Positions 1-32,000 of a DNA stretch of 32,000 bases are shown in pieces (the stretch's first letter is position 1; each line of letters starts with the position of its first letter). The DNA is taken from positions 870,001 through 902,000 of the forward strand of contig NC_002677.1 of the NCBI RefSeq assembly GCF_000195855.1, given 5' to 3'. The notes beneath the pieces were generated by a model. It saw only the letters and a program-made list of their open reading frames with translations, made no database searches and had not been told where the DNA came from. Origin of the DNA: Mycobacterium leprae TN (lineage in GTDB: Bacteria > Actinomycetota > Actinomycetes > Mycobacteriales > Mycobacteriaceae). Made by a program: the position numbers and the translations under genes.

Positions 1-27
1 GGCGCGGGTATTCTCACGGAATGGCTA

Positions 28-918
28 TCAGACAGGTACGGCTCCGGGGCTTTCGCCTGCAGTGATCGGCACTCGTACGGTGTTCCCCCACTCGGTCCAC
101 GAGCCGTCATAGTTACGCACTCCCGGTTTGCCCAGCAGATGGGTGAGTACGAACCAAGTGTGGCTGGATCGCTCGCCGATGCGGCAATATACGATGGTTT
201 TATCGTTTGGGGTGATGAAGTCATAGAGCCGTTCCAATTCTTCGCTGCTGCGGAATCGACCGCTTTTGTCGACTGTCATTTCCCACGGGATCGACCTGGC
301 GGTGGGGATGTGGCCGGCTCGCAGCACACTTTCTTCGGGGGAGTCGGGCATTTCGGTGCATTTGCCGGTGTACTCGTCGAGGGATCGCACGTCGATCAGC
401 GGCTGAGTGCCGAGGATGGCCAACACGTCGTCTTTGAATGCGCGGATGGGTGCGTCGTTCCGGTTTACCACGGGATAGCTGGTCGATGTCTTATTCGGCA
501 CGGCCAGGCTGGTATCCCGGCGTTCGGCGAGCCATAGATCACGACCGCCGTTGAGCAGTCGCACGTCGGGATGGCCGAACAAGGTAAAGACCCACAGTGC
601 GTAGGCCGCCCACCAGTTGCTCTTGTCGCCGTAGATCACCACGGTGTCGTCGCGGGCGATGCCCTTGCGGTTCATCAAGTCGGCGAATTGCTCGCCAGTG
701 ATGTAGTCACGCACCTTCGGGTCATTGAGGTCGGTGTGCCAGTCGACCTTCACCGCGCCAGGAATATGTCCGACATCGTAGAGCAGTACGTTCTCGTCGG
801 ATTCGACTATAGCCAGACCGGGTTTGCCCAGATGGAAGTACAGCCAATCACCGGTTACTAGCCGTTCGGGGTGGGCGTAAGCCGACAGGGAAGGGCTTGG
901 ATCTGTGGGTAGCGGCAC
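28..918 (-). CDS. sseA: Thiosulfate sulfurtransferase (tandem rhodanese domains)
   Basis: 296-aa ORF with a GTG start. Two rhodanese-like halves with active-site loop CRIGERSS near the C-terminus. Sequence and length match my recollection of Mtb SseA (Rv3283, 297 aa), and the position next to maf/accE5/accD5 is syntenic. Confidence 0.9.
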
Positions 919-1118
919 ACCTTAAAGCTTACTCATCCTGATGTTGTTGGTGATCATGCTTAGAGTCTGAAGCGCTGATGTCCATTGGGCTATGTCAGTC
1001 TGGTATCTCGGGTAGTCCGAGCAACCCATCGGCACACGGTTCACTAACCGTGGCCTGGGTACTAGCCGGAGGCAGTGCAGGTAACGCATCATGCTGCTGA
1101 GGTGCAACGGCTGAATTT

Positions 1119-1760
1119 CTAGATGACCGGATTGGCTGCCCACATTGCGGCAATAGACAACCCCGCACGGGACAGTAGCGACCGCGTCAAAGGCAGTCCG
1201 ATCCCTACAACGGTTGACGGATCGCCGTAGACCGCGTCGATGAACCAGCCACCTAGGCCGTCAAGCGTGAACCCTCCAGCGACTTGCAACGATTCGCCGC
1301 ATGCCAGGTAGGCTTCCAGGTCTTCAGCTGACGGATTTCCGAAACATATTGTGGTCATTGATGTTTCATCGACAGAATAAGTAGTTTCGTTGTTTAGTAA
1401 CCGGATAACGCAGTGACCGGTATAGAGTTGGCCGGCGCGCCCTGCCATCGACTGCCACTGTTGCCGTGCGTTGGCGACGGACTGCGGTTTGCCGTACAGT
1501 CGGCCATCGATGGAAAGTTGTGAATCACAGCTAATGACAACGCAATCGTCTGCGACTGCGTGGCTCAGAGCTGCCGCGACTTGGGTGGCTTTGGCTCGGG
1601 CGAGTGTGCTTACCACATCGCGCGGCGAAGTGTCTGACCCGAGGCCTGCGGTGACCAGATCTTCATCGACACCGGAAGCTGCGACCAGTGGATCAATGCC
1701 GGCTTGGCGAAGCACTTTGAGTCGACCGGCGGAAGCGGACCCGAGTACCAGCCGGGTCAT
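1119..1760 (-). CDS. maf: Maf-like nucleoside-triphosphate pyrophosphatase (Rv3282-like)
   Basis: N-terminus [22 protein letters not shown] is a typical Maf start. The ATG at 1760 forms an ATGA overlap with the accE5 stop (1757-1759). The longer ORF-track start at 1844 would run through accE5, so I do not use it. Confidence 0.85.
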
Positions 1761-2011
1761 CGGCGCATATGCGTCATCTCGTGAAGGGTGATGCGTTGCC
1801 AGCTGAAGACCGGGTACCGCAACTTGTCGACCGGCAGGCCCCATCGAGTGGGTTCGGGCTGCTTGACCTGCGATGCACCGCCGATGCTGCTCAGCACCAC
1901 GATTAGCGCGGCCAACTCCTGATCGGTGGGTTGTCCTTTGGTTATTTGAATATGTGGGTTTTGGGTCGTGGGCAATTTGTTCGTCTCACTCCCGTCGTTC
2001 GCTGCACTCAC
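1757..2011 (-). CDS. accE5: Acyl-CoA carboxylase epsilon subunit
   Basis: 84-aa ORF wedged between accD5 and maf with 4-nt overlaps at both ends (GTGA at 2008-2011, ATGA at 1757-1760). Its position equals Rv3281. Small Pro/Gln-rich peptide of the kind found downstream of carboxyltransferase genes in actinobacteria. Confidence 0.7.
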
Positions 2012-3657
2012 AGCGGAATGTTCCCGTGCTTCTTGGGGGGAAGGTGTGCGATCTTGCGCTCCAACAGGTGAAGCGCCGTGGCAATGTAGCCGCGAGTGTG
2101 TGACGGCGGGATCACCGCATCGACGTAACCTCGTTCGGCGGCGATGTACGGGTTCACCAGGGTGTCCTCGTACTCTTGCTGCAGCTGCAGGCGTAGCTCA
2201 TCAACATTGGCGCCGTTCTTGGCCGCTTGGGCCAGTTCCTTGCGGTACACGAAGCCTACTGCGCCGGAGGCACCCATCACCGCAATCTGTGCGGTCGGCC
2301 AAGCCAGGTTGACGTCGCAGCCCATATTTTTGGAGCCCATCACGCAGTAAGCGCCACCGTAGGCCTTGCGGGTGATGACGGTGATCTTGGGTACGGTGGC
2401 TTCGCCGTAGGCGAAGAGCAGCTTTGCGCCGCGTCGGATGATGCCATCATATTCTTGCTCGGTGCCAGGCAGGAAGCCTGGAACATCCACCAACATCACG
2501 ATCGGGATGTTGAAGCAGTCGCAGACCCGCACAAATCGGGCTGCCTTTTCCGAGGCGTTGATGTCTAGACAGCCGGCGAACTGGATGGGTTGGTTGGCAA
2601 CGATGCCCACCGGTCGGTCATCTATGCGTCCGAGCCCGACGACGATGTTGGTGGCGTAACCGGCTTGCACCTCAAGGAACTCTTCCTCGTCGAGGAGGCG
2701 GGTCACCACTTCGTGCATGTCGTACGGTTGGTTCGGCGAGTCCGGGATAAGCGTGTCCAACTCCAAGTCTTTAGCGGTCAGGTTGTCTTCAATGGAGCCG
2801 TGAGGAACGGGCTTAGAATACCGCGGCGCGTCGGTGAAGTTGTTTGACGGCAGGTAGCTCAACACATCGCGCACCCAATCGAAGGCGTCTTGCTCGCCCG
2901 ATGCTACATAGTGTGCGGTACCCGACTTGGCCATGTGGGTATGGGCGCCACCCAGCTCCTCCATGGTGACGTCCTCGCCGGTGACGGTCTTGATGACGTC
3001 GGGTCCGGTGATGAACATCTGGCTGGTTTGGTCGACCATAACCACGAAGTCGGTCAGTGCTGGGGAATACACGTGTCCACCGGCGGCCGCTCCCATGATC
3101 AGCGAGATCTGCGGGATGACGCCGGAGGCCAAGATATTGTTGCGGAAAATCCGGCTGTACAGGCCGAGCGAGACGACGCCTTCTTGGATACGCGCGCCCG
3201 CGCCGTCGTTGATGCCGATAAGCGGACGGCCGGTCTTGATCGCCAGTTCCTGGACCTTGACGATCTTCTCGCCATACACTTCGCCCAGGCTGCCGCCGAA
3301 CACCGTGACGTCCTGGCTGAAGATGCATACGTCGCGGCCGTCGATGGTGCCGTAGCCGGTGACCACGCCATCGCCTACCGGGCGGTTTTCACCGAGGCCG
3401 AAGTTGGTGCTGCGGTGTCTGGCCAGTGCGTCGAGTTCGACGAATGAGTCGTCGTCCAATAGGGCGTAGATGCGCTCGCGGGCGGTAAACTTACCCTTAG
3501 CGTGTACCTTCTCGAAGGCAGCTGCACCGACCGGATGCAGCGCTTCTTCGGTCCGCTTATGCAGCTCGGCCAGCTTGCCTGCCGTGGTGTGGATATTGAT
3601 CGTGTGCTCGGCAGCGCGTTCCATTGAATGAGCCGAGTGGTCGGTAACGCTTGTCAT
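2008..3657 (-). CDS. accD5: Propionyl-/acetyl-CoA carboxylase carboxyltransferase beta subunit
   Basis: 549-aa ORF of the carboxyltransferase (crotonase-like double domain) family. Closely matches my recollection of Mtb AccD5 (Rv3280, 548 aa). Divergent from birA, as in Mtb. Confidence 0.95.
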
Positions 3658-3719
3658 GGGAGTCGATGTTATCGGCAGCTGCTGTGGTGGTGGTTACGCT
3701 GGGTTTGCGAGGAGATGAG

Positions 3720-4544
3720 TTGGGTAGTGATCTACTCAAGCCGCCGCTGGATCCAGCGGCACTGCGTGCTGAGCTGATTGGGACGGGGCTCCGGTGGCGT
3801 CAACTGGACGTCGTCACGCAAACCGGTTCCACGAACGCTGACCTGTTGGCGCGGGCAGCGTCAGGCATCGACATCGACGGAGCGGTGCTTATTGCCGAGC
3901 ACCAGACCGCTGGCCGCGGGCGTCACGGCCGCGGCTGGTCGGCTAGCCCTCGCACACAAATCACGATGTCGATCGGTGTGAGTATCGCTGACGTTCCGGT
4001 TGCCACGTGGGCCTGGTTGTCGCTGGCCACTGGGGTAGCGGTGCTGGACACGGTGGCCCCGTTGATTGACGTGACCGGCGTTGACGCCGGCCTCAAGTGG
4101 CCCAACGATGTTCTGGCCGGTCCACCAGGCTCCAAAGGTAAACTCGCGGGCATCCTGGCTGAGGTTGTGCGACCAGTCATCGTCGTCGGTGTGGGACTTA
4201 ACGTCACGCAGGCCCCAAAAGAGGTCGACGGTCCTGGGGCTACCTCGTTGCTTGACCTTGGCGTGCCGGCACCCGATCGGGAGCAGCTGGTGTGCTGGCT
4301 GTTGCGAGAACTCGATGCGCGGGTTGGCCAGTGGCGAAGCGCCGACCCACAGTTGATGGCCGATTATCGGGCGCGTAGCCCGATAATCGGGTCACGTGTG
4401 CGTGCGGAGCTCCCCGGCGGCAAAGACGTGGTCGGAACCGTGCGCGGCATCGATGACCAGGGAAGGTTGTGCTTGAAAACAGAAGGGCCTACCAAAGGAC
4501 AAACCGTCGTGATTTCGGCTGGTGACGTGGTGCATTTGCGCTAG
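3720..4544 (+). CDS. birA: Biotin--[acetyl-CoA-carboxylase] ligase (group I, no HTH domain)
   Basis: Biotin-binding signature GRGRHGRGW, KWPND motif and C-terminal SH3-like tail ending VVHLR. The start is uncertain. TTG at 3720 aligns best with the Mtb BirA N-terminus (..LRPPLD..). ATG 3666 or TTG 3651 are possible but would overlap the accD5 start. Confidence 0.9.
   Translation: MGSDLLKPPLDPAALRAELIGTGLRWRQLDVVTQTGSTNADLLARAASGIDIDGAVLIAEHQTAGRGRHGRGWSASPRTQITMSIGVSIADVPVATWAWLSLATGVAVLDTVAPLIDVTGVDAGLKWPNDVLAGPPGSKGKLAGILAEVVRPVIVVGVGLNVTQAPKEVDGPGATSLLDLGVPAPDREQLVCWLLRELDARVGQWRSADPQLMADYRARSPIIGSRVRAELPGGKDVVGTVRGIDDQGRLCLKTEGPTKGQTVVISAGDVVHLR
4360..4390. repeat. Perfect 13-bp-stem / 5-nt-loop inverted repeat inside birA
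   Basis: Read directly: ccgattatcgggc (4360-4372), gcgta loop, gcccgataatcgg (4378-4390). It covers birA codons ADYRARSPIIG. Confidence 0.95.
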
Positions 4545-4577
4545 TTTCATCCGGGGCGCCGCTTGCGTTGGGATAGG

Positions 4578-4617
4578 CGTTTTGCAGGTATTCTCTATAG
4601 ATTTTCTTTGCAAAACG
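4578..4617 (+). terminator. Intergenic stem-loop (9-bp stem, 22-nt AT-rich loop) between birA and the next gene; terminator or regulatory hairpin candidate
   Basis: cgttttgca (4578-4586) pairs with tgcaaaacg (4609-4617). Lies 34 nt after the birA stop and 60 nt before the ATG at 4677. No U-tract follows. Confidence 0.3.
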
Positions 4618-4676
4618 TCAATCTCGACGATTCCACCTCAGACGAACTTGTGACCAAGCCCGCTAATGTCGCGGCT

Positions 4677-5195
4677 ATGAGGTATCCGGGTAATACCTTG
4701 GTTGCTGGCGAGCAGGTGGTTTTGCATCGCCATCCGCACTGGAAGCGTTTGATTTGGCCTGCTGTGGTACTTATCTTGGCGACCGGGCTGGTCTCGTTTG
4801 GTTCCGGGTATGTTAACTCGACGCACTGGGCGCAGGTCGCCAAGAACGTGATCTACGGTGTCCTCTGGGGCGTCTGGCTGGTGATCGTCGGTTGGCTCAC
4901 GTTGTGGCCGTTCCTTAATTGGCTCACCACACATTTCGTCGTAACTAACCGGAGGGTGATGTTTCGGCAAGGGACGCTAACCCGCAGCGGGGTCGACATT
5001 CCTTTGGCGCGCATCAACAGCGTAGAGTTCCGCGACCGGCTTTTCGAGCGAATGTTCCGCACCGGAACACTGATTATCGAATCCGCGTCACAAGATCCAG
5101 TGGAATTCTACAACATTCCGCGCCTGCGCCAGATGTACGCGTTGTTGTATCACGAGGTTTTCGACACCCTTGGCTCCGAAGAGTCGCCCAGCTGA
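4677..5195 (+). CDS. Membrane protein with bacterial PH (bPH_2/YdbS-like) domain, Rv3278c-like
   Basis: Starting at ATG 4677 gives 172 aa, the length I recall for Rv3278c. Two predicted TM helices (LIWPAVVLILATGLV, VLWGVWLVIVGWL) are followed by the FVVTNRRV...INSVEF PH-like module. The ORF-track start at 4563 is probably too long. Confidence 0.75.
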   Translation: MRYPGNTLVAGEQVVLHRHPHWKRLIWPAVVLILATGLVSFGSGYVNSTHWAQVAKNVIYGVLWGVWLVIVGWLTLWPFLNWLTTHFVVTNRRVMFRQGTLTRSGVDIPLARINSVEFRDRLFERMFRTGTLIIESASQDPVEFYNIPRLRQMYALLYHEVFDTLGSEESPS

Positions 5196-5836
5196 GACGC
5201 GGGACTCAAATCCAGGCGGCGGGAGCGATTGCGCCAGGCACGCAACAGGGCATCGCCGAAGTCTTCGAAGACGCCATCGATGGCGTCTTCGAAGACTTCG
5301 GCGATGCCGCCCGCAGTGAGGGCAGATTCCAGCGTCTTTTCGGGGTTGCGGGCGAACGCGTCGGGAAACACCCAGCGCCGGAATGCCCAGAAACGAAACG
5401 CCATCTGTAGCAGATTGCCGATGATGTAGGCTGATAGGAAGTCGGCGAGGTTTTCAACGGTTAGTGACACCGTGGGCGCGCGCAGTTGCAGGACATAGCT
5501 CGAGAACCACAGCGGTGCCATGCTTAGCAGCACCCCTATGCCACTGAAGGCGAAAAACAGCAGCGCCTCATTATGGCGCTCGCGGCCGCCACGGTCCCGA
5601 AAGCTCCATTCCCTGTTTAACACGTAGGATGCGATAACAGCGACGATGCCGGCGACGACCTTGGCGGTCACCGGTTTGGGCTCGAGAATCGTCAGTTTGA
5701 GGGTGTAGAAAATTGCTGAATCAATGATGAATGTGGTGCCGCCGACGATGGCAAATTTAATGAGTTCGTGGTAGCGCTGCGCATACGGCTGCAGTACTGT
5801 GGGCAAGCGCGTGATCGTGGCATCGGGAAAAGACAC
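5150..5836 (-). CDS. GtrA-family integral membrane protein (Rv3277-like)
   Basis: 228-aa ORF with a GTG start. GtrA-like N-terminus KFAIVGGTTFIIDSAIFY and four hydrophobic segments. Its 3' end overlaps the convergent gene by 46 nt (5150-5195). The C-terminal tail contains the 60-bp palindrome. Confidence 0.8.
   Translation of the reverse strand: MSFPDATITRLPTVLQPYAQRYHELIKFAIVGGTTFIIDSAIFYTLKLTILEPKPVTAKVVAGIVAVIASYVLNREWSFRDRGGRERHNEALLFFAFSGIGVLLSMAPLWFSSYVLQLRAPTVSLTVENLADFLSAYIIGNLLQMAFRFWAFRRWVFPDAFARNPEKTLESALTAGGIAEVFEDAIDGVFEDFGDALLRAWRNRSRRLDLSPASQLGDSSEPRVSKTS
5249..5308. repeat. Perfect 60-bp palindrome (30-bp arms, no spacer) with nested 12-bp palindromes
   Basis: All 30 pairs were checked base by base around the centre atc|gat (5278/5279). 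Structure: ggcatcgccgaa-gtcttcgaagac-gccatcgatggc-gtcttcgaagac-ttcggcgatgcc. It encodes GIAEVFEDAIDGVFEDFGDA identically on both strands. Confidence 0.97.
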
Positions 5837-5923
5837 AACACGTCAGTGTACGGATTGACGTAAAATGCTACCTAACGGTTGGGTATTACTACGGGTCAAT
5901 ATGCTCTCTGTCGCCATGACACC

Positions 5924-7243
5924 ATGATGGCTGTGCCGAGTAGATGCTCGCTTGGAGTTGCTCCATTGGTTGCCATGGTCGGTGGCGGTCAACTGGCTCG
6001 GATGACCCATCAAGCCGCGATCGCGCTGGGGCAGACCCTGCGGGTGTTAGCTACCGCTGCAGACGAACCCGCTGCTCAGGTCACCCCCGATGTGGTGATC
6101 GGCTCGCACACTGATCTTGAAGACCTGCGCCGCGTTGCCCTCGGAGCCGATGCGTTGACGTTCGATCACGAACACGTCCCGACTGAACTGCTGGACAAAC
6201 TGGTGGCCGAAGGCATCAATGTGGCACCGTCGCCGCAAGCTCTGGTGCACGCCCAGGACAAGCTGGTCATGCGGCGGCGATTGGCGGCGCTGGGAGCTGC
6301 GATGCCTCGCTTCATGGCATTAGACAGTGTGGACGACTTGGCCGAAATCGATGCGTTCGCGCAGCGCCTTACGGGTTCGAAAGATGCCCCGATGGTGGTC
6401 AAGGCGGTCCGCGGGGGTTATGACGGCCGGGGGGTGCAGATGGTCCGCGACTCGGCACACGCCCGCGAGGTCGCCTCCGGATATCTAGTCGACGGAATGC
6501 CGGTCCTGGTTGAGGAGCGAGTGGAACTGCGTCGCGAATTGTCCGCGCTGGTAGCGCGCTCGCCGTTCGGCCAGGGTGCAGCCTGGCCAGTCGTGGAGAC
6601 GGTGCAACGGGACGGGATTTGCGTTTTGGTGGTCGCACCGGCGTTGGCGTTGGCCGACGACCTGGCCTCGGCTGCGCAGCAGCTGGCGTTGCGATTGGCC
6701 GCTGAACTCGGCGTCGTCGGTGTGTTCGCGGTCGAGTTGTTCGAAACCGCCGACGGTGCTTTGCTGGTGAACGAGCTCGCAATGCGGCCGCACAACTCCG
6801 GACACTGGACAATGGACGGTGCTCGCACCAGCCAGTTCGAGCAGCATCTCCGTGCGGTGCTAGACTATCCCCTCGGCGAGACCGACGCCGTCGCGCCGGT
6901 GACCGTGATGGTTAACGTGCTAGGCGCCCCACAACCGCCGACGCTGAGTGTAGTGACTATGGATGAACGGCTACACCACCTGTTTGCGCGGATGCCCGAT
7001 GCTCGGGTTCATCTTTACGACAAGGTTGAGCGTCCTGGTCGCAAGGTTGGGCACATCAATTTTCGCGGCACCGATAAAGACCGAAAAAACCCCACTAAGC
7101 TGCGTGAACGCGCTGAGTTGGCAGCGCATTGGCTATCACACGGGCAGTGGACGGATGGATGGGATCCACACCGTGCCGGCGACGATGTAGTGGAGATATC
7201 TCTCGCTTGCGGAGGACGAAACGATGCGCAGAGGCAGCGCTGA
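5924..7243 (+). CDS. purK: N5-carboxyaminoimidazole ribonucleotide synthase (ATP-grasp)
   Basis: N-terminus MMAV...[12 protein letters not shown] matches the Mtb PurK (Rv3276c) start. ATP-grasp core. The stop TGA (7241-7243) overlaps the purE ATG (TGATG). Confidence 0.9.
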
Positions 7244-7758
7244 TGACCAGGCAGCCCCGAGTCGGGGTGATCATGGGCAGCGACAGCGACTGGTCGGTGA
7301 TGCAAGATGCGGCCCATGCACTGGCGGAGTTTGACATCCCGATCGAGGTTCGGGTGGTGTCGGCGCATCGCACCCCTGCTGAGATGTTCGACTATGCGCG
7401 CAATGCTGTCGACCGCAGCATCGCGGTGATCATTGCCGGCGCCGGCGGCGCAGCTCACCTGCCTGGAATGGTCGCTTCCGCGACTCCGCTGCCGGTGATC
7501 GGGGTGCCGGTGCCGCTGGCCAGGCTCGACGGCCTGGACTCGCTGCTGTCGATCGTGCAGATGCCAGCGGGAGTTCCGGTTGCCACAGTGTCTATCGGTG
7601 GTGCCCGCAACGCGGGTTTGTTGGCGGTGCGTATTTTGGGATCGTCGGACCTGCAGCTTCGAGCGCAGCTGGTCGCGTTCCAGGACCGGTTGGCCGATAC
7701 CGTGCGGGCCAAGGATGCGGATTTACAGCGGTTTCGAGGTAAGTTAATCGGCGACTAA
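7243..7758 (+). CDS. purE: N5-CAIR mutase
   Basis: [17 protein letters not shown] and [10 protein letters not shown] are PurE class I signatures. 171 aa. The ORF-track start at 7129 lies inside purK and is rejected. Confidence 0.95.
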
Positions 7759-7770
7759 TGTCTGACTCTC

Positions 7771-7790
7771 TCCCCGCACGCGGGTGGGGA
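7771..7790 (+). terminator. GC-rich hairpin downstream of purE (possible factor-independent terminator without U-tract)
   Basis: tccccgc (7771-7777) pairs with gtgggga (7784-7790), including one G-U pair, around a 6-nt loop. It starts 13 nt after the purE stop. Confidence 0.25.
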
Positions 7791-7852
7791 TGGTCCCACC
7801 GCAGACCGCAAGTAATCCGTCCGCATCATGGTCAGGTTAGAAGGAGGCAGTG

Positions 7853-9022
7853 ATGGTTGGGTGGTCCGGAAACCCATTGTTTGATCTATTCAAGCTGCCA
7901 GAAGAACACAACGAATTGCGGGCAACCATCCGCGCGTTGGCGGAAAAAGAGATCGCTCCGCATGCCGCTGATGTGGACCAGCGTGCTCGATTTCCCGAGG
8001 AAGCGCTGGCAGCCCTGAATGCATCAGGTTTCAACGCTATCCACGTTCCCGAGGAGTATGGTGGTCAGGGTGCGGATTCGGTAGCGGCTTGCATTGTGAT
8101 CGAAGAAGTGGCGCGTGTCGATGCTTCTGCATCGTTGATTCCTGCAGTTAACAAGCTTGGCACCATGGGACTCATCCTGCGCGGTTCGGAAGAGCTCAAG
8201 AAACAGGTTCTGCCATCGTTGGCTGCGGAGGGGGCGATGGCGTCCTATGCATTAAGTGAGCGCGAAGCCGGCAGTGACGCTGCGTCGATGCGGACCCGGG
8301 CCAAAGCTGACGGGGATGACTGGATTCTCAATGGCTTCAAGTGCTGGATTACCAACGGTGGCAAGTCGACCTGGTACACGGTTATGGCGGTGACCGATCC
8401 GGACAAGGGCGCCAACGGCATCTCGGCGTTCATCGTGCACAAGGACGATGAGGGATTCAGCATTGGCCCGAAAGAAAAGAAGCTCGGGATCAAGGGGTCA
8501 CCAACCACCGAACTCTACTTCGATAAATGTCGCATCCCCGGTGATCGCATCATTGGTGAGCCCGGTACTGGCTTTAAGACAGCGCTAGCCACGTTGGATC
8601 ACACGCGTCCCACGATTGGTGCCCAAGCCGTGGGCATTGCGCAGGGCGCGTTGGACGCTGCCATCGTTTATACCAAGGACCGCAAGCAATTCGGCGAGTC
8701 GATTAGCACTTTCCAGTCCATTCAGTTCATGCTCGCCGACATGGCGATGAAAGTGGAGGCTGCACGGTTAATTGTCTACGCTGCCGCTGCCCGTGCTGAA
8801 CGCGGTGAGCCGGATCTGGGCTTTATTTCAGCGGCGTCGAAATGCTTTGCTTCCGACATTGCGATGGAGGTCACCACCGACGCTGTGCAATTGTTTGGCG
8901 GCGCGGGCTACACTTCCGACTTCCCCGTCGAGCGGTTCATGCGCGACGCCAAGATCACACAGATCTATGAGGGGACCAATCAGATTCAGCGTGTGGTGAT
9001 GTCGCGGGCGCTGCTGCGCTGA
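7853..9022 (+). CDS. fadE25: Acyl-CoA dehydrogenase
   Basis: 389 aa from ATG 7853, which is preceded by aaggagg (7841-7847). ACAD fold with catalytic YEGT..IQ C-terminal motif. Matches my recollection of Mtb FadE25 (Rv3274c, 389 aa). Confidence 0.95.
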   Translation: MVGWSGNPLFDLFKLPEEHNELRATIRALAEKEIAPHAADVDQRARFPEEALAALNASGFNAIHVPEEYGGQGADSVAACIVIEEVARVDASASLIPAVNKLGTMGLILRGSEELKKQVLPSLAAEGAMASYALSEREAGSDAASMRTRAKADGDDWILNGFKCWITNGGKSTWYTVMAVTDPDKGANGISAFIVHKDDEGFSIGPKEKKLGIKGSPTTELYFDKCRIPGDRIIGEPGTGFKTALATLDHTRPTIGAQAVGIAQGALDAAIVYTKDRKQFGESISTFQSIQFMLADMAMKVEAARLIVYAAAARAERGEPDLGFISAASKCFASDIAMEVTTDAVQLFGGAGYTSDFPVERFMRDAKITQIYEGTNQIQRVVMSRALLR

Positions 9023-9113
9023 TCCGGGGTGCGTTGGGCCGGCGAAATCGCTTGCTCGACAAGCAGTCACCACTAGGGCGAACATGTGCAACCCTGTGGC
9101 GTCACAACCGGGG

Positions 9114-9545
9114 TTACCCATCGTTAGTCTTGAACTGCCGGCTAGCTTGTCCGATGCTGGCATGTGTCGCGCTGGCTGACCGGTTGGCCACGGGTTCTGA
9201 TAAAATAGTAAGACGGTACGGTACTGGGCTGTAGTGCTTGCACGGGTCTATGGTTAGCGGTGTAACCGCGATTCGGTCGTGTAGATCCCAGCCAACAGGT
9301 TCCCCCATACTACCTACCAGTACGATCCTGAAAGCCACGACAACGGTACCGATGATGACGTTGCTCAGGCTACCGCAGTCGCCCTGTGCCCAGTACTCTA
9401 CCAGTAGTACAAATACTGTAAAAGCACGGTTGACAACTCCGATCAGCATTCAGAACGTTGCGGGCGATGGTGATCGTTAACCGTAGCACTGCTTGCTTTG
9501 GGCGTGTCTTTCCCAGGATATCAGATGCCTCGTCCCACTGGTTAG
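9114..9545 (-). pseudogene. pstA2: Truncated remnant of a phosphate ABC permease gene (pstA2-like)
   Basis: Hydrophobic fragments in shifting frames. They include a degenerate permease loop (...ILGKTRPKQAVLRLTITIARNVLNAD, resembling LP.A.pGi.tG..LaiARa.GETA) that sits only about 30 codons after the pstC1 remnant ends. This implies a large N-terminal deletion. Position matches the Mtb order pstS1-pstC1-pstA2. Confidence 0.4.
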
Positions 9546-10556
9546 TCCGGTATTCCATTCTCGGCGTACCAGCTCACGCGCGGCCACATTTGTCAGCAGT
9601 GCGATCACCGTCAACACCAGAGAAACCTAGGTGAGCGTCATTACTGCTAAGTTGATGGAGTTAGCCAGTGTCGAATCCAGCTGGCAGATAACGGTAGCGG
9701 CGATAGTGGTCATACTCGAATAGATGTTGGTGAGCATTGCCCTTCACTCCGTACCGGATACCATTGCGATGGCCATGGTTTTCCTCGGCGCGCGCCTAAG
9801 TCCGAGAACCACGGCACTGACGATGCCGCTGGACACCCACGGCAAGTTGATTTGGTGCGCGCCATTCCCCAGTCCGGGCATTTTCAACCTCACGGGGCAG
9901 GAGGGGAACCTGTATAACCAAGTTACGGGTGGTGCTGGCTGGCGATGGTAGGAATGACCATAACCACCAGCACTAGGATGGGAACAAATATGTCTTCTTC
10001 GTTACCGGTATTGCTGTAGAAATAGTTGAGCACCGGCACATCCGGAGCGTTGTGGGCGAACACCGGAGCGGTATGGTGAGCGATGAACGGCCCGAATGTC
10101 AGCGCTCCCACAGGCCGACGACAACGCTGGGGATGTCGGCGAGAAATTCGAGTACCATGCTGAGGGTTGAGGCGAGACGTTTCGGTAACTGTTCGGCGGT
10201 CGTCACACCCGCTCTGATGAACACCGGCACCGTGGTGGTTAAGGTGATCGCAGGGCTGCCCAGGGTGCCGAAAATCGGCGGTCATGCTCCGTAGTGAGCG
10301 CCGATCGTATGTGCAACATCGTGGCTGGCGACGGTGTTGCCCGGATTCCATTAAGTGGCCGTGAAGAAATGTAACCCTTTGAACTTGATCACCGGCAGTG
10401 CCTTGATAACCAACGCCGCCCGCACGAACACGAACGCTAGCATCGGGATCACCGCAACCACATCGCCGGTCCACCGGATGGCGAGGCCGGTGCGGCTGAA
10501 GTTACGAAACTGGCTTAGGCCGGTCCGCGGTATGTCCATGCGGCCCGGCCTAACCT
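9546..10556 (-). pseudogene. pstC1: Phosphate ABC permease pseudogene (pstC1-like)
   Basis: Minus-strand fragments in different frames: an N-terminal TM region ([25 protein letters not shown]), [56 protein letters not shown] (PstC hallmark ..AGIPSVVYGLW), [15 protein letters not shown] (from GRALGETMAV) and a C-terminal ..VIALLTNVAARELVRRE. Stops and frameshifts lie between the fragments. Confidence 0.6.
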
Positions 10557-10594
10557 GAGGCCGGAAAGACCAGTAAAGGGTTATCTAAAACTCT

Positions 10595-11693
10595 TTAATT
10601 GGCGATTTGTGCGTCGGACAAATTGGCCACCGGCTCCGGTAGCGGCTGAGAGTGAACCTGGTTGGTCCAGGAAAGGGGTGCTGTTACTGTTGGTCACCGT
10701 CCAGTGCAGGAATCCCTACAACGTCTGTGCTATGGCGGTATTTTTTATCTGCTGTTGACGCTGGCGTACTAGTAGTTGACGAACAGGTGCCTGGGGTAGC
10801 GGTCGGCCCGTCGATCAGGTGAATAACCTTGCTGCGCCGGGGTGTGCGAGGCGAAGCTGGCTGTGGCAGCCTGAATACTTTGGGCGTCGAACAGCAGTTA
10901 GTTACAGGAGACATTGCCCGATTGGCTCTCGCACCGCCCCTTCTAGTTGGTGTGGTCGAGGAAGTCGATGCCGCCTGTAGGCGACGCAGCTGGTAACTAT
11001 GCCACCGTTGCTGTTTTGCCCAGTGTGCCCGGAACGATGGGGAAGTCGGCGGTCGTGCCGAAGCCAGGCGACTTATCCCCCAGCCGTCGGGGTCTTGCTT
11101 GGCAAGATAATGGGTGAACAAATGAACCAATAAGGTGTTATCGGACCCGTCGGAAAGGTGCAGTGGAACGACAGTGGTTCCCGGCAGGTTCACACCCGGG
11201 TTGAGAGCGGTGATTTGCGGGTCGTTCCAAGTTTTGATCGTGCCCTGGTGGCTGCTGCGCCAGCACCTTGCCATTCAGTTTGAGGTGCTCGTTGATGCCG
11301 GACAGATTGTAGTTGATTCGCTGAGCGGAGGTGGCTAACGCGATGTTCATCAATCTTGTGTGCGTTGCTATGTCGCCCTACGGTGGGGTACGCGTCGGAG
11401 ACGCCGATGTCGACCGTCCCGGCAGCGGCTTGCGCGATCCCGGTACCCTGGGTGGTGATCGTGACGTTTGGGTATTTACTTCGTAGTAGGTATGAACCCC
11501 ATAGATTGAACAGGGGGTTAATCAGTGTGCTTCCGGTCTTTGACAACGTGACCTTCGACGTCGCCGTCGCGGTGGTGACTTTTACCGCCGGCTCCGATAC
11601 TGGATGAACCACTTGTTGAGTTCGAACCGCAGCTGCCACCAAAAGACCAGCAGCACAGCAGCCAACTACGTACGCAAACGGATCATCACACAA
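10595..11693 (-). pseudogene. pstS1: Periplasmic phosphate-binding lipoprotein pseudogene (pstS1 / 38-kDa antigen homologue)
   Basis: GSTLINPLFNLWGSYLLRSKYPNVTITTQGTGIAQAAAGTVDIGVSDAY and GTIKTWNDPQITALNPGVNLPGTTVVPLH are PstS signatures but lie in different frames (ORFs 11190-11693 and 10684-11274). A C-terminal VHSQPLPEPVANLSDAQIAN-stop is in a third frame, ending at 10595. Confidence 0.8.
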
Positions 11694-11758
11694 TTGACTT
11701 TTCTATTGTCGGTCCATTCCGGGTTTCTGCCATTTGCTTCTGTGGTCCCGATTTGCCT

Positions 11759-12588
11759 TTATCTGGTACCGAGGAGCCTGCGGTCGCTGAATAGCCCGGA
11801 GATGTACCAGAACGTTTCGGCATGTTTGGGTTACAGGAACAGTTGTTCGGTGGGTCCTTACGCGATCAGTCTGACGTAGAAAATGATGCCGTACGGTGAC
11901 CAATTTGAGTGGTCTGACTTTGATCATGGGTCACCATGATCAAAGTCAGACCGGTTGGCCAGTGACCGAATGGGCTACTCGATCTTTTCGGTCATGGTCG
12001 GGTCCAGCGAAGAAGTGGGCTTTTCAAGCAACACCACTTCCGGCCCCACCGCAAGTGCACGGACCGGACACAACAACTGCTGCTGACCGCCGGAAAGCCG
12101 GAACGGCGAATCACCTAGCTGCTCCTTGACCGCATCCCAGAGCCCCACTTCGGCCAGTCGAGCTTAAGTAATGCTTATGAATTTTTGCGCGACACCATCT
12201 TTTGTTAGCGTGCACGTTGGCAACCATGTTGTCCATGATCGACTTGGGAAACGGATTGGGACGCTGGAACGGCATGCCGACTAGGCTGCGAAACTCCAAC
12301 AGGTCGCCGCTGTTGAAGATGTTTTGTCCGCCTAGCAGGACGTCATCGCTGTACCGGTATCCAGATACCTTTGTCATTCATTCGCTTCAGAGTGCGTAGC
12401 ACAGTTGTCTTCCCTGAGCCGGTCGGCTCCAGCAAGGACGTAACCGCGCGGGAGGGAAAATCCAGGCTCACTTAGTCGAGCACGGTTTTGGCGGCGAAAT
12501 TCAACGTTAGATTCACCGCAGCCATGACAAGTGGAGCAGCATTAGTTTTCGGGGTACCGATTTGGGTGCCGAGCTGTTCAGGACTCAT
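11759..12588 (-). pseudogene. pstB: Phosphate ABC transporter ATPase pseudogene (pstB)
   Basis: From ATG 12588 the sequence reads MSPEQLGT...MAAVNLTLNFAAKTVLD, followed by an in-frame TAA (12472-12474). A degraded Walker A follows ([11 protein letters not shown]), then VGMPFQRPNPFPKSIMDN in another frame, the ABC signature LSGGQQQ, Walker B VVLLEKPTSSLD, and a broken C-terminus. Confidence 0.85.
11911..11952. repeat. Perfect 19-bp-stem / 4-nt-loop inverted repeat inside the pstB pseudogene
   Basis: ggtctgactttgatcatgg (11911-11929), gtca loop, ccatgatcaaagtcagacc (11934-11952). Checked base by base. Confidence 0.97.
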
Positions 12589-12883
12589 CAACATCCCACC
12601 AAAACCACTTCGAGACCCCACGCAAGTTGTCATGCGGGGCTATCTTCTATGTATCCTTAAGGGTTCCGATCAGTATTTGCTTATCTACGTTGCTGCGGCT
12701 AAATTCTTTTAGATTCCCCAAGAAAGCTTCAAAAGCGCCTCTAATCCTGCTTCCAACTGGCAAGGCGTGTATATCCATAGGTCCGTGTGTTTGTCGCCAA
12801 ACCAGCGTGCGGCGAGAGCATTCCAGGGGGTTTCACGGTGGCGGAATGAGTGCGTTTGTCTTCTGACTCGTGAAAGGAGTTCC

Positions 12884-13985
12884 GCGAAGTTCACCTGCTC
12901 TGGCGCTGCGCTGCGTCTGTTGGCCGCCACCGTGCTGGTGTTATCAGCGTGGCGGGGGCAACATCGCCAACACCTCGTCATCTGGATCCTGCACCCCGTC
13001 GGTGCCGGTGCACTGCGGCGGCATGAAAGCAGCTTAAGGACGCCGGCTCGTCCGCCCAAGAGAACGCTATGGAACAATTTCCCTATTTTATATCTGGGCG
13101 TTCCTGGGCTGCACGTTGGACTACAACAACGCAAACGGCTCCGGCAGTGGGGTTACGGAGTGCATCAATAGCGAAACCGATATGGCGGGGTCTGACGTGC
13201 CGTTCGATCCATTGATAGGTAAACCCCAGATCGCGGCGGCGCGCTGCGGTTTGCCGGCGTGGGACCTGCCGACGGTGTTTGGCCCGAGCGCGGTCATCTA
13301 TCACATTAACGGCGTAACTTCGTTGAAGATAGACGGGCCCGCCACGGCAAAGATCTCCAATGGCACCTTCACCACGTGGAACGACCCGGCGATCACCGCG
13401 CTCAACGGGGCACCCCGCTCCCGTCTGATACCTAGCCACGTCATCTTCCGCACCGACAAGTTCGGAACCACATATAATTTACCTCGATTCCGCATCCAAT
13501 GGTCCGTGAGGCAAGGGGGTCGGCGAGACGTTCAATGGGGGTGCCGGCGCAGCGGGGAACAGTAGCACGTCGGCGGCCCCTGCAGAGCATCGACGGGTCG
13601 ATCGCCTACACCGGATGATCGTTTGCGGTAGGCAAGCAGTTGGATATGGCCCAGATCATCACGTCAGAGGGTCCGGATCCGATCTCGATTACTATCGACT
13701 CCGTCGGCAAGACCGTTGCACGGGCCAGGATCCTGGGGCAGGGTGATGACTTGGTGTTTGAACACGTAATCCGTTCTACGAGCCAGCGCGGTATAGTGCG
13801 TACCTGATTACGCCGGCGATCTGTGAGATCTTCTACTTGAAGTATCTGGATTTGGCCACCGGCACTGCGGTGAAAGTGTTTATTTAGTTACCAATTTGGT
13901 ATGGATTAGACTCTATAATAGGGCGATTCCATTGCCGAGTTCGTTCCAATCTAACCTGGCGGCAGCGGTGAATGCTATCGCATAA
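12884..13985 (+). pseudogene. pstS2: Periplasmic phosphate-binding lipoprotein pseudogene (pstS2-like)
   Basis: A signal-peptide remnant AKFTCSGAALRLLAATVLVLSA has GCG where the start codon should be. Next come VHCGG..., LDYNNANGSGSGVTECINSETDMAGSDVP, WDLPTVFGPSAVIYHINGV, TWNDPAITALN and a C-terminal NLAAAVNAIA-stop (13983-13985). These are spread over several frames with stops between them. Confidence 0.8.
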
Positions 13986-14145
13986 CTCCCGTGCCCGGGC
14001 GAGATTCTTTGACGTGCCGGACATCGGCCATCGCCACCAATTCCTCAGGGCTCTAGTGGCTTTGGATGGTTCTTCGACGACACCCAGAGGACACCTCGTG
14101 TTGCGCAGTTTGTTCCTGTGTCCCGGTGACTATGGATTTACCTTG

Positions 14146-14154
14146 TGGTATAAT
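14146..14154 (+). promoter_or_regulatory. Consensus extended -10 element (TGGTATAAT) just upstream of the pknD pseudogene start
   Basis: tggtataat read at 14146-14154. The presumed ancestral ATG at 14163 lies 9 nt downstream, a geometry compatible with a leaderless mycobacterial transcript. Confidence 0.3.
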
Positions 14155-14162
14155 CGTTTTCG

Positions 14163-15777
14163 ATGTGGGAGGCTAAGGAAGGGCGTCGGGATTGGTGGCC
14201 AATTGAGGGGAGCACCGACGGTGAGTGAAACTATTTCGCGGGTAAGGTCGCTGTCTATGCAGAAGAGAACACACGCACGCGCCGGGTGGTGGCATTGAAG
14301 CTGGTTTCAGCTTAATATTTAAGCGATTCGGAGTTTTGCGCGTAGATGCGGTGCGAGGCTGACATGGGTGGGGTTTTTTACTGGGCTGCACTCCTGCCTA
14401 TCCATGACTAAGGTGATCAACACGCAGTTCTATGTGGAGATGCGTCTCATCGACAGCGTTTCGCTGCGTACCGCGTTGTCACAGTAAGGCTTGTTAAGCC
14501 CGGCACGTACGGGTGGCCTATCGTGTCCCAAGTCGCGGTTGCGCTGGAGGCCTCATACGCGACGGTGTCATACACCGCGACGTCAAACCGGGAAACATCA
14601 TGGTAGGTCAGCAAGGACTTCGCTTATTTGGTGGATTTCGGGATCGCGCGCTGTTTCTGACCCAGAGCGGGACTGAGATTGGTACCTACAACTATGTGGC
14701 CCTGGAGTGGTTCACCGGCAACGGGCTTACCGGCCGTGCTGATATCTAGATGCTGGTTTGCGTGTTGGGCGAGTGTTTGGTCGGGGCGTTGCTTTATTGT
14801 GCCGAAACTGTCCAAAGGATGGTTGCTCCGCATCTGCTCGAGTCTGCACCGTGGCCCGGCAGACTGCGACCGGGAATGGTTCCAGCGACGTTCGACGACA
14901 TGATTACTAAAGGCGTGGCCGAAAACTCCGTAAAACGCTACACTACTGTCGGGTATCTAGGACGAAGTCCGCCAGCTAGCCGTTGACTGCCCCCCGGGCA
15001 GCAGGAAGCCACAATTCTTCAGCACGGAGACAACGCGGCCATGTTGGGCAATGCCGGCTGGGCCCATTACCCAGGCCCTAGCACTGCTCCAAGGTCAATG
15101 GTGTCATCAGAGCGGTTGCCCGGCGAGGCGACTGTGGCTCGTTCGGCAACCACCGACATTGGCGCTGGCAGCTGGCGTCCACCTGGGCCGCCGTGCTCCG
15201 TCAGTCCTGTTGACCCACCAAGTTTAGTCAACCACCCGTCGTGCCCGTACCAGGCTTGAATCCCGGTGTTGCAAAAGCACGCGGTGGATCTTTGCCGGCG
15301 CTGTTGTGCTCGTGCTAGTTGCCGCCATCTGTGCAACACGCAGGTCCTGAGATCGCGCCTCTAGTCGCGCAGTCTGGGCAGGAAATCGGGCAAACCGGTG
15401 CTGTAGTGCAATGGCATCGACTTTCGACTGTCTTCAAGCGGGGGTTGACGTCAGAAAAAACGGCGACGTGTGTATGTCACCAGTGAAGGCATGCATAGGT
15501 GGGTGGTGGAGTTGGTTCCGGAGTCCAGTACCCCAACGGTGTTGCCGTTTTCGCTTCTCTATCAGCCTTAGACACTGGCGGTGGACGTCGCCCACAAGCG
15601 AATTTATGTCACCGACACCGAGCACAACCGGGTGTTGGATACTCAACGTCGCGACAAACACCCAGACCATGCTGCCACTGAGCGGCCTCAACACCCCCTT
15701 GGTAGTCGCGGTGGACAAAACGGGAGTTCTGTGTCGCCGACCGCGACAACGACCAGGTCGTCAAATTGACTCCCTAA
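14163..15777 (+). pseudogene. pknD: Ser/Thr protein kinase pseudogene with NHL-repeat sensor domain (pknD)
   Basis: GKVAVYAEENTRTRRVVALKLVSA is followed by an in-frame TAA (14313-14315). Further kinase and sensor pieces follow: FYVEMRLIDSVSLRTAL, VIHRDVKPGNIMV, GTYNYVALEWFTG, CVLGECLVGALLY, and NHL-like repeats (RIYVTDTEHNRVL, LNTPLVVAVDKTG) ending VADRDNDQVVKLTP-stop at 15775-15777. There are multiple frameshifts, and the span is shorter than the roughly 2 kb of Mtb pknD. Confidence 0.85.
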
Positions 15778-15802
15778 CTCTACTAATCGCTGTGTGGTCC
15801 AG

Positions 15803-16990
15803 TTAGAGGCACGTCGTTGTGCTGGCCAGCAACCCGATGGTGGATTTAGTGACCGCGGCGTTGAAGCTGGAGTAGCGGGCCGGTGTGTGGATCACTTGTG
15901 ATGGCTCCAATCTGCGGCTACCGCTGCCGACGTGCAGGGCGGGGTCGTTCTCTGCGAACAACGGAGTGTCGACGACTTGTTTCCATGTGTGGGCTAGGTG
16001 GGCTATCAGACCGCCCTGCTGAGGCAACTCAACCCACTCGACGGTTACCTTGGTGGTCAGGGTCGTCTGAAGTTCGTTGGCCAACTCAGCGTAGTTGACC
16101 GCCCTCGTGCGTTGGTCGCTGAATCGCTTGTCGTCAACGATATCGGTTTGACTGATGGTGCTACACAACTTTTTCCAGTGTTTAGGAACATACACGCTGA
16201 TTACGACCTACCTATCGAAGGACAGGAAGGCGTCCGACGGTTGGGTGTAAAATCTAAATATTTGCTCTGCTTAATTTTTGGATCATTACCAGAAGCTGGC
16301 TTGGCGGTTATCTGGGTGTCGTCCGCATTGTTTAGATGCATTGTTAGCTGTTTGGTTTGTAGGACTACCGCGACGTTGTACATCGCGACTCGCGACGATG
16401 TCCGAAAACTCGTGGCGCTCGCGGTTGAGCAGCGCCGACAGCGCTGCCTGGGCCAGCACGTGACCGCTGGCGTTGTCGACGAGTTGGAACAGGATGATCT
16501 GCGGTTTGCTGTCCGGTGTGGGCATCCCGGTGGGGATGCTGGCCTCGGCGGTGAGCATAATATCGACGCCTGGTCGGTTTCCATGTGGACCGTTGCCACT
16601 GAACACCGTTAAGTGCGCGTAGATCAGCTTGGGATTGCGTTACCGCAAGTCGTTGATTTCCAAGACTATTCGCTCTATAGCCCCAGAGAGAAACCTCCTA
16701 GAACGAGTCGGTAGTGTCGGTGAGCTGCGGTATCTGTTGTCTGGCCTCGTCGTTGGTCAGGGCGACAGTTACTGATTTATTGCTACGGTCGTTGGGAAGA
16801 AAATATGTCGTCAGCGGTGGGTGTCCGGGAAGGACTAGGGGATCTGGTGGGCTGCCTCATTACTGGTTGTTTCAATCTTGCTGGCCTCGGCGTCTAGATC
16901 GGTCAGCACCTGTCCAGCTACGTTTTGGGTGAAATCGAGTACCCAAAAGCTGTAAAGTGGTTTGGCAGCGTTGCTATTTGGCGTGGACGG
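15803..16990 (-). pseudogene. Family III (CaiB/BaiF) CoA-transferase pseudogene, Rv3272-like
   Basis: N-terminus ..KPLYSFWVLDFTQNVAGQVLTDLDAEASKIE (from PL.G.RVLD....AGP....LADLGAEVIKIE). It is followed by NPKLIYAHLTVFSGNGPHG, GVDIMLTAEASIPTGMP...LVDNASGHVLAQAALSALL and a C-terminal 130-aa ORF (DKRFSDQRTRAVNYAELANEL..TVEW). These lie in at least three frames with internal stops. Confidence 0.7.
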
Positions 16991-17933
16991 ATGACCCTTA
17001 ACCAGGTCTCTGGCCGGCTGTCTCTAGTGTGTGGCTTCCCCGGTGTAGCAACGCGATTCAGTAGTTTTTTGTCGGAAACGGCTGGCCCTGGCCTCTCTTT
17101 TGTCGGTGGAACCGGTAATTCGTTGTCGACCAAAAACTGTTCTAACCGCGTACCCATCACGTTCCAGCCGTGCATGTCGAGGTGGGTTGTGACGTCGTGG
17201 CATTCGCCTAGATAGGCGAGGTTGTCGTCGAGTACGACGGCAAGACCGTGCTCATATAATTTATTCGCGGCTTCCAAAGCATGTATGGCCTCTGGGGCGT
17301 CGAGGGACGTCTCTGTTATCAGTCGACTACCGTAGGTGCTGAGTTCGGTGATGTTGTCCAGCAAGCTATCCTGGTCCTGCGAGGGAAGAAACACGAGTAG
17401 GCTTTTGGCGAGCCACGCAGTGGGGCGCTCCGGGTCAAGATCGGCCTGGCACAGCGCCAACGGCCAAGCGTGGCGGAGGTCGATTGGTGCCGCTCGAAAG
17501 TTGGTTGTCGGCCTAGCGCCGAGGGCGGCTAACGTGGAGATATTGAATTTGATGACTTGCAGTTGGTCGATCTCGAATACCATCATTTCCGTCGACGAAG
17601 GAAGTCGATAGCTGCGGGCATCGAGGTCAGCAGTCAAATGACCACCTGGCGGGTGCCCGGTTCCTCGGAAAACACCGCTTCGGCCAGAAATATGTCGATG
17701 TAACGAGTACGCACCATGAGCACATTGATTATCCGCTGCATGCCCCAGCAGGCGTCGGGGATATGGACCTCAGCGGAGGTGAGTTCGTCGATCGCCCATC
17801 GGGTGAAAAATTTATGCCAAACCTCCCGCACCAGTGATTTTTGTGAACCGGTTGTCGATCCGGGCGTCCCTGGTAGCCCTGGACTCGTCTCGTGGCCACT
17901 ATAGCGGTGGGTAGCACCTACGCTGGTCGTCAT
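16991..17933 (-). pseudogene. SAM-dependent O-methyltransferase pseudogene (Rv0725c/Rv3399-type leucine-carboxyl-MTase-like family)
   Basis: ORF 17634-17933 ends ..RQVVI-stop, and ORF 16918-17637 continues in the adjacent frame as LTADLDARSYRLP...VFEIDQLQVIKF...IDLRHAWPLAL...PTAWLA. The family consensus is QVVILAAGLDARAYRL. The break maps to a T3 run (plus strand AAA, 17636-17638), and one extra T would restore the frame. The 3' tail reads through into the neighbouring pseudogene, so the end coordinate is approximate. Confidence 0.7.
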
Positions 17934-18792
17934 GTCCCAGTTGGCGTTGTAGGTGCGCTCCCTTCCTAGCGCCGCGCCCTACTCATTAGGAACATTAATC
18001 AATCTACCCGCGGTGGCGGGTCTTTGGCGCAGTGACATGGTCTCTAGCGTGCCTAATTGAGGACGCTTGCCGGGAAACCGGCATTGATGCAGGTGACCTC
18101 CCGCATGATAGGCGGTCCCATCGAAATCGGCTGCCCATGTCGATTGGCGACACCTCATACGCGCGATGCTGGATGGTAGCGGAGCGCTCTGGGGCGCGAT
18201 GGTGGGCCTGAGTCAGCCTTGCCGTGTTGCTCATCGAGGGCGTCATTGTGGTGTGGCAGTAGGATCTATCGCATTGACCGGGTGGGCGCTTGGCGGCGGA
18301 TACGAGGGGTTGGCCAGCGCGATGGTGCTCTAGCGTTTCACACTGGCGCTCGCATTGCGTCGGAGACCGCCGGGCGGTGCGCACAACGTGATGTGACGGT
18401 ATCATTTCAACGGATTGTCCCCCGGCATTCCTGCTGATCTATCCGTGACCTGACTGGACAGCATCACGCTGAGACGTCGGTAATTGGCATCGGGTTAACG
18501 GCCTCTTACCTTGGTGTTGATGCCGATTCTCGGTTGAGCCAACCACCAGAGTGGATGCCTGGCTACCTTCGGCGGCCACCGAGGTTAAGGCACGCAGAAT
18601 TACCTATGAGCCGCCGGAGTGCTGATCGGCTTGGCTATCGCCGTCGTGGTGGTGTGTCGGGGCATTCGAGCCTGGCGTGGCCACGACTGTGGCCTTAGGT
18701 ATCGGTTATCGGCGAAATTGCGGCCACGGTTGTGATTGGCGCGGGAATACAACCTTCATGGTACCTTTGACATCCGATGGGAAGGTTGTCAT

Positions 18793-20970
18793 TTAGTCTA
18801 GACGGTAGCGGATTAGCCGGGAGCTGTTGGCCACCACCGCGACAGATGATGCGTTGTGTAGGACCGCAGCCAGTACGGGGGAGAGTGCCCCGCCCGCCCC
18901 AATAAATAACCCGGCTGCGTTGACAGCGATAGACATGCCGTAATTTTCGCGGATTACTTCCACAGCTCGCCCGCCCAGGTCTCGCACGTCGAGCAGGCGA
19001 TTGAGGTCGTCGTTGGCCAGTGCCACGTCGGCGGTTTCGACGGCGACGTCGGTTCCGGCCAGGCCCATGGCGATTCCGATATCGGCGGCCGCTAGTGCCG
19101 GGGCGTCATTGACGCCGTCCCCGACCATGCCGACGACGTAGCCTTCGTTCTGCAGATCGCGGACCACCTTGAGCTTGTCCTCGGGCATCACCTCGGCGCG
19201 CCACTCGTCGATGCCTAACTCGGTGGCGACGGCTTTGGCGATGTCTGGATGGTCCCCGGTGAGCATGACTATCCGCCGAACACCGCTGGCCCGCAGCTTC
19301 GTTAGCACCTCGGCTGCCTCAGGCCGCACTTCGTCGCGCAGACTGATCAGCCCTACCAGCGTGCCGTCTACCGCGAACAGCAGCGGTGTCTCCGTCTGGT
19401 GTCGAAGCTTGTCGACCCACTCCGATGCCGTCTTCGACACCTTGACCTTTTCGGCGCACAATAGCGACGGGCTGCCCAGCAGCAGAGTCCGGCCGTCAGC
19501 CCAGGTCCGCATTCCCAGACCCACCAGCACCTCGCACTCCTCGTGTGGCGGGATGCTGATGTGGCGTTCCTCGGTCGAACGGATCACCGCTTCGGCCAGT
19601 GGATGCCGAGAGTGGATTTCCGAGCTGGCCGCATACGCCAACACCTGCTCCGGAGACCAATCCTTATGCATGGCAACGATATTGGTGACCACAGGGCGAC
19701 CAACAGTCAGTGTCCCGGTTTTGTCGAACAAGATCGCGTCGACCCGGCCCGCCTGTTCGAGGTGGGATCCGCCCTTGATGAGGATGCCGCGGCGGGCGCC
19801 GTTGCCGATAGCGGCGCTAATTGCGGTCGGTGTGGCCAATCCCACCGCGCAGGGGCACGCGATCAACAGCACGGTCATTGTGCGGCGGACGTCTTTGGTG
19901 ATCGCCAACGTAATTGCCGAAACAACGAACGAGGTGGGCACAAAGCAGCGGGAGAAGTTTTCGCCGACGGTCTGGATGGGCGCCCTATCGTGTTGAGCCT
20001 CTTCGACTCGGGTGACAATGCGCCCGATCGTGGTGTGCTTGCCGACGGCACTAGCACGCACCATCAAGCGCCCGCGCACTACCACTGAACCGGCATGGAC
20101 GTGAGATCCGGCCATGACACTGACGGGCAGGTTTTCACCGGTGATTGCAGACTGATTGACAACTGCTTCGCCGTCGATGACTTCGCCGTCAACCGGTATC
20201 GCGACATGTTCGTGCACTACCACCTCGTCGCCGATCTGCACTGTGCCGATCGGCACCTGTATTTCGGTACCTGCTTGCGGTCCGTCGGTCAGGCGAATCC
20301 ACGCCGTGTCCTGGGTGCCACTTAAGAGTGCTGAGATTGCTCGTCGGGTCCTCCGCAACGTCAGATCCTGCAGGTATTCACCGATGTTGAGCAGCCACAG
20401 CACGGCCAGTGCCACCACGTTTTCACGCAGTATCAGGCTGGCAATGGTCGCCACTGAGACCAGCGCATCGGTGCCGGTCTTACCGAAGCGCAACGCGCCA
20501 CGCAGGAAGGGGTACCCGGTAAATATGGTTACGCCGCTGGCGACGAGCCGACTGGTCGTCGGCAGCAGCAGCGGACGCGCGAACACATAGCGGCGCACGC
20601 CAAGCAGCGTCAGTGCCGCAGCACCGATCGCCATACGAAGCACCTCGATGTTGCGGATATCGGACGAATGCGGTGCGCGGGTGGGGATTAGTTCCGCGGC
20701 CACGTGTGCTGCACCGCTGATCGCTGCCAGTATCGATTGGCGATCACAGCACCGGGGCGAGTACCAGACGACGACGGACCCGGTGCGCGGGTAGGCATGA
20801 ACGACCCGCACACCGTTGCACTTGGCTATCGCTTCTTCGACCGTCACAGCGCGTCGGGGGTTTGAGCGGACCCACTCGATTTGAATCCGCATCCGCCCGG
20901 CCGCATCAGAAACCACTACGAAGGCCGGATTGTCAGCTGTTGCGATCTGTTCAGCCATCGCAAGGGTCAT
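18793..20970 (-). CDS. ctpC: P1B-type metal-transporting ATPase
   Basis: 725-aa ORF with an ATG start. Motifs: TGE-type actuator ITGENLP, transmembrane CPC (IACPCAVGL), phosphorylation site FDKTGTLT, and hinge VGDGVNDAPAL. Matches my recollection of Mtb CtpC (Rv3270, 718 aa). Confidence 0.95.
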   Translation of the reverse strand: MTLAMAEQIATADNPAFVVVSDAAGRMRIQIEWVRSNPRRAVTVEEAIAKCNGVRVVHAYPRTGSVVVWYSPRCCDRQSILAAISGAAHVAAELIPTRAPHSSDIRNIEVLRMAIGAAALTLLGVRRYVFARPLLLPTTSRLVASGVTIFTGYPFLRGALRFGKTGTDALVSVATIASLILRENVVALAVLWLLNIGEYLQDLTLRRTRRAISALLSGTQDTAWIRLTDGPQAGTEIQVPIGTVQIGDEVVVHEHVAIPVDGEVIDGEAVVNQSAITGENLPVSVMAGSHVHAGSVVVRGRLMVRASAVGKHTTIGRIVTRVEEAQHDRAPIQTVGENFSRCFVPTSFVVSAITLAITKDVRRTMTVLLIACPCAVGLATPTAISAAIGNGARRGILIKGGSHLEQAGRVDAILFDKTGTLTVGRPVVTNIVAMHKDWSPEQVLAYAASSEIHSRHPLAEAVIRSTEERHISIPPHEECEVLVGLGMRTWADGRTLLLGSPSLLCAEKVKVSKTASEWVDKLRHQTETPLLFAVDGTLVGLISLRDEVRPEAAEVLTKLRASGVRRIVMLTGDHPDIAKAVATELGIDEWRAEVMPEDKLKVVRDLQNEGYVVGMVGDGVNDAPALAAADIGIAMGLAGTDVAVETADVALANDDLNRLLDVRDLGGRAVEVIRENYGMSIAVNAAGLFIGAGGALSPVLAAVLHNASSVAVVANSSRLIRYRLD

Positions 20971-20980
20971 GTCAAGCAGC

Positions 20981-21259
20981 TCAATGGTCGTGCTGGTGGA
21001 TGTCGCTGACGGCCGGCGCCGTCGTTTCTTTGCCGATGCGTTCGCGGGCTTCGGCCATTACGTCGGCAAGTTTAAGCCTGGCCGACTCTGCGGCCTCTTC
21101 GGCCTTGCGGCTGCCGCGCAGCCCCAGCTCTAAGGCCGAGACCGCGATTTGGTGCAGCGGTACTTTGGTAACGGCCTTGCGCAACATCTCGTAGGCGGTT
21201 ACTCCGGTCAAGCCGGTGATTACCATGGTTGCTGCCTTCGCCAATAGTCCTTGCACCAT
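20981..21259 (-). CDS. pacL1: DUF1490 membrane metallochaperone-like protein partnered with CtpC (Rv3269/PacL1-like)
   Basis: 92 aa from ATG 21259. N-terminal TM helix (LLAKAATMVITGLTGVTAY), Ala/Glu-rich helix, and His/Asp-rich C-terminus SDIHQHDH. Its stop lies 10 nt before the ctpC ATG. The ORF-track start at 21367 runs through AT-rich promoter-like DNA and is rejected. Confidence 0.8.
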   Translation of the reverse strand: MVQGLLAKAATMVITGLTGVTAYEMLRKAVTKVPLHQIAVSALELGLRGSRKAEEAAESARLKLADVMAEARERIGKETTAPAVSDIHQHDH

Positions 21260-21352
21260 TGCTCGAACCTTACCTATTGGTTTGTTGTTTCTAGCGTGAC
21301 ATGTTGGCACCGCGTCAGCTGATGCTCCCGTGAGATTAACATGTAAATATTG

Positions 21353-21366
21353 TGATATAAATATCA
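21353..21366. promoter_or_regulatory. 6-2-6 palindrome TGATAT-AA-ATATCA in an AT-rich tract upstream of pacL1-ctpC (operator candidate)
   Basis: Read directly. It lies about 95-105 nt upstream of the pacL1 ATG, within the most AT-rich stretch I noticed in the window (about 21330-21400). Two ACATGT hexamers (21299-21304, 21339-21344) lie between it and the gene. Confidence 0.2.
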
Positions 21367-21404
21367 ATTGCAGTGGCTTGGTTGGTTAGTTAAGATTGTC
21401 CATC

Positions 21405-22075
21405 TCAAAGTATCTGGGTGACCTTTTCGGTCTTAATCCTACGCTGCAGTATCGCCGGGTCGGGGTTAGCGACCTGTACTAATGACGCGCCGACGGGCAT
21501 GACCGCCAACAGGCCAATTATCAAATCAGTGGATCTTTCCCACGACGCGGTGGAAAGCACCCGGTCGCGCGACGTCAACCCCCTTGCCGTCACGGACTTT
21601 TCACAGTCAGCCAGGATCTCCTCGACTGATTGGCCGGCAAGAGTGGGACCGGGGTGGCGTTCGGGAACTAGCTGATCGCTGTGCATCCGCACTGTGGTCG
21701 CGTAGTCGGTGACTCCGACCAGCAGGCCGGGGTTGTCTGGCCGAATGGGTCGAGCAACAACACCGCCACCTCGCCGTCGGGAGCTGTGCTGGCTAGGGCC
21801 TCGTGCAGCCGTTCAGCGGTGCACAGCGCGAGGTCGGCTGTCGGGTCGGCTGGGCCTAGGAGTGTTTCGGCGCCGATCCACCACGCCCCGAACAAAACAG
21901 CCAACATCTTGTTGCCAGTCTTGGCTGCCCAGTTGGCCAGGGTTGCTGCGGACAATTCGATGCGCTCGCTAGTGGCATCGTCGTAGTAGGTGATCCGCGG
22001 ACCGACCGAGTCGGCCCTCAGCATCGGGTTCAGAATCGCCTCGCTCAGCGTTGTTTGTGTGTTCAGTTGATGCAC
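21405..22075 (-). pseudogene. Rv3268-like (TIGR03089-type) conserved protein, probably inactivated
   Basis: N-terminal ORF 21668-22075 (..ITYYDDATSERIELSAATLANWAAKTGN..AVLFGAWWIGAE..) and C-terminal ORF 21405-21692 (..GVTDYATTVRMHSDQLVPE..) are in different frames and overlap by 25 nt. KTGN appears to be joined directly to AVLFGAWW, where I recall about 30 more residues in the family. Confidence 0.55.
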
Positions 22076-23532
22076 TCGGGTTGGTCAGAGCCGGCGGTAA
22101 GGATCGGCGATGGCACCGGGATGTTGGGGTCAGCCGAAGCACCGGGGTTTGATGCATAGTCTGACGCTATCGAACCGTTACCGAAAAGCCCAGAGCCCGG
22201 ACCAGTGTAGTCGTTGGCCAATATTACTAGCACCGATCCTGCGGGGATCGATCCATCGACGACTATGGGTAACCCGCCCAGTTCCTTAGAGACCTTCTGG
22301 GCTCCGAGGTCGTCAGACTTCGCAGCACGCACCTGGCTGCTTTTCACATGGCTTCCTTGATTGTTGGCCACGGAGCCGGCAATAAAACCCTTGGTGGTCA
22401 ATATATCTGATACCGCCGCGGCCAGTCCGTTGATGTCGGTGTCATTGGCCACGTTAGCGGTGATCTTGGCGGGTGTGTAGGCCAGCTCGTCGGTTTTGTC
22501 TTGGGCTTGGTTATGCAACAGTCCACTAACGAAGTTTTGAACCTGGTGCGGGTCTACCCGCACAACGCTTTGCATGCCGTCGTCGCTCCACCCGGTCTCG
22601 TCGAGTACCGGAATGGTGGCGAAGGCGACTTTGCGATCTGCCAGACTTTGTAACTGCTTTAGGAAGTCCATCAGGTTCCATCCTGAGGAAATCACTACCG
22701 AACGCTGGATGGCCTGCTCGAGATGTTTTATTGTGGATGGGTTGGATAGGGTTTGTCCGGAGATGACCCGGTGGACTAGCGAGGCCATCACCGCCTGCTG
22801 ACGCACCACCCGGTCCAGGTCACCGCGGGGCAGCTCATGACGTTGGCGGACGAAGCTCAGCGCCTGCGGACCATTCAGCTTCTGCCTGCCGGCCGGAAAG
22901 TCGGCACCCGACATTGGCTCAAACACTGCATCTTTGAGACAGACGTCGACGCCACCGAGCGCGTCAACGATCAATGCGAAACCGAGTAAACCGATTTCGG
23001 CATAGTGGTCGACGGTGACGCCGGTGAGATCGGCGACCGTCTTGATCAGGGCCTCACGACCGGCTTCGGTGCCTTGCGCCGCGGCATCTTCGGCGGAATC
23101 ACCGGTCCGGACGAGGCTCGCTCGCTTGGCCTCCCTGGTCTGACCGTAGACGCCGTTGATCTTCGCCTTGCCCAGGCCGGGAGCTTGCACGTAGGAGTCC
23201 CGAGGAATCGAGATCGCGGTCGCCGACTTCCCGTTGTTGGGTATACGGATCAGGATGATCGTGTCGGTGTTGGTGGCCTCTTCGTCGCCAGCCCGCAGTG
23301 TCGCCAGCTCCTCGGCCGACAGCGGGTTGCCGTAGGCATCGGTACGGCTGTCCAAACCGACCAACAGAATATCGATAGCGCCGTCGTTGCCGCCCTTGCC
23401 CAGTGAGGGAGCGGACATGTGGAAGATGCCGTCTTCGAATGACCGGAAGCTAGTCCACGTGATCCCGGTCCCCAGAACGATAGCAAGGGTTAGCGCAGTG
23501 ACAACCGCACGAACCACACGTTGCACAGGCAT
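22063..23532 (-). CDS. lcp1: LytR-CpsA-Psr (LCP) family cell-wall glycopolymer ligase (Rv3267-like)
   Basis: 489-aa ORF. N-terminal TM anchor, LCP core motifs ILLVGLDSRTD, TDTIILIRIP and ISIPRDSYV, and a C-terminal LytR_C-like domain. Divergent from rmlD, as in Mtb. Confidence 0.9.
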   Translation of the reverse strand: MPVQRVVRAVVTALTLAIVLGTGITWTSFRSFEDGIFHMSAPSLGKGGNDGAIDILLVGLDSRTDAYGNPLSAEELATLRAGDEEATNTDTIILIRIPNNGKSATAISIPRDSYVQAPGLGKAKINGVYGQTREAKRASLVRTGDSAEDAAAQGTEAGREALIKTVADLTGVTVDHYAEIGLLGFALIVDALGGVDVCLKDAVFEPMSGADFPAGRQKLNGPQALSFVRQRHELPRGDLDRVVRQQAVMASLVHRVISGQTLSNPSTIKHLEQAIQRSVVISSGWNLMDFLKQLQSLADRKVAFATIPVLDETGWSDDGMQSVVRVDPHQVQNFVSGLLHNQAQDKTDELAYTPAKITANVANDTDINGLAAAVSDILTTKGFIAGSVANNQGSHVKSSQVRAAKSDDLGAQKVSKELGGLPIVVDGSIPAGSVLVILANDYTGPGSGLFGNGSIASDYASNPGASADPNIPVPSPILTAGSDQPECIN

Positions 23533-23620
23533 CCCACTAGGTTACTTGTGATATAGCAGCTTGCCGGGTAGCCCAGCCGTGGCGTGGCCCGAGCTTTCTA
23601 AGGCATGCCAGACTCGAACC

Positions 23621-24556
23621 GTGTCGGACAGGTCAGGCAGACTAGTGATTACCGGTGCCGGTGGGCAGCTTGGCAGCGCTCTAGCGGCGCAGGCCACCGC
23701 TGCGGGCCGGGACGTGCTAGCGTTGACCTCGTCGCAATGGGATATTACCGATGCCGCGGTCGCCGAACGGATGGGGCGCAGCGCCCTCAAAAAAAATGAT
23801 GTCGTGGTGAACTGTGCGGCCTACACCAATGTAGACGGCGCCGAAAGCAACGAGTTGGCCGCGTATGCGGTCAATGCTACCGGTCCGGAGTATATCGCGC
23901 GTGCCTGCCGGTGCGCCGGCGCTGCCCTGATTCACGTCTCAACCGACTATGTGTTCAGTGGTGATTTCGGCTCGGGCGCTAATAGGGTTGCTCCGCGTCC
24001 GTATGAGCCTACGGATGAAACTGGGCCGCTGGGGGTGTACGGACGCAGCAAACTTGCTGGTGAGCAGGCCGTACTGGCAGCGATGCCCGAGGCCACCGTG
24101 GTCCGGACCGCCTGGGTCTACACCGGCGGGACCGGCAAGGATTTCGTCGCTGTCATGCGACGCTTGGCTGCTGGGGACGGCCCGGTGTACGTGGTTGATG
24201 ATCAGATCGGCTCGCCGACCTATGTTGTCGATCTGGCTGCCGCACTGCTGCAGGTCGCCGACGGCAGTGTGCATGGGTCCGTCCTACACGCCGCCAACGA
24301 GGGGGAGGTTTCACGATTCGGCCAAGCCCGCGCCGTGTTCGAAGAATGCGGCGCTGACCCGCTGCAAGTGCAACCCGTTAGCACCGCCCAAAACCCGCGT
24401 TCGGCGGCCCGGCCGGCCTATTCCGCGCTATCTGGTCGACAGTCCGTCGCGGCTGGCTTAACGCCGCTAAGGCCCTGGCGCAGCGCACTTGTCGAGGCAC
24501 TCGCGGTATCTCGCAGCCTCCCGGTCGATCGACCGTTACCCTCTACGCGTGACTGA
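23621..24556 (+). CDS. rmlD: dTDP-4-dehydrorhamnose reductase
   Basis: Rossmann motif VITGAGGQLG, STDYVF, and catalytic YGRSKLAGE (YxxxK). GTG 23621 gives 311 aa, close to the roughly 304 aa of Mtb RmlD. ATG 23561 is an alternative start. Confidence 0.9.
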   Translation: MSDRSGRLVITGAGGQLGSALAAQATAAGRDVLALTSSQWDITDAAVAERMGRSALKKNDVVVNCAAYTNVDGAESNELAAYAVNATGPEYIARACRCAGAALIHVSTDYVFSGDFGSGANRVAPRPYEPTDETGPLGVYGRSKLAGEQAVLAAMPEATVVRTAWVYTGGTGKDFVAVMRRLAAGDGPVYVVDDQIGSPTYVVDLAAALLQVADGSVHGSVLHAANEGEVSRFGQARAVFEECGADPLQVQPVSTAQNPRSAARPAYSALSGRQSVAAGLTPLRPWRSALVEALAVSRSLPVDRPLPSTRD

Positions 24557-25475
24557 CGTGCTGCCCGTCGTCGCGGTGACTTACTCGCCGGGACCGCACT
24601 TGGAGCGTTTTCTGGCTTCGTTAGCATTGGCCACTGACCGCCCGGTGAGCGTGGTGTTGGCCGACAACGGGTCCACTGACGGGACACCGCAGGTGGCGGT
24701 CGAACGTTACGTCAATGTTCGGTTGTTTGAGACCGGGGCCAACCTCGGGTACGGAACCGCTGCGAATCTCGCTATCGCACAGTTTTTTGAGGAGGGCGGG
24801 GCAACCGGCCAACCTTGGGTCGATGATTGGGTGATTGTGGCCAACCCTGACGTGCAATGGGGTCCGGGCAGTATCGACGCTCTGCTGGACGCCGCCGCCC
24901 GATGGCCCCGCGCGGGGGCCCTGGGCCCGCTGATTCGTGATCCCGACGGGTCGGTGTATCCGTCCGCGCGTCATTTACCAAGCTTGGTTCGCGGTGGCAT
25001 GCACGCAGTGTTGGGGCCGGTTTGGCCACGCAATCCGTGGACAGCTGCCTACCGCCAGGAACGGCTCGAGCTCACCGAACGGCCGGTGGGCTGGCTGTCG
25101 GGTTCGTGTCTGCTAGTGCGGCGTTCGGCTTTCCGTGAGGTCGGTGGCTTCGACGAGCGCTACTTCATGTACATGGAGGACGTCGACTTGGGGGACCGGC
25201 TCGGCAAAGCTGGTTGGCTAAGCGTCTATGTGCCGTCGGCCGAAGTGCTGCATCACAAGGGCCACTCCACCGGACGTGACCCGGTAAGCCATTTGGCGGC
25301 CCACCACAAAAGCACCTATATCTTCTTGGCTGATCGACATTCTGGTTGGTGGCGAGCCCCGCTGCGCTGGATGCTGCGTGGCTCGTTGGTGGTGCGTTCT
25401 CGCCTGATGGTGCGTAGTTCGCGTCGTAAACAGGCTGCGAAGCAGGCCAGGCAACTGGCAGAAGGGCGACGTTGA
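24549..25475 (+). CDS. wbbL: dTDP-rhamnosyltransferase (GT2) for the arabinogalactan linker unit
   Basis: GT2 motifs VVAVTYSPG, ADNGSTDGT, GYGTAANL and MEDVDLGDR. GTG 24549 overlaps the rmlD stop (GTGACTGA) and gives 308 aa, close to the roughly 301 aa of Mtb WbbL1. Confidence 0.9.
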   Translation: MTDVLPVVAVTYSPGPHLERFLASLALATDRPVSVVLADNGSTDGTPQVAVERYVNVRLFETGANLGYGTAANLAIAQFFEEGGATGQPWVDDWVIVANPDVQWGPGSIDALLDAAARWPRAGALGPLIRDPDGSVYPSARHLPSLVRGGMHAVLGPVWPRNPWTAAYRQERLELTERPVGWLSGSCLLVRRSAFREVGGFDERYFMYMEDVDLGDRLGKAGWLSVYVPSAEVLHHKGHSTGRDPVSHLAAHHKSTYIFLADRHSGWWRAPLRWMLRGSLVVRSRLMVRSSRRKQAAKQARQLAEGRR

Positions 25476-25476
25476 G

Positions 25477-26553
25477 TTGGCAACCTTGCAAGTCGATGCG
25501 GTGGTCCTGGTCGGCGGCAAGGGCACCCGGCTGCGGCCGCTGACCTTGTCTGCGCCCAAGCCCATGCTGCCCACCGCCGGGTTGCCGTTTCTTACTCATC
25601 TGCTGTCGCGGATCGCTGCGGCGGGCATTGAGCACGTGATTCTGAGTACCTCATATCGGGACGCAGTGTTTGAGGCGGAGTTCGGCGATGGGTCCAAGCT
25701 GGGCCTGCAAATCGACTACGTGATTGAGGAGTCTCCGCTGGGAACTGGAGGTGGTATCGCCAACGTCATCGATCAGCTGCGTCACGACACCGTCATGGTG
25801 TTCAACGGCGATGTGTTGTCCGGTGTTGACCTCGGGCAGTTGCTGGGATTCCAACGAACCAACTTCGCTGACGTCACTTTGCACCTGGTGCGAGTGGGTG
25901 ACCCACGGGCTTTCGGTTGTGTGTCCACCGAAGATGGTCGAGTTACCGCCTTTCTGGAGAAAACGCAAGATCCGCCTACCGACCAGATTAACGCCGGCTG
26001 TTACGTCTTCGAGCGCAATGTTATCGACCGGATTCCTCGAGGCCGTGAGGTATCGGTTGAACGCGAGGTGTTCCCGACCCTACTCTCCGACGCCGACGTT
26101 AAGGTCTGTGGTTACGTTGATGCCACGTATTGGCGGGACATGGGTACCCCAGAAGACTTTGTTCGCGGGTCGGCGGATCTGGTGCGCGGCATTGCCCCAT
26201 CACCGGCCTTGGGCGGCCACCGCGGCGAGCACTTAGTGCATGACGGTGCGGCGGTGTCTCCTGGTGCGGTGCTGATCGGCGGCACGGTTGTTGGGCGTGG
26301 TGCTGAGATCGGCCCCGGTGTCCGGTTAGACGGAGCGGTGATTTTTGACGGGGCCAAGGTTGAGGCCGGCAGTGTGATCGAGCGCTCGATCCTCGGCTTC
26401 GGTGTCCGCATTGGGCCGCGGGCACTGATACGCGACGGTGTAATTGGAGACGGCGCTGATATCGGTGCGCGTTGTGAGTTGTTGCGTGGTGCTCGAGTGT
26501 GGCCCGGTGTTTCGATTCCCGACGGCGGGATTCGTTACTCCTCCGATGTCTAG
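25477..26553 (+). CDS. manB: Mannose-1-phosphate guanylyltransferase (nucleotidyltransferase + left-handed beta-helix)
   Basis: 358 aa with a TTG start, 1 nt after the wbbL stop. Motif LVGGKGTRLRPLT, and a C-terminal hexapeptide-repeat region. Its position equals Rv3264c (ManB/RmlA2). Confidence 0.9.
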   Translation: MATLQVDAVVLVGGKGTRLRPLTLSAPKPMLPTAGLPFLTHLLSRIAAAGIEHVILSTSYRDAVFEAEFGDGSKLGLQIDYVIEESPLGTGGGIANVIDQLRHDTVMVFNGDVLSGVDLGQLLGFQRTNFADVTLHLVRVGDPRAFGCVSTEDGRVTAFLEKTQDPPTDQINAGCYVFERNVIDRIPRGREVSVEREVFPTLLSDADVKVCGYVDATYWRDMGTPEDFVRGSADLVRGIAPSPALGGHRGEHLVHDGAAVSPGAVLIGGTVVGRGAEIGPGVRLDGAVIFDGAKVEAGSVIERSILGFGVRIGPRALIRDGVIGDGADIGARCELLRGARVWPGVSIPDGGIRYSSDV

Positions 26554-26631
26554 CTTCTTGGGCATCGAAATCGACGCTACCGGGATGACTACTCGAACTT
26601 TTCCGCGCTGACGTCGATCTCCGGTGCTCAT

Positions 26632-27478
26632 GTCGGTGGGCTAGACGACGATCGGTGCCTGGGGGAAGTCTTCATTGGTAGTGAAGCGGTCGATGCCGGT
26701 GCGCTGAATGACTACCTGCTACGCAGGTGGTGCCGGACGATCTTTCGTGACGTTTACATACCGCAGTGGGACGAGAGGATCGCATTTGTATTTTGTGGAA
26801 CCTTGCTGTGGTCGCGCCGGCAGGCGGCCGATCGCAAGTGTTTTAGCATGGGCGTTTGCATGGTGCACAGTGGGTTGGCGCAGACACGACGATTGAATTC
26901 GTCACAAACAGCGCCCGGACCTAGCGTGGACTGATCGTTCGCAACGAATTGCTCGACGCCGATGAAGCGAGCACCATCAGGCGGCTTCCAGTCACCGGGG
27001 TTGCCCCCACACCGCTTTCGACCTCGACCGCCCATGTGGCACGCATGAGCGCGACTCCACTCGCTCATGCGTGCCACATCGTTCGCTTTCGAATATTGGC
27101 AAAACGACACCGCGGTGCTCGTGAAGTGCAAAGGCCAGCGGAGGTGCTGCCCTTAGTGGACAGTGGCGTGGCCTCGCCGAAGGCAAGCTGGTTGTGGTTG
27201 TTTCTTATTGACGCCGGTATATCGAAACCAACTACTTAGATTCCGGTTTACGACGATTGGTGACTTATTCGGTGTCTTAGAAATGGGTTGGGAGGATTAC
27301 TTGGTCGCTGCGGAGTATAACGGCAACCAACACCGCACCGACCGAAAGTAACATCTCAAGGAGATCAGGCGATTGGCGAAGTTTGCTGACCTAGGCTGGA
27401 TTGTGATCCGTGTGATCGCCGAGGACAAGCGACGACGTCCTCAACCGCGTCCTTCAAGCGTTGGTTCGCCGTGGCTAA
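26632..27478 (+). pseudogene. DUF559 / Vsr-like endonuclease-domain protein pseudogene
   Basis: The N-terminal part GEVFIGSEAVDAGALNDYLLRRWCRTIFRDVYIPQ runs into a stop. The C-terminal part reads MGWEDYLVAAEYNGNQHRTDRK-stop-HLKEIRRLAKFADLGWIVIRVIAED, followed by DDVLNRVLQALVRRG-stop (27476-27478) in another frame. This architecture is typical of actinobacterial endonuclease-domain (DUF559) proteins. No usable start codon was found. Confidence 0.6.
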
Positions 27479-27492
27479 CACCGAGATCGGCG

Positions 27493-27950
27493 TTAGCGTG
27501 ACCTCCTCGCACTTTTCCGCGCCACTGTCAATTTCGGCCGCAAGGCTTCGGCTGGCCACCACCTTAAGGCCTCCGATTCGTCGCTGACCACGATGTGCAC
27601 GCCGTCTAGCGCGTGCGCCACGAATTGCAAATCCAGATGACGGGTTGGTTCGCTTAGCGAGCAGGTTACCGGGTGGACGTGAATTGTGGTTAGTTCGGGC
27701 GTGATCCGCAGATCGGCCACGCCAGACTCTTTGGTGGCCTCGCGCAGTGCCACGGCGACGCGGTCTTCGTCGTGCCCGGCCAGCTGGACTCAGCGGCCAA
27801 GATACGGGAGCACCCTGGCTGGCGGTGTCGTTGAGCACCAACGACTAAGCGGTGACGTGATCAGGGGACGCACCCTCGGCGGCACGTGCCGGGTTGACTG
27901 TGGATAAAGGCCAGTGCCGCATCCAGCCACGATATCCTGGACCGGATTAG
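27493..27950 (-). pseudogene. Nudix hydrolase pseudogene
   Basis: Minus-strand fragments: DHVTA-stop-SLVLND, ..VQLAGHDEDRVAVALREATKESGVADL (a Nudix-box-like G.5E.7REa.EEsG) and HLDLQFVAHA...VVSDESEALRWWPAEAL. They are split across frames by stops. Confidence 0.5.
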
Positions 27951-27970
27951 GCTTTGTCAGTCGGTGAGGA

Positions 27971-32000: not shown

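Follow-up and report, generated by a model that had tools for sequence, protein, structure and literature searches.

A perfect 60-bp palindrome within a coding sequence of Mycobacterium leprae, most likely the scar of a single template switch

Template switching during DNA synthesis has been described to yield perfect hairpins in a single step (PMC8794818), and in bacteria imperfect inverted repeats are corrected by the same kind of process (PMC5941160, PMC7202029), with an intermolecular switch of the leading strand being attributed to Rosche et al. 1997 in PMC7202029. In yeast genes template switching has rewritten several adjacent codons (PMC8604942). Regarding hairpins in transcripts, mycobacterial RNA polymerase was found not to terminate at those without U-tracts (PMC3993855). 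Here we describe a long palindrome from Mycobacterium leprae that can be compared with all of these systems. In the searchable literature we found no earlier description of it, and nothing relevant on the gene ML0734 or on quasipalindromes in mycobacteria. The palindrome and the two genes around it, located in a window of 32 kb (the whole stretch of DNA that was analysed), are as follows:

4563..5195, plus strand: convergent bacterial PH-domain gene (bPH_2; ML0733) with its TGA stop at 5193-5195
5150..5836, minus strand: GtrA-family membrane protein gene, 228 aa, JK2ML_0734 / ML0734 (PF04138 GtrA_DPMS_TM, E=6e-23)
5249..5308, no strand: perfect palindrome without spacer, 60 bp, corresponding to 20 in-frame codons of the GtrA-family gene

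Using a repeat tool and our own script we could confirm the geometry given in the first-pass annotation, as the two 30-nt arms (5249-5278 and 5279-5308) are 100% complementary and 0 nt apart, and the first unpaired position beyond them is G5248/G5309. The three internal 12-bp palindromes are also located where they had been reported, with the 12-mer GTCTTCGAAGAC at 5261-5272 and 5285-5296 and the 12-mer GCCATCGATGGC at 5273-5284 in the palindrome centre. As the runner-up among the spacer-less perfect palindromes of the whole window has arms of only 9 bp, and the next-best hairpins of the window have arms of 19 and 18 nt, a chance origin of the 60-bp palindrome is excluded, in agreement with the negligible expectation stated before. 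In the minus-strand ORF 5150..5836 its codons specify residues 177-196 (GIAEVFEDAIDGVFEDFGDA) and thus belong to the C-terminal tail of the GtrA-family protein, as had been proposed. The observation that the opposite strand encodes the same peptide is true but automatic for any in-frame palindrome, and the ORF list contains no ORF of >=50 aa in the plus-strand frame across it.

The palindrome is genuine in M. leprae and no artefact. The DNA of the GtrA-family gene is identical in a second M. leprae assembly, four M. leprae genomes that were deposited separately encode the exact protein (CAC30243, CAR70828, BBC16737 and OAR21753), and the 60-mer is present in an independent M. leprae read set. 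Assemblers are indeed misled by palindromes, and the short-read contig L089 doubles back exactly at this one, so that an assembly or sequencing error, for instance a chimera folded back at the centre with its ClaI site, about which the first-pass annotation had been concerned, had to be considered. In addition to the independent data, however, the two flanks differ from each other and each is colinear with M. lepromatosis without any change in length, leaving practically no room for this explanation. Contig fold-back induced by the palindrome may explain why, in a large protein collection, the intact M. leprae protein was recovered only from finished genomes.

Named M. leprae proteins match the GtrA-family protein with 100% identity. 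Outside the rewritten tract 36 codons differ between M. leprae and M. lepromatosis and the amino acid is altered in just 10 of them, indicating at the sequence level that the gene is intact and under purifying selection there. Its 3' end overlaps that of the bPH_2 gene by 46 nt (5150-5195), and 53 nt separate the bPH_2 stop from the palindrome, which agrees with the earlier description of a palindrome just past the stop of a convergent gene. The same 46-nt overlap of the two genes is present in M. lepromatosis and other relatives. In other assemblies the bPH_2 gene is given in a 172-aa form, which would begin at the ATG at 4677. An AlphaFold model of the GtrA-family protein (35-sequence alignment) reached a mean pLDDT of 47.6 with values <50 in the tail, too poor for calling the tail helical or disordered.

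In order to describe the origin of the palindrome, its two arms and their junctions have to be distinguished:

5279..5308, minus strand: template arm, ancestral, GGC ATC GCC GAA GTC TTC GAA GAC GCC ATC = GIAEVFEDAI
5249..5278, minus strand: derived arm, GAT GGC GTC TTC GAA GAC TTC GGC GAT GCC = DGVFEDFGDA
5285..5296, no strand: ancestral 12-bp palindrome GTCTTCGAAGAC, formed by the V-F-E-D codons, which are mutual reverse complements
5261..5272, no strand: second GTCTTCGAAGAC, attributed to the inverted copy
5277..5278, no strand: inner junction and centre of symmetry, 2 nt (GA, gene orientation) common to the old and the new sequence
5249..5250, no strand: outer junction, 2 nt (CC, gene orientation) common to the old and the new sequence

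The alignments show that one arm is ancestral and conserved and that the other originated in M. leprae as a reverse-complementary copy of it. Conservation of the peptide GIAEVFEDAI extends, codons included, to M. lepromatosis and 80 Mycobacterium loci among the matches listed, and the template arm carries zero M. leprae-derived substitutions. The derived arm corresponds base for base to the reverse complement of 5279-5308, and its peptide DGVFEDFGDA was found only in M. leprae among the best 120 protein clusters. It stands, with unchanged length, in place of ESSLADSNVT or EGGxEDGNVT (consensus E-G/S-G/S-L/F-E/A-D-S/G-N-V-T), 9 of its 10 residues being different from M. lepromatosis, and the [NT]VT motif, which 80/81 orthologue loci among the matches listed possess, is destroyed in M. 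leprae. The ancestral GTCTTCGAAGAC is shared with M. lepromatosis and carried in all by 5/81 orthologue loci among the matches listed. As these V-F-E-D codons are self-complementary, an inverted copy of them gives both the second GTCTTCGAAGAC and the central 12-mer, and the apparent 24-nt direct repeat arises because such a 12-mer copies to itself. The nested sub-palindromes noted before are therefore present, but they are the V-F-E-D codon string and consequences of the inverted copy and not separate features.

The substitutions that separate M. leprae from M. lepromatosis point in the same direction. Both GtrA-family genes have 687 nt and align without gaps, showing 52 differences, from which 15 fall into the 30 nt of the derived arm and 37 into the 657 nt elsewhere (Fisher p=1.3e-10). 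The derived arm is the densest substitution cluster in a 9.7 kb alignment of the two species. All 15 arm differences are located at 5251-5276 and 15/15 match the complement of the other arm, for which the chance is (1/3)^15 = 7e-8, and none of the 15 bases with prior complementarity has changed. When the changes are polarised by three outgroups, 9 of them can be assigned securely to M. leprae as derived against 0.97 expected (Poisson p=8e-7); these are all complementary as well, with a chance of (1/3)^9 = 5e-5, and the polarised changes inside the palindrome are confined to 5251-5276. Since 4-6 of the 15 changes could belong to the M. lepromatosis branch, the event altered 9 to 15 bases. The tract matches the adjacent reverse complement at 26/26 positions (30/30 counting the shared bases), whereas the best reverse-complement match of other dense clusters is 15-17/30. 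The second-densest cluster, at 9296-9325, is unexplained by a reverse complement and looks like indel-shifted pseudogene sequence. Throughout an alignment of ~19 kb between the two species we observed some paired-change hairpins but no second inverted-repeat-associated event of similar size.

The comparison with orthologues, which the first-pass annotation had suggested as a check, turned out to be decisive, as the palindrome is new in M. leprae and absent from M. lepromatosis and the ~85 Mycobacterium orthologues among the matches listed, a set that comprises neither M. leprae nor M. haemophilum. Complementarity at the site amounts to 6-18/30 in the 85 orthologues among the matches listed and to 14/30 in M. 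lepromatosis, and 30/30 is reached only in M. leprae. Relatives with the same linker length among the matches listed show 14-18/30, with 10-14/18 in the inner part, compared with ~7.5/30 expected by chance. In relatives the conserved VFEDAI is followed by EGG(F/L)ED, whose codons in part repeat those before them in reverse-complementary form. The M. leprae RNA of the palindrome is predicted to fold with -71.7 and -70.6 kcal/mol for the two strands (z=-10.2 and -11.0) and the single-strand DNA hairpin with -38.8 kcal/mol (z=-12.7), whereas the orthologous RNA of M. lepromatosis shows no unusual structure (z -0.14 and +0.05). M. lepromatosis, for its part, carries a paired change in an inverted repeat of 8 bp that flanks the site. 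A conserved outer stem around the conserved arm, CCGCCCTY...GAGGGCGG, was also considered and rejected, its complementarity varying from 1 to 8/8 across the orthologues and its bases being those of Ala-Leu and Glu-Gly codons.

Taken together, we regard it as very probable that the palindrome is the mutational scar of a single template switch that took place after the split of M. leprae and M. lepromatosis, most likely without a selected function. A polymerase that was due to copy the 26-30 nt at 5249-5278, be it at a replication fork or in repair synthesis, would have copied the adjoining 5279-5308 from the wrong strand and would then have gone back to the proper template, with just 2 nt of shared sequence at each junction. 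Positions 5277-5278 are a possible switch point and 5249-5250 a possible return point, at which the shared bases may have acted as microhomology. The site would have been predisposed by an ancestral weak quasi-palindrome, which was perfected and extended to 30/30, and the outcome would have been a tract of preserved length and reading frame, with nine residues exchanged in the C-terminal tail, the near-invariant N-V-T among them. That a polymerase changed strands, and which strand it used, we infer from this pattern of exact complementarity, clustering and restriction to one lineage. Either a jump of the leading strand onto the lagging-strand template or a fold-back of the nascent lagging strand would fit, the plus strand being probably the leading strand as judged from its positive GC skew. 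A spacer of zero nt is impossible if one strand simply snaps back on itself with a normal loop, which favours an interstrand U-turn or a history of several steps. An inversion was rejected, as the conserved arm would have moved, whereas it stayed in place and the flanks are colinear. The persistence of the palindrome is most likely due to the open ORF being kept, a linker of partly variable length, a clonal lineage and a small population. The palindrome also has side effects, in that a stem of 28 bp can form in either transcript crossing it and the DNA is predicted to be cruciform-capable.

The history of several steps would comprise a fold-back on the inner VFEDAI/EGGFED followed by an outward extension of 12 nt, and the separate correction of the 2-3 inner mismatches through repeated homogenisation of the arms. 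For such a sequence of events speak the inner complementarity of the 10-codon-linker relatives (10-14/18 among the matches listed), the location of 7/9 secure derived changes in the outer 12 nt (5251-5260), the spacer-less centre that is awkward for one intrastrand snap-back, and the paired change in the flanking repeat of M. lepromatosis, which suggests a recurrently active site. Nevertheless it needs >=2 rare events where one interstrand switch suffices, and no intermediate form is found in any sequence examined, so that we consider it unlikely. Complementarity that was built up gradually by independent point substitutions, be they neutral or selected, is hardly conceivable. Except for the linker after FED, which varies among species, nothing specific argues for it, and 9-15 changes in 26 nt would all have to hit the complementary base (probability 5e-5 to 7e-8), with none at already-paired bases or in the other arm and with ~1 change predicted from the branch rate. 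The insertion of a palindromic REP- or MITE-like repeat, or the uptake of DNA from elsewhere, has nothing but the palindromic shape in its favour and deserves next to no weight, as there is no length change in comparison to M. lepromatosis and one arm is ancestral coding sequence. Moreover, the window contains no further copy of the 12-mer, and neither the 60-mer nor the derived 24-mer had a match in a metagenome collection, the latter being uninformative as M. leprae is not expected there.

A further reading is that of a functional hairpin whose perfection would be kept by selection, acting as bidirectional terminator, 3'-end stabiliser or RNase III-type site for ML0733/ML0734, or as cruciform or protein-binding site. 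The stem is very stable on both strands (~-71 kcal/mol, z ~-10), it follows the stop of the convergent gene at a distance of 53 nt, the overlapping genes leave no intergenic room for a terminator, and no decay is visible in the palindrome despite ~1.9 substitutions expected in 60 bp if the event is as old as the species split. This lack of decay fits neutrality as well as maintenance, and it is not statistically significant (P(0)=0.145). Against a selected function stands the fact that M. lepromatosis and the ~85 orthologues listed have the same overlapping gene arrangement and lack the hairpin. Intrinsic terminators are characterised by a U-rich tract of 7-9 nt directly after the hairpin and by a structure that is conserved at the orthologous position; no such conservation is seen here, and no U-tract is present either, with 1/9 T in the plus-strand tail GCCCGCAGT and 4/9 T in the minus-strand tail CTGTTGCGT. 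A terminator/promoter scan reported nothing at the palindrome, and a search of Rfam 15 gave no match at the gathering thresholds. In E-value mode only generic long-hairpin matches were obtained, e.g. a plant miRNA precursor with 37 bits versus a threshold of 105. Finally, 60 bp far exceed the need of any dimeric binding site. Thus, among the roles proposed in the first-pass annotation, that of a hairpin-templated product was borne out, with one arm being ancestral and the other its new copy, while the functional readings are unsupported and a selected function seems very unlikely to us.

Coming back to the template switch, the palindrome adds a natural case of unusual size to a mutational process that is already known, and any function of it would be hypothetical. 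It is also an unusually clean case, since template, product and ancestral state are all visible across the ~85 relatives listed, and in a gene that is intact and otherwise conserved, one event would have rewritten 26-30 nt together with nine amino acids. This suggests that long perfect stems can arise in one step and without selection, that template switches may mimic bursts of adaptive amino acid changes and can mislead tests for positive selection, and that an antisense-encoded peptide can be grafted into the tail of a protein and be tolerated. In addition, a mycobacterial chromosome can retain a 60-bp palindrome. There is a slim chance that the stem has been co-opted and now sets or stabilises the 3' ends of the overlapping ML0733/ML0734 transcripts or provides a site for a double-strand-specific RNase within them, or that this locus and the other paired-change hairpins nearby reflect an unusually high activity of template switching in the decaying genomes of M. 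leprae and M. lepromatosis. In the first case, a single mutation would have produced a regulatory hairpin within coding DNA.

Comparing the locus with the known systems, it shares with mycobacterial intrinsic terminators (PMC3993855) the G+C-rich hairpin past a stop codon and the convergent genes, but the U-tract is missing, the stem is far longer and unconserved, and it is part of a translated ORF, which places the locus outside their definition. As in the inverted-repeat correction of Proteobacteria (PMC5941160), an imperfect bacterial repeat would have been made perfect in a way that is consistent with template switching; in contrast to the short repeats and the statistical evidence there, we describe one actinobacterial case with 30-bp arms, the ancestral state of which is visible in the ~85 relatives listed. 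In coding DNA of S. cerevisiae (PMC8604942) arm homogenisation also led to the replacement of adjacent residues without an adaptive explanation, yet up to five neighbouring residues were affected there, compared with 9/10 residues and the loss of a motif near-invariant in the relatives in M. leprae. The four-point short-range template switches (PMC8794818, PMC7954356) resemble our locus in the adjacent reverse complement, the mutation cluster and the perfect stem formed in one step. They have been described from rRNA genes and primate genomes, whereas here a bacterial protein-coding gene is concerned and the inner switch points coincide, as expected for a U-turn. Finally, as in the quasipalindrome template switch (Ripley model) studied with the lacZ QP reporters of E. 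coli (PMC7202029), an imperfect inverted repeat would have become perfect through several changes at once, with one arm serving as template for the other. Unlike the reversions of these reporters, the M. leprae event is natural and fixed in a mycobacterial chromosome, and with its tract of 26-30 nt, its 9-15 changes and its spacer-less centre it reaches well past the probable prior complementarity.

The 60 nt at window positions 5249–5308 form a perfect palindrome, with GGCATCGCCGAAGTCTTCGAAGACGCCATC on one side of the centre and GATGGCGTCTTCGAAGACTTCGGCGATGCC on the other. According to the repeat tool and a separate check of our own its two 30-nt arms are 100% complementary with a spacer of 0 nt, and pairing ends at the unpaired G5248 and G5309. 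Three 12-bp palindromes are nested inside, GTCTTCGAAGAC at 5261–5272 and 5285–5296 and GCCATCGATGGC at the centre, and the repeat tool also detected a 24-nt direct repeat. Among spacer-less perfect palindromes in the 32 kb window the runner-up has arms of only 9 bp, and the next-best hairpins have arms of 19 and 18 nt. The genes concerned are arranged as follows.

5249–5308, within the minus-strand ORF: palindrome, 20 in-frame codons, residues 177–196
5150..5836, minus strand: GtrA-family gene, 228-aa ORF, PF04138 GtrA_DPMS_TM (E=6e-23)
ending at 5195, plus strand: bPH_2 gene, convergent to the GtrA gene with a 46-nt overlap, its end 53 nt from the palindrome

The first-pass annotation had described the perfect 60-bp palindrome without spacer, its limits, the three 12-bp palindromes and the in-frame position in a GtrA-like gene, and all of these were confirmed, as was the 46-nt overlap with the convergent PH gene. 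Between M. leprae JK2ML_0734 and the GtrA-family protein identity is 100%; the structural model of this protein was of too poor quality for use. The overlap (5150–5195) is kept at the same position in M. lepromatosis (L081) and in three further Mycobacterium relatives (L086, L087, L088), and the GtrA C-terminus inside it, QLGDSSEPRVSKTS, is near-invariant in the relatives examined, as would be expected under a dual-coding constraint.

The DNA comparison with the sister species M. lepromatosis is, as far as sequence can tell, decisive. The GtrA gene has 687 nt in both species and aligns without gaps at 52 differences, 15 of them in the 30-nt arm 5249–5278 versus 37 in the other 657 nt (Fisher p=1.3e-10). 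The changed bases of this derived arm span 5251–5276 and all 15 are the complement of their partner in the conserved arm, while none of the 15 bases already complementary was altered, raising arm complementarity from 14/30 in M. lepromatosis to 30/30 in M. leprae. In the 9.7 kb alignment of both species the derived arm is the densest substitution cluster, and the only dense one that fits a nearby reverse complement (26/26 vs 15–17/30 elsewhere). Using three outgroups for the direction of changes, nine are securely M. leprae-derived (5251–5253, 5256, 5257, 5259, 5260, 5271 and 5276) vs 0.97 expected (Poisson p=8e-7), four are assigned to M. lepromatosis (5261, 5270, 5272 and 5275) and the others are ambiguous; the same polarisation gave no M. 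leprae-derived change in the conserved arm. As the four positions could equally well be ancestral and later overwritten by the copy, the event would have changed 9–15 bases.

These four changes also cluster (4 in 15 nt, p about 0.001). Flanking the conserved arm, M. lepromatosis carries a perfect 8-bp inverted repeat of its own, CTGCTCTC...GAGAGCAG (L081 3512–3566, gene 511–565, window-equivalent 5271–5325), where the relatives carry CCGCCCTY...GAGGGCGG; C-to-T and G-to-A form a matched pair of changes, and this hotspot may have seen a second templated event of smaller size.

In M. leprae a tract was thus replaced by the exact reverse complement of the adjoining sequence with its length kept, the source itself being ancestral and unaltered, and several base changes were made simultaneously. 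On the sequence comparison this four-part pattern is the defining signature of a template-switch mutation. As its fourth part, old and new sequence have only 2 nt in common at each junction (GA at 5277–5278 and CC at 5249–5250, in gene orientation). The conserved arm kept its position, which excludes an inversion, and the unchanged length excludes an insertion.

The orthologue alignment suggested in the first-pass annotation, covering at least 80 orthologous Mycobacterium loci, the M. lepromatosis locus and three further relatives, revealed one arm to be ancestral and the full palindrome to be present only in M. leprae. For one relative, L086, the protein P0003 is probably the M. tuberculosis-complex orthologue (Rv3277), as its length of 272 aa suggests. 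Protein alignment and codon listing place GIAEVFEDAI, the first half of the palindromic peptide, inside the highly conserved block LESALTAGGIAEVFED; the second half is not conserved. M. leprae has DGVFEDFGDA-LLRAWRN vs ESSLADSNVT-LLRAWRN in M. lepromatosis, and the remaining species have E-G-G-(F/L)-E-D-(G/S)-N-V-T or the shorter E-G-G-N-V-T. Among the matches listed, [NT]VT is found in 80 of 81 orthologue loci, and among the best 120 protein clusters FGDA stands there in M. leprae alone.

The alignment also suggests why this site was affected. Since the V-F-E-D codons (GTC TTC GAA GAC) are reverse complements of one another, the 12-bp palindrome of the conserved arm is ancestral; it also occurs in M. 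lepromatosis and in 5/81 orthologue loci in total among the matches listed. Where the linker has 10 codons, the E-G-G-F/L-E-D that comes next shows partial complementarity to V-F-E-D-A-I. The complementarity of the two 30-nt segments ranges over 6–18/30 in 85 orthologues, and values of 14–18/30 (10–14 in the inner 18 nt) belong without exception to long-linker species, so the site was probably a weak-to-moderate quasi-palindrome beforehand. The M. leprae event would have perfected it and extended it 12 nt outward into the NVT codons. A multi-step origin, in which extension from the inner quasi-palindrome was followed by corrections, appears unlikely to us. Nested sub-palindromes, noted at first pass, are present as described, and together with the 24-nt direct repeat they are the necessary outcome of an inverted copy of a self-complementary 12-mer and are no separate features.

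The plus strand shows positive GC skew over the whole window (1–32000), and the numbers of neighbouring genes together with the locus tag 0734 of the GtrA gene suggest that numbering rises with the window coordinate. Therefore the plus strand is probably leading and the GtrA gene probably head-on to replication. For a template switch, the leading nascent strand could reach about 5249, jump to the lagging-strand template at 5308, copy back to the centre and resume on its proper template, the intermolecular type cited in PMC7202029. Alternatively, the nascent lagging strand could make the conserved arm first, and itself or the opposite parental strand could then serve as template for the next 30 nt. 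Both routes yield an identical product. The zero-nt spacer counts against a simple intrastrand snap-back because this needs a loop.

An assembly or coordinate artefact, a worry raised at first pass, is ruled out. A second M. leprae assembly (L084) has identical DNA for the GtrA gene, separately sequenced genomes account for four accessions of the exact protein (CAC30243, CAR70828, BBC16737 and OAR21753), and the 60-mer is present at 752–811 of the Logan short-read contig L089 from the independent run SRR10570921. Past the palindrome this contig is its own reverse complement (232 nt, 100% identity) and encodes a 229-aa 'protein' (P0122); the flanks in the window are unlike each other and each colinear with M. 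lepromatosis. The fold-back chimera is an effect of the palindrome and not its source. A second cluster member, P0121, ends in EIGRAHV, presumably a translated Illumina adapter. Records of the intact M. leprae protein all come from finished NCBI genomes; its M. lepromatosis counterpart, which has no palindrome, turns up in about 30 contigs, many being short-read assemblies.

The ORF is still open because there is no stop among the reverse-complement codons. Beyond the tract the two species differ at 36 codons, of which only 10 change the amino acid, so the GtrA gene is under purifying selection and probably functional. Both crossing transcripts contain a predicted 28-bp stem (−71.7 and −70.6 kcal/mol, z=−10.2 and −11.0), the M. 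lepromatosis RNA segment being unremarkable (z=−0.14 and +0.05), and the predicted DNA hairpin has −38.8 kcal/mol vs −7.1 in M. lepromatosis. Nevertheless, nothing in these data supports a function for the palindrome. The bidirectional terminator proposed at first pass was not borne out: a U-tract after the stem is absent on both strands, the terminator scan did not flag the palindrome, and the relatives examined, all with the same overlapping convergent genes, have no ancestral structure at this position. A hairpin that lacks a U-tract does not make mycobacterial RNA polymerase terminate (PMC3993855). An Rfam search of the palindrome gave no family match. No decay was seen; even dating the event back to the species split predicts only about 1.9 substitutions over the 60 bp, with P(0)=0.145, and thus absent decay is no proof of maintenance. 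Later co-option seems quite improbable.

Other inverted repeats were found in the window. At 11911–11952, in a region without long ORFs, two 19-nt arms form a perfect hairpin around a 4-nt loop, GGTCTGACTTTGATCATGG gtca CCATGATCAAAGTCAGACC; this hairpin has no Rfam match and no second copy in the window. It is likewise perfect (19+19) in M. lepromatosis, where two outer-stem bases are altered complementarily on both arms (GT/AC to AC/GT) and the loop CGAC agrees at 3/4 positions with the reverse complement of its M. leprae counterpart, so that it could be either a functional stem with compensatory change or a product of template switching or spacer inversion. About 50 nt at 4573–4622 in the birA/bPH intergenic region are absent from M. 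lepromatosis; they are A+T-rich, with the inverted repeat CGTTTTGCA(N22)TGCAAAACG and the palindrome TCTATAGA, and in other mycobacteria the flanking segments near the birA end and the bPH start lie just a few nt apart. In M. lepromatosis an inverted repeat with arms of 17 nt, ACCATGCGCAACCCGGT(N9)ACCGGGTTGCGCATGGT (reverse complement of its sequence L085 at about 13939–13981), is perfect; the M. leprae copy at window ~9075–9115 is imperfect with three differences per arm. At 27034–27079 a 10-nt spacer separates the 18-nt arms of a further perfect inverted repeat, ATGTGGCACGCATGAGCG ... CGCTCATGCGTGCCACAT.

The palindrome does not amount to a new biological system, and it is a good teaching and benchmark case as well as a warning for selection scans and short-read assembly. 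The mechanism is already known: template switching has been proposed for quasipalindromes and studied with E. coli reporters (PMC7202029), it creates perfect hairpin stems in one step (PMC8794818), and correction of imperfect inverted repeats by it has been inferred in Proteobacteria (PMC5941160). No earlier description of this palindrome was found in the searchable literature, and the instance appears to be undescribed. In yeast genes template switching rewrites up to five adjacent codons (PMC8604942), whereas in the derived arm of M. leprae 9/10 residues differ from M. lepromatosis; the event is large for its kind, and it is exceptionally well documented by comparative data.
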